DNA from: Candidatus Heimdallarchaeota archaeon
GTDB lineage: Archaea; Asgardarchaeota; Heimdallarchaeia; Hodarchaeales; Hodarchaeaceae
Direction: 5' to 3'
Assembly: GCA_020353515.1 (NCBI GenBank)
Contig: CP070695.1
Coordinates: 666,843-730,842, forward strand
DNA length: 64,000 nucleotides
Part shown: positions 1 through 64,000 of the stretch, in pieces
Position numbering within the stretch: the first letter of the stretch is position 1
Layout: each line of letters opens with the position of its first letter
The notes under the pieces: generated by a model
What the model saw: the letters and a program-made list of their open reading frames with translations, nothing else
Told to the model about the DNA's origin: nothing
Databases searched by the model: none
Position numbers and translations under genes: made by a program

Positions 1-102
1 TTTTACACAATTCCTTGGATTTCTGAGTTATATGAATTCTCAGATCAAGGTATTTATTATTTAGAATTACCACATTCCGAAGTAAATGAAACGTTTCAAG
101 AT

Positions 103-1071
103 TTGAGTCAAAGATTCCAAGATTTCACTGAAAAAGAGGAGTTTGGAAGAAGTAACGATGGTACGGAAGCATCTCCCATTGCTTTGTTCATAACTGATCT
201 TGAATCAGGATCAACCATGTATTATTACTTCTTTGGAAAAGCAGAGGACGAAATGAAAAATCCAGTACTCATAACAGCAGCGTTAACTAGCATTGCTCAT
301 ATGGTATCAGAAACTGCAGGACGAAGAGGCGATTTACGCTATATCGATAATGGAAATATGAAAATTGTACAAAGGAAAGGAAAAAAAGTAATTGGGATTC
401 TCTATAGTCCAGTTATGAACGATACTCTTACAGATTTACTGTTTAGGGTTATTGAACGGTTCGAAAAAGATTTCAAAGAAGCTATTATTGATTTTTCTAA
501 GACAGGAAGTACTGGAGGATTTAGAGGGGTTACCAAAGTTGTAGAAGAAATCTTTGAACCCTTCGTTTTTGATATTGATACAGTAAATGAACAGTTACGT
601 CAGAATATACTAACTTATGGAGCTGAAATCAATCTTCTGCGAGGAGATCCTGAAAGGCTATTCCATAATTATGTGCAGGAGAATTATTCTGATCCAAAAA
701 TCAAAGATTTGTTATTATACGAATTTACAACCTCCCACAATTCTAGACACGAGTATTTACTAGAATTAGGAATAAATCCAAGGCCTGAACGCCAAAAATT
801 AGAAGAAGAAACAGGGAGAAAGATTTGTACTTGTACAGCGCCACCTCAGTATATTCAAATCCAACCTTTTGACACTCTAGGAATACTAGATCTCCCAGAA
901 AAATTACGACCGACAATTAGAGCGTTGCTAACGTCTAAAGTGCTTTCTCCTGAATCATCAACAGAAATAACAAAACGTGGTCAGGATTTAGAACTTGAAT
1001 GCTTAGAAGAATTACGAAAACGAGGATATGTTAAACGAGTCTCCCCTACCAATTCTGAATTACATATCTGA
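103..1071 (+). CDS. Longin-domain protein with probable C-terminal winged helix
   Basis: N-terminal pattern typical of Asgard longins (LFITDLESGSTMYY...LITAALTSIAHMVSE...LRYIDNG...RFEKDF); C-terminal LEELRKRGYVKR resembles a wHTH recognition helix and wing. Confidence 0.6.
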   Translation: MSQRFQDFTEKEEFGRSNDGTEASPIALFITDLESGSTMYYYFFGKAEDEMKNPVLITAALTSIAHMVSETAGRRGDLRYIDNGNMKIVQRKGKKVIGILYSPVMNDTLTDLLFRVIERFEKDFKEAIIDFSKTGSTGGFRGVTKVVEEIFEPFVFDIDTVNEQLRQNILTYGAEINLLRGDPERLFHNYVQENYSDPKIKDLLLYEFTTSHNSRHEYLLELGINPRPERQKLEEETGRKICTCTAPPQYIQIQPFDTLGILDLPEKLRPTIRALLTSKVLSPESSTEITKRGQDLELECLEELRKRGYVKRVSPTNSELHI

Positions 1072-1384
1072 ATTGATAGGTTAATGTCAAGTCTATCTGC
1101 GAAAAACAAACACATTTAATATCGAATGAATCATTAGAGGAATAAATTACTTGTCCTCACTAATCAAATGATATTTATGTGTTAACAGAAAACTGATTTA
1201 AAACGAATAAAACTTTGATAAAAACAAAAACTACTAGAAAAAAGGTGTTCTCAGCTAGATTAAAGCTGGGAATTAGAAAATTTGGTCATTCGGAATAAGT
1301 ATAATACACTAATTTGTGTACAATCAGTTTAAAACATTTAATAAAAATGAAATCAACCAAAAATGGATAAAAAAGGTGAAATAG

Positions 1385-1924
1385 TTGAGTAATGAGGATC
1401 ATCGCTTATGGAAAATTGTATTACTTGGAGACGGAGCTGTTGGAAAAACCTCCCTTCGGAAGACCTACTTAGGTGAGGGGTTCGAAACAGATTATTTAAG
1501 TACAATGGGAGCAGATTTTGCCCTTTATGATACAACAATAAAAAATACACATATTCGCTGGCAAATTTGGGATCTTGCAGGACAACCTGTTTTCAAGGAT
1601 GTTGTTAGAGCTTATTATACGAAAGTTTTTGGCGGAATCTTAGTCTATGATATCACACGTAGACAAACCTTTGAAAATGTAGAAAAGTGGTTAAACGACA
1701 TCTTAAGTAATTCTAAACGTGATAAGGATGTTCCCGTGGTACTTCTAGCAAATAAAACCGATTTACGTGAAGAAGGAACAGAAACTGTATCCACAAATGA
1801 AGGTAAAGAATTAGCTGACCGTCTAGGACTAAGTTTCATAGAAACTAGTGCCAAGACTGGTGATGGAGTTCAAGCCGCGTTTGACCAATTAGGAAAAGAA
1901 ATTTTAGAGTTTACTTCTAGTTAA
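1385..1924 (+). CDS. Rab-like small GTPase
   Basis: G1 GDGAVGKT, G2 Thr (STMG), G3 WDLAGQ, G4 NKTD, G5 ETSAK; no C-terminal Cys prenylation motif. Confidence 0.93.
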   Translation: MSNEDHRLWKIVLLGDGAVGKTSLRKTYLGEGFETDYLSTMGADFALYDTTIKNTHIRWQIWDLAGQPVFKDVVRAYYTKVFGGILVYDITRRQTFENVEKWLNDILSNSKRDKDVPVVLLANKTDLREEGTETVSTNEGKELADRLGLSFIETSAKTGDGVQAAFDQLGKEILEFTSS

Positions 1925-1984
1925 ATTTTCCTTTCCACTTTTATATTTCACCGAAAAGACCTTCAGGGGGATATGAGGACAAAA

Positions 1985-2452
1985 TTATTTGTGAGAGTCC
2001 AATAATTCGAAAGGACGATCTTTAGGACGGAAAAGAACGGTCCGTGAACTTTCCTTTGATGGACTTGGAAATTTTTCAAGAATTCCCATCTTTTCAAGCT
2101 TATTAAGATGATAACTGGTCGTACTTCGACTCCGACCCATTCGCTCCGCTACTTCTGAAGCAGTCATACCTTTTTCTGGTTCCTGAGCCTCAGCCAATGT
2201 TTGGTATGTACGTTTCAAGTGATCATCTAGATTATCAAAATCAGTCTGCTCTCTATTTTCTACAGCGGATTTAAGAATACTAGATCTAGTTGAGATCGAA
2301 AGATTTCTGTCTATATAGCCCTCAAGTTGTGAAATTCGATGATCTAGGTTATCAAAGTGAGTTCTCAATTCTGTAACACTTAATAAAATCTCATCTAGTT
2401 TGTCTTGTGAGGATTTCTTCTTTTCACTATTTTGTGATACCAATAATACCAC
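1985..2452 (-). CDS. Winged-helix (ArsR/TrmB-like) transcriptional regulator with N-terminal coiled coil
   Basis: MTASEVAERMGRSRSTTSYHLNKLEKMGILEK HTH; heptad-like N-terminal segment. Confidence 0.8.
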   Translation of the reverse strand: MVLLVSQNSEKKKSSQDKLDEILLSVTELRTHFDNLDHRISQLEGYIDRNLSISTRSSILKSAVENREQTDFDNLDDHLKRTYQTLAEAQEPEKGMTASEVAERMGRSRSTTSYHLNKLEKMGILEKFPSPSKESSRTVLFRPKDRPFELLDSHK

Positions 2453-2904
2453 ACTCTTGGGCTATGTTTAATCTTCACCCGCTGTTTTTAAAGTTTAACT
2501 TACCAGAACTTTAGTTCCAAACATACACTCCTCAAATGTATCCTCATCTAAAATCAATCTGATTCTCAATAAACTAGCTAGTTGAAACTGCAATTTTTAT
2601 ATCCAAAATGGTTGTTTTTATCGATATTTAGGGAATTAATAGTTAGAAAGCGAATAAATCTAAATGTTTTACTATTTGAAACTAAATAATATGCCAAACC
2701 ATGTTATTTTCCTTCCTCAGATTCCTCTATTAATTCAAAATAAAGAAAAAAAGGTTGTGATTGGATTTATAACAAAATCAACCAGAGTATCATTTGAAAT
2801 ACATTAACTTAAAAGCAAAAGGTTTTAAGTACAATCGCAATTTAGTGTATAGATCGTTATTATTTAGCCGTCCTAGACCAGGTTATTTAGGGATTCGATG
2901 AAAA

Positions 2905-3252
2905 ATGTCACATGAAGCAGGATATTTATCACAACAGGCTCTGGAAAAGGTAATAGAATCAGTTGGTAAACATAAAGGAGTATATGGTGCTGTATTGAGT
3001 GATACAGATGGATTACCACTCCAATCTAGTCTTCCTGAAGAGGATACAGAGAGAGTAGCTGCACATGTTGCCTCTTTGGTAGGAAAAGTAAGAAGTATTT
3101 CTAGAGAAATCTCACAAGAAGAAGCCAGAAGTGTCCGGTTAGAATTAGAAGTCGGAGATGTAGAAATAATCCCTGATTATAACTCCGAGATCATTATTGT
3201 AGCACTTGTGAAACGGGAGAGTAGTACCATGACATTAACATCAAAGAAATGA
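2905..3252 (+). CDS. Roadblock/LC7 domain protein
   Basis: GVYGAVLSDTDGLPLQS motif, 115 aa; paralogous to the next gene. Confidence 0.9.
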   Translation: MSHEAGYLSQQALEKVIESVGKHKGVYGAVLSDTDGLPLQSSLPEEDTERVAAHVASLVGKVRSISREISQEEARSVRLELEVGDVEIIPDYNSEIIIVALVKRESSTMTLTSKK

Positions 3253-3270
3253 AGAGGAAGATGAAAAAAA

Positions 3271-3588
3271 ATGTCTGATGATGAATATGTTATTCCTTCA
3301 GTATTACAAAATACAATCAAGAGATTGGCAGCTCGGCGCGGAGTCAAAGGTATATTAGTTTGTGATGAAGATGGTCTCCCTCTACAAAGTAATCTACCAC
3401 AGTCAGATGCGGAGAGAGTATCTGCTCATGTAGCTTCATTAGTAAAAAAGGTTCGAAGTGTTTCAGATGCTCTTGATCATGGACGATTGCAGAGTGTTTA
3501 TGTTGAAATGCCGAAATCGGAAATAATTATCACACCTGATGAAGCAGCGGGGTTCACTATAGTAGTTTTGAAAGATCGGTCAGGGTAA
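3271..3588 (+). CDS. Roadblock/LC7 domain protein
   Basis: GVKGILVCDEDGLPLQS...AERVSAHVASLV, nearly the same motif as the upstream paralogue. Confidence 0.9.
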   Translation: MSDDEYVIPSVLQNTIKRLAARRGVKGILVCDEDGLPLQSNLPQSDAERVSAHVASLVKKVRSVSDALDHGRLQSVYVEMPKSEIIITPDEAAGFTIVVLKDRSG

Positions 3589-3756
3589 TATCTTTTTCTA
3601 TATTTTCTAATCATTTTTAATACGTTGTTATATTTACACATTTCCCTATCAATTTTTGTTTAATATTATTGTTTAAATCGGGCCTGTATCGAAGATTTTT
3701 TATTTCATGTCTCATCAACTCCTATTAGAATTATTACTAATAGACCTGTATTATAG

Positions 3757-4722
3757 TTGATTTTCATGAGTTATGATAGTCCTAAAACAACTCCAAGGTT
3801 TTGTGGAAATTGCGGTCAGAAGTTACTTGAGGGAGCTACATTTTGTGCCTATTGTGGGACTCAAGTACCAGCGATTGATTCAACAGGTATTCCAAGTTCG
3901 AGACCATCAACTCCATCTACTTCAATACCTCCAACTGTAACAGATAGAGGAGTTCAAGCCTATCAAGCCTCTTATAGACCAGATAGAATGATAACTGAAC
4001 CTCCACTTCCATTTACTCAGCATTTTCAAGGAGTTTTAATATCACCTCAGTTAGAAATGCCACGAATTGCCAAGCGACCGAATCTTAAGCAACCTTTTCT
4101 TGTGGTTCTGATTGTAGGGATTATCGCGGGAATCTCTTCATTTCTACTTTTTTCAAAAGTTACATTTTCACCTCAATTTGCAGAAGATTTCATTCAAAGT
4201 ATGGGTTACTCCTCTGATCTAATAGAGGGTTTTGATATAGAGTCTCTTATGCAAACCTCTCTAATGATGGGAGCTTTTGTATCCCCTCTCGGATATATTA
4301 TCAATTGGATCATTATTAACAGTATTGTACTTTGGATTCTCCATGCAATATTCTCGTCTCAAGTACCGTCTCAAGAGAGAAACTTCAAGATTATGGCAAC
4401 GATTGCAGGCTGGTCTTTCCTTCCACTAGTATTTGACGAATTAATTTATCTATTATTCGTAATTCTCTTTGTACCAGCCACCACTGTTAACTCTTTTGCT
4501 GAACTCACAGCTCTCGAAACATTTGGGTCAGTAGGTGGAATGGGGATTTTTCTTTTATTTATAAGTCTGATATTTCAGATTTGGAGTGCTATACTGGTGT
4601 ATTTCGCTTCTAAGTCAATTGATGCCAAGGGTTATCATGCAGCAATTATTGCAGTTCTTTATGCGATTGTTCCTTATGTTATATCTTACTTGTTTTCTTT
4701 CGTTAATCCACTCGGATTTTAG
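3757..4722 (+). CDS. Zinc-ribbon + Yip1-domain membrane protein
   Basis: CGNCG...FCAYCG zinc ribbon, Pro/Ser linker, then about 5 hydrophobic helices with Yip1-like layout (GVLISP...; F..MATIAGWSFLP). Confidence 0.75.
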   Translation: MIFMSYDSPKTTPRFCGNCGQKLLEGATFCAYCGTQVPAIDSTGIPSSRPSTPSTSIPPTVTDRGVQAYQASYRPDRMITEPPLPFTQHFQGVLISPQLEMPRIAKRPNLKQPFLVVLIVGIIAGISSFLLFSKVTFSPQFAEDFIQSMGYSSDLIEGFDIESLMQTSLMMGAFVSPLGYIINWIIINSIVLWILHAIFSSQVPSQERNFKIMATIAGWSFLPLVFDELIYLLFVILFVPATTVNSFAELTALETFGSVGGMGIFLLFISLIFQIWSAILVYFASKSIDAKGYHAAIIAVLYAIVPYVISYLFSFVNPLGF

Positions 4723-4794
4723 TAAACAAAAAAAACAGAAATTTCTAAGAGACAATTTTCAAGTTAATTCTTTCTGTCCTTAGGAATTTCACTT

Positions 4795-5505
4795 TCAAAC
4801 AATTCTTCGTGATTGGTAATGAACTGACATACAAAGCCATATCATGTCACCTATTCTATCAAATGTTTTGATTTCAAAAAAAGGTGACTCTATAAATGAA
4901 GAAAATGGTATTAATAGATTAAATAGGGGTATTCCTTGACCACAAATTACTGGGGCAAGAGCTAACTGGATTTCATGAAGGAGCTGTAGATTAATTAATT
5001 CACCATTCAAACGACTTCCTCCTTCTACCATTAGCTTCTCAACTTCGAAGTCTGTTTTAAGTTTGAATAGAAGTTGGTGTAAATCTGTTAAGGGCCCCTT
5101 TCCACATTCAATGACCTGACATCCCCTTTTTTCTAGTTTTGATCTTTGATTCAGCGAACATTGAGACGTAGTAGCAATAATGGTCAGAATATCTGGTCTA
5201 TGGGTTATTACTCTTGACTTCAGAGGAATTTTACCATCTGAGCTTACAACAACTCGTATAGGATGCTTATCAATTTCTGTGTCAATCAAGCTTTCATTAA
5301 CAGTCAATTTTGAATCATCAGCTTTAATAGTTCCACTTCCAACCATAATAGCGTCAGAGTCGGCTCTTAATCGATGAACTCGTTTCCAATCATCAGAGTT
5401 GGACAATTGGGTATCCCCCTCGTTTGTAGCAATTTTTCCATCAAGGCTAATTGCTGCCGATAGAAATACAAAAGGACGGGTTTTGGAAGGTTTAGGCAAG
5501 TTCAT
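4795..5505 (-). CDS. arfC: RibD C-terminal-type pyrimidine reductase (2,5-diamino-6-ribosylamino-4(3H)-pyrimidinone 5'-phosphate reductase)
   Basis: RPFV..SAAISLDGKIA, VHRLRA..DAIMVG.GT, LMVEGG motifs; no deaminase domain; start placed at ATG 5505 (ORF track extends to 5523). Confidence 0.8.
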   Translation of the reverse strand: MNLPKPSKTRPFVFLSAAISLDGKIATNEGDTQLSNSDDWKRVHRLRADSDAIMVGSGTIKADDSKLTVNESLIDTEIDKHPIRVVVSSDGKIPLKSRVITHRPDILTIIATTSQCSLNQRSKLEKRGCQVIECGKGPLTDLHQLLFKLKTDFEVEKLMVEGGSRLNGELINLQLLHEIQLALAPVICGQGIPLFNLLIPFSSFIESPFFEIKTFDRIGDMIWLCMSVHYQSRRIV

Positions 5506-6652
5506 TAGAAATAACTTCTCCATGGAAGAGATTAAGAGATATATCCTCTGGAAATTGACATCTGAAGAGTAAATTCAGAATAGGATCGTTTCCAAACGCA
5601 GTTCTGGTGCTTTGAAGATTAACTACTAAAAGATCAGCCCAATAATTTTCTTTGATGCACCCTGTAGATAGTTTTAATGCTTTTGAAGGATTGATTGTAA
5701 TAAATTTTAGCGCATTTGAAGGATTAAATGGAATATTTTGTTCTTTCAATCGTAAAATGAGCCATCGCAATTCTTCTAAGATGTTTGGGGAATTTGACAT
5801 AACATTATCTGTTCCTAGCCCAATTAAATGCGCTTTATTTAGAAAATAATCAATCGGGGGGAATCCTAATCCATAATAGGCGTTGGAACGTGGGCAAAAT
5901 ACAATGAATTTGGAGGTGGGGATTTCTTGGAGTTCATTTTCTTTAAGCTTCGTTAAATGGATAAGAATATCAGGATTTAAGTGATTTAAAGAGACCTGCA
6001 AATCTGAAAGCCCAAAACGTTTTAGGGATTCTTTGATCACCGAAATTTCTTCCCCGATATGCGTTGCTACCAAAACATGTGGAGAAGAAGTTTGATTTCG
6101 AATTGCTTCCATTTCTTTTTGAGAGTAGAGTAGTGGTGTTGCTAATCCCAATCCGTCACATTGAGAAAGTAATGTAGTCAAATTAGCTTCCAAATCTTGT
6201 CGTCCGAGGATATGAAGGTCAATTGGTAAATTTTCTACGGCTTCTCGAAGGACTTTAATTCCTTTTAAACCATTCTCTCTAAAATCGAAACATACCGCAG
6301 TTCCACTCTCAATCATTTCTATTATAGCAGATCTCATTGCAGCTACTCGGCTGACTCTAGGATATTGCTGAATTTGATATTTATGACCTTGAATCCCGAC
6401 AGCTTCATTTAAAGAGAGACCAAAAGCTTGGTTTTTTAAAATAGAGTCACCAAGGTGAGTGTGAGAATTGATAAACTTCGGGAGAAGCAGATGATGTGGA
6501 AATGAATACTCTCCAGGGGCTTCAGAATGGGATGAATTGCTTTTAATATTAGATATTCTACCTTGTTCAATCGTAACCTTTACATTTTGTTTTAGAATTA
6601 AATCGTCTCCGATTAATGCATATTTGCAGAATATATTGTGAGGAATTGCCAT
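5492..6652 (-). CDS. Metal-dependent amidohydrolase (deaminase-like)
   Basis: FINSHTHLGD (HxH), THIGE, IH, CPRSN, LGTDN, ADLLV motifs; overlaps the reductase gene. Confidence 0.85.
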   Translation of the reverse strand: MAIPHNIFCKYALIGDDLILKQNVKVTIEQGRISNIKSNSSHSEAPGEYSFPHHLLLPKFINSHTHLGDSILKNQAFGLSLNEAVGIQGHKYQIQQYPRVSRVAAMRSAIIEMIESGTAVCFDFRENGLKGIKVLREAVENLPIDLHILGRQDLEANLTTLLSQCDGLGLATPLLYSQKEMEAIRNQTSSPHVLVATHIGEEISVIKESLKRFGLSDLQVSLNHLNPDILIHLTKLKENELQEIPTSKFIVFCPRSNAYYGLGFPPIDYFLNKAHLIGLGTDNVMSNSPNILEELRWLILRLKEQNIPFNPSNALKFITINPSKALKLSTGCIKENYWADLLVVNLQSTRTAFGNDPILNLLFRCQFPEDISLNLFHGEVISNELA

Positions 6653-7106
6653 AATAGAGACACATTTCCGAATAATTCAGAGATTCCTATTGAAATGTTA
6701 ATTTGATCTAGCTTTTAATTTCAAATCATAACTATAAATAATGGATCAATATCATCTAAAATCCATTTCTTTCTAGAATGAAATAGAAAACAAAAGCTTG
6801 AAAAATTTACACATCAGGAATATAAAACAATACAGACATCAGAAATTGAAAATACAAGCTTTCAAATGATATTAGGAGGAAGAACTATTTTAATATTTAA
6901 TCTCTGAAAAAAGAAGGATTAGTAATATATATCCATAGATAACAATGAAACTATGGTTGAATCAAACTTTTTCCATACTTTAAACGTGGAATAAATACCA
7001 TAAAGATGTGTGTTATATTAGGAAAAAATAATGAAATCATGTATAAAATTACAAAAATCGTTATAAATCATAACATTTTTATAGCCCCTCAAGAAAAAAA
7101 ATTATC

Positions 7107-7206
7107 TGCCAACTATTTTCACTTGTTGGCAATAGATCACCGAAATTACGTCGGTGTGATACAGTCTGGCTGTATCGGAAAATGAACCCGCATAGGGCGA
7201 TTTTCC
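7107..7206 (+). ncRNA. Candidate structured RNA leader (four adjacent hairpins)
   Basis: Stems tgccaac/gttggca (7107-7131), caccga/tcggtg (7138-7156), gatacag/ctgtatc (7158-7176), ggaaaat/attttcc (7177-7206); TATA-like tttata about 25 nt upstream. Confidence 0.55.
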
Positions 7207-7235
7207 ACTCCAATAAAAGACAAGGAGGTTAATAA

Positions 7236-7448
7236 ATGACAATAGAAATCGAAGAGAATGTAGATCTCCAACATCGGGCTGAATTAGAGCTTTTATGCCC
7301 TTGGTGTCATACTCACACAATTACAACTATTGTAAATCATGGAACACTTCGTTTGAAGTGTAATGAATGTGGTATGGACGCTTTTGTAACCCGAATCCCC
7401 CGTAATAAAAAATTATCCGATTACGTCTCACGAAGATTAATCGCGTAA
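7236..7448 (+). CDS. Small zinc-ribbon protein (Elf1-like spacing)
   Basis: CPWC-x17-CNECG; strong SD ggaggt immediately upstream. Confidence 0.7.
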   Translation: MTIEIEENVDLQHRAELELLCPWCHTHTITTIVNHGTLRLKCNECGMDAFVTRIPRNKKLSDYVSRRLIA

Positions 7449-7503
7449 GATTTTGGGTTTAACCCATGGGAGGAATCGAAATTCTCAAGTTATATAATTG
7501 TGT

Positions 7504-7706
7504 ATGCTCTCTACTTCTCGCTCTGGTCCCTTAAATGATTAATGAGATGGAAGTTGATGATTGAAGCTTTCGTCTCATAATTGAAATTCTACTCTATTGC
7601 TAAATTCAAACCGTGGATTTTGATTGAACTTCAGTATTCAATATCAAGGGATCAACAATCTTTATGATTCAGTCTTCGGATCAAATAAAAGGAAGGAGAG
7701 AGTCAT
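7504..7706 (+). ncRNA. Candidate multibranch structured RNA / structured 3' region
   Basis: Nested stems ctctctacttc/gaaggagagag, tggtccctt/aagggatca, atgagatggaag/ctttcgtctcat, aaattca/tggattt, ttgaa/ttcaa, tgattc/ggatca; G-U pairs favour the + strand. Confidence 0.5.
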
Positions 7707-7738
7707 CAGATCAAGAGGATGAGCTTCAATATTTATTC

Positions 7739-9055
7739 TCAAGCTCTGTCTGGTTGTTTTTTTAGACCTAAGATATTAGCGTAGCCATCCATATCCATGA
7801 AACCATGCCCGCTAACATTAAAAACTATAGTTTTTTTCTCATTCTCTTTTTTACACTTTACTGCCTCATCTATTGCACAGGCAATACTATATGCCGATTC
7901 AGGTGCCGGTAGAAAGCCTTCTGCTTGCACAAACTCTCTAGCTCTTTCAAAAACATATTTTTCATCTTCAGGATAAGCCACTGTGTCAATGTAATTATGA
8001 TGCCTCAATAAACTTAAAATTGGTGCACAGCCATGATATCGAAGACCATCACCTCGGATTGGAACCATTGTTATCTGGTGACCCAAGGTATACATTTTTA
8101 ACATTGGAGTCATTTCAGCGTGGTCTGCAAAATCATACTTGTATTCTCCTTGTAGATTTGGAGCTGCTTTGCTTTGTGAAGCAATGAATTTAATTTCTGT
8201 CTTCTTTGTAAGAACATCATGCATAAAAGGAAGAGCAATACCCCCAAAGTTACTACCTCCTCCAAGACATGAAATTACAATATCTGGATATTCACCAGCA
8301 AGTTCCATTTGAGTTTTTGTTTCAAGTCCAATAATGGATTGATGTAACATAACATGATTTAATACAGACCCAAGGCAATATACTGCGTTTGGGTCTTTCT
8401 TAGCATCTTCTAGCCCTTCAGAAATTGCAATTCCTAATGAACCATTATGATTGGGATCTTCTTTGTATAATTTCTTACCAAATTCTGTTCTGTTGCTAGG
8501 TGATGCATATACATCTGCGCCGTACATCTGCATAAATTTTAATCGTTGTTCTTTCCAACGATAGACAGCTCTAACCCAAAAAATCGTACAATCTAGATCA
8601 TTCAAGCTTGCGGCGTATGCAAGTGCGTTACCCCATTGACCCGCTCCTGTTTCTGTCGTAAGTCGTTCAAATCCTTCTTGTTTTGCGTAATAAGCTTGAG
8701 CTAGGGCTGTGTTAACTTTATGACTGCCTGTTGGGCTATAAAACTCTGATTTATAGAATAATTTTGCAGGGGTTCCTAACTTATTTTCTAGATTTTTTGC
8801 TCTGAATAATGGTCTAGGTCTTCCTGCAGCTAAGAATAATTCACGAATTCCTTCAGGAATTGGAACCCATCGCTGATCTGACATCTCCTGCTTCAAACAT
8901 TCTTGTAAAAGCATATTGGGGAGATCATCAACTCTTGAATACCCTTCAGGGGGATCCTTAGGTGGTGGAAGCGGTTCAGGTAAATCTGGGATAATATTAT
9001 ACCACTTATCAGGTAATTCTTCAGCTTTGAGAATGATTTCTCTATTTGTATTCAT
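7739..9055 (-). CDS. trpB2: TrpB-like PLP enzyme (TrpB2)
   Basis: SPTGSHKVNTA (PLP Lys), TETGAGQWG, GGGSN, PAPES, FNVSGHG. Confidence 0.95.
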   Translation of the reverse strand: MNTNREIILKAEELPDKWYNIIPDLPEPLPPPKDPPEGYSRVDDLPNMLLQECLKQEMSDQRWVPIPEGIRELFLAAGRPRPLFRAKNLENKLGTPAKLFYKSEFYSPTGSHKVNTALAQAYYAKQEGFERLTTETGAGQWGNALAYAASLNDLDCTIFWVRAVYRWKEQRLKFMQMYGADVYASPSNRTEFGKKLYKEDPNHNGSLGIAISEGLEDAKKDPNAVYCLGSVLNHVMLHQSIIGLETKTQMELAGEYPDIVISCLGGGSNFGGIALPFMHDVLTKKTEIKFIASQSKAAPNLQGEYKYDFADHAEMTPMLKMYTLGHQITMVPIRGDGLRYHGCAPILSLLRHHNYIDTVAYPEDEKYVFERAREFVQAEGFLPAPESAYSIACAIDEAVKCKKENEKKTIVFNVSGHGFMDMDGYANILGLKKQPDRA

Positions 9056-9169
9056 GGTTTACACCTTTAGCTTCGATGAAGAGATGCGATAAACAATTTT
9101 TTATGCTTTCTGTGATCTATTAAAGAATTCTGGCGTTCAATTCAGGATTTTTTTCATTAATCAATAGAA

Positions 9170-10360
9170 TCATGAAAAGAAAGATTGAATTCGTGTGCCA
9201 GCTTCTCGGATATCTTCTTGATTTAAAAATCCATAAGACACACGCACATGATCTGGAGTTGCGGTTCCAAATTCTGATCCTGGAACGACAACTATCTGAC
9301 ATTCCTCTAAAAGACACTCTGAGAATTTTGTTCCATTCATCCCAAGTCCACTGACATCAGGATAAATGTAAAAAGCGCCAAGGGGATTATAATCTACTTT
9401 TATTCCATCTACAGAAGTGAAAGCCTTAATAGTCTCTGTTCGTCTTTTAGTAAGCTCTTCCATCATTGAATTTCGGATAGAGGAGGGAGAATCCAGAGCT
9501 ATTTTGGCAGCTATTTGAGCTGGGCTATTTGCACAAGCTGTATTATATTGATGAACTAATGAAATAGAAGAAAGGATTTCAGGGGGAGCTAGAACATAAC
9601 CAATCCGAAAACCAGTCATACAATAAGTCTTGGAAAAAGATGAAATGATAATCACGTTATCATAGTCAATTTCTGCTGCACAGGTGTGTTGATGACCATT
9701 ATAGGTAATAGCCTCGTATGCTTCGTCAGATATTACGAGTATTCCTTTATCTGAAGCAATTTCTACAACTGCTTTGATTTGTTCACGAATCATTACACTT
9801 CCAGTAGGATTACAAGGGAAGTTCAGAACAAGAGCTTTGGTTTTAGAGTTAATAGTTTCATTCACTGCGTCTGCTTCTAGCTCAAAATTGTTATTCAAAG
9901 GAATTGGTTTTACTTTACCCCCGGCGAGTCTAATCTGAGCAGCATAATAACCGAAAGTAGGATCTTGGATAAGAATTTCATCACCAGGCTCAACATAGGC
10001 AATAAATGTATCGATCAAAGCTTCTAAGCAACCTGAGGTTACTACTACTTGGTTTGGTGAATAATCAAGATGATATTTGGCTTTATATCTTTCAACTATT
10101 GCCTCTCGTAATTCTTGAAGGCCTGCATTTGGAGAGTAACGATGAGAAACGGGATCATCAAGAGCAATTTTCAGTCGGTCGATGATTTCAGGCATAGTCG
10201 GGATATTTAGGTTTCCAAGCCCAAAAGAGAGAATCTTATGTGAGGTGGATTTAGCAATTTTGTGCTCCAATTCAAACAGTTTTCTCAATCCTGATGGGCG
10301 GATTCGTGACATACGACTGGCAGATCGTTTAGGATTACGAGACTTCTTCTCTACTGTCAT
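9170..10360 (-). CDS. Class I/II PLP-dependent aminotransferase (aspartate aminotransferase-like)
   Basis: NFPCNPTG, SDEAY, SFSKTYCMTGFRIGY motifs. Confidence 0.92.
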   Translation of the reverse strand: MTVEKKSRNPKRSASRMSRIRPSGLRKLFELEHKIAKSTSHKILSFGLGNLNIPTMPEIIDRLKIALDDPVSHRYSPNAGLQELREAIVERYKAKYHLDYSPNQVVVTSGCLEALIDTFIAYVEPGDEILIQDPTFGYYAAQIRLAGGKVKPIPLNNNFELEADAVNETINSKTKALVLNFPCNPTGSVMIREQIKAVVEIASDKGILVISDEAYEAITYNGHQHTCAAEIDYDNVIIISSFSKTYCMTGFRIGYVLAPPEILSSISLVHQYNTACANSPAQIAAKIALDSPSSIRNSMMEELTKRRTETIKAFTSVDGIKVDYNPLGAFYIYPDVSGLGMNGTKFSECLLEECQIVVVPGSEFGTATPDHVRVSYGFLNQEDIREAGTRIQSFFS

Positions 10361-10512
10361 TCTATTTGCCTAATCCTTTGTATTTTTATGAAAAAAAGAA
10401 TCTTAATAATGAAAAGGAGATGATAATGAAAAACTTGTGTTTCATAACTGTTTGCTGAAAGACATGAATAGTTCCTTAAGTCTTTCTTTTTATTTCGTAC
10501 AATTGTGATAAA

Positions 10513-11148
10513 ATGTTATCATTTCCAAAAATAATTCTTGCCTCCCAATCCCCAGCTCGTGCAAAGGTGTTAGGGCAGATTCAAATTCCTTTCCTTGCTA
10601 TCCCAAGTAAAATTGATGAAAATAGTGATGAGAATAAGACCGTAGATCCCCAAAAGTATGTATTACGAATTTCCCAGAAAAAAGTTACCAGTGTTGCCAT
10701 TCAACAGCAATATGAACAAAAAAATTATGTTATTGTAGGATGTGATACAGTGGTCGTGAGTTCTTCGAACACGATCATTGGAAAACCTAAGAATCGGGAG
10801 GAAGCAGCTTTTGTATTACGAATCTTATCTGGGGATTCACATACGGTCATAACTGGTTGTACTATTGTCATTTATCCAGATAAAGTCAAATATCAGACTG
10901 TAGTTTCTACAGTAGTTAATTTTAGGACACTTGTAGACGAAGAGATAAATTATTACTTGGAAAAAGGTGAATGGAAAAATAAAGCAGGAGGTTATGCCAT
11001 TCAGGGCTTAGGTGCTATATTAATAGATAAAATAGAAGGAGATTACTACAACATTGTAGGTTTACCTGTAAGTTGGATTTGGCAGACCCTTTGGAACCAT
11101 TACGGAAAAAAGCTTCTTCTAATAAAGAAAGAAATAGATAAGAGGTAA
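10513..11148 (+). CDS. maf: Maf-family nucleoside triphosphate pyrophosphatase
   Basis: IILASQSPAR, GCDTVV, GKP, KAGGYAIQG, GDYYNIVGLP. Confidence 0.93.
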   Translation: MLSFPKIILASQSPARAKVLGQIQIPFLAIPSKIDENSDENKTVDPQKYVLRISQKKVTSVAIQQQYEQKNYVIVGCDTVVVSSSNTIIGKPKNREEAAFVLRILSGDSHTVITGCTIVIYPDKVKYQTVVSTVVNFRTLVDEEINYYLEKGEWKNKAGGYAIQGLGAILIDKIEGDYYNIVGLPVSWIWQTLWNHYGKKLLLIKKEIDKR

Positions 11149-11165
11149 AACTTTCTGATTTGATG

Positions 11166-11444
11166 TCAAGCTGCATTTGTTGTCTGAACATGAAACAATG
11201 ACGTTCGCATATCACTAAAGTTTGCGACTTTTGTGACTAAACCAATTCCAATCAACTTTTTCAGAGCATTCCGAATGGTTCGATCAGAATATGTACATCT
11301 TTTCTCCAGATCTCCTGATGTTAAAGGTCCCTCTTGTGATAATATCTCAAAAATTCTCTTTGCACTCTGAGGCAAAGGTATTGAATCGATTATAGACGAA
11401 ATAACGCCTTTATTTTCTTCATCATCTAACAGAATTTGCATCAA
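11166..11444 (-). CDS. Small winged-helix transcriptional regulator
   Basis: LPQSAKRIFEILSQEGPLT..DL....YSDRTIRNALKKLIGIGLV, then a D.R wing. Confidence 0.85.
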   Translation of the reverse strand: MMQILLDDEENKGVISSIIDSIPLPQSAKRIFEILSQEGPLTSGDLEKRCTYSDRTIRNALKKLIGIGLVTKVANFSDMRTSLFHVQTTNAA

Positions 11445-11523
11445 ATTCTTTTTTCACCAATTATATCTTTTTTAAGTGGAATATGAGCAGAACCAACGTC
11501 AAATAGTAGGATTGATTTGCTTT

Positions 11524-11576
11524 GTTTGTGATGTTGCTTTAGTTGTTTGTGTTGTTGCTTGTGTTGGTCTTGTTGC
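11524..11576 (-). repeat. Three imperfect 14-bp direct repeats just downstream of a TATA box (candidate operator)
   Basis: On +: gtttgtgatgttgc (11524-37), gtttgtgttgttgc (11545-58), gttggtcttgttgc (11563-76); minus-strand TTTAAATA at about 11583-11590. Confidence 0.6.
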
Positions 11577-11741
11577 GCGACATATTTAAACCTTTGCATC
11601 AATTTGAAAATCGTTTTTTTTAAGAGGAAATTGTAGTTCTTACCAAGAAAAGTCAAAGGAGTACTACAAAATAAGTGGAAAAAAAACAGGTAAGAGATTG
11701 CTTAAGAAATCCTCATAAAAATCGATATCATTTAAGTTAAG

Positions 11742-12048
11742 TGGAACAGACCAGAACTTCGGGGCTTCCACACTAGTTCGGTTGAACTTGATGGTACTTA
11801 AGACCCGAGCCCGAAAAGCATAACCCCTCGGTCTTAGGGCTGTTCATTCCCATGCCTGACCCGTTTTAACCTTGCATTCTTATTCCTCTCTCCAGAGGAA
11901 TCTCAGCAAGAGGTCACCTAGTCGGAGGATCTCTCATTGCACTTATCAAGGAGCCTTACTAGGCTTAGGCATCTCGGTTCTGGGATTAAGCTCGTCATAT
12001 AGCGTTACGATATAGCTGAGCCGCTATCCTCAGCCGCCTACTGTTCCA
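11742..12048 (-). ncRNA. ffs: Archaeal signal recognition particle RNA (7S RNA)
   Basis: 307 nt; terminal helix 1 tggaacag/ctgttcca; helix 6 ttcctct-GGAG-agaggaa; helix 8 gggUCAGGcau-GGGA-augAACAGccc; long helix 5 pairing; TATA about 25 nt upstream. Confidence 0.92.
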
Positions 12049-12068
12049 TGTAGTTTGTCTTTTGCACC

Positions 12069-12078
12069 TTTATAAATA
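12069..12078 (-). promoter_or_regulatory. TATA box of the SRP RNA gene
   Basis: Minus-strand TATTTATAAA about 21-30 nt upstream of the predicted 5' end (12048). Confidence 0.65.
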
Positions 12079-12295
12079 TCGCCCCTTGTAAATAGGTGGG
12101 TTTCTCTGCGAGTTATCTACAGCTATTGTAGAAGCTTTTTTGCTTTACCGAAGTTAATTAAATAATGAGTTTAATATCCATTTAAGAAAAAGCTTAGGAA
12201 AGATTAAATAAATTCAGAGAAGAGATGGTAATAAGGTTCACTCATCAAATCTTAAGCTGACGATTATAATTTTAACAAAATTTGGTTGATTTTTC

Positions 12296-12790
12296 TTGGC
12301 CCTTTCCAATAATACTTCAAAGAAATCGAAAACTGGGCTTCGACAGGTATTGATTGACATCGTGAATTCTCTCGATGGTATCTACTCTGGTTTTTGTGTC
12401 GATACAGACGGCCTCTTAATCGAAGAAGTAAATCTTGAAGCCACAATGGGGAAAGAAAGTAGCCTTATCCTTTGTTCACTTGTAGCTGGCATTCAATCAA
12501 ACATGGATATCATAGGTCATGAGATTGGAAGTTCCCCTTGGGTCTCTTTTACTGCTGAAAGCAGCAATTACAAATTTTTTTTACGAGCAATTGGCCAGGT
12601 TGCCTTTTTAGGCGTATTAACCGATCCATATGTGGATCTCGAGCTGTTGAAGTTAATAATTGGACCGGCTGTAGATTCGATATTACAAATAATTCAACAG
12701 TGGTCTCCACTAAAGCGCCCTCAAACACAATTTTCCTCTTTATCTATTACTAGAGAAGACTTAGATAAAATGCTATCAATGAAGAAGTGA
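12296..12790 (+). CDS. Roadblock/LC7 (MglB-like) domain protein
   Basis: GIYSGFCVDTDGLLIE motif; roadblock beta/alpha pattern with C-terminal extension. Confidence 0.75.
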   Translation: MALSNNTSKKSKTGLRQVLIDIVNSLDGIYSGFCVDTDGLLIEEVNLEATMGKESSLILCSLVAGIQSNMDIIGHEIGSSPWVSFTAESSNYKFFLRAIGQVAFLGVLTDPYVDLELLKLIIGPAVDSILQIIQQWSPLKRPQTQFSSLSITREDLDKMLSMKK

Positions 12791-12811
12791 ATTACTCTGG
12801 CTAAACCTCCT

Positions 12812-13108
12812 GTGCGTGATTCGAAGATTCCTTGTCCTAATTGTAAAAAAGGAACCCTTTTTTGGAACCCTGAAGAGAAATTATACGTTTGTACAGAATG
12901 TGGAATTCAGGAAGCCGCATTAAAAACATGGATTAGTGCTGCAGAGCATCGTCAGAAAATAAAACAACGAAAACGTGAAAAAGAACGTCAATGGGCATTA
13001 AATATTCTAGGGGTAAAAGACCAACTAAAATCTCCCAAAAAAACAAAACAAGAACAAGAGTGGGATGAACTAATCGAAATGATTAAGAAAAAAGAGTCTA
13101 AATCTTAA
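12812..13108 (+). CDS. Zinc-ribbon protein with basic helical tail
   Basis: CPNC...LYVCTECG (TFIIB-like ribbon) followed by a K/R/E-rich helix. Confidence 0.65.
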   Translation: MRDSKIPCPNCKKGTLFWNPEEKLYVCTECGIQEAALKTWISAAEHRQKIKQRKREKERQWALNILGVKDQLKSPKKTKQEQEWDELIEMIKKKESKS

Positions 13109-13348
13109 AAAAAGTGGGGCTTCATTGAAGCGTTGATTCTCTTTCATTTTTTGAGAAGGAAAATAATGATTTTTCTCCAGATTAAACTTGATTTATAATT
13201 ATAGAACATAATAACGTTTAATCTTCGATTAATTTGTAAAATCGAAGATAATTTGAAAAGACTTAATTAAAGCATTAAGAATCTTAAGTATGATAATGAA
13301 CTCACCTCTTAAACTGAGGAGTCTTTTCAATTCAGTCTTTACAAACAA

Positions 13349-14668
13349 ATGGTGAGCCCAAGAATCATGGAAACATTCGATAGGCGAGGAGACATTCCTA
13401 TTCATTTTTTCTTAGCCCTTATTGTCTTTGATGAAGAACATGGACCTGTCTTAAACTCTTATTTGACTCATGGGTTAAAAATTCCGAAAATAATACTTCA
13501 GGGGGTTACAACTACTCTATTTACAATGGCTATTGGAGTCGGTGAACCAACAGGAGAACCTGAGACAGCAATTATTCCAATAAATGTCACAGGAATCCAA
13601 GGCCGCATATTGATTCACTCATTTGTAATTGATGATCCAGAAGCGAGAGGAAGAAATCGGATTGAAAGCTTCATGTTGTTTATTCCTCGGGCTCATCAGG
13701 ATAAATTGTTACAACACTCCTTAGCCTTCTCAAACATTCTACAAGAGGCCATCCATGAAAAAAAATATTTTATAAATAACAGTAAGCAAGAAATTTATTC
13801 CTTGGATAATGTTTTTGAAAATATCAAGAAAATACTATTAACTAAAATCGATAATACCCTTCAAGATCGAATCAGTGATATTTGTACCGATAAAGAAACT
13901 GTATTAGTTTCTGATGGAACCATCAGAGCTGTACATAACATAATTTTGTCTCCAGATATAATTTCATTAGTGAATAAAATCCCTTCACTCATACAAGATT
14001 ATGAGGATGAGCTTAAAACATTTGGAACCTTTTTTGATGCACTTCCCATCGAAATTCATGGAAAAACTTATAGTAATCACCAATTTTATATGGTATACAT
14101 TAGAAATAACTTCATAATCGCCTTTAGTTCAGGTAAAGGGCGTCTAGGAAGTCTGTTTAGAAACTTCCGTGAAATTCTTTGGAATCTAAGCTTGCAGAGT
14201 AATCTTTCTTCACAATCTTCAATATCACGATACTCAACAACAATCAAAAATGAAAGTGAGCTATTTCCTCAAAATCAGTTTTTAGACAAGAGTTTTCAAC
14301 TATTAAAGAGTTTTCAGCCAATTATTACAGATGTATCTCTTTCACGTTGTAATATGAATGTAGTAGAGACACTTCGTACAAGTTCTAATCGCATTGTAAA
14401 AAAACACGCTTTAATTTGCCAAATCTTTGAAGCTATTAACAATATTTGTTCACGCTTATTCCGAACAGATTTGGTTCAGGTAGTTTTATCTCAACATGGG
14501 ACAAATGCTATTGCATTAAAGTGGGCAACCAATAGTGAGGATGATACTTCTTTATTTATGGTTGGTGACTCCACTAAGGGAGTTGGGTTATTAAAACTTG
14601 TTGGTGAACAAGTCTTAGAATACAGAGGAAAACCTGACTCGTACACTAATATCACACCTGATTTATGA
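13349..14668 (+). CDS. uDENN/folliculin-like longin protein with C-terminal roadblock-like modules
   Basis: FDEEHGP longin start; HSFVIDDPEARGRNR resembles the folliculin/SMCR8 D..ARG..R motif; later VLVSDGTI and KGRLGSL / KGVGLLKL roadblock-like segments. Confidence 0.6.
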   Translation: MVSPRIMETFDRRGDIPIHFFLALIVFDEEHGPVLNSYLTHGLKIPKIILQGVTTTLFTMAIGVGEPTGEPETAIIPINVTGIQGRILIHSFVIDDPEARGRNRIESFMLFIPRAHQDKLLQHSLAFSNILQEAIHEKKYFINNSKQEIYSLDNVFENIKKILLTKIDNTLQDRISDICTDKETVLVSDGTIRAVHNIILSPDIISLVNKIPSLIQDYEDELKTFGTFFDALPIEIHGKTYSNHQFYMVYIRNNFIIAFSSGKGRLGSLFRNFREILWNLSLQSNLSSQSSISRYSTTIKNESELFPQNQFLDKSFQLLKSFQPIITDVSLSRCNMNVVETLRTSSNRIVKKHALICQIFEAINNICSRLFRTDLVQVVLSQHGTNAIALKWATNSEDDTSLFMVGDSTKGVGLLKLVGEQVLEYRGKPDSYTNITPDL

Positions 14669-14683
14669 TGAGGAGAACGGTTC

Positions 14684-16069
14684 TTGGAAGTAGCAGTAGA
14701 TCTACATGCTCATTCGGTCTTTGCTGGTGGAACTCAAGCTCTTGCGATAACACCAGAGAAAAAGAGTATAAACCAGAAAAAAGCTATTTCTCATTTAACA
14801 AAGACAAACCAAACAATGCCCTTAAAGGGTATCGATTTAATCGGTACAGGTGACTGTCAATTCACCTTATGGACAGAAATTCTTAAGGAAATTCTCTCTG
14901 AAGATACGGATGGAATATTTTTCCTTCAAAATAAAAGACAGACACGCTTTTTACTACAAACTGAAATGATATTTACTGCGAAAATGGGTAAATACTCAAA
15001 AGAAACACATGTTATTTTTCTTTTTCCAAATTTTCCTTTAGTAGAAGAATTTCGAGCATTACTGGACGGATGGAGGGTTAAACACCAGAAAATGGCGAGA
15101 CCATTCATTCCATGCCAATCCTCTAGTCAGGTTGCAGAACGTATTCACTCCATATTAGATTTAAATCCTTGGGTGGAGGCTATTCCCTCGCATATTATGA
15201 CACCGCAGGGTGTTTTTGGATCTGGTAAGGGAAATATTCGAGTTAATCATCTAGTTGACTTTTTTGATTCAGTTACATCAAGATTGAAAATTTTTGAAAC
15301 TGGACTATCAGCTGATCCAGAATTTTTGAGATTAATTCCAGAATTAGATGATAAAGTGTTAATTTCAAATTCTGATGCTCATTCAAGTGCCTTACATCGA
15401 ATGGGACGGGAATATACTGTATTATCTACCTCGAGAATTGCCTATAAGAGTATCATTTCAGCTTTACGTAATAATCATGTTCTATACACTGCTGAATTTC
15501 CCCCAGAAGAGGGACGGTTTTTTCTCACAGGTCACCGAGCTGGGAGGAAACGACCAGGTTTTCATGGTGAAAGTGATTACTGTTACTTTTCTCCTCAGCA
15601 TGTTCCTTCAAACGATGTCTGCCCAATCTGCAATAAATCTCTCACAATAGGTGTATTCCAGAGGTGTGTTGAGATTAGCCAAGCTCAAGAAGGAAAGAGA
15701 GAACTAGGAGATGTTATTTCCCCCAGGAAATTCATTCGTATGGTACCTTTGATAGATATATTGAGTCATGTACTAGAAATAAAAACAAAGACAGCAAAAT
15801 CTTTAGTCAACAAATATCGTCAGATTATTAACATTATAGGGCCTGAACGAATGTTATGGCAATTGACTTCTGAGGATGTTGAATCTATGCTGAATGGCCA
15901 TATAGAAAAGCCCATACTGAAGGCAATCCTCGAAGTTAAAGCTGGGGATTTCACATTTAAACCATATGGGTTTGATGGAGTTTATGGTACTTTAGTAATT
16001 GGCCAGAGGGGAAATTATAAAAATGTTAATGTGATTCATTCTTCAAAACCAATTCAACAAACACTTTAA
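14684..16069 (+). CDS. Endonuclease Q-family PHP-domain protein
   Basis: DLHAHS, GTGD, PSHIMTP, ETGLSADP, NSDAHS...MGRE, C..CPIC zinc site, GFDGVYG. Confidence 0.85.
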   Translation: MEVAVDLHAHSVFAGGTQALAITPEKKSINQKKAISHLTKTNQTMPLKGIDLIGTGDCQFTLWTEILKEILSEDTDGIFFLQNKRQTRFLLQTEMIFTAKMGKYSKETHVIFLFPNFPLVEEFRALLDGWRVKHQKMARPFIPCQSSSQVAERIHSILDLNPWVEAIPSHIMTPQGVFGSGKGNIRVNHLVDFFDSVTSRLKIFETGLSADPEFLRLIPELDDKVLISNSDAHSSALHRMGREYTVLSTSRIAYKSIISALRNNHVLYTAEFPPEEGRFFLTGHRAGRKRPGFHGESDYCYFSPQHVPSNDVCPICNKSLTIGVFQRCVEISQAQEGKRELGDVISPRKFIRMVPLIDILSHVLEIKTKTAKSLVNKYRQIINIIGPERMLWQLTSEDVESMLNGHIEKPILKAILEVKAGDFTFKPYGFDGVYGTLVIGQRGNYKNVNVIHSSKPIQQTL

Positions 16070-16112
16070 TCTGCTGTTTATTTTTCTAACAAGTAAAGAT
16101 TTCAGTTAATAA

Positions 16113-17384
16113 ATGAGGATGATCATGGTTCAGATACCTGCAAATCAAGAACTCTGTCTTCGGTGCAAAGCAGGTAAATTTCTATGTGGTCTTCATTACT
16201 GTCCAATCATCCTCAAAACGAAAGCTTTGTTGCCTGTTAGGAGGATGTTGCCCAAATTAAAAAGTAGGAAGGAATATTATGGTCCTAGTCCTCCCAGTTT
16301 ATTTGTCGGAAGGTTTGGCTATCCAAATGTTAGATTAGGTCCTATGGCGGCATTAAACTGGGAAGGAATTCATTTGATAGATGAACCTGATCTTTGGAAG
16401 ACAAATATGACATTGGAAGACGTTGTGAATCTTCGAGCTCAAATGTTTCGATTTATGGCTGAACCAGTGAAAGTTACGGATGTGACATCTTCAACCAAAA
16501 TCCTAGAAATCACACAGGAACAAATCCAATCTTCCTCACCAGTTGACTTGGAAGTAAAGTTCTCTAAGAAACCTAGGTTAAACTTAAATTTCAATCAATT
16601 TACCCAACCAATGGGTACTCGCATTAGAATAGACTCCATCCAATTGACTACCACACCTAAGATCGATCACCAGGTAGATCGTGTTGTAAGCGATTCTGAT
16701 CTGAATGCTGTCTCAGCAGTTACAAAACTATACACAACGGAAGCTACAGTTACTCAAATTTCAAGAATACTATCTGCTGGCTTGTTAGGTTTGACTAGAA
16801 GTCGGAAATTGGTTCCAACAAGATGGAGTATCACAGCTGTTGACGATATGACTGGAAATTATCTCAGGAGGAAAATTCAAGATTATCCTGAGATCATGGA
16901 TTATTTGGTTTTTCATAACTCCTATTTGGATAACGATTTCTGGGTTCTATTTATTCCTGGACGTGAATGGCATTTTGATTATCATGAGGCTTGGAAACAA
17001 AAAAGTGCTTGGAATTTAACTGGATCTGCTCCATATATCGCAACAGATACAGAAGGTCCTAAAGGACGAACATCCTATGCAACCAATACCGTCGGAGGGT
17101 ACTATGCAGCAAGATTAGCAGTACTGGAGAAATTGTTTCAGCTAAGACGAAAAGCTGCAGTTATTGCTTTTAGAGAAGTGGGAAAAGGGTATGCGATTCC
17201 ATTAGGCGTTTGGGCAGTTCGCGAAAACATGCGACAGGCACTTAGAAACCCAAGTAAAAAATTTCCTAGCTTAGATGCGGCATTAACATTCATTCATTCC
17301 CAACTGACGATACCTATGAAATATTATCACCAAAAAAGCCCATTACTTAAGCAAAAAACATTGGATGTATTCTTCAAGAAATAA
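16113..17384 (+). CDS. nreA: DNA repair protein NreA
   Basis: N-terminal C-x2-C...CG...CP, SPPSLFVGRFGYP, RKLVPTRWSITAVD, GGYYAARL, PLGVWAVRE; C-terminal PIP box QKTLDVFF. Confidence 0.93.
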   Translation: MRMIMVQIPANQELCLRCKAGKFLCGLHYCPIILKTKALLPVRRMLPKLKSRKEYYGPSPPSLFVGRFGYPNVRLGPMAALNWEGIHLIDEPDLWKTNMTLEDVVNLRAQMFRFMAEPVKVTDVTSSTKILEITQEQIQSSSPVDLEVKFSKKPRLNLNFNQFTQPMGTRIRIDSIQLTTTPKIDHQVDRVVSDSDLNAVSAVTKLYTTEATVTQISRILSAGLLGLTRSRKLVPTRWSITAVDDMTGNYLRRKIQDYPEIMDYLVFHNSYLDNDFWVLFIPGREWHFDYHEAWKQKSAWNLTGSAPYIATDTEGPKGRTSYATNTVGGYYAARLAVLEKLFQLRRKAAVIAFREVGKGYAIPLGVWAVRENMRQALRNPSKKFPSLDAALTFIHSQLTIPMKYYHQKSPLLKQKTLDVFFKK

Positions 17385-17740
17385 TTTCTAAAGATTAAGT
17401 ATTTTTAAAGAGTACAGAAGAAATTTTTGTGAAAAAAAGAAGGGAGGATCATGAGATGGTGAAAAAATGCCCCCAACTCTTAATCCCTGATTTATACTTC
17501 ATTTTATTTTTAATCACACTATTTTTTTATTAAAAGCACCCCAATTTTCCGATTGAATACATTCCATCAATTTAATCAGTTGTTGTGATTAATTTTTCAC
17601 CAATTTATTCTACTGGTACTAATTTATAATATAATTAAGACACTTCTATTGACCACTAAAAATAAGAAGAATTACTTATTATTGTATAGAGAAATTTAAA
17701 TATGATGACATTGAAGTAGGTACCATTGGTGTAAATTCCC

Positions 17741-18097
17741 GTGAGTTATTATGAATCTCTTTCTGCAGCCATCACTCGATATTATGTATTCAGCGGTCTT
17801 TTTCGAGAGGGTGATGAACAAATGACTTTTGAAATTGCTGATGCGAATTTGATTGAGGTGGGTCAGACTGTGGAGAAAGAATTCGCAGGAAGCGCTCGAG
17901 CTTTCTTTATTGAACTAGATAACTTCGATAACGAGACATATCAATGTGAAATTATCATTGGTTTTACAATTTGGCCGTATGAAGATGATGAAAACGAAGA
18001 AAAACTCATATTAGATAGTGTACGAGAGGAGCTTGAGAAAGTTGGCTTTGTAGAAGATGACGCATATTATTTGGGGGATGGACCTGATAGACGATAA
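17741..18097 (+). CDS. Small acidic hypothetical protein
   Basis: 118-aa ORF, very acidic, preceded by TATA-like tttaaata; no family recognised. Confidence 0.6.
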   Translation: MSYYESLSAAITRYYVFSGLFREGDEQMTFEIADANLIEVGQTVEKEFAGSARAFFIELDNFDNETYQCEIIIGFTIWPYEDDENEEKLILDSVREELEKVGFVEDDAYYLGDGPDRR

Positions 18098-18130
18098 TAT
18101 TTCTTGTGATTATCCCTCAAAATAGACTCC

Positions 18131-19084
18131 TTACATATCTATATGATGGTAATATTTGATCTTTTTTCCATAAATTTGTTGAAATGTCATATGAACGGTT
18201 TGAGGCGGAATCAAACCCGCTTCAGTAATGTAAGCCGAGATATTGTATCTATCAATTGTTTCAAAAGCAGGATTCAGGATTCTAATCCCTGGGGGAACAT
18301 CTTCGTCCCAGATTTCAAATGGAGCTCGCATTTCGATTTCACTAAGACGGCCAATGCTTGTAGCTTGATCATATTTTAAGAGAGAAGTACAAATATACAT
18401 TGGAATATGTTCTTCTTCCGCTGCTAACGCACAAAGACGGGAACCAATTTTGTTTAGGGCTACTCCTTCGACAGTTATCGCATCTGCTCCTAAAAATATC
18501 ATGTGAGGATTGAAAATGTTCATTGCCCATCGCATTGCCGAGTCTACAATATGTGTTACTCGAATATTATTATTTATCAGCCTCTTGGCTGTTTTCCTGC
18601 CTTGAAAGAGAGGTCTTGTTTCTGTAGAAATAACCTCGAAATCTTTACCTTGTTTAGCAGCTTCAAGAAAGATCCCTACAGTGATAGAGGAATGGCAGTG
18701 AGTGAATACTCTTGAGCCATCTTGAATCCTTTCAGCGCCAGTTTTGAAGATTTTCAATTTAGCATCATTTATAAGGTCAATATATCTATTTCCATGATCC
18801 ACAGCAGACTCATTTCCATCAATTTGGATACCTGTCATTACATATCGTAATCCGTTTCTTAATGCTGGTTCTGTAACCCTTACCCTACTGAGTTGATCAA
18901 CAACGGCCTCTAAATGATTAAATAATTCTTTTTCTTTTAATGGAACAGTCTTTGCATGATTTGCAAAAGCACGAACCCCAAAAATGGCAACATTTGTAGC
19001 ACCTTGAATTGATAGATTTTTAATTTTCTTCATTGTACTTTTTAGCTTGCGATACTCTGGGGTTTCTGCAAAATTGATTTTCAC
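18131..19084 (-). CDS. Ribose-1,5-bisphosphate isomerase (eIF2B alpha/beta/delta family)
   Basis: IQGA, RVTEPALRN, THCHSS (catalytic Cys), ETRP..QG, GADAI, NKIGS, NPAFE. Confidence 0.88.
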   Translation of the reverse strand: MKINFAETPEYRKLKSTMKKIKNLSIQGATNVAIFGVRAFANHAKTVPLKEKELFNHLEAVVDQLSRVRVTEPALRNGLRYVMTGIQIDGNESAVDHGNRYIDLINDAKLKIFKTGAERIQDGSRVFTHCHSSITVGIFLEAAKQGKDFEVISTETRPLFQGRKTAKRLINNNIRVTHIVDSAMRWAMNIFNPHMIFLGADAITVEGVALNKIGSRLCALAAEEEHIPMYICTSLLKYDQATSIGRLSEIEMRAPFEIWDEDVPPGIRILNPAFETIDRYNISAYITEAGLIPPQTVHMTFQQIYGKKIKYYHHIDM

Positions 19085-19489
19085 AAGAAATACTCTCCTA
19101 GAAAAATAACTAACAGATTGGGATACTTTTTTGACTTTACTTAATATTTCTATTATAACCTCAAAACGTAATTTTGATTCTTCTACTCTAGCCCAAGGAA
19201 CACAAAAGAAAATAAGGGCAATTATATTAAAGATCTTGAAATTTATTACCTTAGATTAAGGATTTCAGAGGTACTTATTTAGAATACAGTTGAAAAAGTA
19301 TCTTTCATCCAAATTATTACGACAATAAGCTAAATTATTCTTTTTTTAATATAAGATGTTCTATAGAATTATTTTTCAGAAAATTAAAAGCTGGATTTGT
19401 AAAAATTTATGAGTGTAGGTTAAAAAATTGTACACAACATACTTATTTATTTGAATTAAGAACAATGACTGATCTAAACTAATCGGTGG

Positions 19490-20440
19490 TTGTCAGTGTC
19501 AAGTATATTGCGAAGAATATTCAAAGGCAAGACAGTCGAGAAATATGAAATAACTATTGTAGGCCTCGACGGCGCTGGAAAAACCACAATTGTGAATCGG
19601 TTATTACGCTCTGAATTTGTTCCTACAACACGAACTCTGGGTGTTAACTACCGAACTGTGAAATATCGGCAGATTGAGTTCAACTTAGTTGATTTAGGTG
19701 GACAAGAAATTTATCGGAACCTTCTCTGGTATGATTCTTTAGAAAAGGCTTCAGCTATCGTTTTTGTGTTGGATAGTGCGGATCTTCGTCTTACAGAAGC
19801 ATCGAACGCGTTTTGGGACTCAATCCAACGAAATGAGAAAGTACCTGTCCTTTTTATTGCTAATAAAATAGACCTGCCAGGTGCTAGAGCATTTGACCTC
19901 ATCGTCCAGGATCTTGATTTACCACGAGCACAAAGATCTGCGAGGCCAGTGGGCCTCTTTCGAATCTCTGCAAAAACTGGAGAGAACTTCTACGACGCGT
20001 TTGATTGGGTAGCCGATGTTCTCACAGGAGAAGAATCCACATTTAAATGTAAAGTACGTGTTGTGATTTTAATAAATCTCGAGTCTCACCAGATATATAC
20101 AACTAAGTTTACAAACATAGACCGCTCTATTCTGGATCAATTAAATATGGGTATTAGTGAAACTGTAAAAGAGTTATCTAAGAACCTAACTGGGATGGAA
20201 GTAATTACTGCGTCTGATCTCCAGCTCACTATTGTGAAAAACCATCCTTTAGTGATTGGGCTTATAATTGGTTACTCAGATTCTGTCGTACGGGCTAAAC
20301 TCATTGCTGAAAGATTATTGAAAACAGCTTCAGCGTCAATTGAAATTGATCAATTTGATTCACGTGTTTTACTAAAATTAATGAAGAAACAGTGGCCCCT
20401 AGACATCTATAAACCAAAAATCCAATTTGAAATTGATTAG
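19490..20440 (+). CDS. Arf-like small GTPase fused to a C-terminal longin/roadblock-like domain
   Basis: GLDGAGKT, TRTLG, DLGGQ, ANKID, SAKTG; amphipathic N-terminal helix; about 125-aa alpha/beta C-terminal domain. Confidence 0.85.
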   Translation: MSVSSILRRIFKGKTVEKYEITIVGLDGAGKTTIVNRLLRSEFVPTTRTLGVNYRTVKYRQIEFNLVDLGGQEIYRNLLWYDSLEKASAIVFVLDSADLRLTEASNAFWDSIQRNEKVPVLFIANKIDLPGARAFDLIVQDLDLPRAQRSARPVGLFRISAKTGENFYDAFDWVADVLTGEESTFKCKVRVVILINLESHQIYTTKFTNIDRSILDQLNMGISETVKELSKNLTGMEVITASDLQLTIVKNHPLVIGLIIGYSDSVVRAKLIAERLLKTASASIEIDQFDSRVLLKLMKKQWPLDIYKPKIQFEID

Positions 20441-20452
20441 AAGTAAAAATTA

Positions 20453-22759
20453 CTAAAGATAATCTTTTAATCCTAAAATATCTTTTTTTCCGATTTCTGA
20501 TTTACCTAAAAGCTTACGTTCTAACTCTATAAACTCTTTAATGATTCTATCATTGATACTAGGATGAACAGCTTTTTTAGCTTCATGAAAATGACGGAGT
20601 TCAATTAAATCTGCGTTTAAGTCTTCACGGAGAGCAATCATTACTGCTTCGCGGCATATTGCCGCGATATCAGCACCTACATAACCTTCTAAGTCACTTG
20701 CGAGTTGAGAAAGATCTACATCAGTTCCTAACTTCATTCCATTTGTATGAATCTTTAGAATCTTTTTCCGAGATTCCATATCTGGTGGTTTCACTAGAAG
20801 TAGCCGATCAAATCTTCCTGGTCGGAGAAGGGCTGGGTCAATCATATCGGGCCGATTACTTGCCCCTAAGACCATAACATCACGAAGACTCTCTAAGCCG
20901 TCTAGCAATGATAATATTTGGTTCACTACGCTTTCCGTGACATGACTTCCACCTGCAAAAGCCCCTCGACGGGGAGCGATAGCGTCAAGCTCATCCAGAA
21001 ATATAATAGAAGGGGAAGCTTGTTTAGCTTTTCTAAAAACTTCCCGAACAGCTTTCTCACTCTCACCAACCCACTTTGATAATAATTCAGGCCCTCTAAT
21101 GGCTATGAAATTTGCTTGGCTTTCAGTGGCAACTGCTTTAGCTAAAAGGGTTTTTCCAGTACCAGGGGGTCCATAAAGAAGAATACCATGAGGAGGTGTG
21201 ACACCATGACGTTGAAAAATCTCAGGATGAACTATAGGCCACTCTACAGCCTCAATAAGTTGTTGTTTTACTGTTTCTAGGCCACCAATGTCATCCCAAT
21301 GAATATTTGGAATTTCAAGGAGTACTTCTCGCATTGCTGATGGTTCTGTTATCTTGAGTGCTTCATCAAAATTCTCTTTAGACACAACTAGTTTTGAAAG
21401 AATCTCGGGCGTAAGAGGCTTGTCAAAATCTATTCTAGGTAAGACCTTTCGGAGAGTATGCATTGCAGCCTCTTTTGTAAGAGCAGCAATATCTGCTCCA
21501 ACAAATCCGTGAGTTTTTGCTGCGTATTCATTTAGATCGACATCATCTGCTAAAGGCATCCCTCTAGTGTGAACTAATAGCACCTCATAACGACCATTTT
21601 TATCAGGAACCCCAATTTCAATTTCCCTATCAAATCGGCCAGGTCTACGTAAAGCGGGATCAAGAGCATTAGGTCGATTCGTCGCTCCGATTACTATTAC
21701 TTTACCACGGCTCTTTAATCCATCCATTAATGCGAGAAGTTGGGCTACAACACGTCTTTCAACCTCTCCAGTCACCTCCTCACGTTTTACAGCGATAGAA
21801 TCCAACTCATCAATAAAAATAATGCTAGGTGCCTCTTTTTCCGCATTTTGGAAAATTTCACGAATACGCTGTTCGCTCTCTCCATAGAATTTTGACATAA
21901 TTTCTGGTCCAGCTATTGAAACAAAATTGACACCAGATTCATTTGCAACAGCTTTTGCAAGTAAGGTTTTTCCTGTTCCAGGAGGACCATGTAATAATAC
22001 ACCTTTAGGGGGGTCAATCCCTAAACGCTCAAAGAGTTGGGGGTGTTTCATTGGAAGTTCTATCATCTCCCTAACTCTTTTAATTTCTTCTGACAGCCCA
22101 CCAATATCCTCATAGGTCACACGTGGCATCATTCGAAGATCTTTAGGTGCTTCCTCTACAATTTTAACTTCCGTTGTATCACCTACAGTTACAATGCCAT
22201 CAGGATCCGTTGCTACAACCACAACCTTAATTTCACCTAAAGAAACAGGACTCGTTGCACCAAAAAAACGAGATATAAAATCATCCATTCCTGTTCCTGT
22301 AGTACCTCCTCCAGAGGGAGGAATCTTACGAATTTGCCCTGTAATAACTAGTAAATCTCCACGGGAAACAGGATGGTTTTGTAAACGTTCACGTATGATC
22401 TCTGATCTTACTAAAAGGCGAATTCTTTCTTCTGCAGGAGCAATCGTGATGCGTTTTGCTTCCCGTTTTTTAATTTTCCTGATTCGAACTGTTTCACCTA
22501 AGCTTGTTCCCACATTACCGCGAATCAACCCATCCATTCGAATGATATTTTTCCCCCGATCTTCTCTTCTTCCAGGTATGACTAAAGCACCTGTTTTTTT
22601 TCCTCCTGCCCTCTCACTGGCGATTTCCACAATATCACCAGTTTCTAATCCATTCTCCCGCATGATAGAGTAATCAACTCTAACTAATCCTCGGCCAACA
22701 TCACCTTGATTGGCTTCAACTACTTTTAAAAGTAGGTCCTTCTCATTATCATCTGTCAT
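20453..22759 (-). CDS. cdc48: CDC48/p97 (VAT) AAA+ ATPase
   Basis: N domain plus two AAA modules (GPPGTGKT x2, DELD x2, DPALRRPGRFDR / DPALLRPGRFDR); C-terminal HbYX motif DYL. Confidence 0.97.
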   Translation of the reverse strand: MTDDNEKDLLLKVVEANQGDVGRGLVRVDYSIMRENGLETGDIVEIASERAGGKKTGALVIPGRREDRGKNIIRMDGLIRGNVGTSLGETVRIRKIKKREAKRITIAPAEERIRLLVRSEIIRERLQNHPVSRGDLLVITGQIRKIPPSGGGTTGTGMDDFISRFFGATSPVSLGEIKVVVVATDPDGIVTVGDTTEVKIVEEAPKDLRMMPRVTYEDIGGLSEEIKRVREMIELPMKHPQLFERLGIDPPKGVLLHGPPGTGKTLLAKAVANESGVNFVSIAGPEIMSKFYGESEQRIREIFQNAEKEAPSIIFIDELDSIAVKREEVTGEVERRVVAQLLALMDGLKSRGKVIVIGATNRPNALDPALRRPGRFDREIEIGVPDKNGRYEVLLVHTRGMPLADDVDLNEYAAKTHGFVGADIAALTKEAAMHTLRKVLPRIDFDKPLTPEILSKLVVSKENFDEALKITEPSAMREVLLEIPNIHWDDIGGLETVKQQLIEAVEWPIVHPEIFQRHGVTPPHGILLYGPPGTGKTLLAKAVATESQANFIAIRGPELLSKWVGESEKAVREVFRKAKQASPSIIFLDELDAIAPRRGAFAGGSHVTESVVNQILSLLDGLESLRDVMVLGASNRPDMIDPALLRPGRFDRLLLVKPPDMESRKKILKIHTNGMKLGTDVDLSQLASDLEGYVGADIAAICREAVMIALREDLNADLIELRHFHEAKKAVHPSINDRIIKEFIELERKLLGKSEIGKKDILGLKDYL

Positions 22760-22826
22760 TTGGCAAACAATTCCCTAATGCCATTTTTCTTCAATTTATT
22801 CCTAGTTCGAAAGAATTATAATTATT

Positions 22827-23648
22827 TCACCTGTCATTACCTGTTGAATTAATCAATTTATGAAGGTATGCTTTTGCGGCAAGGACTTCTTTCTTAGAAA
22901 CCTCCTCTGAGCTAGCTGATTTAGAAATGATCAGGTGTATTTTTTTTTCTTCCTGATACGCTTCTGGAAGTGATTTTATCCACACATCATATTTTTGACG
23001 TACTTGTGCTAAGAATGGAGCAAGTAACGATTCATCTGTGAAATGTGTGATAAATTCTGTTTCATAATAACCAATTTTTTTTTCTTTTTTTAAAACAGAG
23101 ATTTTTGACTCAACCGCTTTATACATTTCCTTCATCTCACGGGGAACTCCAGGAAGACAGAAAATCCATGTGTTTGATGGACTATAGATAAAAAAGATAC
23201 CAGGAGCAGTTCCCACTGGATTATTAATAGCTTGAGATCCAACAGGCAAAATTGCCATTTTTTTACGTGCTGAAGTAATCTCAGCAGTATCTACTAAGTT
23301 TTTATTAAATAGGTCTTTATAACGCTCGGTAACTATTGATAAAGCCTCCATATTAAGTTCAGTATCCACATCTAATGCCTTAGCTAAGAAATTTGAAGTC
23401 GAATCATCCCAAGTAGGGCCTAATCCTCCTGTTATCAGAATAAGTCTATAGTCACCTGAAGAAAGAAGAAGAGAAATCTCTTGTGGGACTATTACTGGAT
23501 CATCAGGAATAGTCAAGATTTTTTGAACAACAAAGCCGAAATTTGTGAGTCTTTTTGCAAGGAAGTTAGCGTTTGTGTTAATAGTTTTACCTGACAACAA
23601 CTCATTACCAATAGATATCAAGCAAACTCTCATTTTTAAAAGCCTCAA
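22827..23648 (-). CDS. CinA-like (MoCF-domain) competence/damage-inducible protein
   Basis: IGNELLSG..INTN, TGGLGPTWDD, NPVGTAPG, LPGVPREM. Confidence 0.9.
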   Translation of the reverse strand: MRLLKMRVCLISIGNELLSGKTINTNANFLAKRLTNFGFVVQKILTIPDDPVIVPQEISLLLSSGDYRLILITGGLGPTWDDSTSNFLAKALDVDTELNMEALSIVTERYKDLFNKNLVDTAEITSARKKMAILPVGSQAINNPVGTAPGIFFIYSPSNTWIFCLPGVPREMKEMYKAVESKISVLKKEKKIGYYETEFITHFTDESLLAPFLAQVRQKYDVWIKSLPEAYQEEKKIHLIISKSASSEEVSKKEVLAAKAYLHKLINSTGNDR

Positions 23649-24005
23649 AAAACATAAATCTATTGATTTAACTACTGCATGGACATTTCTTTCATCAAAA
23701 CACTTGAATAAAAGAGATTGTCCTTAATTCTAATATATAAAAATCCTTGAAAATCTTTTCTGTGTTCAATATGTTTAGTAGAAATACATTGGATTTTCTA
23801 TGAATTATGAAGCAAAGTACCAATATTAAAGAGTTCATTCAACATTCAAAGGTTTGATTTATTTGATCTGATTTGATTAATTTAAAAAAGGGGAAAATTA
23901 TCGTGAACTAAAGCTTATCATTGTAATACACATATATAACTGAAACATATAAAGAACATACTCTGTAACTAATGACGAAAAAGGACTCCACCTCACTATC
24001 AAAGG

Positions 24006-27000
24006 ATGCTTGTTAATATGGCCTCGGAAGGAAAACTTCTGGTTTCGAAGGAAGTTCTTCATAAAATTAGAGATTTAGTGACTGAACTACGCTCAATTGA
24101 CCCTACAGTGCAAGTCGTCTCCGCTTTAAATGAAGCTCAAAAATTAGTGATAGAAATTGAAAAATTAGAGATAGCTTTACCTAAAGCTGGATTTTTTAAA
24201 AAGAGGGGAATTAGAAAAACTCTTACTCAGGATAGAGAAAAGTACAATAAGCTTACCGAGGAGTTACTTAACGCTCTTTTAGTTGGATTTCGTAAGATTT
24301 ACTTTGATCTAGCAAACAACATCAAAGAAATAGCTAAGTTTATCCCCCAAGAAACGGAGACTATACGGAAACTACAGATCCCGAGTTTTGATGTGAACGA
24401 AATTCTGAGGTTTAGTTCGAATGTTCTGAGAACATATAATCAGATTTCCGAGGTTCTACGAGGAAAAAATGTTTCAATCTTATTATTTAATCGTGAAATA
24501 ATCGAGCTATATGGAAAATTTGTCAATTTTGATGAAGAAAAGGTTCGGGCAACTAATCAAACAACAAAAACTAGTATCCATGTGATGACAATTCCAGATT
24601 TACTTGAAGTTTATAGTATGCTGGAAGCTGAAAATGCGTATCTAAAACAACGAAGGAAGGGTACAGAGGGTAAAATTCAACTGGCAATTGTTCAAATGTC
24701 CTCTGAGCTGCAACAGCATATTGATACTGTTGCATCAATTGGTTTAGATCTTTGGAGCAAAATTGATATATTGAAAGAGGAAGTCCAAGATATTCAAACC
24801 AATGCGGACAGAACTACCTCAGTAGAAACTCTCATCTCATTAGAAAAGCGGTTAAATTCTCTAAGTAATGAATTCATCAACATGTTACGAACCTATGAGA
24901 TATCCCTTAAGACAGAAACAGAGGATCAAATTGGACGCATAATACAAATTTTTGGAAAAGAAGGATTAGAATCAGCTTTTTCCCCAGTTCCAGAAACAGA
25001 TATTTCATCTACTAGTATCCCAACCATAATCCAAGATATCGAAAAAATACGTTCTTGGCGCCAACAACAGATTATTGCTACAAAGAAAATCCTAAGTACG
25101 TCAGAGTTAGTTAATTCATCTAAAGCTATACGTGCGATGAAGATACCAGTTCCTCAAGATTTTGTGAAGAATGTACGTACGATTGAGAAAGAAGCAGCAA
25201 AAACAAGCGATCTACAAGAGTGGGTAGAATTAGCAAAGCGTTATTATGACTTGAAATCATCTCTAGCTGAAGAATGTCAAAACTATTTCTTTAGGCTACT
25301 TGAAAATCCACATATTCAAGAGGTCATTAACTTAAGTGAAGGGCCTCAAATTCCAACCATTCGCGATTTTGAAGCTCTCAGTCCCAGTGAATTGAGTACT
25401 AAAGCTCGTGAAATAAAAGATTGGGAGACCCGTTTGGTTGCATATTTCTCAAAGCCAGCTCAACAAAGTCTTAGACAAAATTTGTTAAATCTATATGATT
25501 CCCGTGAAAGTTTACGAGACATCTTATCTGAAGACCTAAAAACTCAAATCGATTATCAAAGAAAGCAGAAAATTGCCGAAGAAATTGATATACGCGATTT
25601 AGTTCATGAGATTGAAGGTCTACATAGACTTAATTCAAATATAAAAACTGAACTTTGGAACAAAATAGACAATGAAATACATCCTATTTACAATCAACTA
25701 ACTAATCTCGAAACAATTCCCCCAAAACTAAAGGTACATGTCCCAATTCTAGCAATAGACGATTTAAAATCCTTCCGAGAAGAGGTTGGTGAGGCAGCTC
25801 AAAAAAGTACTCAGGAGCTCTTAGATGAGTACGAAAAAATTCCCCTCTGGAAATATAAGATTTCATCACGGATTCGTGAAAATTTGAAATCAATACCCTT
25901 TCCACTAATTCCTGTAGAGACACGTTTCGATTTGAGGGAAAAGCGTAACCAAATTGTGGAACTTATTGATGAATATTCAGAATTAGGAAATATAGAGGCT
26001 GTAATTAAAGAATATATCTCCTTTTTAGAAACGATTGAAGAGAATAAGAAAGAAATTCTTATCGAATTGAAAAAACAAATCGGAAATCTAGAAGGAGTCG
26101 ATAGAAGATTATTTAGATTACTAAAATCTCGAAAGACCAGTTTAATTTATTCTACTGATAAAGAAATCGATGGACTTGATTATTCCGAAGCTCTAACAGA
26201 ATTTTGGCAATTATCAGCTTTTATCGATCGGAAAGCATCTACATTAGCAGAACAAATGGAACGTGAAATTTCCTCTCATATTCAGGACTATTCAAAGCTT
26301 CCTATTCAGTATGCAGGTTTTTTTGATGAAACTTTGGATCTTATGAAAGAAAAGATGGATGAAATCAAAACTCATAAAGATATTGTTCGTTTAGTCAATG
26401 TTTTTGAGAGTTACAGCTTGGAAAGCTTACAGATGTCAAAAGATTCCTTAGCTAAACTTCATCAGAATCTCTATAACTGGTTAAGAGTTAGTCTTCCGAG
26501 GATAAACGAAATAACACCTCTTGATGATACTATTTTTAGCGCAGAGAAGAAAGTTGCCGATTTTGAGGCTGAAGAAGTCTCTCATGAACGATTAGCTCAT
26601 AAATTAAGACAGCTGATTTTCCTCTATGATACAGAAATATTATCTGTCTTGCTGACACATGGAGTACAAGAATCACGAAGGGTTCTGAAAAATGTTAATG
26701 ATTTGAAAGAAGTCGGTATCAATATCATTGAGTTTGTTGGAGGGTATATTGAAAATTTTAGTCAAATAATTGTCAAAAACCAAGAAGATGTTCAATTACG
26801 AGAAATCACAGATGTTTTTGTCGAGATTGATAATTTACAGACTGATCCCAAAGCTTGTCGCGAAATTCGTTCAATGGGAAAACGATATATTACTGAAATT
26901 CAAGATTCCGTTGAATATCTATTTAATCATTATCAAATTGATTTACGTCAGGATGAACGGGTTGATCTTGCATACCTAAGTCAGTTTCAAGAAATAGCAA

Positions 27001-27521
27001 CAACTGATCATGTTAGTCGTTTAACTGAAGCAATTCTCAGACTAGTAGCAGTGAGAAGTTCTGTAATTGAGATCATGAAAACAATTGAAAAAAGTCGAAA
27101 TGCATCCTTGCAAACTGAATTAGGGGAGTTAGAATACTATTCTAACATTCAAGAAGTGTTTAAGAGATATACTGAAGAAGCTTCAAAGAAGATATTTCCT
27201 TTATCTGAGTTAGTAAAAGCTCGTGAGGAATTTCTTGATTCTCATGATCTTAGATATATATTGGAGTTATTACCACAAATAGATGAACAAAGAAATGAGT
27301 GGAAAAAAGTATCAATCCAGCTAAATCATTGGCACCGTGCAGTTCGAATGTTTCGGCCACGATATACACCAACAGAAAGTAGAGAAGAGAATTTACGGTT
27401 TTACAAAGAAATATCGAAGAAAATTAAAGAAACATATCCTCACAACGAAGTAATTCGTTCATATTTGAGCTTAGTTATGAAATTACTTATTGAAATTAAA
27501 TCTGGAATTAAATTGGATTAA
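24006..27521 (+). CDS. Large all-helical tandem-repeat protein (about 15 repeats of about 68 aa)
   Basis: 1171 aa, E/L/I/K-rich, no TM or NTPase motif; recurring helix N-cap motif (TIPDLL, SVETLI, SIPTII, DLQEWV, DIRDLV, NIEAVI, DIVRLV, DLRYIL). Confidence 0.75.
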   Translation: MLVNMASEGKLLVSKEVLHKIRDLVTELRSIDPTVQVVSALNEAQKLVIEIEKLEIALPKAGFFKKRGIRKTLTQDREKYNKLTEELLNALLVGFRKIYFDLANNIKEIAKFIPQETETIRKLQIPSFDVNEILRFSSNVLRTYNQISEVLRGKNVSILLFNREIIELYGKFVNFDEEKVRATNQTTKTSIHVMTIPDLLEVYSMLEAENAYLKQRRKGTEGKIQLAIVQMSSELQQHIDTVASIGLDLWSKIDILKEEVQDIQTNADRTTSVETLISLEKRLNSLSNEFINMLRTYEISLKTETEDQIGRIIQIFGKEGLESAFSPVPETDISSTSIPTIIQDIEKIRSWRQQQIIATKKILSTSELVNSSKAIRAMKIPVPQDFVKNVRTIEKEAAKTSDLQEWVELAKRYYDLKSSLAEECQNYFFRLLENPHIQEVINLSEGPQIPTIRDFEALSPSELSTKAREIKDWETRLVAYFSKPAQQSLRQNLLNLYDSRESLRDILSEDLKTQIDYQRKQKIAEEIDIRDLVHEIEGLHRLNSNIKTELWNKIDNEIHPIYNQLTNLETIPPKLKVHVPILAIDDLKSFREEVGEAAQKSTQELLDEYEKIPLWKYKISSRIRENLKSIPFPLIPVETRFDLREKRNQIVELIDEYSELGNIEAVIKEYISFLETIEENKKEILIELKKQIGNLEGVDRRLFRLLKSRKTSLIYSTDKEIDGLDYSEALTEFWQLSAFIDRKASTLAEQMEREISSHIQDYSKLPIQYAGFFDETLDLMKEKMDEIKTHKDIVRLVNVFESYSLESLQMSKDSLAKLHQNLYNWLRVSLPRINEITPLDDTIFSAEKKVADFEAEEVSHERLAHKLRQLIFLYDTEILSVLLTHGVQESRRVLKNVNDLKEVGINIIEFVGGYIENFSQIIVKNQEDVQLREITDVFVEIDNLQTDPKACREIRSMGKRYITEIQDSVEYLFNHYQIDLRQDERVDLAYLSQFQEIATTDHVSRLTEAILRLVAVRSSVIEIMKTIEKSRNASLQTELGELEYYSNIQEVFKRYTEEASKKIFPLSELVKAREEFLDSHDLRYILELLPQIDEQRNEWKKVSIQLNHWHRAVRMFRPRYTPTESREENLRFYKEISKKIKETYPHNEVIRSYLSLVMKLLIEIKSGIKLD

Positions 27522-27560
27522 CATTTCCTTACAAATAAACGATAAAAAGAGCGTGTCAAA

Positions 27561-28931
27561 ATGTCAATTGAAGGAGGACCAGAATCAGAGATCTTTGCAA
27601 TTGGGATTGGTGAATGTGGCAGTAATCTCCTTGGGAGCTACCTAGCCAGATCTAAAAAAGGTGAGTTGCCTCAACGTATTAGAGAATATCTAGTACTGAA
27701 CACTGATAAAGGTGATTTACTGAAAGCCCGAAAAAAATATTCTATTTCAAAGAACCGAACCCTTCTCTATTCAGATGCAGAAATTGGAGTTGGGGGTAAG
27801 TTCTCAGCTGGTTATGAATCTGTAATAAACTCTCAGGACATTATTTTAAACCAGTTACAAGGGTTAGGTTATGAAGGAATTAGTGGATTTTGTATATTTA
27901 CAAGCTTTGGGGGAGGTACTGGATGTGGGGGAACACCTGCATTAATACAATTATTAAGAAAACGATTTGCTGAAGAAGAAAAACGTAAAATCTTCATATA
28001 CGTCTTTGGGGTCTTACCTTTCGTTAATCAGTCATCTGAAGCAGTTAATAGCGTCTGGGCTTTGTCGAAATTACTTAGACTTCAGCTCGAGGAAGGAAAT
28101 ATGGGACCAGATCTGATACTTCTTCTTTCTAATAGAACCATGCTTGAAAGGGTTTTAAGCTGGCAACGTGGGGAATCTGTCGATCTTTTGAGTCGCCAAA
28201 TAGGAAAAGATTTAGCTGACTTAAGTAGTGAACAGGTAAGTTCTAGTATTCCCACAGTTATCGGTCAAGATGGAACAACTTATCCAACCCAACTGGAAGA
28301 GGCTTTTGTTGAACTGGTTAATCCTCTAGCTTTGGAATCAATAGCTGAAATGTTATCACCTGGAGTACCAGAAGTTGGAAAGGAGGTTCTACCCACTACG
28401 GATATTGGTGACTTTGCGCTAAAATTAGATAGTGTCGTTGTACCTGCTATGTTTGATGATTTATCCGTTTTCCCAGAAATCGGAGGGATGGATTCTCAGC
28501 TTTCAACTGCTGTAGAATATACTCTTTCTAATTGTAGCTTAACGGATATGGGAACGAACCCAACTGCATCATCTGTTTTCTCAGTACTAAGCGGCCCCCG
28601 TAACATTGCGCGAGTAGAATATGATCCCCTTTTGAAAAAAGCATTGGCTCCTTTTCTAGCAAAAGGTGCGAGTATTTCTCCTACTTATTGTGCTTATGAT
28701 GATGATAGCACACGAGCATCTCTTCTTCTTTTGTTTGGTCTGCCAAAAATTCCAGAACTTCATGATATTCTTGAAGAAGCTAAAGCACTCATTAATCTTC
28801 ATAGTGGGGACTCTGAATTGAAACAACACTGGTTTAAACGTTCAAAAGGTACAACGCGAAAAGAACTTGATGAGGCCGTAAATGATCTGGAAAAATTATT
28901 CGGTTACTATATAAAACCAGAAAAAGGATAA
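27561..28931 (+). CDS. Tubulin/FtsZ-superfamily GTPase with tubulin-like C-terminal helices
   Basis: EIFAIGIGECGSN (T1), LNTD (T2), GVGG (T3), SFGGGTGCG (T4 signature), VLPF, EAVNS, TDIGDF (T7), C-terminal HWF...G...ELDEAVNDLEKL..YY. Confidence 0.92.
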   Translation: MSIEGGPESEIFAIGIGECGSNLLGSYLARSKKGELPQRIREYLVLNTDKGDLLKARKKYSISKNRTLLYSDAEIGVGGKFSAGYESVINSQDIILNQLQGLGYEGISGFCIFTSFGGGTGCGGTPALIQLLRKRFAEEEKRKIFIYVFGVLPFVNQSSEAVNSVWALSKLLRLQLEEGNMGPDLILLLSNRTMLERVLSWQRGESVDLLSRQIGKDLADLSSEQVSSSIPTVIGQDGTTYPTQLEEAFVELVNPLALESIAEMLSPGVPEVGKEVLPTTDIGDFALKLDSVVVPAMFDDLSVFPEIGGMDSQLSTAVEYTLSNCSLTDMGTNPTASSVFSVLSGPRNIARVEYDPLLKKALAPFLAKGASISPTYCAYDDDSTRASLLLLFGLPKIPELHDILEEAKALINLHSGDSELKQHWFKRSKGTTRKELDEAVNDLEKLFGYYIKPEKG

Positions 28932-28945
28932 GGTGCTAGATCAAA

Positions 28946-30025
28946 TTGGATAGAAGAGATCCGTCAAGGTTTGATTATACCCAAAAGCGCTCAGCTTCTA
29001 ACGAATCTATAGAAAGGCAACAAGACACAAAACAAGATCAAGTCGAGCGTAAAATCATTTCTTCAGATTTTTGGACATCCAGAGGAAACATGGGCGAGAA
29101 GATTAACATCTTAATTGGATTGAATCTTCAACTTATTAACATAATTTCCTCTTTAGTCCAAATACTAAGTAGAGAAAATACTCTAAGTGAAGATATGAGA
29201 ATAAGTTTAGAAATGACTAAGGAATTCCTTTCCAAAATAACCATACAGCCCGATTCAGGTTTGGAAATTTTAAAAAATCTCGAAACAATTGACACTAAAG
29301 TGACTACATTAATGGAGGGACTTAATACTGGAGTGTCACCGATAGCTATTGAAAAAGAACCCCAGGATGCTCCAGAAAAGATTTTTGGTTTTTTTCAACG
29401 AAATGCGGTCTATCTTGATAAATGGGGAATAATTGATTCTATTGATAACCTACAAGCCTCTTACTCGAACTTATCTCACTTGGGTTTTCCTAATTACTAT
29501 TCTTCTGCTTGTAGAGAATTACATCGTTATGAGATCCAACAAAATGCTCCTTTTTATAGCCAGTCTGAAATTATACAACTTCCTTCTTTTAAACTCAGAG
29601 ACCTTATAAGTAAGCTTCTACGAGAAGCGCCCGCCGCTCGGTTACTGCAAAATCTTCGTAAAATATTTCCTGCAGAACATGATTCAGCTCTTACATCAAC
29701 AGAACAAGATAAAATCCAAAAAATAGTAGAAATGTACTATAAATGTATTTCAGAATATTTCAATGAAACTCGCAGCTTGCAGGATTCCCTCCGCATCTCA
29801 TCAGGCATTCTAAAGAACTATAATCTAGGGACTGGAGACTTAGAATCGAGAATACCTAATGTCTCATTTAATATTGTGAAAGAAATCAGCTTAGACCTCC
29901 AAAATGCCAAAGATGATGAATTAAGAAGGTATATATTATCAGAAACTATCATCCTGATTCATCGATTGAATGATTCACTTTTACAGACAGAAAGATTTGT
30001 TCTCTTCTTGAGGCGTCTGAAATAA
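28946..30025 (+). CDS. Helical hypothetical protein in the tubulin-like cluster
   Basis: 359 aa, 14 nt downstream of the tubulin-like gene; predicted helical; no family recognised. Confidence 0.7.
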   Translation: MDRRDPSRFDYTQKRSASNESIERQQDTKQDQVERKIISSDFWTSRGNMGEKINILIGLNLQLINIISSLVQILSRENTLSEDMRISLEMTKEFLSKITIQPDSGLEILKNLETIDTKVTTLMEGLNTGVSPIAIEKEPQDAPEKIFGFFQRNAVYLDKWGIIDSIDNLQASYSNLSHLGFPNYYSSACRELHRYEIQQNAPFYSQSEIIQLPSFKLRDLISKLLREAPAARLLQNLRKIFPAEHDSALTSTEQDKIQKIVEMYYKCISEYFNETRSLQDSLRISSGILKNYNLGTGDLESRIPNVSFNIVKEISLDLQNAKDDELRRYILSETIILIHRLNDSLLQTERFVLFLRRLK

Positions 30026-30115
30026 CTTTTTTTTTATGTTTTAAGATATAATTAAAGATTTAAATTTCAGGTGTATTTTTGTTAAGAGTGAAGGAACTTC
30101 GTGTGAGGTAAGAAT

Positions 30116-31009
30116 ATGGGAATAGAAGATGGCATTAAAAATATACAGCAGATGACTTTGGAAAATAAGCAGTCACTCAACAAAATTCAAGATTTTGTAA
30201 GCACACTTCAAGGAATTCAAGATCCTTCCCAATCAATCCAAAATCTCTCAATGGTACTATTGAATTTTGAAGAAAAACTCGAACAATCAAACGAAAAAAT
30301 GAGAGGAGAAATGAACTCCATCCTTGAACTGGTTGATTCTTCACGGATAAGTACGGGTTTACAATCTTCAATTGAGAGTCTCCCCCAAATGATCTTGAGT
30401 CTTGAGGAATCCCTTGGAACTATTCTTAGTACGTTTGAGAAGACTTCTGAAGAGACAAAGAACGATTTGAAATTTATTAAGGTTAGTTATGTGGAAGATG
30501 TTGTTGGTAACATGCGTAATTTGTCTAAAGAAATTATAGATAAGGTGAATAGCTCCAACGACAGAACTACAGCCTTATATGAAGCCAGTGTTGGCCACTT
30601 TGGGGAAATAGTGGAAAAATTGAATAACATTGAAAGCAGCTTAAATGCACTAGTTGAGAATCAAGCAGATCAATTAGCAACTGTAGCAGATCTCAGGGAT
30701 CGTGTTAGTGCAATTATTCAGGTAGAATTGGCATCACTGCGTGATCGTATTGCAATCTATCTAGAGACAACTATAAATGAGCTAAAAACATCAGTAACGG
30801 AACGGTTAGCCGTTCAAGATGGAACTCTTCAGAAATTAACAAAAGTAACAAAACAATTAACTCAGAATATTGCAGCCCTACCTGAAGTAATAAAACAGCA
30901 AATTGATTCAGCAGTTGAAACAAGAGTAACAGCTGAACTAGCTTCAATGAAGAAAGAAATGAAGAAAATGACTGCATTAATTATTCAAGCTACAAAACGG
31001 TCTTCATGA
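30116..31009 (+). CDS. Long coiled-coil protein
   Basis: 297 aa of continuous heptad-like sequence with almost no aromatics; SD gaggt upstream. Confidence 0.75.
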   Translation: MGIEDGIKNIQQMTLENKQSLNKIQDFVSTLQGIQDPSQSIQNLSMVLLNFEEKLEQSNEKMRGEMNSILELVDSSRISTGLQSSIESLPQMILSLEESLGTILSTFEKTSEETKNDLKFIKVSYVEDVVGNMRNLSKEIIDKVNSSNDRTTALYEASVGHFGEIVEKLNNIESSLNALVENQADQLATVADLRDRVSAIIQVELASLRDRIAIYLETTINELKTSVTERLAVQDGTLQKLTKVTKQLTQNIAALPEVIKQQIDSAVETRVTAELASMKKEMKKMTALIIQATKRSS

Positions 31010-31744
31010 GTCAGCTGCTATTCGTTCAAAATTGTACGCTTCAAACATACCTCTTTCTGTCAAGAACTTGAATAGATCGAGAATTACCTCACCTTTATCG
31101 GTTCCAAAGCGTTCTAGACAATCATTAAATGAAACCATACTGTTCTTATCTAGCATGTCTTCAATTAACTGATCAAGACCTTCTTGAGGGATATCTCCTT
31201 TCATTTCTTTAATTTTAGGAAATTCTCTATAGAATGAATAAAGTTTCCCCCCACGAGGGGTTATTTCAAATAACAAAGTTGCAGGGTATTTAACGTATTC
31301 ATTTAGACTAGCAAACTGATCACCATAGATTCTCGACATTTTATCTCTGAAAAAATAAGCAGAAATAAGTGTTCCAACTCCAGAAAAGGAACTTTTCTGA
31401 AAGATAGGGTCATCCAGCTCCTCTGTATAATTATCTTCAAATTTCCTAACAAACTTCAATAAATCATTACGAATATTATATTCTTCACGTTCTTTAGCGT
31501 CTTTTTCAAGAACTACAATCGCGATCGCGATTACACGCTGTCCTTGCTCTAAAATCATATCTGCACCTTCCCCAAAGTCCACCTTTGATAATGATCCTTC
31601 ACCAATAGCTTCCATTCCGAAACTCCTCAGTGCCATTAGGAGGGAGCCAATCATGTCTTGATCTTGTTCAGTTGCACCAAATGATTGGCTATAAATAGTG
31701 AAGCCTTCGTCAGTTATTAAATAGACTGCTTTAAGACGAACCAT
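31004..31744 (-). CDS. Longin-domain protein with probable C-terminal winged helix
   Basis: AVYLITDEGFTIYSQSF...DMIGSLLMALRSFGMEA...FVRKFEDNY Asgard longin pattern; LFKFLTERGMFE at the C-terminus. Confidence 0.7.
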   Translation of the reverse strand: MVRLKAVYLITDEGFTIYSQSFGATEQDQDMIGSLLMALRSFGMEAIGEGSLSKVDFGEGADMILEQGQRVIAIAIVVLEKDAKEREEYNIRNDLLKFVRKFEDNYTEELDDPIFQKSSFSGVGTLISAYFFRDKMSRIYGDQFASLNEYVKYPATLLFEITPRGGKLYSFYREFPKIKEMKGDIPQEGLDQLIEDMLDKNSMVSFNDCLERFGTDKGEVILDLFKFLTERGMFEAYNFERIAADS

Positions 31745-31915
31745 CTCAAAATCACAATTTTTCCTTTATTATAGAGGATTCTGAATATGATTACAGAAGA
31801 TTTTTTCTGATATATTAAGCAATTGAAATGTTCCCCATTCTAAAAGACATTTCCATCACCACAATTTATAAATTTTTAATCAATGAAATCATTTCAATAG
31901 ATATATCTTACCGAC

Positions 31916-32881
31916 TTGAAGGAAATGAGAATTTCTGCTTTCATTCTGGCTGCGGGTAAAGGAACAAGGATGTTTCCAATTACTTCTGACACTCCAAAGC
32001 CGATGTTACCCATTTTGAATAAACCTATCATCTTTCATTCGATAGAACGCCTCTTAGAGGCTCAAATTTCAGATATAGGAATTATAATTGGGAAAAATGA
32101 CCAAATCATACCCTCTTATATCAATTCTACTTTTCCAGATCTCAATCCTTGTTTTATCGTACAAGAGAAAGCACTTGGAACTGCCCATGCAGTACTAGAA
32201 GTTCAAGATTATCTTACTGATAGAGATTTTTTGGTAATTGCAGGAGATTCACTATTCCCATCTTCTTTCTTGAAACAGCTAAGTAAGACACACCTTAAAG
32301 AAAAAAATGACATCACACTCACTCTCGAGAAAATGGAATTCGAATTAATGAAAGAATCCTCAACAGTTGACTTCCGTAATGGACGTGTGTTTGAGATCCG
32401 CGAGAAACCACAAACCCCAGCAGAAGTATTAAGTGAGCTTAATTCTGCAGCTCTTTATATGTTTTCAGTATCAATTTTTAAGGTGATAAAAAACATTACA
32501 AAGTCTAAACGTGGCGAATATGAATTAGCAACAGCTATTAACAAAATAATTAATCAAGGGGGTCAAGTGGGCGGTTTACTTTCAGAACGAGTGTGTCATA
32601 TAAGCACTATCCGCGATTTATGGCGATTTAATCTCAAATTTCTGCAAGAAACTCTCAAGGGAGAAGATACCAAAAATTTAATTGGGAATAATGTTACTAT
32701 AAAGGAGTCTGCAGCTATTAAGAATTCCATTCTGGGAGATAACTCCCTTGTTAAAGAGGGAGTAGAACTAAATAATTGTGTTGTTCTACCACATACCACA
32801 GTCGAGTATAACTACAAAAATGCACTAATTAAATCAGATTATACAGAATGTTTCAAAGATAATGAATTTCCAGTTATTTAA
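31916..32881 (+). CDS. Sugar-phosphate nucleotidyltransferase
   Basis: ILAAGKGTRM.P.T...PKPMLPI, LGTAHA, GD, EKP, SKRGEYEL; short left-handed beta-helix tail. Confidence 0.9.
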   Translation: MKEMRISAFILAAGKGTRMFPITSDTPKPMLPILNKPIIFHSIERLLEAQISDIGIIIGKNDQIIPSYINSTFPDLNPCFIVQEKALGTAHAVLEVQDYLTDRDFLVIAGDSLFPSSFLKQLSKTHLKEKNDITLTLEKMEFELMKESSTVDFRNGRVFEIREKPQTPAEVLSELNSAALYMFSVSIFKVIKNITKSKRGEYELATAINKIINQGGQVGGLLSERVCHISTIRDLWRFNLKFLQETLKGEDTKNLIGNNVTIKESAAIKNSILGDNSLVKEGVELNNCVVLPHTTVEYNYKNALIKSDYTECFKDNEFPVI

Positions 32882-32963
32882 GGAAATTTGCGGATGGTTT
32901 TTCTAGACCAATTTTTATCTTAACTTTGTTTGACAAATATTAGTTAATTCTATTCATTACCCT

Positions 32964-33950
32964 ATGCATGGTGCAATGATGACTTCAAATGTCACAAAAC
33001 TCTCTCGCTTATCTCGAAATAAAACAACAGGAAACTTTATCATCTCAATATTACTATTAATTGGAATCACTTTTAGTCTAAATGTAATTGGAATAGTCTC
33101 ATCAAATATAGACCGCTTTACACTCGTAATAGGTTTTTTTCTGAGTATTCTCTTTACTTATTTAGTGGACAGAAAATTACGGCAACCGTTTTTTTCAGAA
33201 ACATCACGTTATTTAGAAGAGCTATTAAATCGTCGTTATGATGTACAACAGGCAGCAGTTCAAATCGAACTTATTGAGCCACTCCAAAAAATGGCCTCGA
33301 TAAAAGAGGCATTAAGACAGATTGACGAACTTATTTTTCTTATGGAAGAGATATTGAACCTAACCTCTGATGACCTTTCAATGATTTCTCCTTCAATTCG
33401 AAAACATGACTTAAAAAAGGAACTACGGGAGATCAAGAAGATAGTGGAGGAATTTCTTGAGGAAGCAAGGAAAAAACGTAGGAATATTGAGTTTCTAGCT
33501 AATATACGGCATATTATTCTTGATTCAATTGGTAATCAGCTTTCCCGTCCTCAGAACGAAATAGAGGTTGATTATTTACTCTATAAAGTTCATAAGCATA
33601 TAAAAAGCCAAATTACAGATGAGTACTTGTTAAAACAAGTTCTTGAACATATTTTATTGCAAGGTGAGATCATTGGTAAATTAAACCAGATTGACAGCGG
33701 TGACCTGATTTTAAATGTAGAGAGATCTTATGAAGGAGAATCAATAGACGATATCTCCTGGGATAACGGGGATAAAAGTGAAAAAAGTTGTGTGATATGT
33801 CGGTACCCAATAAGATCACAAGAAAATTCTGTTGAATGTCCTTCGTGTCAAAATTCTTTTCATCGAAATCATCTTCTAGAATGGTTGAAAGTCTTCAATC
33901 AATGTCCAATGTGCCATCAACGGCTTACACTATTCTCCAATCCCTCATAG
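32964..33950 (+). CDS. Membrane-anchored RING-finger protein (putative E3 ligase)
   Basis: Two N-terminal TM helices, coiled coil, C-terminal CVIC-x12-CPSC-x4-H-x2-H..EWL..CPMC. Confidence 0.8.
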   Translation: MHGAMMTSNVTKLSRLSRNKTTGNFIISILLLIGITFSLNVIGIVSSNIDRFTLVIGFFLSILFTYLVDRKLRQPFFSETSRYLEELLNRRYDVQQAAVQIELIEPLQKMASIKEALRQIDELIFLMEEILNLTSDDLSMISPSIRKHDLKKELREIKKIVEEFLEEARKKRRNIEFLANIRHIILDSIGNQLSRPQNEIEVDYLLYKVHKHIKSQITDEYLLKQVLEHILLQGEIIGKLNQIDSGDLILNVERSYEGESIDDISWDNGDKSEKSCVICRYPIRSQENSVECPSCQNSFHRNHLLEWLKVFNQCPMCHQRLTLFSNPS

Positions 33951-34182
33951 ACGAGTATCTTTTATACTGATTCTCAATTAAGTATTGACAAGCACAAATC
34001 TATCAATATTAAGAGATTTTTCCTTCTTCGATGAAAATAATTTCAAAAACTTTTTATTAATCAATACATTGGGAACTTTTACTGGAGTACTCGGGTAATA
34101 AACATTTAAAAATGCAAATATAGAAAAATTAGTTTTTTCTAGAATTGTTAATTCGATGGGATAGATAGGGGTTACTTTGTAA

Positions 34183-34692
34183 ATGGATCCAGATGAAGGA
34201 TTTAGCCTGGATGGAATAGATGAGTTAGATACCCAATTGAAATTGTACCAAATGGGTGTGGAGTCATTCAGTCCTTATGCATCCACGGGAAAAGTCGATA
34301 TGATCATTCGTTCTGAAAATGGGGATCTAGTCCGATATGCAGACATTAAAGTTTGTACAGGTATTCGAAAGGGAGATAATGTTGTATGGGAGCTTGAAAT
34401 AGGCTTTTTTATGAATAATGAAAGTTTTATAATCTTAGCTGTTCGATTACCAGACGAAAACGAGTCATTTCAGAAGCATCATATGATCCTAGAATCGAAA
34501 AAATTCTTACAAATAGTAAAAAAGCGTAGAATGAAAACTAAAGATGATAAATGGGTAATCACCCTACCTTTTTCCGATCTCCAAATATTAAATAAAACAA
34601 AAAAGGCTAAAATCTCTAAACCTTTAACTAGATCTTTGAAACCGTTTTTTGACAATTGGGATTGTCTTCTTGAGTGGCGTAGTGACCGTTAA
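34183..34692 (+). CDS. PD-(D/E)XK nuclease-fold protein
   Basis: GKVDMIIR...YADIK motif. Confidence 0.5.
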   Translation: MDPDEGFSLDGIDELDTQLKLYQMGVESFSPYASTGKVDMIIRSENGDLVRYADIKVCTGIRKGDNVVWELEIGFFMNNESFIILAVRLPDENESFQKHHMILESKKFLQIVKKRRMKTKDDKWVITLPFSDLQILNKTKKAKISKPLTRSLKPFFDNWDCLLEWRSDR

Positions 34693-34706
34693 TACCAAGG
34701 AATTCT

Positions 34707-35486
34707 TCAAACATAAAGACCTTTACTTGGCTCTAGTCCTTCACCTTGAGATACCTGACGATTTCGTTCAGCTAATTCCATAAGAGACTTCTGAATTTTC
34801 CCTGCATCTTCAAGTAGCCTGGAAGTGTCAATCTCAAGATTTTTTATCAGATTCATAGCGTCGATCAACTTAGCAGCTCCTCCTGGGTCGGGATATGGGG
34901 TAGAAACGGAAGTAAGCAAAGTAAAACCTTTAATACGCGTAAGTAGGGCTTCATTCATGATTGCACCAGAAAGGCCCGAAATAAAACCGGTATGAGGCTT
35001 GGGAAAACCAAATTTCATAAGATCTTCATTTTCTTCATAGACTTGAGGTTCAGCTACGAGAAATACATTATCAGCTTTCTCGTCACGAGGATCAGCAACG
35101 AAGCCATCAAGACAAATAACTTGCTTGGTACCAATAGAGATTGCCCATTCTAATACGGCATTGGCAAGATAATAGTACGCTTGGGGTGGACAAGGAGATT
35201 CACCAATTAGAATTACTATTTGACGTTCTTTAGAACCATATATCCGATACGGGTATGCCAGAACACCATCGATGAATACGGAAACAGGTGGGATGAGAGG
35301 AGAGCGGATTGACCCTATCCATTCTAATTCAAGTTCTTTTATCATGTGTTTTGCAGCAATATTTCCAACCAATCCATGTCCAGGAAAACCAGCAGCAATC
35401 CATTTAGGATGAATGTCAGTTGTACATTCACACACTGTTTTACTGGGATCTGATCGAAATACTAGTTCTGATGATTCTTTTTCCAT
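34707..35486 (-). CDS. PAC2-family proteasome assembly chaperone
   Basis: GFPGHGLVGNIAA, YPYRIY, ISGLSG, YPDPGGA; C-terminal HbYX-like LYV. Confidence 0.9.
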   Translation of the reverse strand: MEKESSELVFRSDPSKTVCECTTDIHPKWIAAGFPGHGLVGNIAAKHMIKELELEWIGSIRSPLIPPVSVFIDGVLAYPYRIYGSKERQIVILIGESPCPPQAYYYLANAVLEWAISIGTKQVICLDGFVADPRDEKADNVFLVAEPQVYEENEDLMKFGFPKPHTGFISGLSGAIMNEALLTRIKGFTLLTSVSTPYPDPGGAAKLIDAMNLIKNLEIDTSRLLEDAGKIQKSLMELAERNRQVSQGEGLEPSKGLYV

Positions 35487-35624
35487 GATGTGACCTCCTA
35501 AAATTTGTATTTCTTATTTCTAAACTGTCTATGCAGTAAACTAAAAAAATCTATGTCAGTACTGAAAAGACAGTTCTTACATATTAATTCATCTTTAAAA
35601 ATTCAGTTCTTAATTAAGCACATT

Positions 35625-36044
35625 TTAAGGATTAGTATTTGTGCGAAGCCAATATAATGGAATACTTCGTAATTTTGTCTGGAATTCGACAATTTCTACA
35701 GGTTTAGCAATATAACAGTTTGTTCCTAGTGAATAAGCCAGTGATACATCTTTTTTATTAGCTGAAGTTGAAAGAATCACAATTGGAATATATTTTGTTT
35801 CCTCATTATTTTTCAAGATCTCTAATACTTCAAAACCATTCATTCGGGGCATCTTAATGTCCAAAAGAACTAGATCTGGTCTCAAACCATTGTGAACAAT
35901 CAAATTAACCGCTTCTTCCCCATCTTTTGCCCATTGGAATTCTAAATTTTGAAATGCAGCCAAAATACCACGTTTAATAAGAAAAGCGTGATCAGGGGAA
36001 TCTTCAACCAGTAAGACAAGTTTTTTTCGTTCTATGTCTGTCAT
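35625..36044 (-). CDS. Single-domain response regulator (Rcp1-like)
   Basis: LLVEDS, LVLLDIKMPRMNG, LSTS, KP, C-terminal YW. Confidence 0.93.
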   Translation of the reverse strand: MTDIERKKLVLLVEDSPDHAFLIKRGILAAFQNLEFQWAKDGEEAVNLIVHNGLRPDLVLLDIKMPRMNGFEVLEILKNNEETKYIPIVILSTSANKKDVSLAYSLGTNCYIAKPVEIVEFQTKLRSIPLYWLRTNTNP

Positions 36045-36087
36045 TCACTATATCTCACGATTTTTAATTTTTATAAATAACAACTAA

Positions 36088-36525
36088 TTAGATAAGGGAG
36101 GAAGGTAAGATGGCATGTTTAAACCAAAATTCACAAATAGTTTCTAGCTTTTTCCGGAATTTCTTCAAATCTCTAGGTTTAAGAACCCAAGAATTTGCCC
36201 CAAGGTTAAAACATTGTCTGATAGTTGTTATTTCATATAATCTCGAAAATATGATTATTGGAACATCTTTAAATGGTGATGATTCCTCTTTAAATTGTCT
36301 TAAAACTGCTATACCATCAAAATTCGAGTTTTCTATATCCAATAAAACTATCGAGATAATTGAGGGTGTTTTCGCGTTAAGAAAGTCAAAAACTTCCTCT
36401 TCATTCTTAAACCAGAACATATCAATCGTACTAGAAAACATATCAGTAAGGATTTGTTCTATAAGAGGCGTATACTCAGTATCTTCATCTACTACTAGAA
36501 CACTGTGGTTTTTAGGGGGATCCAC
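36088..36525 (-). CDS. Single-domain response regulator (Rcp1-like, divergent)
   Basis: VVDED, VLLD, PIIIFS, LGANSWVLKP, C-terminal FW. Confidence 0.85.
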   Translation of the reverse strand: MDPPKNHSVLVVDEDTEYTPLIEQILTDMFSSTIDMFWFKNEEEVFDFLNAKTPSIISIVLLDIENSNFDGIAVLRQFKEESSPFKDVPIIIFSRLYEITTIRQCFNLGANSWVLKPRDLKKFRKKLETICEFWFKHAILPSSLI

Positions 36526-36771
36526 TTATCTCAACCTAACTTACAAACATGTATGGATATAAGAGGGCTATAAATAATAAAATCGAAGTAAAACCCATTA
36601 AATTTTGCTTTCTTATTCGGTCTTTCGAAATTTATCCTGGATAATGATTCATTAGTAGTCAATTTAATTTCACAGTCGTTTGATAAAAACCTAGTTTTAT
36701 ACTCAATGTGAAAAAAGTTAAAGTACACATAAGAATAACCTTTATCTATAATTGAATCAGGCGATCAGACT

Positions 36772-37476
36772 GTGTGGAAAACACGATTAATATTGTTGTC
36801 AATCTTTTTCAGTTTGTGGGCGTTTAATCTTGGTTTTGTTATTGCTGTAGAACCTGCTGACTACGGAGATGTAGTAGATGTGAATTACTCTCTATGGCTA
36901 GATGAGGGGCATACAATAGAAAAGGAAGGGAATATTAATGTGAATTTGCGTTACATCTATCTTAGAAGGAGTCAAACTGAACCAGTTCCAACAAAAGTAT
37001 ACAGGGCATTACCAGCAGCCCCGAATGAAGACCTTCAACAAGTATACCTTCAAGCATTCATTGATGCAGTTATTGGAATGGAGGTTGATGAAACAAAGAA
37101 TTTTATGATTGCAGCTAAAGATGCTTACGGGAATGAAGACCTTTATTATTACATCAAGATACTAGCACTTCTTTATGACGCTTCAGCACAAGATACTGAG
37201 GAAAAAGAAACCTCAGATCCTTTTAAAGATTTTTATCCCCTATTAATAGGCGGGAGTGTGATTGTAGCTGGAGGGGGATTAGCAGTGTGGTATGTATACT
37301 CATCACGAACACACAAGTCAGCACTTTCAGAGGAGAAAATGAGTTCCGCAGTACGAGCTAAATCGATCCAGAGAGACAAAGACAAAATTAAAGAACTACG
37401 AGAGCTCACAGAGGCAATGATAGGTTCAGCTGAGACTGCAAAGAAAGAAGAGGTAAAATTCCGCCGACGTCGATGA
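36772..37476 (+). CDS. Exported, membrane-anchored FKBP-type PPIase-like protein
   Basis: Signal peptide; GDVVDVNY...AFIDAVIGMEVDETKNFMIAAKDAYG FKBP pattern; C-terminal TM plus basic coiled tail. Confidence 0.7.
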   Translation: MWKTRLILLSIFFSLWAFNLGFVIAVEPADYGDVVDVNYSLWLDEGHTIEKEGNINVNLRYIYLRRSQTEPVPTKVYRALPAAPNEDLQQVYLQAFIDAVIGMEVDETKNFMIAAKDAYGNEDLYYYIKILALLYDASAQDTEEKETSDPFKDFYPLLIGGSVIVAGGGLAVWYVYSSRTHKSALSEEKMSSAVRAKSIQRDKDKIKELRELTEAMIGSAETAKKEEVKFRRRR

Positions 37477-37489
37477 TTATGCAACTCCT

Positions 37490-37939
37490 ATGAGAAGAAA
37501 AAAACGAAAAATCATGTCGAAAAAACTATTGGAAGGATTATGGCAATCAGAAAAGGCAAAAATCATTGAATCCTTACCAAAAACAAAAAAATCCGTGACA
37601 TCTCTACTCTCACATCCTGTATTTGAGCTAAACAACGGTGAAGAGTCGATCGTGGAACTCTCAGAACTAGAATTCATCAAAAGCGTTATACCAAGCGCTC
37701 TAAACGATCAACTGATGTTACCCTTTATTTTTCAGAAGAAAAAAAGCCAATACACTTTACTTGGGGGAAAACTTGAACAATGGGTTGTTGAGAAAATTCT
37801 GGGATTGACTAAATCCTCTCCATTCCTACTTGAGCTCTTCCATCCACGCTCAGATTACTTCATATATCACGTCAAACGAGTTCAATCAAAGATTCCAACA
37901 TTGGTGTTTCTTACTTTTTCGATAAATACTCAGAGTTAG
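37490..37939 (+). CDS. DUF61-like archaeal protein
   Basis: LP..KKS...LL..P..EL..GE......EL, L.LP; resembles UPF0216/DUF61. Confidence 0.55.
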   Translation: MRRKKRKIMSKKLLEGLWQSEKAKIIESLPKTKKSVTSLLSHPVFELNNGEESIVELSELEFIKSVIPSALNDQLMLPFIFQKKKSQYTLLGGKLEQWVVEKILGLTKSSPFLLELFHPRSDYFIYHVKRVQSKIPTLVFLTFSINTQS

Positions 37940-37942
37940 ATA

Positions 37943-38344
37943 TTAATAAAGTAAAACATTTTGACTATCAGAATCTTCCATTGTTGTTGTTTTAACCCCC
38001 GAAGAAAGAATTCGGATCAAATCATTTCTTGTAAGTAAAAAAATCCGAATTTTTTCTGCAAGGGATCGCGCTGGGTCAGAGAAGTAATTCGTTACAACAA
38101 GCATTTTAGATAAGAATCGACTATTTTTCATGACTTTTTCTGCGCGAATAACGATATCAACACCAACAGCTCGTTTCCAGTCCTTAATGATGACTCCAAT
38201 ACCTTCATTTTCATCACCATTTTGAATGACAAAATCGATTTCATTATCTCGCTGATGGAATTTCCGATCAACCATCAAATTGCGTTGACGACAATATTCG
38301 AGTGTAAGCTCTTCTAATCCAAGTAATTGATAATTATTTTTCAC
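37943..38344 (-). CDS. Stand-alone Mrr-like restriction-endonuclease-fold protein
   Basis: EIDFVI...IIKDWKRAVGVDIV...VVTNYFSDPA...AE...IFLL; GTG start overlaps the upstream stop. Confidence 0.75.
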   Translation of the reverse strand: MKNNYQLLGLEELTLEYCRQRNLMVDRKFHQRDNEIDFVIQNGDENEGIGVIIKDWKRAVGVDIVIRAEKVMKNSRFLSKMLVVTNYFSDPARSLAEKIRIFLLTRNDLIRILSSGVKTTTMEDSDSQNVLLY

Positions 38345-39452
38345 GATTTATCCCTTCAAATGTGATATAAGCATCCTCAGTAAAAGTTAATTCGAATGCC
38401 AGACGCTCAAGAATTCCAAAAATCGCTCTATTTGGTCGATAGGCTTTCTCTCTTAAATCTCGATCTGTAGATTGTTCATAAATCAGATTACCACTCAATA
38501 AATCTCCCAAGTGGTGACTTATGGTGCTTTTTGTTTTATTCATCAAAATTGTAAGTTCTTTATGGATAAGGTATCTTCGCTTAGCAGGGGGCAGAAAGTC
38601 GTTGTGAACCTCTCGTACTAGGATCTCACGAAGAATGGGAGATTTACTCAAAGGAAAAGTCTTCAAGGCTTTTGAATTAATTCCAAAAGTATATCGAATA
38701 TCTTCAACTCTACGAGAAAACGTGAAGATTTCCTTTAAGATTCTTAAAGCCACTCCTGGGTTCCCTAGAGATAGTTTTGCTATTTTTTGACATTCATCTT
38801 CTGTTATGGGGAGATCAATTCCCCCATAACAGACTTTAAGACGTCTATTAAGGATGTCCCTGATATCTGATGAAATTAAGTGGGGCATTGATAAGAAATT
38901 TTGGTATGTCTTGTCTCCACTTTGAATACAAAGACGACGATAAATTTCAAATTCTGTGTTATCCATTATTGCGATAATTTTAGGTGAATCAGCAGGGGAT
39001 TTTAGTGATAAAAGCCGGGCAAGGGTTTTATGTAAATAAAAAGCATTATCTAGAAAAATGATGTCGGACTTTAATTCCATATTCAAGCTAACTGTTTCAT
39101 TAGGATCAACGGTTCGTTCTGTAAAAAAAGTGGCTGCATCTTGATAATTTGCCAAGACATTCAGCTTTTGACTGTATTCTTTGAAAATATGTGCAAAAAC
39201 TGTTTTTCCACTTCCACGTGGCCCTTTTAGGAATAATAAATCATTTTCTGATTCATGGATGAAATCGATTATCTTTGCAATGAGGTTTTTAAATTGTGGA
39301 TTTTCTCCATAAAATGCTTTAGGTTGTTGAAGAGGAAGTAAAGGCTCACAAGGATCACATAGAAATCCTATTCTTCTCCGTTGCTTTTCTTGTTTTTGTT
39401 GCTTGGCAGCATCCTCAAATAATTCACTGATATGATCATCACGGCTCTTCAT
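38334..39452 (-). CDS. AAA+ ATPase with C-terminal winged helix (Walker B degenerate)
   Basis: GPRGSGKT, IIFLDNA, ILNRRL, GNPGVAL, HTH KSTISHHLGDL; start reassigned to ATG 39452 (ATGA overlap, SD gaggagg). Confidence 0.8.
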   Translation of the reverse strand: MKSRDDHISELFEDAAKQQKQEKQRRRIGFLCDPCEPLLPLQQPKAFYGENPQFKNLIAKIIDFIHESENDLLFLKGPRGSGKTVFAHIFKEYSQKLNVLANYQDAATFFTERTVDPNETVSLNMELKSDIIFLDNAFYLHKTLARLLSLKSPADSPKIIAIMDNTEFEIYRRLCIQSGDKTYQNFLSMPHLISSDIRDILNRRLKVCYGGIDLPITEDECQKIAKLSLGNPGVALRILKEIFTFSRRVEDIRYTFGINSKALKTFPLSKSPILREILVREVHNDFLPPAKRRYLIHKELTILMNKTKSTISHHLGDLLSGNLIYEQSTDRDLREKAYRPNRAIFGILERLAFELTFTEDAYITFEGINREK

Positions 39453-40783
39453 GATAGCTTCCTCCTCGACAAAAAGATAGTTTTCGGTTCTATATGATAT
39501 TTTTCTTGTTTTAAATGCTGATAAACAGTAATGATTTCCAGAGCATGAGCCATATGAGAATTCCATTTAACATAGAAAATTTTAGAGCGGGCATCATGAA
39601 CGTCGTCTTTCGCTTCTAGGATTGGAATCGGAAGAGTGGATGTTAATGGTTTAATATGGTAATTCATTGTAGAAAGGTTAACAGCAAAAAGATCAGCTAG
39701 GTCTGAACTGCGTAGCCCATCTACTCCTGTAGCTGGGAAAAAAAAGCGTTCCTGTAACTGATGACCAAGAATGGCTGCAATTATGTCTCGCCGTTTTGGA
39801 GTGAGAAGGGTTGTAGTTTCTTCAGCCGTGTCTTTATCAATGGATTCTACAAGGTCTATTGCTACATTATAGCCTTCTCTACCAACAACTGCGTTAACAA
39901 TCCGAGCTGTGACTTTATCAATATTTTGAATAATTATCTCTTCTAAACAGTCTGAGGCCAGCTGTAATGCCACGGTAGGTATGCCTAGACTAAAATTAGC
40001 AATTGTTTCAATGGCTTTCGCTGAAAAAAGATCCAGGGGATTTCTAGCAATACTTAATCGTTGCGTTAATAGTATGCGAATTTCAGTTTTAGAGAAAACA
40101 GGAAAAAAGAAATATTCAGGATTAAAATAAGAGAGAAAATCTCGGGCGAGGATTTTTTGGTTTGCTTCTAAGAGAACTGTTAACGCGATACTATTAACAA
40201 ATCCGATAATTATAACTCCATGTTCTGCTCGGGTCTCAATATCAGTCATGAACTGTCTAATACGGGGAATAGCTGGAGTTCCTGTTATGGTATAATCCAA
40301 TTCATCAATAAAAATGATAAGAGGTTTATCTACAAGTTTGATATCATTCAGGAAACTTTCATAGGTCTCTATTGTTTTGGTTGATGAACTAAATTGATCC
40401 TCTATAGGTTCTCGCCAGTCAGATAGATCAGTATAAATCGTAATATAGTCTTGAAAACCTATTTGATCCCATTCTCGATCGAAATGACGAGCAAGATGCG
40501 ATTTCCCACTCCCACGTAACCCATGAGTAAGTAAATGGCGAAATGGAGAGAGAGGGTCTTGTTCAAATAAACGAATGGCATTTCCAACTTGAATGGCAAA
40601 ATCTAACAGAACTTCCTCACGAGCAACGTAAAAATCAGGGTTATTAGGATCCACTTTTTGTTGGAATGGATCTTGAGGGAAGCCAAATCGCTCAAAGGGA
40701 GTTTTTTTGGCAAGTTGGCCCGAGCGACCTGCTTTCAAAGCCTCTTTGATCTTATCCGCCAATTTGGTCAAGCGAGGAACCAC
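39449..40783 (-). CDS. AAA+ ATPase with C-terminal winged helix (Cdc6/ExeA-like)
   Basis: FGFPQDPF, GLRGSGKS, IIFIDELD, FPVFSKTEIRILLTQRL, GIPTVAL, HTH SSDLADLFAVNLSTMNYHI. Confidence 0.82.
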   Translation of the reverse strand: MVPRLTKLADKIKEALKAGRSGQLAKKTPFERFGFPQDPFQQKVDPNNPDFYVAREEVLLDFAIQVGNAIRLFEQDPLSPFRHLLTHGLRGSGKSHLARHFDREWDQIGFQDYITIYTDLSDWREPIEDQFSSSTKTIETYESFLNDIKLVDKPLIIFIDELDYTITGTPAIPRIRQFMTDIETRAEHGVIIIGFVNSIALTVLLEANQKILARDFLSYFNPEYFFFPVFSKTEIRILLTQRLSIARNPLDLFSAKAIETIANFSLGIPTVALQLASDCLEEIIIQNIDKVTARIVNAVVGREGYNVAIDLVESIDKDTAEETTTLLTPKRRDIIAAILGHQLQERFFFPATGVDGLRSSDLADLFAVNLSTMNYHIKPLTSTLPIPILEAKDDVHDARSKIFYVKWNSHMAHALEIITVYQHLKQEKYHIEPKTIFLSRRKLS

Positions 40784-40976
40784 TCTTAGATATTCTCGAT
40801 ATATCAGAATACTATGAGCTCATCGAACAAAACATGTCTTTTTCGACATAATAGTTTTGAACCCTATAGAAGGATTAACGATGAGCATGGTTTTGTCAGT
40901 CCGTATCCATATCAGTTCTGTCTTATTTGATGACATGAAGGATTGAAAGTTCGATTTTTGGATTTTCCTAACACAA

Positions 40977-41104
40977 TCGAATCAAATCGAACTATTCGAA
41001 CTATCCCTTAAAAAGCTTTTCTGAAAGTATTTTAAATGTCAAGAGGACTGGTTATTCTAGAAAAGAGATATAAGTTTTTATAAAGAATGCCTTCATCGAA
41101 CTAT
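40977..41104. repeat. Clustered TCGAAC(TAT) direct repeats upstream of the AAA+ operon
   Basis: atcgaatcaaatcgaactattcgaactat at about 40977-41005, atcgaactat at about 41095-41104, atcgaac also near 40822. Confidence 0.45.
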
Positions 41105-41392
41105 TTTTAATAATTTTCAACTCTTGATTTCAAGTGTTTTTTATATTAATTTCCCGACATTTTTGTTTCATAAGCCTTTTCACGATCTATCAATGTTAAC
41201 TGTGTCTTTATAATACCATGTACCTTTTTTTAATGAAACTCCTGGTTCCTAACAAGTACCATGTAATTTGAGTAAAATTGTGCCTATTAGTGCTGTTACG
41301 TACTAATGATGTGATATTTCATTCTTGTCTCGCCGGCCTATTCAGTTAGCTTTAAGAACCATTCTATCCCTTCTAGACATGAAGGAGAGCAT

Positions 41393-41533
41393 TTGCAAGA
41401 CGAATCTCAGTTTATTGACACATTAATAAAGACGGCGTATAATTACGGAAAACGGTACATATATCGCACTCTCTCCAATATTCTTAAGGAATGGTCATTG
41501 GACGAGCTCCTTGAGGATAGTCAATTTCGTTAA
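41393..41533 (+). CDS. Small unannotated ORF (46 aa)
   Basis: TTG start with SD aggag upstream and TATA-like tttaa near 41351; MQDESQFIDTLIKTAYNYGKRYIYRTLSNILKEWSLDELLEDSQFR. Confidence 0.4.
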   Translation: MQDESQFIDTLIKTAYNYGKRYIYRTLSNILKEWSLDELLEDSQFR

Positions 41534-41641
41534 TTGTAACTAATACTCATTGCAAGTTTTAATCACCTTTTCTTTGAATCTCTTTTCTTTTTAATATTCT
41601 TCCCTATGATTTTTCAATATATCTTCTCGAATATTCGAAAT

Positions 41642-41658
41642 TCGAACAGTTTATAAAT
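41642..41658 (+). promoter_or_regulatory. BRE/TATA promoter of the PadR operon
   Basis: cgaacag-tttataaa about 30 nt before the ATG at 41687. Confidence 0.55.
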
Positions 41659-41686
41659 TTCTCTAAATAATACTTCCTTGGTTTGA

Positions 41687-42058
41687 ATGGTTGATAGTGA
41701 ATCCGCTCGTGAATATAATTCATATTTAGGCAAGGACTTATCAACTTTACTCATTTTATCAACCTTAAGTGCCAAGAAAAGATCCAGTACTTATGAATTA
41801 ATCCGAGATATCAAAACTAAGACTAATAACAAGATCTCTCTTCGAGCGGGCACTATTTATCCTCACATGGAGAAATTAGAATCGCTGGGGGTCATAAACA
41901 AATATGTAGAAGATACTCCCTCCCGTTCCGAGGGAGTTATTCGTCAAAAATCTGTCTACTCGATAACTCAGAAAGGACTTGAAATGCTAAGGGAAAAAAT
42001 GCGAGATTGGAACGACCTTCAATTCATAATTAATAGTTTACTAGCAAACGAAATGTGA
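41687..42058 (+). CDS. PadR-family transcriptional regulator
   Basis: YELIRDI, GTIYP.MEKLE..G, YSITQKG...L...W. Confidence 0.9.
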   Translation: MVDSESAREYNSYLGKDLSTLLILSTLSAKKRSSTYELIRDIKTKTNNKISLRAGTIYPHMEKLESLGVINKYVEDTPSRSEGVIRQKSVYSITQKGLEMLREKMRDWNDLQFIINSLLANEM

Positions 42059-42067
42059 GCATGTTAA

Positions 42068-43255
42068 ATGAATCCTAATAATTCACAATTTCAGGAATTT
42101 TCAACCTATTTCACTTCTGATGCTTGGCAACTAGTCAGTTCTTTCCTTAATAATCTTCAAGCGAAGATGGATCAGTTTAGTGTATCAACTGAAGAACAGA
42201 CAACAATTCTTCATGGAATAGAAGAATATATTCTTGAATTCATTGAAAATTATAAAGATCGGGCAAAGATCACTTTTGTTGAAGCTCTGGAGCTTATTCA
42301 AGAAATAGGTTCTCCTTCTGAAATTCTCCACTCTATGGATCTCCCGTTTGATCAGACAATTAAACCAGAGATCATAACACCAGAAAATGATTCTTCAACG
42401 TATGCTAAAGTGAAATGTAAGGCCTGTGAGTGGCCAAATGAACCTGATTCTCGATTCTGTGACCATTGTGGCGTTAGAATTGGTGAATTAATAGAAGGCA
42501 GAAAGCAGCTTCGCCTTCCTAGAATACCTGATGAAATTATTGTATTTCCTTATATATCAGGTTTCCTACTTGCTTACCTGCTATTGATTTTTACTGGAGT
42601 TCTTACCATAATCATAACTTATTCTTCTCTTAATTACCCAAATTTAGATTATATCCCCGAATTATACCGTAAATTAAGTGATACTCCACCTGATATGATT
42701 ATTCCAGCATTTATAATTGGATTGATCATAGGATATCTTATCGAGCGTTTTTATTCAGGGAAATTGACCAAGTATCGACATGATGTGCATTTGACTCAAT
42801 TCCAAAGGTATTTTTCCCTCGGATTAGTTCTTACAGTTATTGCCCTCTGGTTATTCTTTATTTATGTCCCGATCCGAGTAACACGTGATGAATTAACCAC
42901 GTTGTTTATTTTTCTAACAATTGTATGTGTTTTCTTTTCCATATGGATCTATAAATGGAACTCAACAAGGAAACCCTCCGACACGCCCTATCTAACTATC
43001 CTGAGGCACATAAAGGGGTTGGAAGAAGATAATTTTCGGAAAATCCTGACTTTTAATTTAGTTGGTGATGTAGGAATCTTTTTGCTTGTATTCATTTTTT
43101 GGAGCCCGATAATGCCTTGGAATGTAGTTGCAATTCCTGCATGGATTGTCCTAGTTATAAGTCTCATAATACTTCTAAATGGAGTTCTTCTAATGAATTA
43201 TTATTCTTGGATGCACATAAATCGATTTATTGGCTTCACTAAACCATTTTCTTAA
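42068..43255 (+). CDS. Membrane protein with N-terminal HAAS-like helical domain and zinc ribbon
   Basis: FL..L...EEQ..IL..IEEYI....IGSPSEI (HAAS-like), CKAC...FCDHCG ribbon, about 6 TM helices; 9 nt after padR. Confidence 0.65.
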   Translation: MNPNNSQFQEFSTYFTSDAWQLVSSFLNNLQAKMDQFSVSTEEQTTILHGIEEYILEFIENYKDRAKITFVEALELIQEIGSPSEILHSMDLPFDQTIKPEIITPENDSSTYAKVKCKACEWPNEPDSRFCDHCGVRIGELIEGRKQLRLPRIPDEIIVFPYISGFLLAYLLLIFTGVLTIIITYSSLNYPNLDYIPELYRKLSDTPPDMIIPAFIIGLIIGYLIERFYSGKLTKYRHDVHLTQFQRYFSLGLVLTVIALWLFFIYVPIRVTRDELTTLFIFLTIVCVFFSIWIYKWNSTRKPSDTPYLTILRHIKGLEEDNFRKILTFNLVGDVGIFLLVFIFWSPIMPWNVVAIPAWIVLVISLIILLNGVLLMNYYSWMHINRFIGFTKPFS

Positions 43256-43646
43256 TGATTTTTTTGATTGTTATATTTTTAGCTCGTTACAGTTGAAGTA
43301 AGGGCACTAGGTAGCGTATTTAATGTTAATAACCAAATTTCTTTTTTCGAGTGTTCGGAAATCGAATAGTTTATAAACTAATATTTGGGTTTCAATATCC
43401 AGATCAAAAACCTTCAAAAAAATAAGTTGATGAACACAATGATGAAAATAAATCTCAAACGAATAAAAAATGGTAGGAAAAGGCGTTTCAATATAATTAA
43501 TAGGGAAAAATATCATTCTTCTAGGAAAAGTACTCATAAAAATACCCATTTGGGTGTTAGATCAGTTTGGTGTGGCTCCCTACAATATGATGGGATTTAT
43601 ATTCTTAAACGCATTCCAAAACGAAGAAATTAGGAGATATTAGGGT

Positions 43647-45602
43647 ATGAGATATGCAAAGCTTTTAGCATTATTGCTAATACTCCTACCTTTATTTTCT
43701 ATCAGAATAATTGATTCCGTGGCAGAAAATGCTTCCACCCTCGGCTACATGTTTATTGATAATCAAAGAGGAGCTGGGAAAATATTCGAGTCGAACGTCC
43801 TTCCCGAAAATGTAAGTTTTTCAAATATGTCTTTATCGGTCAAACTAAATGAAGCTCTTTCAGTGATTGAAGGAATTTTAACTGTATTTTATGTTAACAA
43901 TGATCATGTCACATTTGATTCTATTCCCTTCCATCTTTATCCTTCTGGTATGCAGTATGAAAGTCGTCAGGGAGAAATCAGCATTTTAAATGTCACTACA
44001 ACAGATTCTCCAAGCATTAGCCTTCTCTATGAAGTTTTTTCTGATCAACAACTGATGTGGGTGAATCTAAGTTCTCCATTGGAATATCAACAGAACACAT
44101 CTTTTCGTATAGCCTTTACTACAACTCTTCCCGATGGTCAAGATAGAGCTAATTCTTATGGGCTTGATAGTGGACAATCACGTGTTTATACTTGTACTGC
44201 TTTTTATCCGATACCTTGTGTGTATGATAAGTATGATGGTTGGAATACTGATAAGTATCTTACTATGGGTGATCCCTTTTATTTTGATATGGCTTACTAT
44301 GACCTTGTGATTGAAGTTCCTAACAATATGACTGTCGTCGCAACGGGGGAATTACTCAGCAGCACTACCATTGGAACATCAACTGTCTATCATTATAATC
44401 CCCATTATCCAGTACGGGAAGTGGTATTTTCAGCATCACGATATTTTCTGAAAGAATCTCAGATCATTAATGGCATGAATATCTCATGCTATTATTTACC
44501 CCATAGTAGCAGTCTATGGGAAGATGACGCCCTTAATACCACAATCAACTCGTTTCTTCTCTTTAATAACTCTTTTGGCGCTTATCCTTACAATACGTTC
44601 AATGTTGTAGAGGTCTATGGTTTTTATGGAGGCATGGAATATCCCTGTCAAGTACAAATATCTGAATCCATTGTGGATCAACATCCAGAGGATTATGAGT
44701 TCTTCCAAGAACTAATAATTGCCCATGAAGTGGCTCATCAGTGGTGGTGTCAAATAGTTGGAAATGATCAGATTGATTGGGGACACTTAGATGAGGGATT
44801 AACTTGTTGGTCCACAGATTATTATTTCGACTATTGCTATCCAAGTTGGCACTATTTCGACAATTATTGGGCCCTTGATACTGTAAGAACCTATTATGAG
44901 AACAATGGTTTACCAAATAGAATTAATCAATCAATTTACAACTTCATTGACACTAATATGAGTTATCGTTATACAGCTTACACCAAAGCACCATTAATCT
45001 TGCAAAAGCTTCGCTTAACGATCGGACATGATGATTACATTGCCGGGTTAAGGCACTTCTTTCACAATTACAGGTTTCACCTAGCCAGATTTCCAGATCT
45101 TCAAAGATCCTTCGAAATTGTGACTGGAAATTCCTTGGATTGGTTTTTCCTTCCTTGGTTTGACAATCCTTATCTTCCTAGCTATTATTACATGAATGTG
45201 GATTATAATCCTCATACACAAGCAATCACTGTTACCATTGGAGATCTTAACGAGGACAAGAATGAATATACCTATTCCCAGCAACTATATCTTCAGGTTA
45301 TGGATTTTCAAAAACAAGAAATCTACCATCGTGAACAATTCTGGATAAATGGTACGACTACAGTATCCCTCGTGGTTTCTGATAAAGACGATCCTGGGGC
45401 AGTACTTTTGATGTACGAATCTGATGTTCTTGTCCAATTATGGTCGGCTGATGTAACTGCGTTAACTTTTCTTACTGATAGCTGGTTCAAATCAAACCTA
45501 ATCGAACTAATAGAACTGTCAGTATTTCTTGTTGTTATTTGTGTACTATCGGGTTATATTGTTTGGGGGATCAAAAAGCGAAAGTTTCCCAATAAAAGTT
45601 GA
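43647..45602 (+). CDS. Secreted, membrane-anchored M1-family metalloaminopeptidase
   Basis: Signal peptide, GGMEYP, HEVAHQWW-x-LDEG, AYTK; C-terminal TM and basic tail; many NxS/T sequons. Confidence 0.92.
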   Translation: MRYAKLLALLLILLPLFSIRIIDSVAENASTLGYMFIDNQRGAGKIFESNVLPENVSFSNMSLSVKLNEALSVIEGILTVFYVNNDHVTFDSIPFHLYPSGMQYESRQGEISILNVTTTDSPSISLLYEVFSDQQLMWVNLSSPLEYQQNTSFRIAFTTTLPDGQDRANSYGLDSGQSRVYTCTAFYPIPCVYDKYDGWNTDKYLTMGDPFYFDMAYYDLVIEVPNNMTVVATGELLSSTTIGTSTVYHYNPHYPVREVVFSASRYFLKESQIINGMNISCYYLPHSSSLWEDDALNTTINSFLLFNNSFGAYPYNTFNVVEVYGFYGGMEYPCQVQISESIVDQHPEDYEFFQELIIAHEVAHQWWCQIVGNDQIDWGHLDEGLTCWSTDYYFDYCYPSWHYFDNYWALDTVRTYYENNGLPNRINQSIYNFIDTNMSYRYTAYTKAPLILQKLRLTIGHDDYIAGLRHFFHNYRFHLARFPDLQRSFEIVTGNSLDWFFLPWFDNPYLPSYYYMNVDYNPHTQAITVTIGDLNEDKNEYTYSQQLYLQVMDFQKQEIYHREQFWINGTTTVSLVVSDKDDPGAVLLMYESDVLVQLWSADVTALTFLTDSWFKSNLIELIELSVFLVVICVLSGYIVWGIKKRKFPNKS

Positions 45603-45615
45603 ATGAGTTGATAAA

Positions 45616-46875
45616 ATGGACGTACAAGTGAGAAAGGAACAAAATCATTCTCTAAAACCACTTCCCCGTATACCTGCAATAGATTTTGTAAGGGGATTAG
45701 CAATTATTCTAATGGCTCTTGATCATGCTTCTACTTATTGGAATTCAGGCCGATTTTTTGGCGAATTTTGGTTTGCAGGTCGTCCAGAAGTTCTACCAGA
45801 CCTTTTGCAATTTTTAGTTCGTTTTGTATCTCATTGGTGTGCCCCTACATTTGTTTTCTTAGCAGGGACATCGATTGTTTTATTTGAAACAAAACGATTG
45901 GAGCAAGGAAGGACAAACGAAGAAATAACTAAACATCTGATCATTAGAGGTTTATTACTACTCTTGATTGAATGGACTTTAATTGCTTGGTTATTTGGTG
46001 CTGCACCCTTTTATTTCGGTGTTTTAGCAGCGCTAGGAGTAGGACTCATCGTCTTCGCCTTTCTACGGAAAGTTAATACAAAGATAATTCTTGGGTTCTC
46101 ATTGTTCTTGTTGTTGACTCCAATTTTTGCAGATTTCATTTGGAATCCACTTTTCGAGGAACCTGGACAACATCCATTAGGATTCTCTGCACTTTATTTC
46201 AGTTTCATCGTTGATCCTCTTTTTTCAGGTTCCCCAGAGTTCCTGACTTGGATTCAAGCAGTAGTGAAGTGGCCTCAATGGCCCTATGGTTTATATCCCC
46301 TTGAGTCATGGCTAGGCGTTATGGGATTAGGTGTTGTATTTGGTAGGTGGCTGGTGCAAAAACAACAATTACCTGATTCCAATAGGTACGTAGCGAAACG
46401 ACTTTTGCAAACAGGTCTTTTTACTCTTTTAGGATTCTTTATTGTGCGAATTTTTCAGGGATTTCCAACAAGCTACTTTCCAATTTGGGCTAGTGATAGT
46501 GTCTTAATAGAGGATGCATTCGCAATCCAGAATTTTTTCTTTATGTCGAAATATCCTCCTAGTACCGTTTTTCTTCTTTGGACATTAGGTGGAATGTGTC
46601 TAGCTCTTGCCCTAGCATTTTATTATCAAGAGAATGAAATCTTTCAGTCTTGGTCCAAACCGATTACCGTTTTTGGTGCCACAGCACTCTTTTTTTATTG
46701 CGCACACTTGGTTGTATATGGTATTGTACCAAGCATTCTTGGTGTCAAAAATGCTTTTTCGATACAACTTACATTAATTGTGTGGGTTCTTGGTCTGCTT
46801 ATTCTCTATCCCGTTTGTATTGAATTTCGTAAATTGAAGAAAGAATATCCTCAATCAGTCCTCAAATACTTTTGA
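45616..46875 (+). CDS. DUF1624/HGSNAT-like membrane acyltransferase
   Basis: RIPAIDFVRGLAIILMALDH, SHWCAPTFVFLAG, KYPPS; multi-TM. Confidence 0.85.
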   Translation: MDVQVRKEQNHSLKPLPRIPAIDFVRGLAIILMALDHASTYWNSGRFFGEFWFAGRPEVLPDLLQFLVRFVSHWCAPTFVFLAGTSIVLFETKRLEQGRTNEEITKHLIIRGLLLLLIEWTLIAWLFGAAPFYFGVLAALGVGLIVFAFLRKVNTKIILGFSLFLLLTPIFADFIWNPLFEEPGQHPLGFSALYFSFIVDPLFSGSPEFLTWIQAVVKWPQWPYGLYPLESWLGVMGLGVVFGRWLVQKQQLPDSNRYVAKRLLQTGLFTLLGFFIVRIFQGFPTSYFPIWASDSVLIEDAFAIQNFFFMSKYPPSTVFLLWTLGGMCLALALAFYYQENEIFQSWSKPITVFGATALFFYCAHLVVYGIVPSILGVKNAFSIQLTLIVWVLGLLILYPVCIEFRKLKKEYPQSVLKYF

Positions 46876-46883
46876 TAAAGAAA

Positions 46884-47291
46884 TTACGAAGTGTATCTCT
46901 CTCTCTTCTTTTTTTTTCGTTTTAATACAAAATAGCTTATTAAACCAAAGGACAGAGAGATTAAAGGCCAACCAATTAATGATTCAGTTGTAGCTCCTTC
47001 ACCTATTATTATAGATCTCTCGGTGCTAAGGCCATCTTCATTCGTAATAGTAAGAGAAAGTGTTCGCCCCTCATTTTCCTTGGATGAGATATTTACATAA
47101 ACGAGAGTAAAAATCGTTAATCCTTCTTGAGCTTTCGTAGGATCATAATGCGTTATTGAAAGCACATTCTCGAGTTCTTCTCTTTCATCAAACACATCCC
47201 CAGACATCTGGAAAATATCTGGTTCGTTGAGTTGTAAGGGATAACCTATTAAAATGGATAAATTATTATGGTAAAAATAATTATTACCCAA
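46884..47291 (-). CDS. Small C-terminally anchored membrane protein (possibly a fragment)
   Basis: Beta-rich domain + TM + KRKKKK tail; no obvious signal peptide. Confidence 0.45.
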   Translation of the reverse strand: MGNNYFYHNNLSILIGYPLQLNEPDIFQMSGDVFDEREELENVLSITHYDPTKAQEGLTIFTLVYVNISSKENEGRTLSLTITNEDGLSTERSIIIGEGATTESLIGWPLISLSFGLISYFVLKRKKKKRERYTS

Positions 47292-47330
47292 ATATATCTC
47301 ATTAATCTTTCTATTGGTAAAAGTTCCACG

Positions 47331-47741
47331 TTAGAAACCTTGATACCTTTTGGTTTTCCTTTTTAAAATTTTCTGGACTGTTTCAAGACACTTGAATCCT
47401 TGTCGCAAACTAGGAGATGATGTAAATCCTAACTTATTTTTTAAATAAACAAGGAGGATCTCAGAACCCTCAAGGGTCCCTTGAGCTTTGAAGAGCTTCT
47501 GTTGTTTCTGCGTTTGACTCTGGTATCTATGGCTAGAAAGTATTTGCTCTAATTGAATCCAGGCTTTTGAATGCAAAACTAAAATGGAATCTAAAGCATA
47601 TAATAATGGATCTACATTTGTTCTGTTAGCATAATGAAAAATATATTGTTTCAAAAGAGACTGGTGAAAAGTGATTGCTTGGGGGAAATCTCTCCGTAAA
47701 TAGGAACTTACCCCATCTTGATAAAGATTGAGAAGATTCAT
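47331..47741 (-). CDS. Helical TPR-like hypothetical protein
   Basis: LYQDGVSSYLRRDFPQAITFHQSLL resembles a TPR helix pair; ATGA overlap with the upstream gene. Confidence 0.5.
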   Translation of the reverse strand: MNLLNLYQDGVSSYLRRDFPQAITFHQSLLKQYIFHYANRTNVDPLLYALDSILVLHSKAWIQLEQILSSHRYQSQTQKQQKLFKAQGTLEGSEILLVYLKNKLGFTSSPSLRQGFKCLETVQKILKRKTKRYQGF

Positions 47742-48358
47742 TTTGAATCAATTTGCTTAAATTTTTCACTACCAAACTTCTTTTTCAATTCTTGCATTAA
47801 TTCCGTTTTAAGTGAAACAGCACCAAGAGGAGCAGGGGAAGTACGAGTAGAAGGGGCTGTTTCTTTTTCTCTTTGTTTAAATGCGAGAGCAGCAAGATCT
47901 TCTACTTCCATATCATCAGAGATAGTTTCGATGGGTTTTTCTTCTGGGGGGTGAGTGGATTCGGTTATCGGGATTTGTCCTTCTGTTGGAACTTTCGTAG
48001 GAGGGGGTGGTGGAGGTACACCTGTGCTAGTTGGTCTTGGGATTGGTTGTTGTACTCGATGGGGTTCTTTGCTTGGTTTTTTCTCTGTGGTGTGTGAAAG
48101 CTCTGATAATCCTGAAAGTCCTTTAATTGACGCATTTAGAAGAAGATCTTCAAAGTCATTCAGCTTGTGTTCAATAACACCAAATCTTCTCTGACTACTA
48201 GAGATTAAGGCATCAACAACTACTAGAAATGTTGACATGAAATCAGAAAGGATTTCTGTTAAATCTGATATCTTTTCGATCTTTCTATCAGGTTGTTCTT
48301 GAATCATATATTTGAGATGTTCAATCAGAAATTCTAAACTTTCTTCATCAGGGATCAA
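47738..48358 (-). CDS. Polyproline protein with N-terminal coiled coil and C-terminal amphipathic helix
   Basis: VPPPPPPT tract in a low-complexity linker; terminal SLKTELMQELKKKF. Confidence 0.7.
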   Translation of the reverse strand: MIPDEESLEFLIEHLKYMIQEQPDRKIEKISDLTEILSDFMSTFLVVVDALISSSQRRFGVIEHKLNDFEDLLLNASIKGLSGLSELSHTTEKKPSKEPHRVQQPIPRPTSTGVPPPPPPTKVPTEGQIPITESTHPPEEKPIETISDDMEVEDLAALAFKQREKETAPSTRTSPAPLGAVSLKTELMQELKKKFGSEKFKQIDSK

Positions 48359-48381
48359 GATAATAATGCTCCAGAAAGTCT

Positions 48382-49215
48382 CTATTTACGAAGGATTGCT
48401 CGGGGATTTCTCCGAAGAAGTTTTTCCTCATTGGAAAGGTCTGGTTGCCATTCATTCTTTCGCATTTTTTTCGTGCCTTTCTTAATTTTCTTGATAATAT
48501 CTTCATGAAATTTTAGAGAAGATGCAAAGAGAATTAACGCTCGGACAAGAACATTATCAACAAGACGTTCATCTGAGGCTTTGAGGGTAATATCATATCT
48601 ACCACCCACATCAAACTTTTTTCCATCAATCTTTCCAAATTGTATGTCCCCTATTCCATTTACTATGCGATAATCGATACCAAGACCCATCTTATGCTTT
48701 AAAATGATTGGGATAAATCCATCTTCGTCATCATAGCGGAAAACAAACCATTCTGGAACAAACCACCCGCCACGAATTTTATTTAAAGGAATTAAGTACT
48801 CATAATCGGCAATCATTAAGTTAAAACTTGGAAAATCATGTCGTGCAGAGAGTGAACGAGTGAATTCCCGACCAACCATTTCTTCTAGGGTACCCTGATA
48901 ATACATTGATTTAGAAAACAGTTTGATAACTAAACGTCGTTCTAGTTTGTCTTTCTCGTCATCCCATAAACCTTTACGATAACCAACGTACCCAACGGTT
49001 TCATCTTTCCCTTTCTTTTTTTCAATCACTTCTCCAAAAAGCTCAAGGTCTCTGGTGAATTGGCGTGATTTTGCCATGTGTTCTTCCTTTTGTTTAATTC
49101 CCACAATTTCTCCGTGAATTTTGGTTTTCCAAAGGTCTACTGTGATCTTACGTTCTGTTTCAGTGATTGGGATTGCTTCTTCTTGAGGTTCTTCTTTTTC
49201 GGCCATTTTTTTCAC
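48382..49215 (-). CDS. Tubby-C/LURP-one-like beta-barrel protein
   Basis: GIDYRIV...FGKIDGKKFDVGGRYDITL...LVRALILFA (strands then a central hydrophobic helix). Confidence 0.5.
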   Translation of the reverse strand: MKKMAEKEEPQEEAIPITETERKITVDLWKTKIHGEIVGIKQKEEHMAKSRQFTRDLELFGEVIEKKKGKDETVGYVGYRKGLWDDEKDKLERRLVIKLFSKSMYYQGTLEEMVGREFTRSLSARHDFPSFNLMIADYEYLIPLNKIRGGWFVPEWFVFRYDDEDGFIPIILKHKMGLGIDYRIVNGIGDIQFGKIDGKKFDVGGRYDITLKASDERLVDNVLVRALILFASSLKFHEDIIKKIKKGTKKMRKNEWQPDLSNEEKLLRRNPRAILRK

Positions 49216-49457
49216 ATCATAAGCTCATTACTAATTTTTGATGAGTTGTCGTATTATTCTTTTTTAAAGCTATTTTACGAATAGAAATCTAGTGTTACTT
49301 TGTATATGTAAAGTTCTAGATCATCAATTCTTAAAAGAATTGTACGGAATATTGTTAATGAACAATGTAAATAAAATAAAAATTACCGATTCGCAAATTC
49401 TTTAATTAACGGAAGAATAAGATCAATTCATGAAAATATCTGTGAGTTAGATTTGTA

Positions 49458-51716
49458 TTGGATGAACCATTAACCACGGCTGCTGAACCAAGAATTTACC
49501 AACAAGTTATCTTCTCAGAATGTGTAACACACCCAGGGAACACCCTAGTTGTTCTTCCAACTGGTCTGGGTAAAACAGTAATCATGGCCTATTTAGCCGC
49601 ATACTATTTGAAAAAGGATCCAATAAAACAGATACTAATATTAACTCCAACAAGGCCTTTGGTTCATCAGATAAAGGAGATGTTCTTAGAATTTATCGGT
49701 AACCTCTCTCCTGATATGGTTCTCGAAGTATCAGGTGAGGTTCCTCCTTCGAAACGGGAAGAGAGATATCCAAATGCCAAAATCGTGATAGGAACTCCTC
49801 AAACCGTCGAAAATGACCTTACTTATAATCGTTTAGATTTTCAGAAGATAAATTTACTTTGTATTGATGAAGTCCATAGAGCTACTGGTGATTACGCTTA
49901 TGTAGGCATCGCAAAACAAGCAAAATGTCAAATTATTGGATTTACTGCAACGCCTGGGAATAATCCAGAGAAAATTCTAGAGGTGTGCGAAAATCTCAGA
50001 ATCTCGAAAGTATCAGTCACAGACACTAGTGATTTAGATGTAAGTGAATACATTTCCATACATACTCCCAAAGTCATTTGGATCGAGCTCCCCGCAGAAT
50101 ATGAGTTAATCCTCAAGGAATTGAAGAGTTATCAAGACGAATTAGTAAAAACTCTGAAAGAACAAATTCCAGGAACTTTAGATTATAAATATATAGGGAA
50201 AAGAGAAGCCTTAGGAATACATCAACAGGTTGTGAGGCTTACTAAAGAAGACTCCGCTTTTGGAGAGCTTTTAATTCATAGTTCTAATTTAATTCGGGTA
50301 CAACATCTCAAAGAACTCGTAGAGAGCCAAGGATTTCCTCAGACTCTATATAGCATTCAAAAATGGCGACGAAAGGTTTCATCAAAAGCATTAAGGTTGT
50401 TTCTTGAAGATCAAAGAATTCTGCTTTTGGAGAAAGAATTAACTGACAAACCAATAATTCATCCTAAACTAGAACACCTAATTGATGAAATAAGGGATAT
50501 ATTTGGCAAAGAGGCTGCGTTGGACTCACGAATCATAATATTTAGTAATTATCGAGATACAATTAGATTCCTTAATACCGAATTATCTCAACAGGATATT
50601 GAAACAGGGATTTTCATTGGACATTCAAGCTCAGTGGATGATAAGGGATTAACACAAAAACAACAATTGGATGTTATAGAAAAATTCAAACGGGGAGATC
50701 TAAAAATTCTTCTTAGTACCTCAGTTGGTGAGGAGGGGCTAGATGTTGGAAATTGTGACCTTGTTGTGTTTTATGACTCGGTTCCTTCCGTCGTTAGAGC
50801 AATTCAGCGCCGAGGCCGAGGTAGAAAGAAACAATCTCGGGTTATTCACTTGGTTACCAAAGGTACACGCGATGAAGCGATGTATTGGGCAATTAATAGA
50901 AAAAACAAAAAAATGAACAAGTTTTTGAAAAAAGAGCTTCAATCCTTGCTTGACCAGAAAAAAATCCAAAAAAGCCACAGAACTTTGGATAAGTTTTTAG
51001 AAAACGAAGAAAAAAGAGAACAGGTTACGACTGAAATTCCAAAGCCTCAAATCATTATTGATTCCCGTGAAACATCAAGTCGGATCCCAAAATTATTGAA
51101 ACAACATGGAGCTCAATTGCAATCCCAAGAATTAGAAGTTGGAGATTATATTCTTTCAAATCGTTTGATTGTGGAACGAAAAACTTATTCTGATTTCGTA
51201 GGTTCTATAATAGATGGAAGGTTGTTTCAACCCTCATCCCCAGGAAAACATTCCCAATTAGCAAGGTTGGCGCAACAAAAGTTCCCGTTAATATTGATTC
51301 AGTTAGAATCAGATGTAATAGAGCGTCAAATACATATTAACAGCCTAATGGGCGCTATAAGCTCCGTCATCCTTGATTTCCAAATTCCAATAGTATTTAC
51401 TAGGAATGATTCAGAAACAGCTGCACTTATGTACCAATTGGCAAAACGTGAACAAGGAGACACTACAGTGGAAATTTCGTTACCCACTGTTTCAAAAAAG
51501 GAACAAAATGTTAGAGAAATTCAGATGTTTATGCTAGCCACGATTCCTGGGATCAATGCAGCAAAAGCAAAAAATTTACTAGAAAAATTTCAGACTATTC
51601 AAGGCATTGCTTCAGCGAATGTAGAAGAATTACTCGCGGTTCCACAGATTGGAAGGAAACTTGCAACACGAATTCAAACTGTTTTGAACTCTCCAGGGGA
51701 TAGGAATCTCCCATAA
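49458..51716 (+). CDS. hef: Hef helicase/nuclease (FANCM/XPF homologue)
   Basis: LPTGLGKT, DEVH, TATPG, SVGEEGLD, QRRGR; ERCC4 domain GDY..VERKT; HhH2 tail. Confidence 0.95.
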   Translation: MDEPLTTAAEPRIYQQVIFSECVTHPGNTLVVLPTGLGKTVIMAYLAAYYLKKDPIKQILILTPTRPLVHQIKEMFLEFIGNLSPDMVLEVSGEVPPSKREERYPNAKIVIGTPQTVENDLTYNRLDFQKINLLCIDEVHRATGDYAYVGIAKQAKCQIIGFTATPGNNPEKILEVCENLRISKVSVTDTSDLDVSEYISIHTPKVIWIELPAEYELILKELKSYQDELVKTLKEQIPGTLDYKYIGKREALGIHQQVVRLTKEDSAFGELLIHSSNLIRVQHLKELVESQGFPQTLYSIQKWRRKVSSKALRLFLEDQRILLLEKELTDKPIIHPKLEHLIDEIRDIFGKEAALDSRIIIFSNYRDTIRFLNTELSQQDIETGIFIGHSSSVDDKGLTQKQQLDVIEKFKRGDLKILLSTSVGEEGLDVGNCDLVVFYDSVPSVVRAIQRRGRGRKKQSRVIHLVTKGTRDEAMYWAINRKNKKMNKFLKKELQSLLDQKKIQKSHRTLDKFLENEEKREQVTTEIPKPQIIIDSRETSSRIPKLLKQHGAQLQSQELEVGDYILSNRLIVERKTYSDFVGSIIDGRLFQPSSPGKHSQLARLAQQKFPLILIQLESDVIERQIHINSLMGAISSVILDFQIPIVFTRNDSETAALMYQLAKREQGDTTVEISLPTVSKKEQNVREIQMFMLATIPGINAAKAKNLLEKFQTIQGIASANVEELLAVPQIGRKLATRIQTVLNSPGDRNLP

Positions 51717-51743
51717 CTTATCTCAGAATCTTAAGTCTATTTT

Positions 51744-52178
51744 TCAATCATCTTGATCGAGTTTGGAATAAAAAATTTTCAGTGTCTTTTTCATGTGACC
51801 AGCAAAAGCGGTCTGATTTTCTCGAAATTGCTGAATCTCATCTTCCAATGATTTAAGGGAACCTTCAATTGCTTGAATTCGACTTTTTAGATTTTCGTTT
51901 GATTGGGAACTCTCGATTTCGGTTATTCGTGTTTCGATACGAGTCAGCAGTTTCCCTAATCTTTCTAAATCCTGTTCAAACCCTGTTAAGAGGTACTTTA
52001 AACCTCTTGATGTGACTAACTTTCCCCAAGGAGTATCTACAACCAGTTCCTCGTCATCCACGAATGGTACCCCATTATCTAAGGTTGAATAGTCAGGTAT
52101 TATTGGTTTTTTATAAAAACCACCAATATTTAAATTTATGTAATCCGTTGATCTCTTATTAATACAAAGAATTAGCAA
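51744..52178 (-). CDS. Coiled-coil hypothetical protein
   Basis: TPWG motif followed by a long heptad region; true start may be downstream. Confidence 0.6.
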   Translation of the reverse strand: MLILCINKRSTDYINLNIGGFYKKPIIPDYSTLDNGVPFVDDEELVVDTPWGKLVTSRGLKYLLTGFEQDLERLGKLLTRIETRITEIESSQSNENLKSRIQAIEGSLKSLEDEIQQFRENQTAFAGHMKKTLKIFYSKLDQDD

Positions 52179-52236
52179 AGGTTTTTGAAGTTCTAATTAG
52201 TGGAGTTCTTTCACGAAAGCAAAGGCGAGAAAAACA

Positions 52237-52479
52237 ATGTCATCAAAGAGTGATCTAGTGTCTCTCAATTGCGAACCTTGCTCAATTTGTAAGCGAGCAA
52301 TCCCCTTAAAAATGAATAAGAACGATTATAAGCCCTCCATCTCTGGAGTGTGTCAAGTGGTTGACATACATGGTCTATCTGATTGTGACCCAGAGCATGT
52401 ACGCATTCTTTATGTTGATGAACGATTTTCTGTACGAAGTATTTCTGTCATTACTACAATCGCTGATGAAAAACGCTAA
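52237..52479 (+). CDS. Small putative metal-binding protein (CxxC...H...H)
   Basis: CSIC...DIHG....EHVRILYVDERFSVR. Confidence 0.6.
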   Translation: MSSKSDLVSLNCEPCSICKRAIPLKMNKNDYKPSISGVCQVVDIHGLSDCDPEHVRILYVDERFSVRSISVITTIADEKR

Positions 52480-52513
52480 TCTAGGATAGATTGGTTTTAC
52501 TTGGGTTGGGAGA

Positions 52514-53671
52514 TTACTTCTGTGTAAGTAATGCTGTTTGATTGCCTCCTGTAATTGCTTTAAACCCTTCCTTGAACCAAAAAAAGAAAGGAAGGGTGAT
52601 GAACAGTTCTGTTGCATAGAATGGAAGGATGATCATAGAGAGGAACGAAAAATGAATAATTTGGGCATAAGTGGATTGTTTCCAAACAATTATAAGAGCT
52701 AGAATAACAATGGCTCCCAGAATTAAGAGATAAAAAGATGTCAAGTTCAAAATTTTGAGAATTTCTATTAATAACGGGCCTACGGATTGAGCTACCTCCT
52801 CTCTGTATTGAGGATCACCTTGATATAGAAAAACGGATTTGATTACATCAAAAATGCCAAATGGCAAACAAATTAAGGTCAAGATTAAACTAGAAACCAC
52901 AAATGGAGCCAATTCATGTCCAATTACCCTCCAATTTGTGAATTGATTTTCATTAATTAGTTTCCTCAGAGATTGGATGAAATAAAAGAATATAATGAAG
53001 CCAACCATATATTTGACTGACGCAGCGAGGACGTAGAACGTCATACCAATGATGGGTTGTTCCTTCTTCTCAAAAAAATAGTAACCTATGAGGAAAAAGA
53101 ACCACATTAACATTGAATTAGTGAATAAGAAGGGAGTGATTAAGAGAGCAGAAAAAGGAATCAATCGATGATGCGGCCATGGAACGAGCTGAGTGATTAT
53201 CCAATATCCTGGAATTATTAGGATAAGGTGTAGGGGGACAAACCAATAAGTGTAAAGGTAAGGTGAAAAAATACTTCCAAAAAAATAATAAAATAGACTA
53301 TAAGTGAGTAAATCAGGGGGAAAATAATGATAACGACCAGGGATAGTTTCAGAATTCACATGGTGTTCTACAACGTCTTTTTGATAGGGATTATCACCCC
53401 TTAAAAAAGCCTGTACGGCTGAAGTGATTGCATCATCGACATCGGTGTTCCAAATGGCATATGAAAATAAAAAATAGAGAAAAATCACGATTAAGGATCC
53501 TGTGATAATGTAAAACCAGATTTCATTCTGAAGATACTTCCTAAAGAGGCGTTTGAGTCCTTGATTCTCCTCTTCGCGGTGGTACATAAACCAGAGGATC
53601 CATAAGGAAATGAATATGAGATTGTAAAGGAAGGGCCCTAAATAGATAAACACAAGTTCTGAAATATCCAT
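52514..53671 (-). CDS. GT-C-fold membrane glycosyltransferase-like protein
   Basis: Multi-TM; first loop TDVDD...GDNPY...YHYFP; ASVK motif (GT87-like). Confidence 0.6.
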   Translation of the reverse strand: MDISELVFIYLGPFLYNLIFISLWILWFMYHREEENQGLKRLFRKYLQNEIWFYIITGSLIVIFLYFLFSYAIWNTDVDDAITSAVQAFLRGDNPYQKDVVEHHVNSETIPGRYHYFPPDLLTYSLFYYFFGSIFSPYLYTYWFVPLHLILIIPGYWIITQLVPWPHHRLIPFSALLITPFLFTNSMLMWFFFLIGYYFFEKKEQPIIGMTFYVLAASVKYMVGFIIFFYFIQSLRKLINENQFTNWRVIGHELAPFVVSSLILTLICLPFGIFDVIKSVFLYQGDPQYREEVAQSVGPLLIEILKILNLTSFYLLILGAIVILALIIVWKQSTYAQIIHFSFLSMIILPFYATELFITLPFFFWFKEGFKAITGGNQTALLTQK

Positions 53672-53694
53672 TAAAAACCATCTTAGACTAAAGA

Positions 53695-54927
53695 TTGCTA
53701 TTTAATATTTTCTTAGAAAAGAATATAAGAACTCCTCGCCTCAAGCCTAAGATTGAGGTCAAATTTGTGGAAAAAACGTCAAAATTTGGTGTTAAGAGCA
53801 CAGAGATCTCGTTACGTAAGGCTTTTGATAGAAAAACTCTTATTCTTCTAGGAATTGCTGCTATAGCATTACTTGTCTATCTATATCTAGGAGGAGTGAG
53901 TATTATCACCATGATTGGGATTATGTTATCAGCTAATCCTCTTATTCTTTTTTTGGGAACTATTTTCACCTTTATTGCTATTTTAATTGATACTCTTGCA
54001 TGGAAAGTTCTTTTAGGGATCGCTTCAATCCATCCATCTACATCCTCTATCTATCGAATCCAACTTGCTTCATTTTCCTATGGGCTATTAATCCCCAGTG
54101 CTGGAGCCGTTGAAATGATCATGCGTATTGCATTAGGAACTCAAGAGTTCAATAACGAGTTGGAAAACCGGAAAGCTTCAAGTGGTGAAATTTTATCTAG
54201 TGTTATTGCGCATAAACTCTGTGGATTGTTAGCCTTCATTCCTATATCAGTTTTTGTTGCGTTTGCTATCTTAGCATATTTCAATGAAATCATTGAAAAT
54301 ATTACAGGCCAATCAATATCAGAAGAGATAGCAATAATTTTTGCAATAAGCATCTCTTTACTCTCATTAACCGTTGTTATTTTTTTCATTTTGATCGCAA
54401 AATCTCCTAAAGCGGCAAAAACAGTTACTAAATATATTTTAAAGGTATTTATGCCTGTCCCTCTTATTGGAACAATGGCAAAAAATGCTGTAGACCCATC
54501 TGAAAAAATTATTGATGATTTCAGCACACAATTCGCTTATCTTGCTGAAAAAAAGCTTTCTTCACTGGTGGCACTTGTTTTAGCCTTTTTTTCCCAAATT
54601 GCGCATTGGATGTCCATTTATTTCATTCTTATATCCTTATCTGGTATAACAATAACTCTTGATCAAGTTGCAGCTGTCAATTTTCTTGGTGGCACTATTG
54701 ATTTTCTTCCTGTAGGAATCCCTGGAATGGCTGGACTAAAAGAAATCACTCTTTCAGTTTTCTTAGATATAGGCCTAGGATTGGGTTCTACATTGGCTGC
54801 ATCTGGAGCTATCCTAGTACAATTGATGAAGTTCTATTTTATTATTGTTGTTGGTGTATTGGTTTATATTGCAGGTAAAACTAAGGTTGCTTCTCATGAA
54901 TTAGATGAAAAATCCTTTTCTGACTAA
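53695..54927 (+). CDS. Lysylphosphatidylglycerol-synthase TM / UPF0104 flippase-like protein
   Basis: Multi-TM; W..LL, LIPSAG..E, LPVGIPGMAGLKE; true start probably near 53768. Confidence 0.8.
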   Translation: MLFNIFLEKNIRTPRLKPKIEVKFVEKTSKFGVKSTEISLRKAFDRKTLILLGIAAIALLVYLYLGGVSIITMIGIMLSANPLILFLGTIFTFIAILIDTLAWKVLLGIASIHPSTSSIYRIQLASFSYGLLIPSAGAVEMIMRIALGTQEFNNELENRKASSGEILSSVIAHKLCGLLAFIPISVFVAFAILAYFNEIIENITGQSISEEIAIIFAISISLLSLTVVIFFILIAKSPKAAKTVTKYILKVFMPVPLIGTMAKNAVDPSEKIIDDFSTQFAYLAEKKLSSLVALVLAFFSQIAHWMSIYFILISLSGITITLDQVAAVNFLGGTIDFLPVGIPGMAGLKEITLSVFLDIGLGLGSTLAASGAILVQLMKFYFIIVVGVLVYIAGKTKVASHELDEKSFSD

Positions 54928-54948
54928 TAACATGGAAAGAACTAATTG

Positions 54949-55551
54949 TCATTCAAGTCTATCAAATACATAGATACCTGCAGTAATGAGTCCTTTTCTA
55001 TGAAAAATGGAAGCACCAAGAATAGGATAATTAATTGTGATGAATTTACATGAATAAATCCGTCTTTTAAATTTACAGATTTCAAATGGGTAAAATTCGT
55101 AATAATGGCCTTGAAAAATGAAATTATTGACTCCGTGTAACATTCTGCGAAGAAAATTAAAAATTGGGCGAATGGAACGATTTTTAGTGGTTGGTACAAT
55201 AATAATTACTCGCTCGCTAGCCACTCTTAACATATCTTTGATGACGGATGAATAATCTTTAATGTGTTCAATAACGTCAAAAGACACCACAAATTCAATC
55301 GATTGATCTGCAAAAGGAATTTTCATCGCACTAGCTTGGATAACGTTCTCTTGTTGTCCAGGATTGAGATCAATTCCTAATACATTTCTATATCTACGTT
55401 TCAACCGATTATGACAATAGAGATGGCCTCCAACATTTATATCTCCACAACCAACATCTAAGACTCTTTTAGCGCCCTTAGGAATAAGCTGTTCAACGAT
55501 ATCCATCTTGTTCATACAATATTGGCGATAAATGCTAGGAATCAAACTCAC
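54949..55551 (-). CDS. Class I SAM-dependent methyltransferase
   Basis: VLDVGCG, GIDL, IPFADQS, DVIEHI. Confidence 0.88.
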   Translation of the reverse strand: MSLIPSIYRQYCMNKMDIVEQLIPKGAKRVLDVGCGDINVGGHLYCHNRLKRRYRNVLGIDLNPGQQENVIQASAMKIPFADQSIEFVVSFDVIEHIKDYSSVIKDMLRVASERVIIIVPTTKNRSIRPIFNFLRRMLHGVNNFIFQGHYYEFYPFEICKFKRRIYSCKFITINYPILGASIFHRKGLITAGIYVFDRLE

Positions 55552-55702
55552 CAGTAATTAATTCAAGGTAAGCTTGGAGTAAATAGGGTAGGTTTAATAA
55601 TTATTGGATTATATTCTCTAAAAGAAGTTTATTCGAAATTATACTAAACCTTTGAAGAGATGATATAGTTCCTTTTTACTTCTTTAATACAAATTTCTGA
55701 AA

Positions 55703-56425
55703 TTACAGGTTGATTTTGCCTGATATTACTTTTTTTTTACGTTTTCTATAGATTATTAATATGATAAGTAGTACTGAGAGAGATAATGGTAAATCAACAA
55801 ATATAATTTGGTCTAAATCTGTGTTAAGACTATCTACTTCCCATTCAGCAAAAACATATGTTGAATTCGCTTTTTTAAATGACTCGGATTCCATCCAACC
55901 GGTCATGAAGTTCCATTTCGAAATGAATAGACGAAAAACAGTTTCATTGACAGGTTCCTTTCTTTTCACTACCATTAAATTGTCTGTGAAAGAAACATCT
56001 TCATCCTCTCCAACTTTTTCCTCCCAATAAGACTTATTTTCCGTCGTTTTACGAACATAATAACTGAAATCATCTCCATCGGCCGTAATATTGTCGTTGT
56101 AGGTGCAATTTAAATGAGCCCCTAGATTTAGTTTAAGTATATCGAGTTTAATAGTAGTTCCTTTCTTCATAGTAATATTAACTATTCCTTGTGGAGTGTC
56201 TACTTCATCTATATACTCATGAGGATTTCCATTCTTTCTGAGCTTCGTAATGATATATGTCTTCGTATCTCCCACTTTCACATGCCATTCAAGTTCTTGG
56301 GTAACATTTCGTCCTCCTGATGCCAGAATTGAAGAAAAAGAGCTTGAAAAAACAAAGAATATTATAATCAAAAAGCTTCTTTCATTTTTGCAATACACTC
56401 CCATTCTCAGTTTCACTACTACCAA
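55703..56425 (-). CDS. Secreted membrane-anchored hypothetical protein
   Basis: Signal-like N-terminus, WHVKVGD..TY beta domain, NxT/S sequons, C-terminal TM + RKRKKK. Confidence 0.65.
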   Translation of the reverse strand: MVVVKLRMGVYCKNERSFLIIIFFVFSSSFSSILASGGRNVTQELEWHVKVGDTKTYIITKLRKNGNPHEYIDEVDTPQGIVNITMKKGTTIKLDILKLNLGAHLNCTYNDNITADGDDFSYYVRKTTENKSYWEEKVGEDEDVSFTDNLMVVKRKEPVNETVFRLFISKWNFMTGWMESESFKKANSTYVFAEWEVDSLNTDLDQIIFVDLPLSLSVLLIILIIYRKRKKKVISGKINL

Positions 56426-56606
56426 ATGATAGATTATATAAAATTTTATAATACAGCAGGAGTCTGATTTTATATTTATAATATAGACAAAGATTAGGGA
56501 AGAAAAATATTGAAAATATTAAATAAGGAAAAAAAGACTCAATTGAATGACTTATCTCAAAGCAGCAATGATTGGAAATTAACCTTAATCAAATTAAAAG
56601 AAGGAA

Positions 56607-57947
56607 TTGTTATTGGCTTTACCTGACTGGTTCATTTTACAATCACCACCCAATTTAGATATTGATGTCAAGCAGTGGAAAAACTTTGCATGGAATAGGG
56701 TAAAGCTCCTTGAACAGCTCCCCCAAGGTCGCTCACGAGTAGTTCGAGATCATTTTCCACCAACGGATGATGATTCACTAAACCAGATCTATAACGATTA
56801 CCGTTTAGGAGCGTATCTACTTCGATTAGTAGCTGCTACCAATCGTCGTTTAGAAGCTTGGTTGATAGAGACAGAAGGGGATTTATTTGAATACTTGTAT
56901 TCTGACAGGACGACTGTCAACCAAAAATGGGACATCTTCAAGTCCTTGTTTGGTTCTGAGAACGTAATGAACTATGAAGAGTTCAAATATAAAATGGATG
57001 AGAAACAGAATGAATATCTAGCTGACCTCTATCATCAATTTCATTCGGCCCGAGGAAGAGTAACAAGCGATTTTCTTACGTGTGTTCATTTCACCCAAGT
57101 TCCATGGATGGTTTCAAATCGTAGAGGTTACCTTCGCAAGGGTTGGGTAGTATCAAATGAAATCTCCTTTCGAGGAAGTCTTAAAAAAGCCTTTGAACAT
57201 AAACTCCAAGAAGAAGTGGTAAAAGCCCAAGATCTATTGGGAGTAAATGAAAGTATAGATCAGGCGGTTCAGGAAATAGAACAAAATCTCGCAAAACACA
57301 CACAAATCAGATCACAATTTTCCTCTGCAGAATTTGAGGGTAGAGACTTACAATCACATCCTGAAATCTTCCCACCATGTATGATCCATCTATTCTCTGA
57401 ATTTGAAAAAACAGGACGTTTAATCCATGCACATCGTCTTCAAATTGGCTTTTTTCTAAAGAAAATTGGTATGACAGTTGATGATCAACTACATTATTGG
57501 TTTGAAAAGTCGGTAGACAATTTAAATGTAACGTATGAAGAGTTTCTGAGAACTTCTGGGTATCAGATACGACATCTTTATGGATTAGAAGGTGGGAAAA
57601 AGGATTATGCTGTTCCAAAGTGTTCGACGATAGCAACAAGTTATTTCTGTCCATTTGTCCACTTAGCTCCAGCAATTTTATTCAAGTTTCTTAGCAATAA
57701 TTACCTTACTCGCTATAAGTCTCTTACTCCACCTGAAAATCGGCTAGAAAGAATTGTTTCTCAAAGCGGGAGTAATCCAACGGCAGCATGTACAGAATAT
57801 TTTCCTATCATCTTCAAGAAATCTTTGTATCGAAAAATAGTTCATCCTTTGCAATGGGCTAGGTATGCAAGTAAGTTTGAGGGATTGATTGTTGAACAGA
57901 GGGAGTCTGATTCATCGATAAGCGAAGAGGTGGAAACAAATCAGTGA
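56607..57947 (+). CDS. priL: DNA primase large subunit
   Basis: FPPCM, H.HR.QIG.FL, YQIRHLYGLEG....Y..PKC, FCPF, AC, HPLQW (Fe-S domain). Confidence 0.92.
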   Translation: MLLALPDWFILQSPPNLDIDVKQWKNFAWNRVKLLEQLPQGRSRVVRDHFPPTDDDSLNQIYNDYRLGAYLLRLVAATNRRLEAWLIETEGDLFEYLYSDRTTVNQKWDIFKSLFGSENVMNYEEFKYKMDEKQNEYLADLYHQFHSARGRVTSDFLTCVHFTQVPWMVSNRRGYLRKGWVVSNEISFRGSLKKAFEHKLQEEVVKAQDLLGVNESIDQAVQEIEQNLAKHTQIRSQFSSAEFEGRDLQSHPEIFPPCMIHLFSEFEKTGRLIHAHRLQIGFFLKKIGMTVDDQLHYWFEKSVDNLNVTYEEFLRTSGYQIRHLYGLEGGKKDYAVPKCSTIATSYFCPFVHLAPAILFKFLSNNYLTRYKSLTPPENRLERIVSQSGSNPTAACTEYFPIIFKKSLYRKIVHPLQWARYASKFEGLIVEQRESDSSISEEVETNQ

Positions 57948-58924
57948 ATCGAGTTCAACAGCGAACGGCTCTTCGTGATTATTATTCTACACACTTCAAT
58001 TTCGATGACCTTGCAGCATTTATTAACTTCTCAGACTTTTCAACTCGTGAATTTGGTTTTGCTACACTAGAAGGAAAGTTTTTTCGGAATATTTCCTTTG
58101 AGACCCCCAAAGCGTTGATTGATTTTTTAGTGGATCGGACTCCATATCACGTGTATATCGGAGCCGTGTATAATGATCCCCCTACGCGGGAGAATCCTAT
58201 TCATACACTGGAGTGGTTTGGGCATGAACTTGTATTTGACATTGACTTAAACGAGTACGATGCGGTACGACAACATGTTTGTAATTGTCAAGGAGCTGAC
58301 CAAGTCTGTATCCGCTGTTGGCAACTTGTAAATCTTGCAGTTCATATCATAGATGAAACATTACGTCTTGATTTCGGTATGAAAGACATTACTTGGGTCT
58401 TTTCAGGACGTCGGGGTGTTCATGGTTGGATTGCTGATGATGTAGGTTTTACCATAAATCAAGAACAACGAATGTCGCTAATTGATTATCTATCAGTTAT
58501 TCACGGAGAAGCAGAAAAAGCCCGAATTCAAGACAGAACGAAGTTGAAGTATGATTTTCGATACAGGATTGAACATACTGTTTTCAAATATTTTCTCAAG
58601 AATGTGCGTCGAAAAGACCTAATAGATTTGGGTTTTAGTTCCTCTATTGCAACTAATGTCATGAAGCAATTAGAGCACCAAGAAGGACAGATCGATGAGA
58701 GCTTATTGAGAAATTTCAATCTTCGGATTGCTAAGATTAATAAGTACGATGAAATTTTACGACGATGGGTACCACGGATTGACCACAAAGTAACTATCGA
58801 TTTACGGCGACTACTCCGGTTACCTACCTCCATCCATGGAAAAACTGGAAAAATAGCCCAAATCTTGCATCCTAGTGATATTTTCTCTTTCAACCCAGAT
58901 GAGGAGTCCTCAATTTTTACCTAA
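57944..58924 (+). CDS. priS: DNA primase small (catalytic) subunit
   Basis: REFGF, ELVFDID, C-C...C..CW zinc site, FSGRRGVH, IDHKVT..RLLRLP.SIHGKTG; GTGA overlap with priL. Confidence 0.95.
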   Translation: MNRVQQRTALRDYYSTHFNFDDLAAFINFSDFSTREFGFATLEGKFFRNISFETPKALIDFLVDRTPYHVYIGAVYNDPPTRENPIHTLEWFGHELVFDIDLNEYDAVRQHVCNCQGADQVCIRCWQLVNLAVHIIDETLRLDFGMKDITWVFSGRRGVHGWIADDVGFTINQEQRMSLIDYLSVIHGEAEKARIQDRTKLKYDFRYRIEHTVFKYFLKNVRRKDLIDLGFSSSIATNVMKQLEHQEGQIDESLLRNFNLRIAKINKYDEILRRWVPRIDHKVTIDLRRLLRLPTSIHGKTGKIAQILHPSDIFSFNPDEESSIFT

Positions 58925-58983
58925 AAGTTTGCAGCATTAATTTAGGATATATTTTAGAGAGTGAAAAAACGTTTAGAACAATC

Positions 58984-59526
58984 TTACTTAATTTGTTCAA
59001 ATTTCTTCCTTTTTATTCCTAGAGTGTCCCCTAATAAATTCATTAGATAATGAACTTGTCCCCGATGATAGGCTTCATGAGTATAAAATGCCTCTAATAA
59101 GTCAGTAAACATCATTTCTTCACCCCAGGGGGCCTTGACCCTTTTGAAAAAATCTTCCTCCTTACTATCTTCGAAATAGCGATGAGTTTTCGCCTTTATG
59201 TCAATTGATAATTTTTTTATATCATTTAAAGCGAAATGGGGCAACTCTCGCATGTTTAGCTTATAGTCCCCAACCCATTGGGCCCCTACTCCGAAATCTT
59301 TCGGGGAAGCTAATGAATCAAATTTTTGATGTATGTAAGCAACTTCTGAAGCCAGCATATGCCTGAGGATTTCATCGATTGCCCATAAATTTTCTTTAGG
59401 TCGTTTAGTAAAGAGTTCATGGGATAAATCATATTTGTCTAGGTGTTGCCATATTTCATTTCGATATTTTGAAACGCGTTTGTATTGAGTTTGCCAATAA
59501 TCTCTATAGCTTGAAACATTATTCAT
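58984..59526 (-). CDS. DinB/YfiT-family protein
   Basis: W...EILRHM..SE ... HEAYHRGQ. Confidence 0.85.
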   Translation of the reverse strand: MNNVSSYRDYWQTQYKRVSKYRNEIWQHLDKYDLSHELFTKRPKENLWAIDEILRHMLASEVAYIHQKFDSLASPKDFGVGAQWVGDYKLNMRELPHFALNDIKKLSIDIKAKTHRYFEDSKEEDFFKRVKAPWGEEMMFTDLLEAFYTHEAYHRGQVHYLMNLLGDTLGIKRKKFEQIK

Positions 59527-59558
59527 TGAACTTTCACTTACAGTTAAAGACTATAAAG

Positions 59559-59909
59559 TCAGCTTTTTGCAAATAATCCTAATTCGTTTCCAAAAAAATC
59601 TTTGAATTGAGCTGAAAATCCAATTCCAGGAGCAATCTCATATTTTTCTCTGATTTTTTCTCCTCCTGCTTCTATAATTTTCTCGAGCTTCTGATCTATA
59701 TCCTCCACCTCAAAGACAACATTAATCCCATGGTCAGGGATCTTCTTAACTAAATAGAATCCGATACTCGCAGAATTTTGGATCTCAACAAGCCCATAAT
59801 CATTAAATGATTCAAGATCTACATTCCATTCAAAAATGGTCTGATAAAACTTTTTTGCTATTTCCAAATCAAGAACAGGGATTTCCACATGATTTACACT
59901 AATTACCAT
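59559..59909 (-). CDS. VOC/glyoxalase-family protein
   Basis: HVEIPV.DLE.AKKFY..IFEW, F.VEDID, FKD..GN.LGL. Confidence 0.9.
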   Translation of the reverse strand: MVISVNHVEIPVLDLEIAKKFYQTIFEWNVDLESFNDYGLVEIQNSASIGFYLVKKIPDHGINVVFEVEDIDQKLEKIIEAGGEKIREKYEIAPGIGFSAQFKDFFGNELGLFAKS

Positions 59910-59956
59910 GATATTTCACGAATAAGTGTTAAATCTCATAATTTTAAATAGAGTTT

Positions 59957-59972
59957 GTTACCAAATGGTAAC
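59957..59972. promoter_or_regulatory. Palindromic operator GTTACCA-aa-TGGTAAC
   Basis: Perfect 7-bp inverted repeat between hxlR and the VOC gene, just upstream of the minus-strand TATA (tttaaaa near 59942-59948). Confidence 0.6.
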
Positions 59973-59980
59973 TATTTAAT

Positions 59981-60367
59981 TCACCCTACTTGAAAAACAC
60001 GTTTTGACAACGATATAAATTCCTCTTCAGATAGATTCTCATTTTCAAAGAGCTCTTCTAAGTATGTATCATAACTAAACAGAGCTAACTCATATAAAAC
60101 CTTATTTAAACGAAATCCTCGCTCTGTTAAATGATATTCAACAGTTAAATGATTTCCATTTGTTGTTTTAGTGATAATTTTGTGTTTTTCTAATTCTTTC
60201 AGTCGTTGAGCTAGTACCTTACTAGTAAGTTGGGGATTCTCTTTCAAAAAGTCCTTAAAACGACTTTTAGCAAACATCATATCTCGAATAATTTCAATAG
60301 ACCATTTCTTCCCAATATATGAGAGGGCAACCTTGACAGGGCATTTTTTAAAAGGAATCGAATACAT
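59981..60367 (-). CDS. HxlR-family transcriptional regulator
   Basis: CPV..AL..IGKKWS..IIRD, RF..F, L..RLKELE, VEYHLTERG. Confidence 0.92.
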   Translation of the reverse strand: MYSIPFKKCPVKVALSYIGKKWSIEIIRDMMFAKSRFKDFLKENPQLTSKVLAQRLKELEKHKIITKTTNGNHLTVEYHLTERGFRLNKVLYELALFSYDTYLEELFENENLSEEEFISLSKRVFQVG

Positions 60368-60430
60368 TTGAAATCCTCTGATTCGATGTATTAAGCTTGG
60401 TAGATATTAAATACGGAAAACAATTTTACT

Positions 60431-61060
60431 TTAAAGCATTTTTTTGGCTGCAATACCAATCCAACCTGGAGGATGACGTATTCTTTTAATTTGAAAAGTG
60501 TTCTGTCGAAAAAAAGATATAAAATCTCTAAGGTGGAGTGGTTTTTCATAACCGAATATCCATTGACCTGTTCTTTCCAAATACCAGCGACTCAAACGAT
60601 ATAGAATGTCTGGGGTCGGAACCCAGCATATTAACCATCCTCCAGGACGAACATGTTTTGCATGATTTTGGAAGGCAACTAGCTGTGCGGAATGTTTAAA
60701 ATGTTCTAATAACCCATGTGAATGGACAAAATCAAACTGTTGATTTAGTGATAATTCTAATACATCCTTCTGGATTAATTTCGGAATTATGTAAGATCGA
60801 GAGTACAGACGATAAGCCAAGGCTAGTGCAAATTTCGAAGTATCTACTAAAGTAGGTTTAAGATTATATTTTTTTGAAAGACGGAGGGAATTCAAGCCAG
60901 TGGAGGATCCTATCTCTAATAATGAACCTTGAGGTATTTTCAAGCCATGTAAAAGTATCCGATAATTACGCCAAACGGTAAAGAAATAATGAGCACGAAT
61001 CAAAGCAGATGAAGTACTCTTTGCATACGCTTCCCAATCTGCAGAAGAAGCAATAGGCAT
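60431..61060 (-). CDS. Class I SAM-dependent methyltransferase
   Basis: LLEIGSSTG, VD, FDFVHSHGLLEHF, PGG. Confidence 0.85.
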   Translation of the reverse strand: MPIASSADWEAYAKSTSSALIRAHYFFTVWRNYRILLHGLKIPQGSLLEIGSSTGLNSLRLSKKYNLKPTLVDTSKFALALAYRLYSRSYIIPKLIQKDVLELSLNQQFDFVHSHGLLEHFKHSAQLVAFQNHAKHVRPGGWLICWVPTPDILYRLSRWYLERTGQWIFGYEKPLHLRDFISFFRQNTFQIKRIRHPPGWIGIAAKKML

Positions 61061-61087
61061 TTTCTTTCACATTGAATATTTAGATCA

Positions 61088-62206
61088 TTATATACTTCGA
61101 GAAATATTCTGATAAGCATTTTGTATTGATTGTGAAAGATCTGCTGCTGTAGTACCTGGACTTTCACAATTATGACTGGTTAAAAAAGCTTCAATGAATG
61201 ATTCCAAATCTATTGTGTTTAAATCGATATTATGGAGATGTTGTTCCAATTGGGGAAGGATAAAATCAGGATAAATCCAAAAATCACCACTAATTAGAAT
61301 GTCTACAAGATTTGCCCCCTGAAATTCGCATATCACTTGGATCAATCCACCAGGCGATTTATGCACCCCCTCGACAATATAATTTGAAGCATGAATCTTC
61401 ACCTTGTGAATTAGATTTTTACCTCGGTGTGCTACTTGGAATTTCCATTCATCAGTTAAATAGGTGGATCTTAGTTGCTGCATTAATTCAAGAGTTTCAG
61501 ACTCGAGTTCAGTGGGATTTAAGTGGATGTCTAAGGTAGTTTCCAATTCCTTGGTATAAACTTCAATAATTTCATTCCGATTTGGAATGAAACCAAGTTC
61601 ATCCTGAAAAGAAGTAATTCCAGCTTCTAAGGATTTATAGACTTTATCACGAAATTTTTCACTCGGTACTTTCAGTATTTGGGTCATCTCTTTCCGTGGA
61701 AAGTCTAATATAAAATTACCAACCAAGACTTGAACGCTTTCGATGAGAGTAGCTCCATTACCTGATATTTTTCGGCCATTCACTAGAATATCATTTACAG
61801 GGCGATAATTGGCATCTACTTTAAAATGACGATAAGTATTAACAACTGGTTCGAGAAGTTTCGAATATAAAGCTGTTACATTCCGTGGAATAATATTGGA
61901 GTCGATATGAGCTATAACATTATAAAAGAGTTGGTTTGAATCAAGTAAGACTGCTCCTCCCCCACAGACTCGTCTAACGACTGGAATATTATTTAATTCA
62001 CAAAAGCTCAGATCTACAACTTTATTAATGGACTGATGGAGCCCACAGCTGACAATAGGGTCTTTTGGCCAATCAATAATTACCAAATCGTGCTTTTGAA
62101 TGCCTTTACTTCTTGCTAAGCTAGCAGCGTGCCAGATCGTTTGAGTATTGATACTATCATTCTCCCCAAAGATAATAAGGTCCCATTCATTATTGTTTGA
62201 AGACAT
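61088..62206 (-). CDS. lplA: Lipoate-protein ligase A family
   Basis: VVRRVCGGGAV, NDI..NGRKISGNG, C-terminal KSPGG...ISGDF domain. Confidence 0.88.
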   Translation of the reverse strand: MSSNNNEWDLIIFGENDSINTQTIWHAASLARSKGIQKHDLVIIDWPKDPIVSCGLHQSINKVVDLSFCELNNIPVVRRVCGGGAVLLDSNQLFYNVIAHIDSNIIPRNVTALYSKLLEPVVNTYRHFKVDANYRPVNDILVNGRKISGNGATLIESVQVLVGNFILDFPRKEMTQILKVPSEKFRDKVYKSLEAGITSFQDELGFIPNRNEIIEVYTKELETTLDIHLNPTELESETLELMQQLRSTYLTDEWKFQVAHRGKNLIHKVKIHASNYIVEGVHKSPGGLIQVICEFQGANLVDILISGDFWIYPDFILPQLEQHLHNIDLNTIDLESFIEAFLTSHNCESPGTTAADLSQSIQNAYQNISRSI

Positions 62207-62312
62207 ATTTATTCAACAAACCTAGAAACAAATATCTCATTATTAAAATAACGGAAGTTATAACGTAAGAAAGGTACCTTTTTTATTCTAATTCAACCAA
62301 GGAGATAATTTA

Positions 62313-63245
62313 TTGAATCCTCCAAATGTTGTTTTCTTGTCAGGGGGTACAGGAACACCAAAATTATTACAAGGCGCTGTAAATGTAATTGATGCCAGAA
62401 ATATAACAATTATTGGAAATACAGGAGATGACTGGAATTTTTATGGACTTCATGTATCACCTGATGTTGATAGTATATTATTGACTTTGGCAGACCTCAT
62501 AGACACAGAGAAATGGTGGGGAATTAAAGATGACACTTTTAATCTAGTAGATTTTCTAAAGGAGCAATTAAAAGAAGATGTTTGGTTTAATCTAGGTGAT
62601 TTTGACACTGGATTATGTCTATATAGATCTTATTTATTGAGCCAAGGAAGAAATCTAACAGAGGTCACAGAGATCATAGGAAAACGTCTTAATATTCAAT
62701 CTCGTGTATTACCAATGGCTAATCAACCAGTTCAGACAAAAGTTCGTACCCAAGAGCAAACACTCCATTTACAGGAATATTGGATAAAATATAAGGGAAA
62801 AGTACAAGTAAATAATGTCTTTTTTGAAGGAGATCTACGAAATACAACAGATCATGTTCTAGAAGCCATTCAAAATGCTGATGCTATTATTATCGGTCCA
62901 AGCAATCCTATTTCATCATTAGGGCCTATTTTGGCGCTTCAACCTTTACGAGAAGCATTGCAAAAAGCTTCAGGATATCGAATAGCGATAAGCCCAATCA
63001 TTGGTACAAATGCTGTTTCTGGGCCCACAGCAGCCTTTTTAAAAGCTTGGGGGCATGAAGTTTCTCCCATAGCGATTTTAGAGTTATTTCATGATGTTCT
63101 AGACGCCTTTATGATCCATAAAACAGATGCAAAATATACTGATGACATCACTGGAATGGGAATTACTCCAATTTTAGAAGATATTTACATTCATACAAAA
63201 GCTGATGCTGCACGGTTGTTTGAACGAATAATGGATAGTAAATGA
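62313..63245 (+). CDS. cofD: 2-phospho-L-lactate transferase (F420 biosynthesis)
   Basis: LSGGTGTPKL, NTGDD, SPDVD, WWG..DTF, LGD.D, GPSNP..S, SGP. Confidence 0.95.
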   Translation: MNPPNVVFLSGGTGTPKLLQGAVNVIDARNITIIGNTGDDWNFYGLHVSPDVDSILLTLADLIDTEKWWGIKDDTFNLVDFLKEQLKEDVWFNLGDFDTGLCLYRSYLLSQGRNLTEVTEIIGKRLNIQSRVLPMANQPVQTKVRTQEQTLHLQEYWIKYKGKVQVNNVFFEGDLRNTTDHVLEAIQNADAIIIGPSNPISSLGPILALQPLREALQKASGYRIAISPIIGTNAVSGPTAAFLKAWGHEVSPIAILELFHDVLDAFMIHKTDAKYTDDITGMGITPILEDIYIHTKADAARLFERIMDSK

Positions 63246-64000
63246 ATGGGAAATTCTAGAAATCCTAGTATATTAGCCGCAATGGCTGGTTTAACGAATG
63301 GTGGTTTTGCGAAACACTGTTTAATCAGAGGTGGGGCTGGGATGGTTACTATTGGAGGGTATCCAATTGGAAGAGAGATGATAAATGCCTCATTTAAAGT
63401 TGCTCAGAGAGGCCGAGATGAATTCCTTCTTCCTGTTGGGAAAGAACCTGAGAAGATATTGAGTGAAGCACATGAAATTTCAGATTTTTCTCGTCTTATC
63501 ATTAACCTCAGACTTAATAGTTCAAAAGAAGCCATTCATTTTGCTAGAAATTTTGTAGATCTTCTTCAAGAAAAGCCAATAATTGAGATTAACGCGCATT
63601 GTCGACAAACCGAAATCTTCGAATTAGGTGGAGGACAAGGACTTTTGAAGCGGTTTGATGTCCTTACAGACATTATAAAAGCATTTCAGTCCAGAGATTT
63701 CTGTGTTTCGTTGAAAATTCGTGGAAATGCTATAGATCCATCTACACTTATCCCTCAAGTGAAGCAATGGCAACTCGATTTTTTACACATTGATTCCTAT
63801 AGGAATGGAATTATAGGAACTGATCTAGATTTATTAAAAGTTTATTCAAAGAAAATAAACTTTCCAGTCATAGGAAATAATTCAGTTGTAGACCTTTCAA
63901 GTGCCCAAGCCGTTTTAAACACTGGAGCACAATTTTTTTCTATCGCAAGAGCTGCTAGAAGTGATCCAACAATCTTTAGAGCTCTATTGAAACATTTTTA
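63246..64000 (+). CDS. MJ0144-type dihydrouridine-synthase-like TIM-barrel protein (runs to window edge)
   Basis: Own translation: MGNSRNPSILAAMAGLTNG...TIGGY...EINAHCRQ...GGGQGLL...SLKIR...HIDS...IGNNSV...SIAR; not in the ORF track because the stop lies beyond the window. Confidence 0.85.
   Translation, partial: MGNSRNPSILAAMAGLTNGGFAKHCLIRGGAGMVTIGGYPIGREMINASFKVAQRGRDEFLLPVGKEPEKILSEAHEISDFSRLIINLRLNSSKEAIHFARNFVDLLQEKPIIEINAHCRQTEIFELGGGQGLLKRFDVLTDIIKAFQSRDFCVSLKIRGNAIDPSTLIPQVKQWQLDFLHIDSYRNGIIGTDLDLLKVYSKKINFPVIGNNSVVDLSSAQAVLNTGAQFFSIARAARSDPTIFRALLKHF

What the first reader, a model, noticed from the sequence alone, without database searches (positions are those of the whole stretch)
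7104..7711. ~600-nt structured RNA region enclosing a small zinc-ribbon ORF
Seen: in an otherwise unstructured AT-rich intergenic area, four nearly abutting hairpins (7107-7206) precede a strong SD and a 70-aa C4 zinc-ribbon ORF. After the stop is a nested multibranch fold (7504-7706) with stems of 9-12 bp containing G-U pairs that work only on the + strand. It does not match tRNA, RNase P, SRP, C/D box or riboswitch motifs I know. Inference: a novel cis-regulated mRNA, a dual-function RNA, or a large ncRNA carrying its own protein partner.
Basis: partly seen in the sequence, partly recalled or inferred. Interest (0 to 1): 0.72.

Follow-up and report, generated by a model that had tools for sequence, protein, structure and literature searches.

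The report
Conserved hairpin leader before zinc-ribbon gene
In one genus of Hodarchaeales (Asgard archaea), a tiny zinc-ribbon gene is always preceded by a ~130-nt run of RNA hairpins kept by compensating mutations, so this is a real, undescribed mRNA leader that probably controls the gene, while the "structure" after the gene is a species-specific spacer.

Summary
The 5' half of the finding is real; the 3' half is not a conserved feature.

**5' leader, 7107-7206.**
- Four abutting hairpins follow a conserved TATA box (7076-7083). They precede an invariant GGAGGU Shine-Dalgarno (SD) site and a 70-aa C4 zinc-ribbon ORF (7236-7448).
- The leader folds far better than shuffles (z -4.8).
- It is present once per genome in 19 of 21 species of the genus, always directly upstream of this ORF.
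- Hairpins H2-H4 are 93% paired across 23 distinct sequences, and 7 pairs show compensatory double changes.
- G-U pairs outnumber A-C by 29 to 4, so the folded molecule is + strand RNA.
- Stems are 85% identical and terminal loops 37%. This argues for recognition by a factor rather than a ligand pocket.
- No Rfam family, tRNA, K-turn or H/ACA features match.

**3' fold, 7504-7706.**
- The spacer varies from 76 to 290 nt between species.
- In the two closest species only 12-13 of its 59 pairs can form.

**Reading.** This is a new, genus-restricted cis-regulatory 5' UTR, most likely a protein-operated translational or stability operator. Its function is untested. First readers of this scan noted the same leader in other genomes of the genus.

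The parts
7040..7053 (+). Operator-like inverted repeat TGTATAAAATTACA, about 23 nt upstream of the TATA box
   Evidence: It is conserved in the orthologues as TGTA(A/T)6TACA-type repeats. The pattern occurs only 3 times in the 4.9-Mb genome against about 12 expected. That it is a binding site is inference.
7076..7083 (+). TATA box TTTTTATA; the predicted transcription start is at about 7104-7110
   Evidence: The motif ACATTTTTATA is invariant in most orthologues. The start site is inferred from the usual archaeal spacing of 22-27 nt and has not been mapped.
7107..7131 (+). Hairpin H1 (7 bp, 11-nt loop) at the predicted 5' end; this is the variable module
   Evidence: Found in the minimum-energy fold. 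Every orthologue has one or two hairpins here, but with different sequences, and most carry an extra hairpin that the window lacks.
7138..7156 (+). Hairpin H2, CACCGA/UCGGUG
   Evidence: 92% of cells are paired, and 2 pairs show compensatory double changes (C-G to U-A in 6 sequences, G-C to A-U in 1).
7158..7176 (+). Hairpin H3, GAUACAG/CUGUAUC
   Evidence: 100% of cells are paired in 23 sequences, and 2 pairs show double changes (C-G to U-A in 8 sequences, G-C to A-U in 2). The loop varies freely.
7177..7206 (+). Hairpin H4: lower stem GGAAAAU/AUUUUCC, a 3x2 internal loop, and upper stem CCC/GGG. It abuts H3 with no linker.
   Evidence: The lower stem is 99% paired with 2 pairs showing double changes. 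The upper stem is 86% paired with 1 such pair.
7208..7229 (+). Pyrimidine tract CUCC (7208-7211), an A-rich spacer, and the SD site GGAGGU (7224-7229)
   Evidence: CUCC/GGAG pairing appears in the minimum-energy fold. It holds in only 74% of cells, has no double changes, and does not occlude the SD more than shuffled leaders do. GGAGGU is invariant.
7236..7448 (+). Gene for a 70-aa C4 zinc-ribbon protein of a small, lineage-restricted family
   Evidence: The start position is conserved while the start codon varies between ATG, GTG and TTG.
7468..7487 (+). Short conserved 3' UTR hairpin, GGGAGGA...UUCUCA
   Evidence: Present in 10-11 of the 12 orthologues that share the convergent TrpB-like gene. 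It is conserved mostly in sequence, with two variants that keep the pairing (L017, L027). The evidence is weak.
7488..7738 (+).

Best explanation
The stretch 7107-7235 is the structured 5' untranslated leader of the mRNA for a 70-aa zinc-ribbon protein. It is a new RNA motif confined, among the genomes searched, to one genus of Hodarchaeales.

Transcription probably starts about 25 nt after the conserved TATA box, at the foot of H1. A variable 5' hairpin module is followed by three sequence-constrained hairpins. H2 is joined to H3 by a single invariant U. H3 and H4 abut with no linker, so they can stack into one rod of about 15 bp. H4 ends 17 nt before the SD.

I think the three hairpins are the docking site of a trans-acting protein, possibly the gene's own product. 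Binding so close to the ribosome-binding site would set translation initiation and/or mRNA lifetime.

Shown here: the structure, its + strand polarity, its conservation, its strict linkage to this gene, and the constraint on stem sequence with free loops. Inferred: the transcription start, that a protein binds, the identity of that protein, and the direction of regulation.

The fold downstream of the stop codon is not part of the element.
For: - Folding: z -4.76 in the window and -2.5 to -5.5 in 8 orthologues.
- MAFFT alignment of 19 orthologues: 92.8% of cells paired against 38-51% when partners are slid by 1-3 columns. Six pairs have double changes. The covariation score is 0.201 against 0.154 for shuffles, reached by 0 of 500 shuffles.
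- With 4 metagenomic copies added: 93.3% paired, 7 pairs and 24 cells with double changes.
- G-U 29 against A-C 4 in H2-H4, so selection acts on + strand RNA.
- The covariance model finds one copy per genome (115.9 bits; the next hit scores 18). It hits 19 of 21 genomes of the genus and no convincing site in 61 other genomes of the class. Every copy ends at the start codon of the zinc-ribbon orthologue. The weak hits precede unrelated genes.
- Stems are 85% identical, terminal loops 37% and third codon positions 54%. Stems are therefore constrained in sequence as well as in pairing, while loops drift freely.
- The promoter is conserved, whereas the flanking intergenic DNA is not alignable even between species whose proteins are 99% identical.
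Against: - There is no transcript evidence, so the 5' end is inferred.
- No protein partner is shown. The best fold matches of the encoded protein are Elf1/ELOF1, an RNA-polymerase-associated factor rather than a known RNA binder.
- The SD is not predicted to be more occluded than in shuffled leaders: unpaired probability 0.22 against 0.30.
- The anti-SD helix is missing in two lineages (L021, L080) and has no covariation.
- All sequences come from one genus. Covariation cells are therefore not independent events, and most pairs never vary.
- A more distant orthologue in the same gene neighbourhood has no such leader.
Confidence: 0.5

Rival explanations
1. The leader is a metabolite- or ion-sensing riboswitch. 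H2-H4 would form the aptamer, and the pyrimidine-rich tract (the 3' strand of H4, RUUUUCC, plus CUCC) would serve as the SD-sequestering expression platform.
For: - The structured leader is long and conserved, and lies just before the SD.
- Alternative pairings exist and are canonical in every sequence: UUUCC or AUUUUC with GGAGG(U), and CCGA of H2 with UCGG at the H3/H4 junction.
- In several orthologues a UCUCC/UUUCC segment can pair either locally or with the SD.
- The gene is always divergent from the arfC/amidohydrolase operon, so a pathway metabolite is a conceivable ligand.
Against: - Apart from one junction U and two A's of the H4 internal loop, the unpaired positions are not conserved. 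Terminal loops are 37% identical, below third codon positions, and the junctions have zero or one nucleotide. No candidate ligand pocket is visible.
- The alternative pairings involve invariant sequences, so they have no covariation support. They are also far weaker than H2-H4.
- SD occlusion is no better than in shuffles.
- No Rfam riboswitch matches.
- The controlled gene is neither an enzyme nor a transporter.
Confidence: 0.12
2. The leader is a passive stability or processing element. The 5' hairpins would simply protect the short mRNA from 5'-to-3' exonucleases, or define a processing site, without a specific regulator.
For: - H1 starts at the predicted 5' end.
- Every orthologue has one or two stable 5' hairpins whose sequence is free to vary.
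- The SD is not measurably occluded.
Against: Protection needs only a stable stem. At a divergence where silent sites are near saturation (54%), the H3 and H4 stems remain almost invariant in sequence and only 7 of 26 pairs covary. Three further hairpins in fixed order and spacing are more than protection requires.
Confidence: 0.15
3. The hairpin region is an independent small RNA of about 100 nt, or the mRNA is dual-function: the hairpins act in trans and the ORF is merely co-transcribed.
For: - The region has its own promoter.
- The 3' strand of H4 carries an invariant U4 run that could cause some premature termination.
- The leader is more conserved than any nearby non-coding DNA.
Against: - It is never found apart from the ORF. 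There is one copy per genome, always ending at the SD and start codon.
- U4 buried in a stem is a poor archaeal terminator (general knowledge).
- No complementary target was looked for or found.
Confidence: 0.1
4. The 'stems' are DNA palindromes: operators for dimeric transcription factors in the initially transcribed region. That would explain conserved half-sites with free spacers.
For: - Half-sites are conserved in sequence and spacers vary, as with transcription-factor operators.
- Folding z-scores are equal on both strands.
- A separate operator-like repeat lies upstream of the TATA box.
Against: - G-U 29 against A-C 4 on the + strand, with G-U at 9 different pairs. DNA palindromes would show no such asymmetry.
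- The inner CCC/GGG stem inside the H4 'spacer' also covaries.
- Three unrelated palindromes abutting with 0-1 nt between them would need three different factors.
Confidence: 0.05

Closest known systems
Autogenous translational operators in mRNA leaders of small RNA-binding proteins. Examples from my own knowledge: bacterial ribosomal-protein leaders, archaeal L1 mRNA sites, and L7Ae binding a K-turn in its own 5' UTR.
   Same: Structured hairpins lie close to the ribosome-binding site of a very small, basic-tailed, zinc-binding protein gene. The element is strictly linked to that one gene, and stem sequences are constrained as expected for protein recognition.
   Different: - Binding has not been shown.
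- There is no K-turn: the H4 internal loop has no tandem G-A pairs, as the sequence shows directly.
- The covariance model finds no resemblance in the 23S rRNA of relatives.
- The protein is not a recognised ribosomal protein. The genome has its own eL42 and Elf1.
Riboswitches and other Rfam cis-regulatory leaders
   Same: The position (5' UTR, ending at the SD), the size (about 100-130 nt) and the presence of covarying helices.
   Different: No Rfam 15 family reaches its gathering score anywhere in the window. There are no conserved loop or junction nucleotides and no supported switch helix.
Elf1/ELOF1 zinc-ribbon transcription elongation factor (for the encoded protein)
   Same: - A CPxC-x17-CxxC ribbon followed by a helix.
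- The best Foldseek hits are Elf1 chains: TM-score 0.53-0.60, probability up to 0.97.
- NCBIfam Elf1 model E 0.011.
- hhalign against the genome's own Elf1 aligns the ribbon.
   Different: - All scores fall below family thresholds: PF05129 is not hit, hhalign probability is 34%, and the Foldseek E-value is 0.09.
- The N-terminus is acidic rather than basic.
- A bona fide Elf1 exists elsewhere in the genome (69 bits).
- There are 4 paralogues per genome.
- The model confidence is only pLDDT 61.

Membership tests
Any Rfam 15 family | The covariance-model score reaches the family's gathering threshold | tested here: not met
   No matches in the 64-kb window at gathering thresholds. A permissive scan of 6650-7800 gave only chance-level hits. 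On the + strand there was SpF61, 28.5 bits against a threshold of 60, located in the 3' spacer. On the - strand there were snR36 and SNORD107.
H/ACA guide RNA (lead from the snR36 hit) | A hairpin with a pseudouridylation pocket plus an ACA box, on the strand that folds | tested here: not met
   The hit scores 22.9 bits against a threshold of 43, with E 0.086, and lies on the minus strand. G-U against A-C counts put the RNA on the + strand. H2 and H3 have no internal pocket, and no ACA is conserved after H4.
tRNA / tmRNA | Cloverleaf detected by ARAGORN | tested here: not met
   No genes found in the window.
K-turn (L7Ae/L30e-binding) leader | A 3-nt bulge followed by tandem sheared G-A/A-G pairs | tested here: not met
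   The only internal loop (H4: 5' GAA/CAA, 3' 1-2 variable nt) is flanked by C-G pairs and has no GA on either strand in any of the 23 sequences.
Riboswitch (generic) | Conserved unpaired nucleotides forming a ligand pocket | tested here: not met
   Terminal loops are 37% identical and the H4 internal loop 60%. Junctions are 0-1 nt long.
Riboswitch (generic) | Mutually exclusive helices linking the aptamer to the SD or a terminator | tested here: inconclusive
   Alternative pairings are canonical in all sequences, but they involve invariant bases. SD occlusion is 0.22 against 0.30 in shuffles.
Ribosomal-protein-type autoregulatory leader | The mRNA site mimics the protein's rRNA site | tested here: inconclusive
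   Model R1 finds nothing in LSU rRNA loci of three relatives (best 8.6 bits). This is a whole-model test only. The SSU was not tested, and the own assembly has no rRNA.
Ribosomal-protein-type autoregulatory leader | The encoded protein binds the leader | not testable with these tools
   No RNA-protein prediction or assay is available here.
eL42 / L44e (the name some sources give the protein) | Pfam PF00935 above its cut-off | tested here: not met
   13.8 bits against a cut-off of 25. The true eL42 is elsewhere in the genome at 56.7 bits.
Elf1 (PF05129 / NF011482) | The family model scores above its cut-off | tested here: not met
   PF05129 is not listed at E <= 0.1. NF011482 scores 15.6 bits against a cut-off of 109. 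The fold resemblance alone is suggestive.

The most novel reading that the evidence does not exclude
An RNA-protein feedback pair specific to Asgard archaea: an Elf1-like zinc-ribbon microprotein binds the stacked H3-H4 rod of its own mRNA leader to set its own level. The alternative version is that the leader is the first riboswitch-like sensor described in Asgard archaea, tied to the neighbouring arfC pyrimidine-reductase operon.
Probability: 0.15. Interest if true: 0.7.

Novelty: new member of a known kind. Interest (0 to 1): 0.42.

Why it matters
Very few cis-regulatory RNA structures are known in archaea. The searches run here (Rfam 15 and two full-text searches) found none described for Hodarchaeales, the Asgard order currently placed nearest to eukaryotes.

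This leader offers a small, well-delimited object with a clear experimental handle: about 100 nt, three covarying hairpins and a 70-aa product. It could be used to study post-transcriptional control in that lineage. It also flags an uncharacterised, multi-copy zinc-ribbon microprotein family, possibly Elf1-related, whose other copies are wired to Lrp/AsnC regulators.

The value is limited because the motif is confined to one genus and its function is unknown.

Tried and rejected
- **Repeat or mobile element.** The leader and the 3' spacer are single-copy in the genome.
- **Leaders on the paralogues.** The three other copies of the zinc-ribbon gene in this genome lack the leader.
- **Wider distribution.** The covariance-model search of 83 genomes of the class gave only 23-29-bit hits outside the genus, in front of unrelated genes. 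A distant orthologue with the same neighbour (RibD_C) has no R1-type leader, and its own leader is not significantly structured (z -1.1).
- **Upstream ORF.** An AUG inside H4 opens a 16-codon frame in the window only. It is not conserved (read).
- **SD sequestration as the mechanism.** Not distinguishable from shuffled leaders.
- **rRNA mimicry.** No R1 match in LSU rRNA of relatives.
- **Suspected withheld sequence in L017.** The 100-N run over the leader is an ordinary scaffold gap. The window's own 'single contig' also consists of about 114 pieces joined by 100-N runs.
- **Protein identity.** Pfam, NCBIfam and PDB sequence searches gave only sub-threshold zinc-ribbon hits to L33, S27e, L44e and Elf1.
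- **Complex prediction.** The Lrp/AsnC protein was tested with its adjacent zinc-ribbon paralogue. The result was no verdict, with score 0.00 against a mark of 0.32, so it says nothing either way.
- **Upstream inverted repeat elsewhere in the genome.** The two other sites lie in unrelated contexts.
- **Literature.** Two searches found nothing on structured RNAs in Hodarchaeales.

Full report
**What is in the sequence**

The window is an AT-rich (36% GC) genome piece of a Hodarchaeales (Heimdall-group Asgard) archaeon. This identification rests on the names that public sources give the closest proteins.

The ORF at 7236-7448 encodes a 70-aa protein with CPWC-x17-CNEC. GGAGGU lies 7 nt before its ATG. 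Upstream is a 580-nt intergenic region of 23-27% GC in which the stretch 7100-7230 stands out at about 40% GC.

They lie at 7107-7131, 7138-7156, 7158-7176 and 7177-7206, followed by a small CUCC/GGAG helix. The energy is -42.5 kcal/mol against -26.3 +/- 3.4 for dinucleotide shuffles (z -4.76). The reverse strand gives z -5.02, as expected for near-perfect palindromes.

**The gene is real and conserved**

A six-frame search of 40 related genomes finds the protein in 20 of 21 genomes of the same genus at 77-99% identity. There are usually 2-4 paralogues per genome, and 4 in this one.

The start position is fixed while the start codon varies between ATG, GTG and TTG. Codon-position identities are 0.85, 0.95 and 0.54.

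The family is tiny. A profile search of 1.84 billion representative proteins returns 16 clusters. Pfam, NCBIfam and PDB sequence searches give only sub-threshold zinc-ribbon similarities to L33, S27e, L44e and Elf1.

The name 'ribosomal protein L44E' that one source gives some members is not supported. The genome has a proper eL42 elsewhere.

An AlphaFold model (pLDDT 61) shows a three-stranded ribbon plus a C-terminal helix. Its best Foldseek matches are Elf1/ELOF1 chains, with TM-score 0.53-0.60 and E 0.09. A profile comparison with the genome's own bona fide Elf1 aligns only the ribbon, at 34% probability. An Elf1-like fold is therefore a lead, not a finding.

**The 5' leader is a conserved RNA structure**

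Aligning 250 nt upstream of 19 orthologues shows four features in order:
- a conserved inverted repeat (TGTATAAAATTACA, 7040-7053);
- a conserved TATA box (7076-7083);
- a variable 5' hairpin module;
- three hairpins with nearly fixed order and spacing, followed by the invariant SD.

RNAalifold recovers H2, H3 and H4 on its own.

On a MAFFT alignment not fitted to any structure, 92.8% of cells form standard pairs, against 38-51% when the 3' partners are slid by 1-3 columns. Six pairs carry compensatory double changes. The covariation score exceeds all 500 column shuffles.

A pattern scan of metagenome contigs added four more copies. With 23 distinct sequences the figures are 93.3% paired, 7 pairs and 24 cells with double changes.

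H3 is paired in every sequence. One lineage has G-C changed to A-G at the base of H4 (L021), and a related metagenomic copy has restored it as A-U (L080).

In H2-H4 there are 29 G-U cells, spread over 9 pairs, against 4 A-C cells. Selection therefore acts on the + strand transcript and not on a DNA palindrome.

Eight orthologous leaders folded singly give z -2.5 to -5.5 and the same three hairpins.

**Distribution**

A covariance model of H2 through the start codon finds one copy in this genome: 115.9 bits, with the next hit at 18 bits. Among 83 genomes of the class it finds copies of 90-121 bits in 19 of 21 genomes of the genus.

Of the two genomes without a hit, one has a 100-N scaffold gap exactly there. 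The other lacks the gene.

Hits of 23-29 bits in other genera or at other loci precede unrelated genes. They are driven by the SD and the A-rich context.

The three paralogues in this genome lack the leader. A distant orthologue from another lineage, recognisable by the same divergent RibD_C neighbour, has neither this motif nor a significantly structured leader.

The motif is thus young and confined to one genus among the genomes searched.

**What the conservation pattern says about mechanism**

Stems of H2-H4 are 85% identical between species. Terminal loops are 37% identical, which is lower than third codon positions at 54%.

A purely structural element would show far more covariation at this divergence. 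A ligand-binding aptamer would show conserved loops and junctions. Here the junctions are 0-1 nt long, and the only conserved unpaired bases are one U between H2 and H3 and two A's in the H4 internal loop.

Helices constrained in sequence, with free loops, are what one expects of a site read by a protein along the helices. H3 and H4 share a continuous strand and can stack into a rod of about 15 bp.

H4 ends 17 nt from the SD, so a bound factor could block or recruit the small ribosomal subunit, or change decay. The most economical candidate is the gene's own small zinc-ribbon product, but nothing here tests that.

The obvious cis mechanism, SD sequestration by the CUCC tract or by the UUUUCC strand of H4, is not supported:
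- that helix holds in 74% of cells with no double change;
- it is missing in two lineages;
- the predicted SD accessibility (0.22) is not clearly lower than with shuffled leaders (0.30).

Alternative pairings exist in all sequences. In orthologues with the extra 5' hairpin, a UCUCC/UUUCC segment can pair either locally or with the SD. These pairings involve invariant bases and so remain possibilities only.

**The 3' side**

The whole spacer 7449-7738 folds no better than shuffles (z -0.62 on the + strand, +0.35 on the - strand).

The stems and their G-U bias are therefore there, but the boundaries were chosen to fit.

Among the orthologues that share the same convergent TrpB-like gene, and in which its end could be located, the spacer is 76 to 290 nt long. 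In the two nearest species (proteins 99% identical), only 13 and 12 of the 59 pairs can form and 30-41 fall in gaps.

Only the first 40 nt or so after the stop codon carry a recurrent motif, GGGAGGA...UUCUCA (7468-7487). It can form a 5-bp hairpin. A second purine/pyrimidine hairpin recurs further downstream in relatives. This may be a 3' UTR or termination signal, but the evidence is weak.

There is therefore no 600-nt RNA unit.

**Known families**

No Rfam 15 family matches at its curated threshold. The permissive scan gives only chance-level hits, including an H/ACA model on the wrong strand. ARAGORN finds no tRNA. There is no K-turn and no conserved upstream ORF. The covariance model finds nothing in 23S rRNA of relatives. 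Two literature searches found no description of such an element.

First readers of this scan independently noted the same leader in at least five other windows from other genomes of the genus. One of them also raised the Elf1 idea. These are unchecked notes and not independent evidence.

**Verdict**

The 5' half is a genuine, previously undescribed, genus-restricted structured mRNA leader. The 3' half is a non-conserved spacer.

The best-supported mechanism is a protein-operated cis-regulatory leader (0.5). Within that, autogenous control by the encoded protein stands at perhaps 0.2-0.3.

The rivals, in decreasing order, are:
- a passive stabiliser (0.15);
- a riboswitch (0.12);
- a trans-acting or dual-function small RNA (0.10);
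- DNA operators (0.05).

Noticed in passing
L030:995-1749 and L031:998-1760 (own genome C1:1545954-1546702 and C1:791812-792571); also L084-L091: Two paralogues of the zinc-ribbon gene sit about 90 nt downstream of a 151-aa Lrp/AsnC-type regulator gene on the same strand. All 10 Lrp genes of this subfamily (>=72% identity) in 9 genomes of the genus have a zinc-ribbon paralogue immediately downstream. This is a conserved two-gene unit of unknown meaning.
   Followed up: partly
L029:1-2207 (own genome C1:2375504-2377710): Another paralogue lies between two divergent aconitase-family large-subunit genes (LeuC/HacA-like). First readers saw the same arrangement in other genomes.
   Followed up: no
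window 4795-7448; L071-L073: The leader-bearing gene is always divergent from the amidohydrolase/RibD_C (arfC-like) operon in the genus. A distant 70-aa homologue from another lineage is likewise divergent from RibD_C. This gene pairing is therefore older than the leader itself.
   Followed up: partly
window 7040-7053: The inverted repeat TGTATAAAATTACA lies about 23 nt upstream of the TATA box. It is conserved across orthologues and rare in the genome (3 sites against about 12 expected). It is a plausible transcription-factor operator. From memory only, it resembles Lrp-type boxes.
   Followed up: partly
whole genome G000: The 'single contig' consists of about 114 pieces joined by 100-N runs (113 runs, 11,231 N). 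It contains no detectable 16S or 23S rRNA gene, so it is a scaffolded metagenome-assembled genome and not a closed genome.
   Followed up: yes
window 7468-7487 and the equivalent sites in L010-L018 and L027: A short conserved motif, GGGAGGA-N6-9-UUCUCA, lies just after the stop codon. A second GAGAG/CUCUC-type hairpin lies 15-20 nt further on in relatives. These may be a 3' UTR or termination signal.
   Followed up: partly
L063:1495-1746 (own genome C1:1467236-1467487): A bona fide Elf1 homologue (83 aa, PF05129 at 69 bits) is present in this genome. It lies directly upstream of a small GTPase-like gene.
   Followed up: no

Follow-up and report, generated by a model that had tools for sequence, protein, structure and literature searches.

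The gene and its surroundings

The gene under study lies in a 64,000-nucleotide stretch of a Candidatus Heimdallarchaeota genome (the window, analysed here as a whole) and encodes a protein in which a longin domain is followed by two roadblock-type domains (Table 1). Translation likely starts at M7 (nt 13367), the start on which gene callers, database copies and homologs agree; residues are numbered on the 439-aa protein. The whole-chain AlphaFold2 model of that protein (pLDDT 85.7, pTM 0.83) has three domains. Promoter and terminator scans gave matches at chance level only.

Throughout the genus the gene order is constant: a stand-alone roadblock gene (12296), a zinc ribbon gene (12812), the longin gene, a PHP/TIGR00375-like gene (14684) and Nre. 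All of these sit in a long block of housekeeping genes, to which an Arf-like GTPase fusion (19490) belongs too. The PHP gene directly follows the longin gene in loci L031/L032 and L033 as well, and thus in three of the eight lineages of the longin protein's tree, which argues that this order is old.

Two further features of the window were recorded. The roadblock gene and a full-length archaeal SRP RNA (74.1 bits, E 3.6e-16) are divergently oriented; a default Rfam scan misses the RNA because its score is below the gathering score of 96.5. Nearer the start of the window a zinc ribbon-Yip1 fusion is preceded by two small roadblock-like ORFs, with a Rab-like GTPase (1385) farther upstream, a set that is syntenic in L014, L017 and L018.

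Table 1 Positions of the features discussed. Unprefixed positions are those of the window, L prefixes denote other loci, and C1 positions lie in the window's genome.
Feature	Position	Strand	Basis or remark
Two small roadblock-like ORFs	~2900-3270	+
Zinc ribbon-Yip1 fusion	3757-4722	+
SRP RNA	11742-12048	-
Stand-alone roadblock protein, 164 aa	12296-12790	+	Robl_LC7 E 0.0048
Zinc-ribbon protein, 98 aa	12812-13108	+	between roadblock and longin genes; found solely in the window's genus
Longin-roadblock-roadblock gene	13349-14668	+	intact ORF, 439 aa
Domain 1, FLCN/SMCR8-type longin	13406-13837 (residues 20-163)	+	model, structural alignment, Pfam Folliculin
F27-D28...G32-P33	13427-13447	+	sequence
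GP motif G32-P33	13442-13447	+	beta1-beta2 turn, opens beta2 (strand 32-41)
Helix alpha1 and next loop	13481-13555 (residues 45-69)	+	most conserved stretch
R100, candidate arginine finger	13646-13648	+	codon AGA; beta4-beta5 loop
Domain 2, degenerate roadblock-type alpha/beta sandwich	13853-14200 (residues 169-284)	+	DSSP order a-bb-a-bbb-a
Domain 3, roadblock fold	14276-14620 (residues 310-424)	+	structural alignment
PHP/TIGR00375-like (EndoQ-like) gene	14684-16069	+	15 bp past longin gene
Nre	16113-17384	+	after PHP gene
Arf-like GTPase with ~130-aa C-terminal extension reading like a longin or roadblock	19490-20440	+	convergent with Cdc48/p97, genus-conserved
Unannotated 146-aa gene	L023:7531-7971, L026:7496-7936, L057:54-494		directly upstream of longin gene in L023/L026
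130-148-aa protein	L025:10353-10748, L027:5799-6191, L029:8043-8489, L023:11666-12076, L022:3627-4034
Homolog of 130-148-aa protein	C1:4671136-4671570
Divergent small GTPase	C1:4671607-4672170		adjoins preceding entry
Large proteins ending in GP/Arg longin	C1:3125453-3136513, 4291997-4295962, 3191641-3195159, 335841-338009, 2903782-2905248		open frames 489 to 3687 aa
Tail fragment of such proteins	C1:338948-339190
Response-regulator receiver with C-terminal longin (L058)	C1:4481634-4482512		GP and ARG motifs

The N-terminal longin domain

By DSSP on the model, the secondary structure of domain 1 runs bb-a-bbb-aa, which is the longin order. Its top structural matches were the longins of Lst4 (VIA Z 14.7), a Lokiarchaeota protein (14.7), C9orf72 (14.4) and FLCN (14.2, with 139 residues aligned at an rmsd of 2.7 and 18% identity). 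Longins of TRAPP, SNARE and DENN-GEF proteins scored lower than this FLCN group (Z 9-11).

R100 is placed by the model between beta4 (residues 83-95) and beta5 (103-113). The preliminary description had drawn attention to residues 87-111 and had quoted a 20-residue FLCN segment containing an ARG motif; that segment is exact (residues 154-173 of 6ulg_L), and its arginine is R164, the catalytic finger of FLCN (PMC9473554). Residues 90-109 align with it without gaps (9 of 20 identical), R100 facing R164. Taken by itself the 20-residue match is within chance, as it ranked third among ~1.5 million windows of that length from the genome's reading frames, behind two unrelated ones. As this match alone is not significant, we base the argument on profile, conservation and fold.

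The Pfam Folliculin profile (PF11704) matched residues 84-137 with an E value of 2.8e-4, at 21.1 bits against a cut-off of 23.3. The same profile matched 70 of the 74 homologs (best E 2.8e-8), and the distant homologs P0069, P0071 and P0088 cleared the cut-off with 27.4, 26.0 and 23.5 bits. R100 was kept in all 73 aligned rows that cover the position and G32-P33 in all 67 that cover it, so that both are invariant among homologs down to 30% overall identity. The GP pair is given in the main text of PMC12290439 as a motif of GAP-type longins. Among nine divergent members the most conserved stretch was residues 45-69, with a mean conservation of 0.84 compared with 0.39-0.70 elsewhere. By analogy with the SMCR8-C9orf72-ARF1 structure (PMC8213707), this stretch would form the surface for longin dimerization and for the GTPase switches.

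The model thus supports domain 1 as a FLCN/SMCR8-type longin that carries the equivalent arginine on the equivalent loop. The preliminary description had proposed such a longin with the GAP arginine motif retained and an FD...GP first strand, and had suggested that an AlphaFold model be compared with FLCN; in each of these points it was borne out.

The motifs recur in the genome. At least six other proteins of the window's genome carry the same GP and Arg longin motifs, including large surface-type or receptor proteins and a receiver fusion, and there is one fragment besides. Several of the large proteins have a nearly identical tail, from which the fragment derives its sequence. Given these proteins, the arginine could be a general family trait, a point that counts against reading it as a GAP finger.

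Domains 2 and 3

The remainder of the chain is filled by two a-bb-a-bbb-a domains, confidently modelled, and DENN-type C-terminal domains are absent. Domain 3 matched LAMTOR2 (VIA Z 8.4, rmsd 3.0, 110 residues aligned), an MK-D1 roadblock (VIA Z 8.4, rmsd 2.7, 111 aligned) and MglB (Z 7.5). All of its top 11 structural rows were roadblock-type, at Z values near 8 that are modest. Domain 2 gave weak matches to mixed folds (Z 5-6.4) despite its roadblock secondary-structure order, and its Atlas feature matches at 0.86 are leads only. The preliminary description had taken the C-terminal part for degenerate roadblocks. For domain 3 the modelled fold confirms a roadblock, whereas for domain 2 the call rests on secondary-structure order. 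Profile-profile comparison found no match between domains 2 and 3, and against the partner roadblock family described below domain 3 alone matched, with a probability of just 13.8%. When domains 2 and 3 were modelled without domain 1 they formed a rigid pair (pLDDT 89.9, pTM 0.90).

We judge it somewhat more probable than otherwise that the protein acts as catalytic subunit in a GAP-type regulator built on a roadblock scaffold. The best whole-chain Foldseek rows, however, were Mon1, Ccz1 and CPLANE subunits, with E values down to 1e-8. These rows would fit a non-catalytic GTPase platform or an exchange factor, in which the three profilin-like domains would serve for docking and R100 would have a binding or structural role, like the tri-longin GEFs (Mon1-Ccz1, Fuzzy-Inturned) or like MglB. 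Such a role would also suit the observations that most longin and roadblock dimers function as GEFs (PMC10933270) and that a partner longin is not evident. We consider it unlikely. The Mon1, Ccz1 and CPLANE rows superpose poorly (TM 0.18, rmsd ~23 A), domain 1 is much nearer to FLCN, Lst4 and C9orf72 (Z 14-15) than to Mon1 and Ccz1 (Z 8), and domains 2 and 3 begin with a helix, which is the roadblock order. Moreover, the main text of PMC12290439 presents GP plus arginine finger as marking GAP longins and as absent from the GEF longins sampled there. A tri-longin reading of the whole chain in the Mon1 arrangement, as in Mon1-Ccz1, Fuzzy-Inturned and Hps1-Hps4, was rejected on the same superposition and on the roadblock order of domains 2 and 3, domain 3 fitting roadblocks better. 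The whole-chain resemblance is that of a string of related folds and not of the same machine.

Distribution of the family

The search gave 74 homologs at 88% to 30% identity, mostly labelled Hodarchaeales or Hodarchaeota, and from these labels the order of the window's genome was taken as Hodarchaeales. Among the 83 genomes of the class that were searched, exactly one copy was present in 23 of the 24 genomes of this order and none in the other 59; these genomes are incomplete, so that single absences carry little weight. Of the 16 matches that a profile search drew from 1.84 billion representatives, 12 were members of the family or pieces of them, and eukaryotic FLCN was not reached. A word-based search for longer forms found the same family only. 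Searches of PDB sequences with the protein and three family profiles reached neither FLCN nor any roadblock; the keratin and O-GlcNAcase rows that they returned were rejected as low-complexity noise. The longin-roadblock-roadblock family is confined to one order.

A co-inherited roadblock protein

An orthologue of the 12296 roadblock lies at most three genes from the longin gene in seven of the eight lineages (the window type, L033, L021, L022, L030, L031/L032 and L025/L027/L029). Where such a neighbouring roadblock has a match in the window's genome, the best one is mostly 12296, which is single-copy and stands well apart from the other roadblocks. The main division in the tree of the longin protein recurs in that of the roadblock. 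The one lineage that lacks a roadblock neighbour is L023/L026, where an unannotated 146-aa gene lies directly upstream instead.

Using alignments built in the present analysis, we predicted a complex of residues 15-430 with the 12296 protein, a partner picked on the strength of this gene linkage. The score was 0.61 (0.57-0.66), compared with 0.01 for the best of three controls; in a benchmark this value was reached by 58 of 80 solved pairs and by 2 of 110 mismatched pairs. The runs share at least 81% of their contacts, and the partner has a pLDDT of at least 77. As roadblock-roadblock complexes have been solved many times, the score may stem from likeness to them. The predicted interface involves residues 237-274 and 306-429 of the longin protein, leaving the longin free, and the first hairpin (35-43), a helix (54-68) and the C-terminal helix (148-162) of 12296. 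Conservation is no higher in this interface than in the remainder of domains 2 and 3 (0.43 vs 0.43), and the interface includes the conserved residues G264, R265 and G413 of the longin protein and D36 and G39 of the partner. We therefore predict that domains 2 and 3 bind the 12296 roadblock, whose gene the preliminary description did not mention.

Small GTPase genes near the longin gene

A single-domain small GTPase is encoded at most two genes away in four of the eight lineages. It is Rab-like in L023/L026, L025/L029 and L031/L032, and Arf-like, as a divergent neighbour, in L021. With ~55 small GTPase genes at this genome size, four of eight is above our expectation, although the lineages are not independent. 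In L031/L032 the GTPase, the roadblock and the longin protein form a tight run, located in L031 at 5000-5575, 5562-5975 and 6001-7302, respectively. The GTPases of L025/L029 and L031/L032 make up one clade (95/82, with long branches) that matches the one formed by their longin and roadblock genes. In three lineages (L022 was judged by eye) an unannotated gene for a small protein of 130-148 aa is found near the longin gene, and its homolog in the window's genome adjoins a divergent small GTPase.

Several observations speak against the GAP reading. The neighbouring GTPases span at least three clades: in a tree with the GTPases of this genome they fall in three places, none of them orthologous to a GTPase near this gene. 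There is no second longin gene as a conserved neighbour among the loci compared, and L023/L026 is without its roadblock neighbour. The window's own GTPases, 1385 and 19490, which the preliminary description had put forward as possible clients, were rejected as such: they are linked to the gene just within one genus, in a housekeeping block, and the GTPase neighbours found elsewhere belong to other clades, neither 1385 nor 19490 grouping with any of them.

Alternatively, the arginine finger could serve a Rag-like or Arf-like GTPase whose gene lies elsewhere, or the 19490 fusion, whose C-terminal domain could supply a second longin. Eukaryotic longin GAPs do act on Rag and Arf GTPases (PMC9473554, PMC8213707, bioRxiv 10.64898/2026.01.05.697756), 19490 lies ~4.8 kb downstream of the longin gene in 17 loci of the genus, and the neighbour in L021 is Arf-like. 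Such a client nevertheless seems distinctly unlikely, as the linkage of 19490 is that of a genus-only housekeeping block, 19490 and the L021 GTPase do not group together, and in three lineages the neighbours are Rab-like instead.

The DNA-repair genes that share the orientation of the longin gene (the EndoQ-like PHP gene and Nre) raise another alternative, namely that the finger serves a non-Ras NTPase or the pathway of these genes and that no small GTPase is involved. Roadblock proteins regulate NTPases broadly, and the PHP gene directly follows the longin gene in three lineages. That linkage, however, compares with seven of eight lineages for the roadblock, and to our knowledge all characterised longins with an equivalent arginine act on a small GTPase. 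We rate this alternative as very improbable.

Proposed mechanism

Under the GAP reading the proposed mechanism has three elements: (i) the longin would insert R100, which sits on its beta4-beta5 loop, into the active site of a small GTPase carrying GTP and would accelerate hydrolysis, acting like FLCN R164 and SMCR8 R147, (ii) the GP hairpin and the near-invariant alpha1 would form a docking surface for the switch regions, probably completed by a second longin, and (iii) domains 2 and 3 as a rigid unit would bind the 12296 roadblock and serve as scaffold, locator or regulator in place of the eukaryotic DENN domains. A second longin is expected because the GTPase pocket of SMCR8-C9orf72 is made of two longins (PMC8213707). 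As none is encoded nearby, it would be either the protein's own second copy, in a homodimer, or another longin protein from elsewhere. The likeliest class of client would be a single-domain Rab-like GTPase. There is a precedent for prediction from this feature: an arginine between beta4 and beta5 predicted the GAP activity later measured for Avl9 and DENND6A (bioRxiv 10.64898/2026.01.05.697756).

Discussion

The closest published counterpart of domain 1 is the group of Asgard (Heimdallarchaeia) FLCN/SMCR8-type longins in PMC12290439, which carry the GP motif and an arginine finger and for which a GAP function is proposed in the main text. Our comparison covers that main text, whereas the set of 15 sequences is in its supplement. 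As described there, those longins share with ours the domain, both motifs in the same places, the archaeal class and the proposed GAP role. The main text treats the longin alone, and in it we found neither a longin-roadblock-roadblock chain nor a roadblock partner. Domain 1 belongs to this published class, which the preliminary description did not mention, and the protein is not a FLCN orthologue because roadblocks replace the DENN domains.

With FLCN-FNIP2, SMCR8-C9orf72 and NPRL2-NPRL3 the protein shares the longin fold, the GP hairpin and the ungapped match around R164. It differs from the FLCN, SMCR8 and NPRL2 GAPs in having roadblock domains rather than DENN domains, and no FNIP- or C9orf72-like partner was identified. 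The preliminary description had pictured a single-chain precursor of a FLCN-type GAP and its scaffold. The single chain found no support, as the protein has one longin compared with two in FLCN/SMCR8-type GAP sites and a separate roadblock protein is predicted to be needed. In Avl9 and DENND6A (bioRxiv 10.64898/2026.01.05.697756) the arginine likewise lies between beta4 and beta5 of one longin, and there one chain can suffice; those proteins, however, hold the GTPase switches by means of a cDENN domain, which is missing from the archaeal protein.

In its C-terminal part the protein may be compared with Ragulator LAMTOR2/3 and MglB dimers, domain 3 having the roadblock fold and domains 2 and 3 forming a rigid pair predicted to bind a further roadblock. 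Unlike in Ragulator and MglB, one chain here joins these domains with a catalytic-type longin. In addition, domain 2 is degenerate, and no LAMTOR1-like anchor was found. Liu et al. (10.1101/2020.10.19.343400) described Asgard FLCN-like longin-DENN proteins, NPRL2-like fusions and a roadblock-Rab-DENN operon. As in that operon, a roadblock, a Rab-like GTPase and a FLCN-related gene stand side by side in L031/L032, but in the operon, which is pan-Asgard, the third gene encodes a DENN domain, whereas the longin-roadblock-roadblock family has no DENN and occurs in one order. A Lokiarchaeota roadblock-longin protein (PDB 8yqg, 8yqk), solved as a dimer, also combines the two folds in one Asgard chain and ties for the best match to domain 1 at Z 14.7. 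It has a single roadblock, placed before the longin, the reverse of the order here. In the literature searched we found no publication on that protein and no description of a longin-roadblock-roadblock protein. We thus found no earlier account of the domain chain, of its confinement to Hodarchaeales or of the roadblock partner inherited with it.

On one reading, a FLCN-type longin in the order proposed to be closest to eukaryotes would be physically tied to a Ragulator-like set of three roadblocks, and this complex would share descent with FLCN-Rag-Ragulator, making the coupling of GAP and roadblock scaffold older than eukaryotes. We see only a small chance that this holds. A precursor of FLCN plus Ragulator is unlikely because the range is narrow and there are many parallel longin fusions, and the precursor role that the preliminary description had proposed is unsupported, the family being limited to one order and the genome encoding several other longin proteins of this kind.

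According to PMC10933270, partners are difficult to infer since few of the genes lie in operons, and whether Asgard longins act as GAPs is a question raised in the main text of PMC12290439. For that question the family offers small soluble parts: the longin protein, the roadblock inherited with it and, for L031/L032 and L025/L029, a Rab-like GTPase inherited along with both. The finding is moderately surprising, since this class of domain is already in the literature and is frequent in these genomes. If the GAP reading is true, the arginine-finger mechanism of FLCN, SMCR8 and NPRL2 would predate eukaryotes and would work on a roadblock scaffold without DENN domains.

Follow-up and report, generated by a model that had tools for sequence, protein, structure and literature searches.

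Asg.Tub, an Asgard archaeal tubulin-superfamily GTPase with a CetZ-like core, tubulin-like C-terminal helices, and conserved partner genes

The open reading frame at positions 27561..28931 (+ strand) of the window, the 64,000-nucleotide stretch of contig CP070695.1 of a Candidatus Heimdallarchaeota archaeon (Hodarchaeales) that was analyzed, is a real gene encoding a tubulin/FtsZ-superfamily GTPase of 456 amino acids (denoted P0001), the second gene of a conserved three-gene cassette. P0001 is a member of the already published Asg.Tub group, so that the lineage itself is not newly discovered. The interpretation that we favor, and consider fairly probable, is that this Asgard-specific lineage stands apart from both canonical CetZ and true tubulin and forms a GTP-driven filament with co-encoded helical partners. 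An earlier note, made from the sequence alone, described the protein as a mosaic, and this holds both for the sequence and for the predicted fold: the GTPase half is CetZ/FtsZ-like, whereas the C-terminus resembles the H11'-H12 region of tubulin. The broader interpretation offered there, that of an intermediate lineage between CetZ/FtsZ and true tubulins, is partly supported.

The Tubulin/FtsZ GTPase domain of Pfam (PF00091) matches residues 10-171 of P0001 (E 2.8e-17; 64 bits against a cut-off of 33), and the hallmarks of the superfamily, namely, the G-box GGGTG(S/C)G and the T1-T6 loops, are present, with the motifs invariant across the family. Three more specific identities were rejected. 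The score of P0001 against the NCBIfam FtsZ equivalog TIGR00065 is 29.7 bits, far under the cut-off of 295.2 (the host genome carries a separate, genuine FtsZ); true tubulin was dismissed on account of the missing Tubulin_C domain (PF03953, no Pfam match in P0001 at E up to 1), GAGNNW-type T3 loop, and long H1-S2 loop and of the position outside the tubulin clade; and an ordinary canonical CetZ was dismissed considering that the tree leaves P0001 outside the canonical CetZ clade. The published Asg.Tub clade consists of OLS26264.1, PWI48967.1, KXH77455.1, and OLS30664.1 (Santana-Molina, del Saz-Navarro & Devos 2023, Front Microbiol, PMC9871819). In our 71-sequence family set, P0071 is OLS26264.1, which supplement 35 of that article lists among its four Asg.Tub sequences; it is 56% identical to P0001, and both fall within the core Asg.Tub clade (support 100/100). 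A Heimdallarchaeia B3-JM-08 sequence from the same supplement is probably a same-genus orthologue; its identity to P0001, estimated visually on the printed C-terminal portion, is ~85%, and the family is recognizable as the same in the published C-terminal alignment. The group also corresponds to the "CetZ-related Asgard archaeal clade" that served the 2026 AtubAB papers as outgroup (bioRxiv 10.64898/2026.02.15.705738; Sci Adv, PMC13394414). The family is compact: from Hod- and Heimdall- to Thor- and Loki-labelled genomes, identity stays at 52% or higher; all named homologues of P0001 are Asgard proteins, as expected of Asg.Tub, and beyond the family, similarity drops sharply, to E ~1e-10 for other superfamily members.

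Residue conservation in the nucleotide-binding and catalytic loops was scored on the 71-sequence family alignment. The N-terminal strand and T1 loop, EIFAIGIGECGSN, contain the stretch G-I-G-E-C-G-S-N (residues 15-22; 27603..27626, +), in which G15, G17, E18, G20, and N22 are invariant and which aligns with GQCGNQ of tubulin and GQAGGK of CetZ; the tubulin-like N-terminus claimed previously is indeed present, and the T1 cysteine (GxCG) is shared with tubulins. The T3 loop, GVGGKF (residues 76-81; 27786..27803, +; G76, G78, and G79 invariant), is of the CetZ/FtsZ type, as had been noted, and aligns with GVGADN of CetZ and GAGNNW of tubulin. The T4 signature GGGTGCGG (residues 117-124; 27909..27932, +) contains the invariant residues G118, G121, C122, and G123, and the alpha-tubulin sequence matches of P0001 stem from this region. 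In the T7 synergy loop, T-T-D-I-G-D-F (residues 279-285; 28395..28415, +), which aligns with FtsZ NLDFAD and tubulin NxDxxE/K, D281 and the putative catalytic acid D284 are invariant in all 71 sequences, including the paralogue clade, in agreement with the acidic position proposed from the sequence. Finally, the insertion of about 45 amino acids that had been spotted after LLLSN was recovered as a family-specific insertion of ~46 amino acids between H6 and H7 relative to both CetZ and tubulin (residues 200-245, S200-L245; 28158..28295, +). It starts with a conserved helix (205-214 in the model); the remainder is variable and, at residues 215-240, disordered in the AlphaFold model, where pLDDT drops below 50 at 215-218 and 222-242.

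In the phylogenetic trees, the Asg.Tub family is excluded from a canonical CetZ clade of 12 sequences that includes the CetZ1-like P0143 and P0152 (support 100/97) and from a tubulin clade of 17 rows (100/100); P0001 falls within neither canonical CetZ nor FtsZ. The CetZ and CetZ-like proteins among the distant relatives were told apart by their PDB sequence matches because NCBIfam yields only sub-threshold FtsZ hits for them, the trees and profiles were built without artubulins and without the 3zid sequence itself, and the reduced tree is the result of a quick search. The closest outgroup of the family is a set of Halo.Tub-like proteins (P0137, P0148, P0150, and P0155; support 53/75 and 77), in agreement with the published tree, where Asg.Tub adjoins Halo.Tub with support 62 (PMC9871819). 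The Halo.Tub-like proteins differ from Asg.Tub in that they lack the H6-H7 insertion and show no detectable similarity to the H11'-H12 profile, and one of them, P0150, has the tubulin-like GAGNNW T3 loop that is missing from Asg.Tub. When the trees are rooted with FtsZ, the split that sets canonical CetZ apart leaves the family together with tubulin (support 89/63, 88, and 83), but the specific relation between Asg.Tub and tubulin received support of only 41/59. These topologies suggest that P0001 is not the specific sister of tubulin and lend moderate support to a tubulin-side placement. Of the proposed intermediate lineage, what stands is the position outside canonical CetZ and FtsZ; the relation to tubulin itself fared less well, considering the Halo.Tub-like nearest neighbors, the value of 41/59, and support of only 83-89 for the tubulin-side split.

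The AF2 model of P0001 (pLDDT 84.6, pTM 0.85) shows the two-domain fold around the core helix H7, with the acidic T7, and structural similarity to both tubulins and CetZ (Z-scores 35-37). The best structural match is OdinTubulin (7evb; Z-score = 37.1, rmsd 2.9, 361 residues aligned, model residues 7-454), followed by beta-tubulins and BtubA/B (Z ~36); true tubulins altogether, i.e., eukaryotic alpha and beta, OdinTubulin, AtubA/B (9f6t), and BtubA/B, are the best full-length matches (Z 35.5-37.1). In contrast, the alignment with CetZ2 (4b45; Z-score = 35.3, rmsd 2.7) covers model residues 9-416 and ends after H11. In the model, the C-terminal ~60 amino acids form three helices, H11 (398-413), H11' (419-429, containing HWF), and H12 (433-450), encoded at 28752..28910 (+) and delineated from the model and the profile match. 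The tubulin alignments run through this region to model residues 452-454, paired with chain residues 423-437, and the block is modeled with pLDDT of 87-94 over residues 391-440 and 83 over 441-450; the helix placement was read from structural alignment ranges, and AlphaFold may favor learned tubulin structures. Elsewhere, the model differs from tubulins: H1 (17-32) is followed by S2 (40-47), leaving a gap of ~30 residues opposite the tubulin H1-S2 loop, and the S7-H9 (M-loop) segment is short, ~10 residues (300-309). With CetZs, represented by Haloferax volcanii CetZ1/CetZ2 (4b46/4b45) and Methanosaeta thermophila CetZ (3zid), which comprise the nearest family by sequence and profile, Asg.Tub shares the short H1-S2 loop, the GVG-type T3, the D..D arrangement in T7, and the overall fold; it differs from them by the H6-H7 insertion, the tubulin-like H11'/H12 sequence, and a different gene neighborhood.

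The C-terminal resemblance to tubulin is also apparent in sequence. MAFFT L-INS-i aligned HWF..KG..ELDEA..DLEKLFGYY of Asg.Tub with HWY..EGM..EFTEA..NMNDLVAEY of tubulin, independently of the alignment by eye in the earlier note. The H11'-H12 motif of bona fide tubulins, HWY...EG....EF.EA..N...L..EY, is recognizable in P0001 by sequence and predicted structure alike, and the form common to tubulins and Asg.Tub reads W-[FY]..G....E[LF].[ED]A..[ND][LFM]..[LI]...Y. An hhalign comparison of family residues 414-456 with a 71-sequence tubulin profile matched beta-tubulin residues 396-428 with a score of 24.8, compared with 12.2±2.5 (maximum 22.2) for column shuffles, none of which out of 200 reached the observed value, and 12.6 for the reversed profile. 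Against three Odin-type tubulins alone, the score was 23.8, a level attained by 0 of 100 shuffles. In absolute terms, the hhalign probability of this 33-column match is low (14-21%, E 1e-3; 24% identity to tubulin across the aligned columns), so the case for H11'-H12 similarity relies on the shuffle control and on collinearity, the match falling at the extreme C-terminal end with each of the two tubulin sets. W424, F425, G430, L436, A439, D442, L446, and F447 show little or no variation within the family. The same C-terminal profile gave no hhalign signal against profiles of canonical CetZ, Halo.Tub-like proteins, FtsZ, or the P0163 type (P0163 is the 3zid relative within the analyzed set); by these sequence comparisons, the tubulin-like H11'-H12 region appears to be detectable in no other non-tubulin group. 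The claim that FtsZ and CetZ lack this pattern goes too far, considering that CetZ structures do possess H11. In the previous description of Asg.Tub, which already reported coiled-coil-rich neighbors and an unstable position relative to CetZ and tubulin for the same family, the C-terminal HMM built from four sequences matched no other superfamily member (PMC9871819); once 71 sequences are used and the C-terminal 43 residues are compared profile to profile, the specific match to tubulin H11'-H12 emerges.

Several alternative explanations of these observations have to be weighed. If Asg.Tub were a true intermediate or the sister of tubulin, the H11'-H12 ridge would be homologous to the surface that binds MAPs and motors and would already serve in that role. 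The profile match to tubulins, including Odin tubulin, and to none of the other groups tested, the full-length structural match to OdinTubulin, and the tubulin-side placement in the FtsZ-rooted trees all argue in this direction, as does an AU test disfavoring a clade with canonical CetZ (p 0.041, for groups named after the tree had been seen). We nevertheless consider this explanation unlikely: the nearest relatives in every tree are Halo.Tub-like or other non-canonical proteins rather than tubulins, the published tree sets artubulins beside tubulin and Asg.Tub outside (PMC9871819), and long-branch effects are likely because the tubulin stem is very long (~2.1 substitutions per site). Moreover, Asg.Tub lacks Tubulin_C, the GAGNNW T3, the long H1-S2 loop, and the acidic tail of tubulins, to which its sequence identity is 14-20%. 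The opposite possibility is a divergent CetZ-type cell-shape protein, with the C-terminal signal reflecting either an ancestral helix pair of some CetZs, the Methanosaeta type among them, or convergence of amphipathic helices, and carrying no particular significance. In hhalign, the family profile matches CetZ far better (probability 99.8, E 4e-30, 351 columns) than tubulin (E 5e-10, 117 columns), the top PDB sequence matches of P0001 are the CetZs 3zid (E 1.7e-7) and 4b46, and the authors of PMC9871819 concluded that CetZ, rather than tubulin, seems to be the nearer relative of Asg.Tub. In addition, a weak HMMER match links the final ~48 residues of Methanosaeta CetZ (3zid) to residues 404-449 of P0001, a stretch that lacks significance by itself. 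Against this stand the position outside the canonical CetZ clade, which the family keeps in a tree built without the C-terminal columns, the lack of a C-terminal signal against canonical CetZ or P0163 profiles, and a gene neighborhood unlike that of CetZ; on balance, such an origin is conceivable, if doubtful, yet it remains somewhat more credible than sisterhood with tubulin.

Two further explanations concern the C-terminus only. The discordance between the CetZ-like GTPase half and the tubulin-like H11'-H12, together with the presence of true tubulins in other Asgard lineages, could be taken to indicate recombination, whereby an Asgard tubulin gene donated the 3'-terminal ~40 codons of a CetZ-like gene. 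This scenario is highly improbable: any such transfer would have to be very ancient because identity to tubulin is only 24% in 33 columns, removal of the C-terminus leaves the family at the same spot in the tree, and none of the 400 Asgard genomes carries a true tubulin and Asg.Tub together. The resemblance could also be an artefact of helical composition combined with AlphaFold bias toward tubulin, given that the match is short, that its hhalign probability is low, and that the helices were placed from alignment ranges rather than from model coordinates. We find this improbable as well, although less so than recombination, inasmuch as composition-preserving column shuffles and the reversed profile failed to reproduce the score, the match is collinear and C-terminal in both tubulin sets, and the residues involved hardly vary, if at all, among family members.

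The preferred interpretation, a separate Asg.Tub lineage operating with dedicated partners, draws additionally on the gene neighborhood. The conserved order is a large helical protein, Asg.Tub, and a helical protein of ~355 amino acids, and across the family, the upstream partner ranges from ~870 to 1400 amino acids and the downstream one from ~300 to 390. In the window, an AT-rich intergenic region with TATA-like stretches (23649..24005, +), which we presume from its sequence to be the promoter region, precedes gene 1 (24006..27521, +), encoding an all-helical protein of 1171 amino acids without a Pfam family. A homologue of gene 1 is located directly upstream of Asg.Tub in Heimdall LC_3, Thor, Loki-labelled, and a more distant genome (BLAST E 1e-16 to 1e-52) and in 26 of 29 further loci; the upstream partner is not obligatory because, at two same-genus loci, its place is taken by a large ORF of no relation to it. 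A protein-atlas search with this protein returned only a Thor cluster of its own family. Gene 3 (28946..30025, +; TTG start) encodes a helical protein of 359 amino acids, and its homologues are directly downstream of Asg.Tub in all 28 loci with enough flank and also in the LC_3, Thor, Loki-labelled, and distant genomes. AF2 modeling of the gene 3 product gave a pLDDT of 76.8 with a confident domain at residues 150-359, which is unmatched because the fold searches with the whole model gave no convincing match: all Foldseek hits had E >=0.4, and a VIA-align search of the PDB yielded Z-scores of at most 9.5, with only a generic three-helix bundle at residues 43-133. Genes 1 and 2 are separated by 39 nt and the Asg.Tub stop from the TTG of gene 3 by 14 nt, and the T9 tract just after the gene 3 stop (30028..30036, +) is, judging from the nucleotide sequence, a likely archaeal oligo-T terminator closing the three-gene unit.

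Genes 1 and 2 are duplicated in the host genome, where a full-length paralogue of gene 1 (23% identity, E 2e-61) adjoins the paralogous Asg.Tub gene; the paralogous locus lacks the downstream partner. Further downstream in the window, a gene for a 297-amino-acid coiled-coil protein with its own AT-rich upstream region (30116..31009, +) is syntenic and 49-56% identical in three same-genus genomes and is absent beside the cassette in LC_3, Thor, Loki-labelled, G310, and the distant genome, making it a possible accessory gene. Pfam found nothing over cut-off in either partner, in the coiled-coil protein, or in a 246-amino-acid neighbor. Helical and coiled-coil neighbors match the published description of the group (PMC9871819).

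We propose that P0001 would bind GTP through its intact T1-T6 loops and polymerize head-to-tail into protofilaments, as do FtsZ, CetZ, and tubulin, such that D284, the T7 aspartate, would complete the GTPase site of the adjoining subunit. The C-terminal helix trio is placed by the model like H11, H11', and H12 of tubulin and unlike canonical CetZ, and such a filament would display a tubulin-like outer ridge because the last two helices also resemble tubulin in sequence. Asg.Tub would be co-transcribed with the two family-specific helical proteins, one encoded upstream and one downstream, which probably scaffold, bundle, or regulate the filament in whatever cellular role it may have. That the H12 surface of Asg.Tub binds MAP-like or motor-like partners, as the earlier note implied, is purely speculative. 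A related scenario, in which the tubulin-type H11'-H12 ridge is older than tubulin and was kept in Asg.Tub as a docking surface for both co-encoded helical proteins, we regard as an unlikely one.

The Asg.Tub family is present in 126 of the 400 Asgard genomes, compared to 8 of 400 for true tubulins (PF03953); the proportion reported for true tubulins in Asgard archaea in the 2026 AtubAB study is ~1% (bioRxiv 10.64898/2026.02.15.705738; PMC13394414). No PF03953 match was found in the host genome or its genus, the eight positive genomes being other Asgard. This distribution and the two conserved partner families go beyond PMC9871819.

The origin of tubulin and of the surface on it that binds MAPs and motors counts among the open questions of eukaryogenesis, and Asg.Tub bears on the rise of the outer surface of tubulin because it combines a CetZ-like GTPase half and tubulin-like last helices with a conserved cassette. 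The family is highly conserved and far more common in Asgard archaea than true tubulins, and the two defined partner genes turn a vague "CetZ-like outgroup" into a testable filament system. Should the C-terminal similarity reflect ancestral retention or convergence, Asg.Tub would be merely another divergent archaeal tubulin-superfamily protein. If, however, the ridge is older than tubulin and does serve as a docking surface, this Asgard filament-plus-MAP-like system, which is common among Hodarchaeales and Thorarchaeia and confined to genomes without true tubulins, would be the closest living model for the origin of the partner-binding surface of tubulin.

The open reading frame at window positions 27561..28931 (plus strand), assigned to the tubulin/FtsZ superfamily in the earlier note, is real and codes for 456 amino acids. 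Residues 10-171 match the Tubulin/FtsZ GTPase domain in Pfam (PF00091; E = 2.8e-17; 64 bits, cut-off 33); neither Tubulin_C nor FtsZ_C was found by Pfam in the 456-aa protein, which also scores below the NCBIfam FtsZ cut-off (29.7 versus 295 bits). The top PDB sequence matches are CetZs (3zid, E = 1.7e-7; 4b46, E = 8.7e-6), followed by many alpha-tubulins at ~1e-4, with the match confined to the area of the GGGTG signature. A word-indexed search yielded 150 homologs at E values up to 0.001; the best 120 of these are 52-98% identical to the window protein, and all named ones among them are from Asgard archaea (Hodarchaeales, Heimdall-, Thor-, Hermod-, and Loki-/Promethearchaeota). When 50%-identity representatives were searched exhaustively, only three full-length clusters emerged before similarity fell to E ~1e-10.

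The window protein is a member of a published family, Asg.Tub, described as a CetZ-like Asgard group with coiled-coil-rich neighbors (Santana-Molina et al. 2023, PMC9871819). The placement of Asg.Tub in that study shifted between tubulins and CetZ; the cautious conclusion of its authors was that the group seems nearer CetZ. Their supplementary alignment holds OLS26264.1 (P0071 in our homolog set), PWI48967.1, and two Thorarchaeales sequences; PWI48967.1, from the Heimdallarchaeia genus B3-JM-08, is ~85% identical to the window protein (by eye, over the printed part only). No structural or functional study of Asg.Tub was found in the literature.

All motifs listed in the earlier note were recovered in a 71-sequence alignment of the family (A1) and an L-INS-i alignment that also includes CetZ, FtsZ, and tubulins. 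T1 reads GIGECGSN, compared with GQCGNQ in tubulin and GQAGGK in CetZ, and G15, G17, E18, G20, and N22 are invariant in A1 (n = 71). T3 (GVGGKF) is indeed of the CetZ/FtsZ type, whereas tubulin has GAGNNW; T4 is GGGTGCGG. T7 reads TTDIGDF, with D281 and D284 invariant in the same 71 sequences, and the acidic position is retained as noted, D284 falling in the same column as the FtsZ and alpha-tubulin catalytic acid. The insertion after the LLLSN strand comprises ~46 added residues (200-245). The short H1-S2 loop is common to the window protein, CetZ, and FtsZ, and the window protein has no acidic tail.

The C-terminus carries a specific tubulin-type signal. The alignment to tubulin H11'-H12 proposed by eye was reproduced by MAFFT and exceeds chance: the family profile over residues 414-456 matches beta-tubulin 396-428 (the H11'-H12 region) in a 71-sequence tubulin profile with a score of 24.8 (E = 1e-3), against 12.2±2.5 (maximum 22.2) for 200 column shuffles and 12.6 for the reversed C-terminal profile. 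With Odin-type tubulins alone (n = 3), the score is 23.8 at positions 382-420 of 425, a value reached by 0 of 100 shuffles. Scores against canonical CetZ, P0163 (a relative of 3zid), the Halo.Tub-like archaeal group, and FtsZ lie in or near the shuffle range. The residues behind the match (W424, F425, R427-G430, L436, A439, D442, L446, and F447) are invariant or nearly so in A1.

AlphaFold2 modeling from the A1 alignment (pLDDT 84.6, pTM 0.85) predicted three helices past the last strand, at 398-413, 419-429, and 433-450, with block pLDDT of 87-94 for residues 391-440 and 83 for 441-450; residues 215-240, within the insertion, are disordered in the model. The analysis thus establishes the motifs and how well they are conserved, together with the fold as predicted. 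Tubulins rank top among the fold matches (Foldseek, VIA-align): OdinTubulin 7evb aligns with Z = 37.1 and rmsd 2.9 over 361 residues (model 7-454 with chain 2-423), and beta-tubulins, BtubA/B, and AtubB reach Z = 35.5-36.4, their last paired residues being model 452-454 with chain 421-437. CetZ2 (4b45) scores almost equally (Z = 35.3, rmsd 2.7, 327 residues), so the fold cannot tell tubulin from CetZ, and the informative part of the model-based comparison is its extent: the predicted C-terminus pairs with tubulins up to model 452-454, whereas the CetZ2 alignment ends at 416, past H11. The claim that CetZ lacks such helices is nevertheless too strong, since HMMER weakly paired window protein residues 404-449 with the C-terminal ~48 residues of 3zid.

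The earlier note proposed a lineage intermediate between CetZ/FtsZ and true tubulins. In a 61-row tree (12 family members, 26 distant representatives, 6 Asgard FtsZs, and 17 eukaryotic, Btub, Asgard, and Odin tubulins, artubulins being absent; LG+C20+F+G4 PMSF, careful search), the core family, tubulin, and FtsZ are each supported at 100/100, and the tubulin stem measures ~2.1 substitutions per site. Canonical CetZ forms a clade (100/97) that includes P0143 and P0152, homologs with E = 1e-113 and 1e-87, respectively, to Haloferax CetZ1. Asg.Tub branches outside both this clade and FtsZ; together with a few long-branched relatives, it adjoins the Halo.Tub-like group (P0137, P0148, P0150, and P0155) at 53/75. 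When rooted with FtsZ, the family, the Halo.Tub-like group, the homologs P0133/P0151, and tubulin fall together, separate from canonical CetZ (89/63). The same picture is obtained at support 83-88 without seven long rows (quick tree) or without the columns past residue 395, so the C-terminus is not its driver. A grouping of the family with canonical CetZ is disfavored by the AU test at a borderline level (ΔlnL 10.5, p = 0.041, for groups named post hoc from the tree); full-length profile-profile comparison ranks CetZ (E = 4e-30, 351 columns) ahead of tubulin (E = 5e-10, 117 columns). The order among the four groups has support of 41/59. The reading in the earlier note is thus partly supported: the mixture of CetZ-like and tubulin-like features outside canonical CetZ stands, but sisterhood with tubulin is not shown. 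In the published Fig. 6 tree, Asg.Tub pairs with Halo.Tub (62) and artubulins adjoin tubulin (PMC9871819). The distant Halo.Tub-like representative P0150 (450 aa) has the tubulin-type T3, GAGNNW, which Asg.Tub lacks; tubulin-like motifs accordingly appear to be spread mosaically over non-canonical archaeal groups.

The Asg.Tub gene is the middle one of a conserved three-gene cassette, with intergenic gaps of 39 and 14 nt. The upstream partner (24006..27521) is a helical protein of 1171 aa (871-1396 aa elsewhere) without a Pfam family, and the downstream partner (28946..30025) is a helical protein of 359 aa (299-392 aa elsewhere), likewise without a family. Both have homologs in Heimdall LC_3, Thor, a Loki-labelled genome, and a 42%-identity outlier, and both change far faster than Asg.Tub (~20-28% versus ~55% identity). 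The downstream partner adjoins Asg.Tub in all 28 further loci with enough flank and the upstream partner in 26 of 29. Of the three exceptions, one is a truncated contig; the other two, from the same genus, keep Asg.Tub and the downstream partner, but where the upstream partner would lie they have a large ORF in the same orientation that shows no detectable similarity to it (L025 3080..4342, minus strand; L026 1..1146, plus strand). The model of the downstream partner (pLDDT 76.8, confident helical domain 150-359) gave no convincing match in the PDB. The 1171-aa ORF has a further in-frame ATG at codon 5 (window 24006-24020), and because the ESM Atlas entry begins at that residue, the true start may be 24018. 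A T9 tract follows the third gene, and the next gene (30116..31009, a 297-aa coiled coil) has an AT-rich upstream region of its own. Synteny of this gene and of a convergent gene (31004-31744, minus strand) is limited to the genus; the 246-aa product of the latter has 65-72% identity to its syntenic counterparts in three same-genus genomes and only a weak winged-helix (HTH_45) match.

This genome, a single closed contig of 4.94 Mb, encodes one FtsZ, the Asg.Tub gene, and a 441-aa paralog 55% identical to it. The paralog lies in a second copy of the module (G000:C1:2897440-2902179, minus strand; 9420..14180 of locus L004), preceded by a 1140-aa protein collinear with the upstream partner over its full length (23% identity, E = 2e-61); no homolog of the downstream partner was found at this locus or elsewhere in the genome. 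Two copies also occur in several same-genus genomes. A single FtsZ is detected (E up to 1e-30) in each genome of the genus, and two in three genomes from another family of the class.

Of 400 genomes in the phylum, 126 encode Asg.Tub, among them 20 of the 21 from the genus, 15 of 19 in family f12, and 76 of 89 in families f31-f33 (tallied jointly, the listed matches all being in f31); it was not found in two other families (0/31 and 0/135). By the presence of Pfam Tubulin_C, only 8 of these 400 genomes encode a true tubulin, and none has both (chance expectation ~2.5), a suggestive pattern rather than a test, the numbers being small and the genomes related and so not independent. The breadth of the family and this non-overlap may be new, as may the statistically supported H11'-H12 signal and the defined cassette with its first two genes duplicated.

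FtsZ, CetZ, and tubulin polymerize head to tail with GTP, the T7 acid acting on the neighboring subunit. By analogy, Asg.Tub would form GTP-dependent head-to-tail polymers in which D284 activates hydrolysis in the adjacent subunit; both paralogs retain the T7 acids and so give no hint that labor is divided between them in the alpha/beta manner. The conserved H11'-H12 ridge and its RSKG loop could serve as the docking site for both co-encoded helical proteins.

Follow-up and report, generated by a model that had tools for sequence, protein, structure and literature searches.

A TTCGA repeat array upstream of a conserved operon of Orc1/Cdc6-shaped ATPases and a degenerate Mrr-fold protein in Hodarchaeales

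We describe a three-gene operon from a Hodarchaeales (Asgard) archaeon, situated on the minus strand of a 64,000-nt stretch of DNA (the window), which encodes two AAA+/winged-helix ATPases, g1 and g2, and an Mrr-fold protein, g3. Upstream of g1 we found a TATA-like box and a triple array of TAGTTCGAW-type repeats, both new here, which marks the g1/g2 family across Asgard archaea. Since a family-marking TTCGA array precedes the operon, we propose a self-regulating DNA-binding switch and not a defence nuclease or an initiator. We give about an even chance to the reading of the operon's products as an ATP-gated DNA-binding complex that regulates its own genes, as opposed to a motor, a restriction enzyme or a replication initiator. 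The protein family seems to be restricted to Asgard archaea, with 87 clusters among the 1.84 billion representative proteins of the library, and the literature searches turned up no account of it.

Results

The trio is a vertically inherited operon; coordinates refer to the minus strand unless stated otherwise. g1 (39449-40783) is an AAA+ ATPase-lid-winged-helix protein of 444 aa when read from the GTG at 40783; its true start is probably the TTG at 40771, giving 440 aa, since the orthologues begin at MTKLADK. Its paralogue g2 (38334-39452, 372 aa) has the same AAA+-lid-wHTH arrangement, and g3 (37943-38344, 133 aa) is an Mrr_cat-fold protein with a GTG start 11 nt inside g2. The g2 ATG shares an ATGA with the g1 stop (39449-39452), a 4-nt overlap predicted to couple translation of the two genes, while the g2 stop and the g3 start overlap by 11 nt (38334-38344). 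Both overlaps were found again at the orthologous loci of 12 other genomes and are therefore not a matter of chance. The initial annotation had described three open reading frames joined by these overlaps into a coupled operon, which could be confirmed. The genes travel together, with the qualification that g2 is absent in 5/18 species. Consequently, g1 and g3 form the constant core, and g3 always adjoins g1 (or g2). Rfam searches of positions 37000-42200 returned nothing meaningful, and a 38-aa ORF at 40820-40936 was set aside because its coding capacity is not conserved, with an in-frame stop in locus L011 and no ATG in L010. The ~200 nt that separate the array from g1 gave no support for a structured leader or sRNA (weak consensus fold, -8 kcal/mol, covariation term +1.8).

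The array consists of three head-to-tail copies of the TAGTTCGAW repeat type, TAGTTCGAA-TAGTTCGAT-TTGATTCGAT (40976-41003), with a period of 9-10 bp, and constitutes a candidate operator. A T/A-rich box, TTTTTAA (41008-41014), recognised by eye in the alignment ~8 nt upstream of the array, reads TTATAAA or TATATAT in orthologues and would represent a TATA-like promoter element, so placed that the array overlaps the expected transcription start of this distal promoter. Further motif copies flank the array. A single upstream copy, AATAGTTCGAT (41095-41105, ~-318 from the start codon), keeps its position in most orthologous loci, and an inverted copy on the plus strand, GTTCGAT (40949-40955), lies 20 nt downstream of the array and is kept only in close relatives. 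The proximal copy, TTGTTCGAT (40822-40830, ~-45), sits just upstream of a second T/A-rich box, GATATAT, and the TTGTT(C/T)GAT block at this site is kept in all aligned orthologues.

TAGTTCGAW copies occur at conserved offsets upstream of g1 in 16/17 orthologous loci, whichever gene neighbours upstream. A divergent PadR gene (41687-42058) was considered as owner of the array and rejected, because it adjoins in few genomes only, while the array stays with g1. The 47 family loci (272 kb) contain 20 exact 9-bp-spaced WTCGAW pairs; every one of them is found no further than 400 bp upstream of a family gene, and the remaining 247 kb is free of them. A further 72 kb, from the surroundings of canonical Orc1/Cdc6 genes and of AAA+ genes more distantly related, contained none either. 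The pairs are distributed over four deep Asgard clades, namely the Hodarchaeales genus, the f28 tandem pairs (only before the first gene), G398 and f4, whose proteins are only ~20% identical. In the genus the array lies ~190-220 nt upstream of the g1 start codon and in the other clades 40-120 nt. A distance of 190-220 nt is far for an archaeal promoter, and the array could be an upstream activating site or be tied to another function.

Neither the triple array nor the 9-bp tandem GTTCGAW pair occurs a second time in the 4.94-Mb genome. Since no second target array was found elsewhere in this genome, we argue for a regulator from autoregulation only. Of the roles initially suggested for the complex (initiator-like, regulatory or defence), the conserved operator-like array, which had gone unseen in the first reading, favours the regulatory one. 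Alternatively, the repeats could be bound by another factor, the array being only the input of an operon whose products act elsewhere, for instance sequence-independently on damaged or modified DNA. Such a factor would be compatible with the lack of further genomic arrays that would define a regulon, and with a paralogue clade (P3) without arrays. However, in four deep clades with differing neighbours the array accompanies family genes, and it remains with g1 when the upstream neighbour changes, and a different shared trans factor would need to co-vary identically, which leaves this alternative unlikely in our view.

Turning to the proteins, g1 and g2 are homologous over their full length (322 columns; hhalign 97.6%, E 2.7e-12). 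The g1 N-terminus comprises a helix and an ERFGF.QDPF / P.F..RE motif, followed by Walker A GLRGSGKS, Walker B FIDELD and the lid GIPTVAL, while g2 carries GPRGSGKT, FLDN and GNPGVAL. Both end in an ArsR/HTH_20-type wHTH (NLSTMNYHIKPL in g1, TKSTISHHLGDL in g2), whose recognition helix, ST.SYHL, hardly varies across the superfamily. Walker A is invariant among the orthologues of either protein, and the sensor-2 position in the G.P..AL lid motif is mostly T in g1 and G in g2. Hence the features listed initially, i.e. Walker A, the G.P..AL lid and a C-terminal HTH in both ATPases and a sensor-2 Arg in neither, are all found in the alignments. The description of the pair as AAA+/winged-helix paralogues holds; their fold is Orc1/Cdc6-like, and the N-terminus carries an FGF..DPF motif that resembles ExeA.

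The proposed division into an active and a degenerate ATPase is not a family feature. The canonical DE of the g1 Walker B is present in this genome, but among 39 g1 orthologues the Asp is followed by D in 20, by S, N or C in 18 and by E in only one (DDLD 15, DSLD 7, DNLD 5, DDFD 5, N.LD 3, DELD 1). In g2 orthologues the Walker B Asp is invariant and followed by N, K, R or D, and in none by Glu. Given the variability of g1 at this position, both proteins look like ATP-binding switches rather than a motor and its dead partner, although Asp-Asp, present in about half of the g1 orthologues, may still be compatible with hydrolysis.

Among the three genes g2 evolves fastest, with two invariant arginines in its EFEIYRR segment. 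In the tree it forms a separate deep clade beside the downstream partner of another genus's tandem pair (support 82, long branches), and one g2-less species retains a remnant of the g2 3' end ahead of g3. Both observations disfavour g2 as a recent in-genus duplicate of g1 and suggest that its loss in g2-less species is more likely than a late gain. Tandem paralogue pairs arose repeatedly and independently in the g1/g2 family, which fits the initially proposed heteromeric complex; however, the absence of g2 in some species means that a g1/g2 heteromer is not obligatory for g1-g3 function.

The AF2 model of g1 (pLDDT 90.3) finds its best full-length matches in Orc1/Cdc6 proteins with a winged helix, led by 2qby_A (Z 16.7 over 312 residues, 33-407; Foldseek E 1.3e-10) and followed by Drosophila Cdc6 (Z 16.3) and A. 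pernix ORC2 (Z 14.8), while generic AAA+ proteins reach ~12-13. When the PDB was searched with sequence profiles from the alignments of g1 and g2, all matches stayed at noise level. Beyond the shared AAA+ base, lid and C-terminal winged helix, the P..L..RE-type N-terminal motif ahead of the P-loop and the proposed use of paralogue pairs on DNA also resemble archaeal Orc1/Cdc6. In contrast, g1 and g2 lack a conserved Walker B Glu or sensor-2 Arg, carry an ArsR/HTH_20-type wHTH and an ExeA-like N-terminus, have a dedicated Mrr-fold partner in g3, and their candidate target is a 9-bp-periodic TTCGA array instead of ORB elements or the Orc1-2 hexamer motif.

Archaeal origins typically adjoin their initiator gene. 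An array next to g1 fits this pattern, and it could mark a secondary origin or another chromosomal site on which g1/g2 oligomerise, in the manner of Orc1/Cdc6 proteins on origin recognition boxes, to load a helicase or organise the locus. The closest fold is that of Orc1/Cdc6 bound to origin DNA (2qby), the intergenic region of ~900 bp beside g1 contains repeats, direct as well as inverted, that occur nowhere else in the genome, and the recurrent tandem pairs resemble the Orc1-1/Orc1-3 heterodimer. However, the same genome encodes four canonical Orc1/Cdc6 proteins elsewhere, which score 181-442 bits on TIGR02928 (cut-off 181.3), as compared to 21.7 bits for g1 and 13.8 bits for g2. None of 50 family members matches Cdc6_C, and hhalign against the host's canonical Orc1/Cdc6 covers the AAA+ base only. 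The unconserved Walker B Glu and sensor-2 Arg also speak against an origin. The g1 model, with a loop at residues 120-140 (pLDDT 61-73) and a single helix after it (141-149), shows no clear helical initiator-specific motif, which may count in the same direction. The array moreover lies directly after the TATA-like box and, in the other clades, at an operator-like distance from the start codon. Genome-wide cumulative GC skew was flat with no usable inflection and therefore speaks neither for nor against an origin. Since canonical Orc1/Cdc6 genes are present elsewhere and the family fails the sequence criteria of Orc1/Cdc6, we judge the initiator role considered initially to be unlikely, and a secondary origin or similarly marked site decidedly so.

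For the preferred reading, an autoregulated switch, Sulfolobus Orc1-2, a member of the Orc1/Cdc6 family which is no initiator and regulates transcription in the DNA-damage response (PMC6061795, PMC9738581), offers a precedent for a protein of this fold acting as a sequence-specific regulator.

Other P-loop families share parts of this architecture. With ExeA/GspA proteins of the AAA_22 family, g1 and g2 have in common an aromatic-G-(L/F)xxxPF motif before the P-loop (g1 ERFGFPQDPF, g2 RIGFLCDPC), of which P39 and F40 are invariant across 26 distant family members, and a search with the family profile finds P0191, a classic ExeA-like protein, at E 4.8e-7. AAA_22 (PF13401) itself matches neither g1 nor g2 at E 0.1, and 14/50 family members weakly at E <= 0.01 (best 2e-5). 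The nearest ESM-Atlas clusters are archaeal AAA_22 proteins, which is a lead only, and one family member is named 'ExeA' in one source. In ExeA the C-terminus binds peptidoglycan and the protein serves in the assembly of secretin, whereas g1 and g2 end in a wHTH and a secretion context is absent at the locus. The archaeal ATPase_2 proteins PAB2304 (2qen) and SSO1545 (2fna) are likewise Orc-like ATPases with a winged helix; they match the g1 model over its full length, below Orc1/Cdc6 (Z 12.8 and 11.3), and ATPase_2 (PF01637) is weakly matched by 4/50 family members. AAA_14 proteins can carry PD-(D/E)xK C-terminal domains (DUF234, DUF4143). The operon shares with AAA_14 and ATPase_2 the combination of an ATPase-wH with a restriction-endonuclease fold, and weak matches to both occur in the family, but its nuclease fold is a separate Mrr_cat-type gene instead of a fused DUF234 or DUF4143, and the sequence models are unmet.

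STAND-type activators such as MalT multimerise, driven by nucleotide, as P-loop proteins with a C-terminal HTH on direct repeats of promoters. We propose the same working principle for g1/g2, which differ from STAND proteins in lacking a sensor repeat domain and in having an Orc/RuvB-like AAA+ lid and not a NOD arm. Matches to STAND models (NACHT/NB-ARC/nSTAND) are weak, below threshold and confined to the P-loop, and g1 ends in its wHTH at residue 444.

g3 matches Mrr_cat (PF04471) at E 9.7e-14 with 51.9 bits (cut-off 21). Its model (pLDDT 82.5) superposes on the catalytic domain of MspJI as the nearest solved fold (E 4e-5), followed by NucS/EndoMS, AspBHI, Can2 and Hjc. The catalytic region reads IDF...VIIKDW, with IGVIIKDWKRAVGVD as conserved core. 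In 98/98 relatives the (E/Q) position of (E/Q)xK is occupied by I, T, V, L or M, so the degeneracy initially noted as IDF..IIK applies family-wide; the beta-2 Asp is D in 65/84 relatives and N, S, E, Q, Y or H in the other 19. Since K54, D55, R58 and E69 are invariant, a non-canonical active site stays conceivable and may be present. Unlike Mrr/MspJI nucleases, g3 lacks the D...(E/Q)xK and an Mrr_N or SRA-like reader domain and stands alone with ~135 aa; a search for longer fused proteins with the g3 domain found none, which is weak evidence. Like NA-iREase1 (PF22722), it is a degenerate nuclease fold tied to an NTPase system, its score lying below the cut-off (20.4 bits versus 27).

Pairs of AAA+/NTPase and PD-(D/E)xK proteins are common in defence, and the operon could accordingly be an McrBC-, Mrr- or STAND-like system in which g1/g2 sense foreign virus or plasmid DNA and g3 is the effector. 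The NA-iREase1 similarity of g3, its MspJI-like fold and the weak matches of some family members to NACHT or nSTAND models point in this direction. McrBC and LlaI/BsuMI-type systems also combine an AAA+ protein with a DNA-binding domain and a small PD-(D/E)xK partner in a coupled operon of 2-3 genes. However, McrB belongs to a different AAA+ clade and is a hexameric motor specific for GTP, and McrC is an active nuclease, while g1/g2 do not conserve motor features, g3 has lost its catalytic (E/Q), and the locus, which carries an operator-like array, is a fixed part of the chromosome. g1 is single-copy in 17/21 genomes of the genus (the four lacking it are 70-87% complete) and is followed across the genus by the same downstream genes (DUF61, FKBP-like, PAC2, RING, tubulin-like operon); no mobile-element or defence-island neighbours were seen. 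PADLOC-DB 2.0 returned wHTH and P-loop fragments at noise level as best matches (E 7e-5 to 0.03) and no match for g3. The absent sensor repeat domain also argues against a STAND-like sensor, and the family-wide operator-like array indicates gene regulation. On the grounds of fixed synteny, single copy, vertical inheritance, absence of PADLOC matches and a dead nuclease, the defence role envisaged initially is unlikely, and we regard foreign-DNA sensing with g3 as effector as very improbable. The assertion that the complex matches no characterised system held in the profile and fold comparisons.

Discussion

We propose a model in which g1, together with g2 where present, uses the three-domain Orc1/Cdc6 build of AAA+ base, lid and winged helix as an ATP-gated switch on its own promoter. 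Since the P-loop is kept, while the Walker B Glu and the sensor-2 Arg are unconserved, assembly would probably be driven by ATP binding and not by rapid hydrolysis, as in ORC/Cdc6- and STAND-type switches. The ArsR-like winged helices would seat g1/g2 head-to-tail on the 9-bp-periodic TTCGA(A/T) repeats, as their conservation suggests, and, with the repeats directly behind the TATA-like box upstream of g1, the proteins would govern their own promoter through the array. In this model g2 would be a faster-evolving, dispensable partner, supplied in fixed proportion via translational coupling, and its invariant arginines could complete an inter-subunit ATP site. g3, judged from its residue losses, would act as an accessory or sensor in contact with DNA or protein and not as a nuclease. 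Plausibly, though speculatively, the trio derives from a domesticated NTPase-plus-nuclease module.

A wider interpretation, to which we assign a low probability, would see here an Asgard class of Orc/Cdc6-shaped ATP-switch proteins which polymerise head-to-tail on 9-bp-periodic TTCGA iterons, were repeatedly duplicated into heteromeric pairs and recruited a dead Mrr subunit in Hodarchaeales. Such proteins, marking one unique site of the genome, would form an ORC-like nucleoprotein switch there; an origin specific to the lineage, a segregation site and an epigenetic site are examples of what it could be.

Conclusions

Hodarchaeales are often placed nearest to eukaryotes among the archaeal orders. 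If the autoregulated switch is correct, this operon would provide a compact and testable ATP-dependent DNA-binding system from such an order, and its family would unite an Orc1/Cdc6 fold, a very specific 9-bp-periodic TTCGA target, recurrent heteromeric duplication and an exapted nuclease fold. It would constitute a second, sequence-unrelated case, beside Sulfolobus Orc1-2, of an initiator fold in regulation, as well as a concrete example for the domestication of an NTPase-plus-nuclease module. Should the ORC-like nucleoprotein switch apply, archaea that rank among the closest relatives of eukaryotes would have experimented independently with heteromeric assemblies of the ORC type.

Results

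The window spans G000:C1:666843–730842 of a genome that consists of a single contig of 4.94 Mb, and the source names of near-identical proteins assign this genome to Hodarchaeales, within the Heimdall group of Asgard archaea. The three genes lie on the minus strand: g1 (39449–40783, 444 aa) and g2 (38334–39452, 372 aa, with a GAGG-type ribosome-binding site upstream) encode two AAA+/winged-helix paralogues, and g3 (37943–38344, 133 aa) encodes a Mrr-fold protein whose GTG start lies 11 nt within g2. The TGA of g1 and the ATG of g2 share ATGA. The overlapping frames are present exactly as the initial annotation had described them, and since both the 4-nt and the 11-nt overlap are kept in the orthologous loci of 12 other genomes, translational coupling is under selection. 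Orthologues of g1 start at MTKLADK, corresponding to TTG 40771 in the window. GC content is ~35% across the window, and no compositional island was seen at the operon locus.

Within the genus, g1 is present as a single copy in 17 of 21 other genomes, the four genomes without it being 70–87% complete. Downstream synteny is genus-wide and comprises g3, a convergent DUF61 gene, FKBP-like, PAC2 and RING genes and a tubulin-like operon, while the upstream neighbour of g1 differs among genomes. At all 18 loci g3 follows g1 or g2. The latter is missing in five species (G048 and the clade of G049, G052, G053 and G055), in which 70–87 nt separate g1 and g3, and one of these loci retains the last ~16 nt of g2 before the g3 start. 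A maximum-likelihood tree recovers four monophyletic groups, each with support of 100: g1, g2, a third paralogue (P3) and the homologues of a sister family (f4). Here g2 does not fall inside the g1 clade. A different genus of the order carries a tandem pair whose downstream member joins g2 in the tree (support 82, long branches). From this placement, g2 is probably old and was lost twice, leaving g1 and g3 as the constant core. For the same pairs of close relatives, g2 diverges most quickly and g3 most slowly, with g1/g2/g3 identities of, for example, 88/72/92% in one pair and 83/71/85% in another. The layout of two AAA+/winged-helix genes followed by a Mrr-like gene recurs in another genus of the order (locus L059), and independent tandem pairs occur in a further related clade, f28, as well as, judged from adjacent locus tags, in Hermodarchaeota-labelled genomes. 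The g1 profile, run against 1.84 billion representative proteins, matched only 87 clusters at E ≤ 0.001, all named ones being Asgard, and the searchable literature yielded no published account of the family.

Further copies and neighbours of the family were observed elsewhere. P3 (~395–400 aa) occupies a separate locus genus-wide, without a Mrr partner, and lies outside the window in the source genome (L066:6029–7213, i.e. G000:C1:4710028–4711212, plus strand). There, no ATG, GTG or TTG was found near the conserved N-terminus; since a CTG preceded by GGAG aligns to the Met of P3 orthologues, a CTG start may be used. At 2039–2413 (minus strand), an open frame of ~158 aa aligns to the family profile over the winged-helix C-terminus alone (model positions 284–395, E 1.3e-9) and may represent a solitary copy of the DNA-binding domain. 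In f4-clade genomes, a conserved 177-aa gene flanks the family homologue (L069:6715–7248, minus strand; L070:4547–5080, plus strand), and its N-terminal ...IAIIVDGPNL looks, by eye, like a NYN/LabA-type domain.

Pfam and NCBIfam return weak generic matches for g1 and g2 (AAA, AAA_16, AAA_14, a RuvB-type lid and HTH_20, HTH_5 and MsvR-type winged helices). An hhalign comparison of the two families spans 322 columns (97.6%, E 2.7e-12), and they are true paralogues of identical layout. An AlphaFold2 model of g1 (50 sequences in the alignment, pLDDT 90.3) ranked Orc1/Cdc6 proteins at the top over its entire length, winged helix included, both with Foldseek and in an independent all-against-all structural search. 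The best match was S. solfataricus Orc1-1 on origin DNA (2qby_A, Z 16.7), followed by Drosophila Cdc6 (Z 16.3), A. pernix ORC2 (Z 14.8) and yeast and human Cdc6/ORC1 (Z 13.5–14.2), with generic AAA+ proteins below them at Z ~12–13. The family is not Orc1/Cdc6 by sequence: TIGR02928 scores 21.7 bits where the cut-off is 181, none of 50 family members matches Cdc6_C, and in profile comparison with the four canonical Orc1/Cdc6 proteins encoded by the same genome the AAA+ base alone aligned (88.9%, 198 columns). In these ATPases an ExeA-like FGF..DPF motif marks the N-terminus, a classical ExeA-like protein is matched by the family profile (E 4.8e-7), and the recognition helix of the winged helix (ST.SYHL) is nearly invariant throughout the superfamily.

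Walker A is invariant in the orthologues of both g1 and g2. Walker B of g1 reads DDLD in 15, DSLD in 7, DNLD in 5, DDFD in 5, N.LD in 3 and DELD in 1 of 39 orthologues, with three others; the invariant acidic residue is the second Asp of FIDxLD, and Asp-Glu is restricted to close kin of the source genome. The proposed division into an active g1 and an inactive g2 is hence not conserved. In g2 the Walker B Asp is invariant and followed by N, K, R or D, and at the sensor-2 position of the lid (G.P.xAL) g1 mostly has Thr and g2 has Gly. Given these residue patterns, both proteins look like nucleotide-binding switches. Two invariant Arg of g2 (EFEIYRR) sit at the expected arginine-finger place, their g1 counterpart being present in most, not all, orthologues.

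The protein encoded by g3 lies above the Mrr_cat threshold (E 9.7e-14), and its model (pLDDT 82.5) superposes on the nuclease domains of MspJI, NucS/EndoMS, AspBHI, Can2 and Hjc. Its description as a degenerate nuclease holds throughout: the (E/Q) of (E/Q)xK is replaced by I, T, V, L or M in 98/98 relatives and the beta-2 Asp is substituted in 19/84, which makes canonical nuclease chemistry very unlikely. The conserved signature is IGVIIKDWKRAVGVD, and an unconventional site built from K54, D55, R58 and E69 is possible. Three other small stand-alone Mrr-fold proteins of the source genome (124–130 aa), none of which adjoins an ATPase, carry the same KDW/RDW signature, IGVIV(K/R)DW, also without the catalytic E/Q: one at L101:1483–1875 (minus strand, G000:C1 ~3.405 Mb) and two in tandem at L102:1402–1785 and 2100–2474 (plus strand, ~0.953 Mb), suggesting that non-catalytic mini-Mrr proteins form an expanded family in this genome. 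The highest query TM-scores against the g3 model (0.55–0.57) came from the N-terminal domain of RPB5, a eukaryotic RNA polymerase subunit, at weak E-values of 0.01–0.07. The degenerate nuclease, fixed synteny, vertical single-copy inheritance and lack of a PADLOC match all speak against the operon being a defence module, which we disfavour.

Of the 19 GTTCGAW sites in the window, 6 fall in the 900 bp upstream of g1. On the coding strand of g1, a TATA-like T/A-rich box (TTTTTAA, read by eye) precedes by ~8 nt a triple head-to-tail array, TAGTTCGAA-TAGTTCGAT-TTGATTCGAT (41003–40976); a single copy lies at ~-318 of g1, an inverted copy 20 nt downstream of the array, and a TTGTTCGAT copy at ~-45, adjoining a second T/A-rich box (by eye). 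Motif copies occur at matching offsets in 16/17 orthologous loci, to protein identities as low as 55%, whichever gene is the upstream neighbour, PadR or another. TAGTTCGAW occurs 80 times in the genome, below compositional expectation, and its sole cluster, like the sole 9-bp tandem GTTCGAW pair, is located upstream of g1; triple TCGAW arrays are found genome-wide only here and in one unrelated match. Between array and g1, a 38-aa ORF (40820–40936, minus strand) shows nucleotide blocks conserved in close relatives, the reading frame not being conserved, and no convincing RNA structure was found in this stretch. Further upstream, a block at 41687–46875 (plus strand) separates g1 from the neighbours usual in most related genomes and is a local rearrangement or insertion carried by few genomes only. 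It encodes a PadR-like regulator, a zinc-ribbon membrane protein, a 651-aa protein whose HEXXH motif (by eye) suggests a metallopeptidase, and a membrane protein.

The 9-bp TTCGA-array pattern is family-wide and extends to distant Asgard clades. The f4 clade, the f28 tandem pairs and genome G398, whose proteins are ~20% identical to g1, carry ATTCGAA-type units at -23 to -154, spaced by 9 or 18 bp, in the f28 pairs solely before the first gene. Across 47 family loci (272 kb), some related and therefore non-independent samples, 20/20 exact WTCGAW pairs with 9-bp spacing lie ≤400 bp upstream of a family gene and 0 elsewhere, these zones making up 9% of the sequence. The genomic background is 2.6 such pairs per Mb, and none occurred in the 72 kb surrounding canonical Orc1/Cdc6 genes and AAA+ genes of more distant kinship. 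Arrays are common to four deep clades whose neighbour genes differ, and are absent from P3 clade loci.

Discussion

The analysis establishes gene structure, paralogy, fold, residue conservation and inheritance, as well as a statistical association between arrays and family genes. The most economical reading is a self-controlled, ATP-dependent DNA-binding oligomer acting on its own promoter. Family proteins would line up head-to-tail on the arrays as an ATP-gated oligomer, each winged helix occupying one 9-bp unit, and thereby control their own promoter. Orc1/Cdc6 proteins work by this principle on origin boxes; among regulators, it is that of Sulfolobus Orc1-2 (PMC6061795, PMC9738581) and of STAND-type activators acting on direct repeats.

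An origin or site-marking function of g1 and g2 at the array would be in line with the Orc1/Cdc6 fold, with the uniqueness of the iteron-like array and with the length of the intergenic region. However, four canonical initiators are available in the genome, the proteins fall outside Orc1/Cdc6 by sequence, and the arrays are placed as in promoters, so that we disfavour this function. It is also possible that a different factor binds the arrays.

In Hodarchaeales the complex would be heteromeric: besides g1 it would contain the co-translated paralogue g2 and, in an accessory role, g3 with its dead nuclease fold. Paralogue and dead nuclease fold are plausibly relics of an NTPase–nuclease module.
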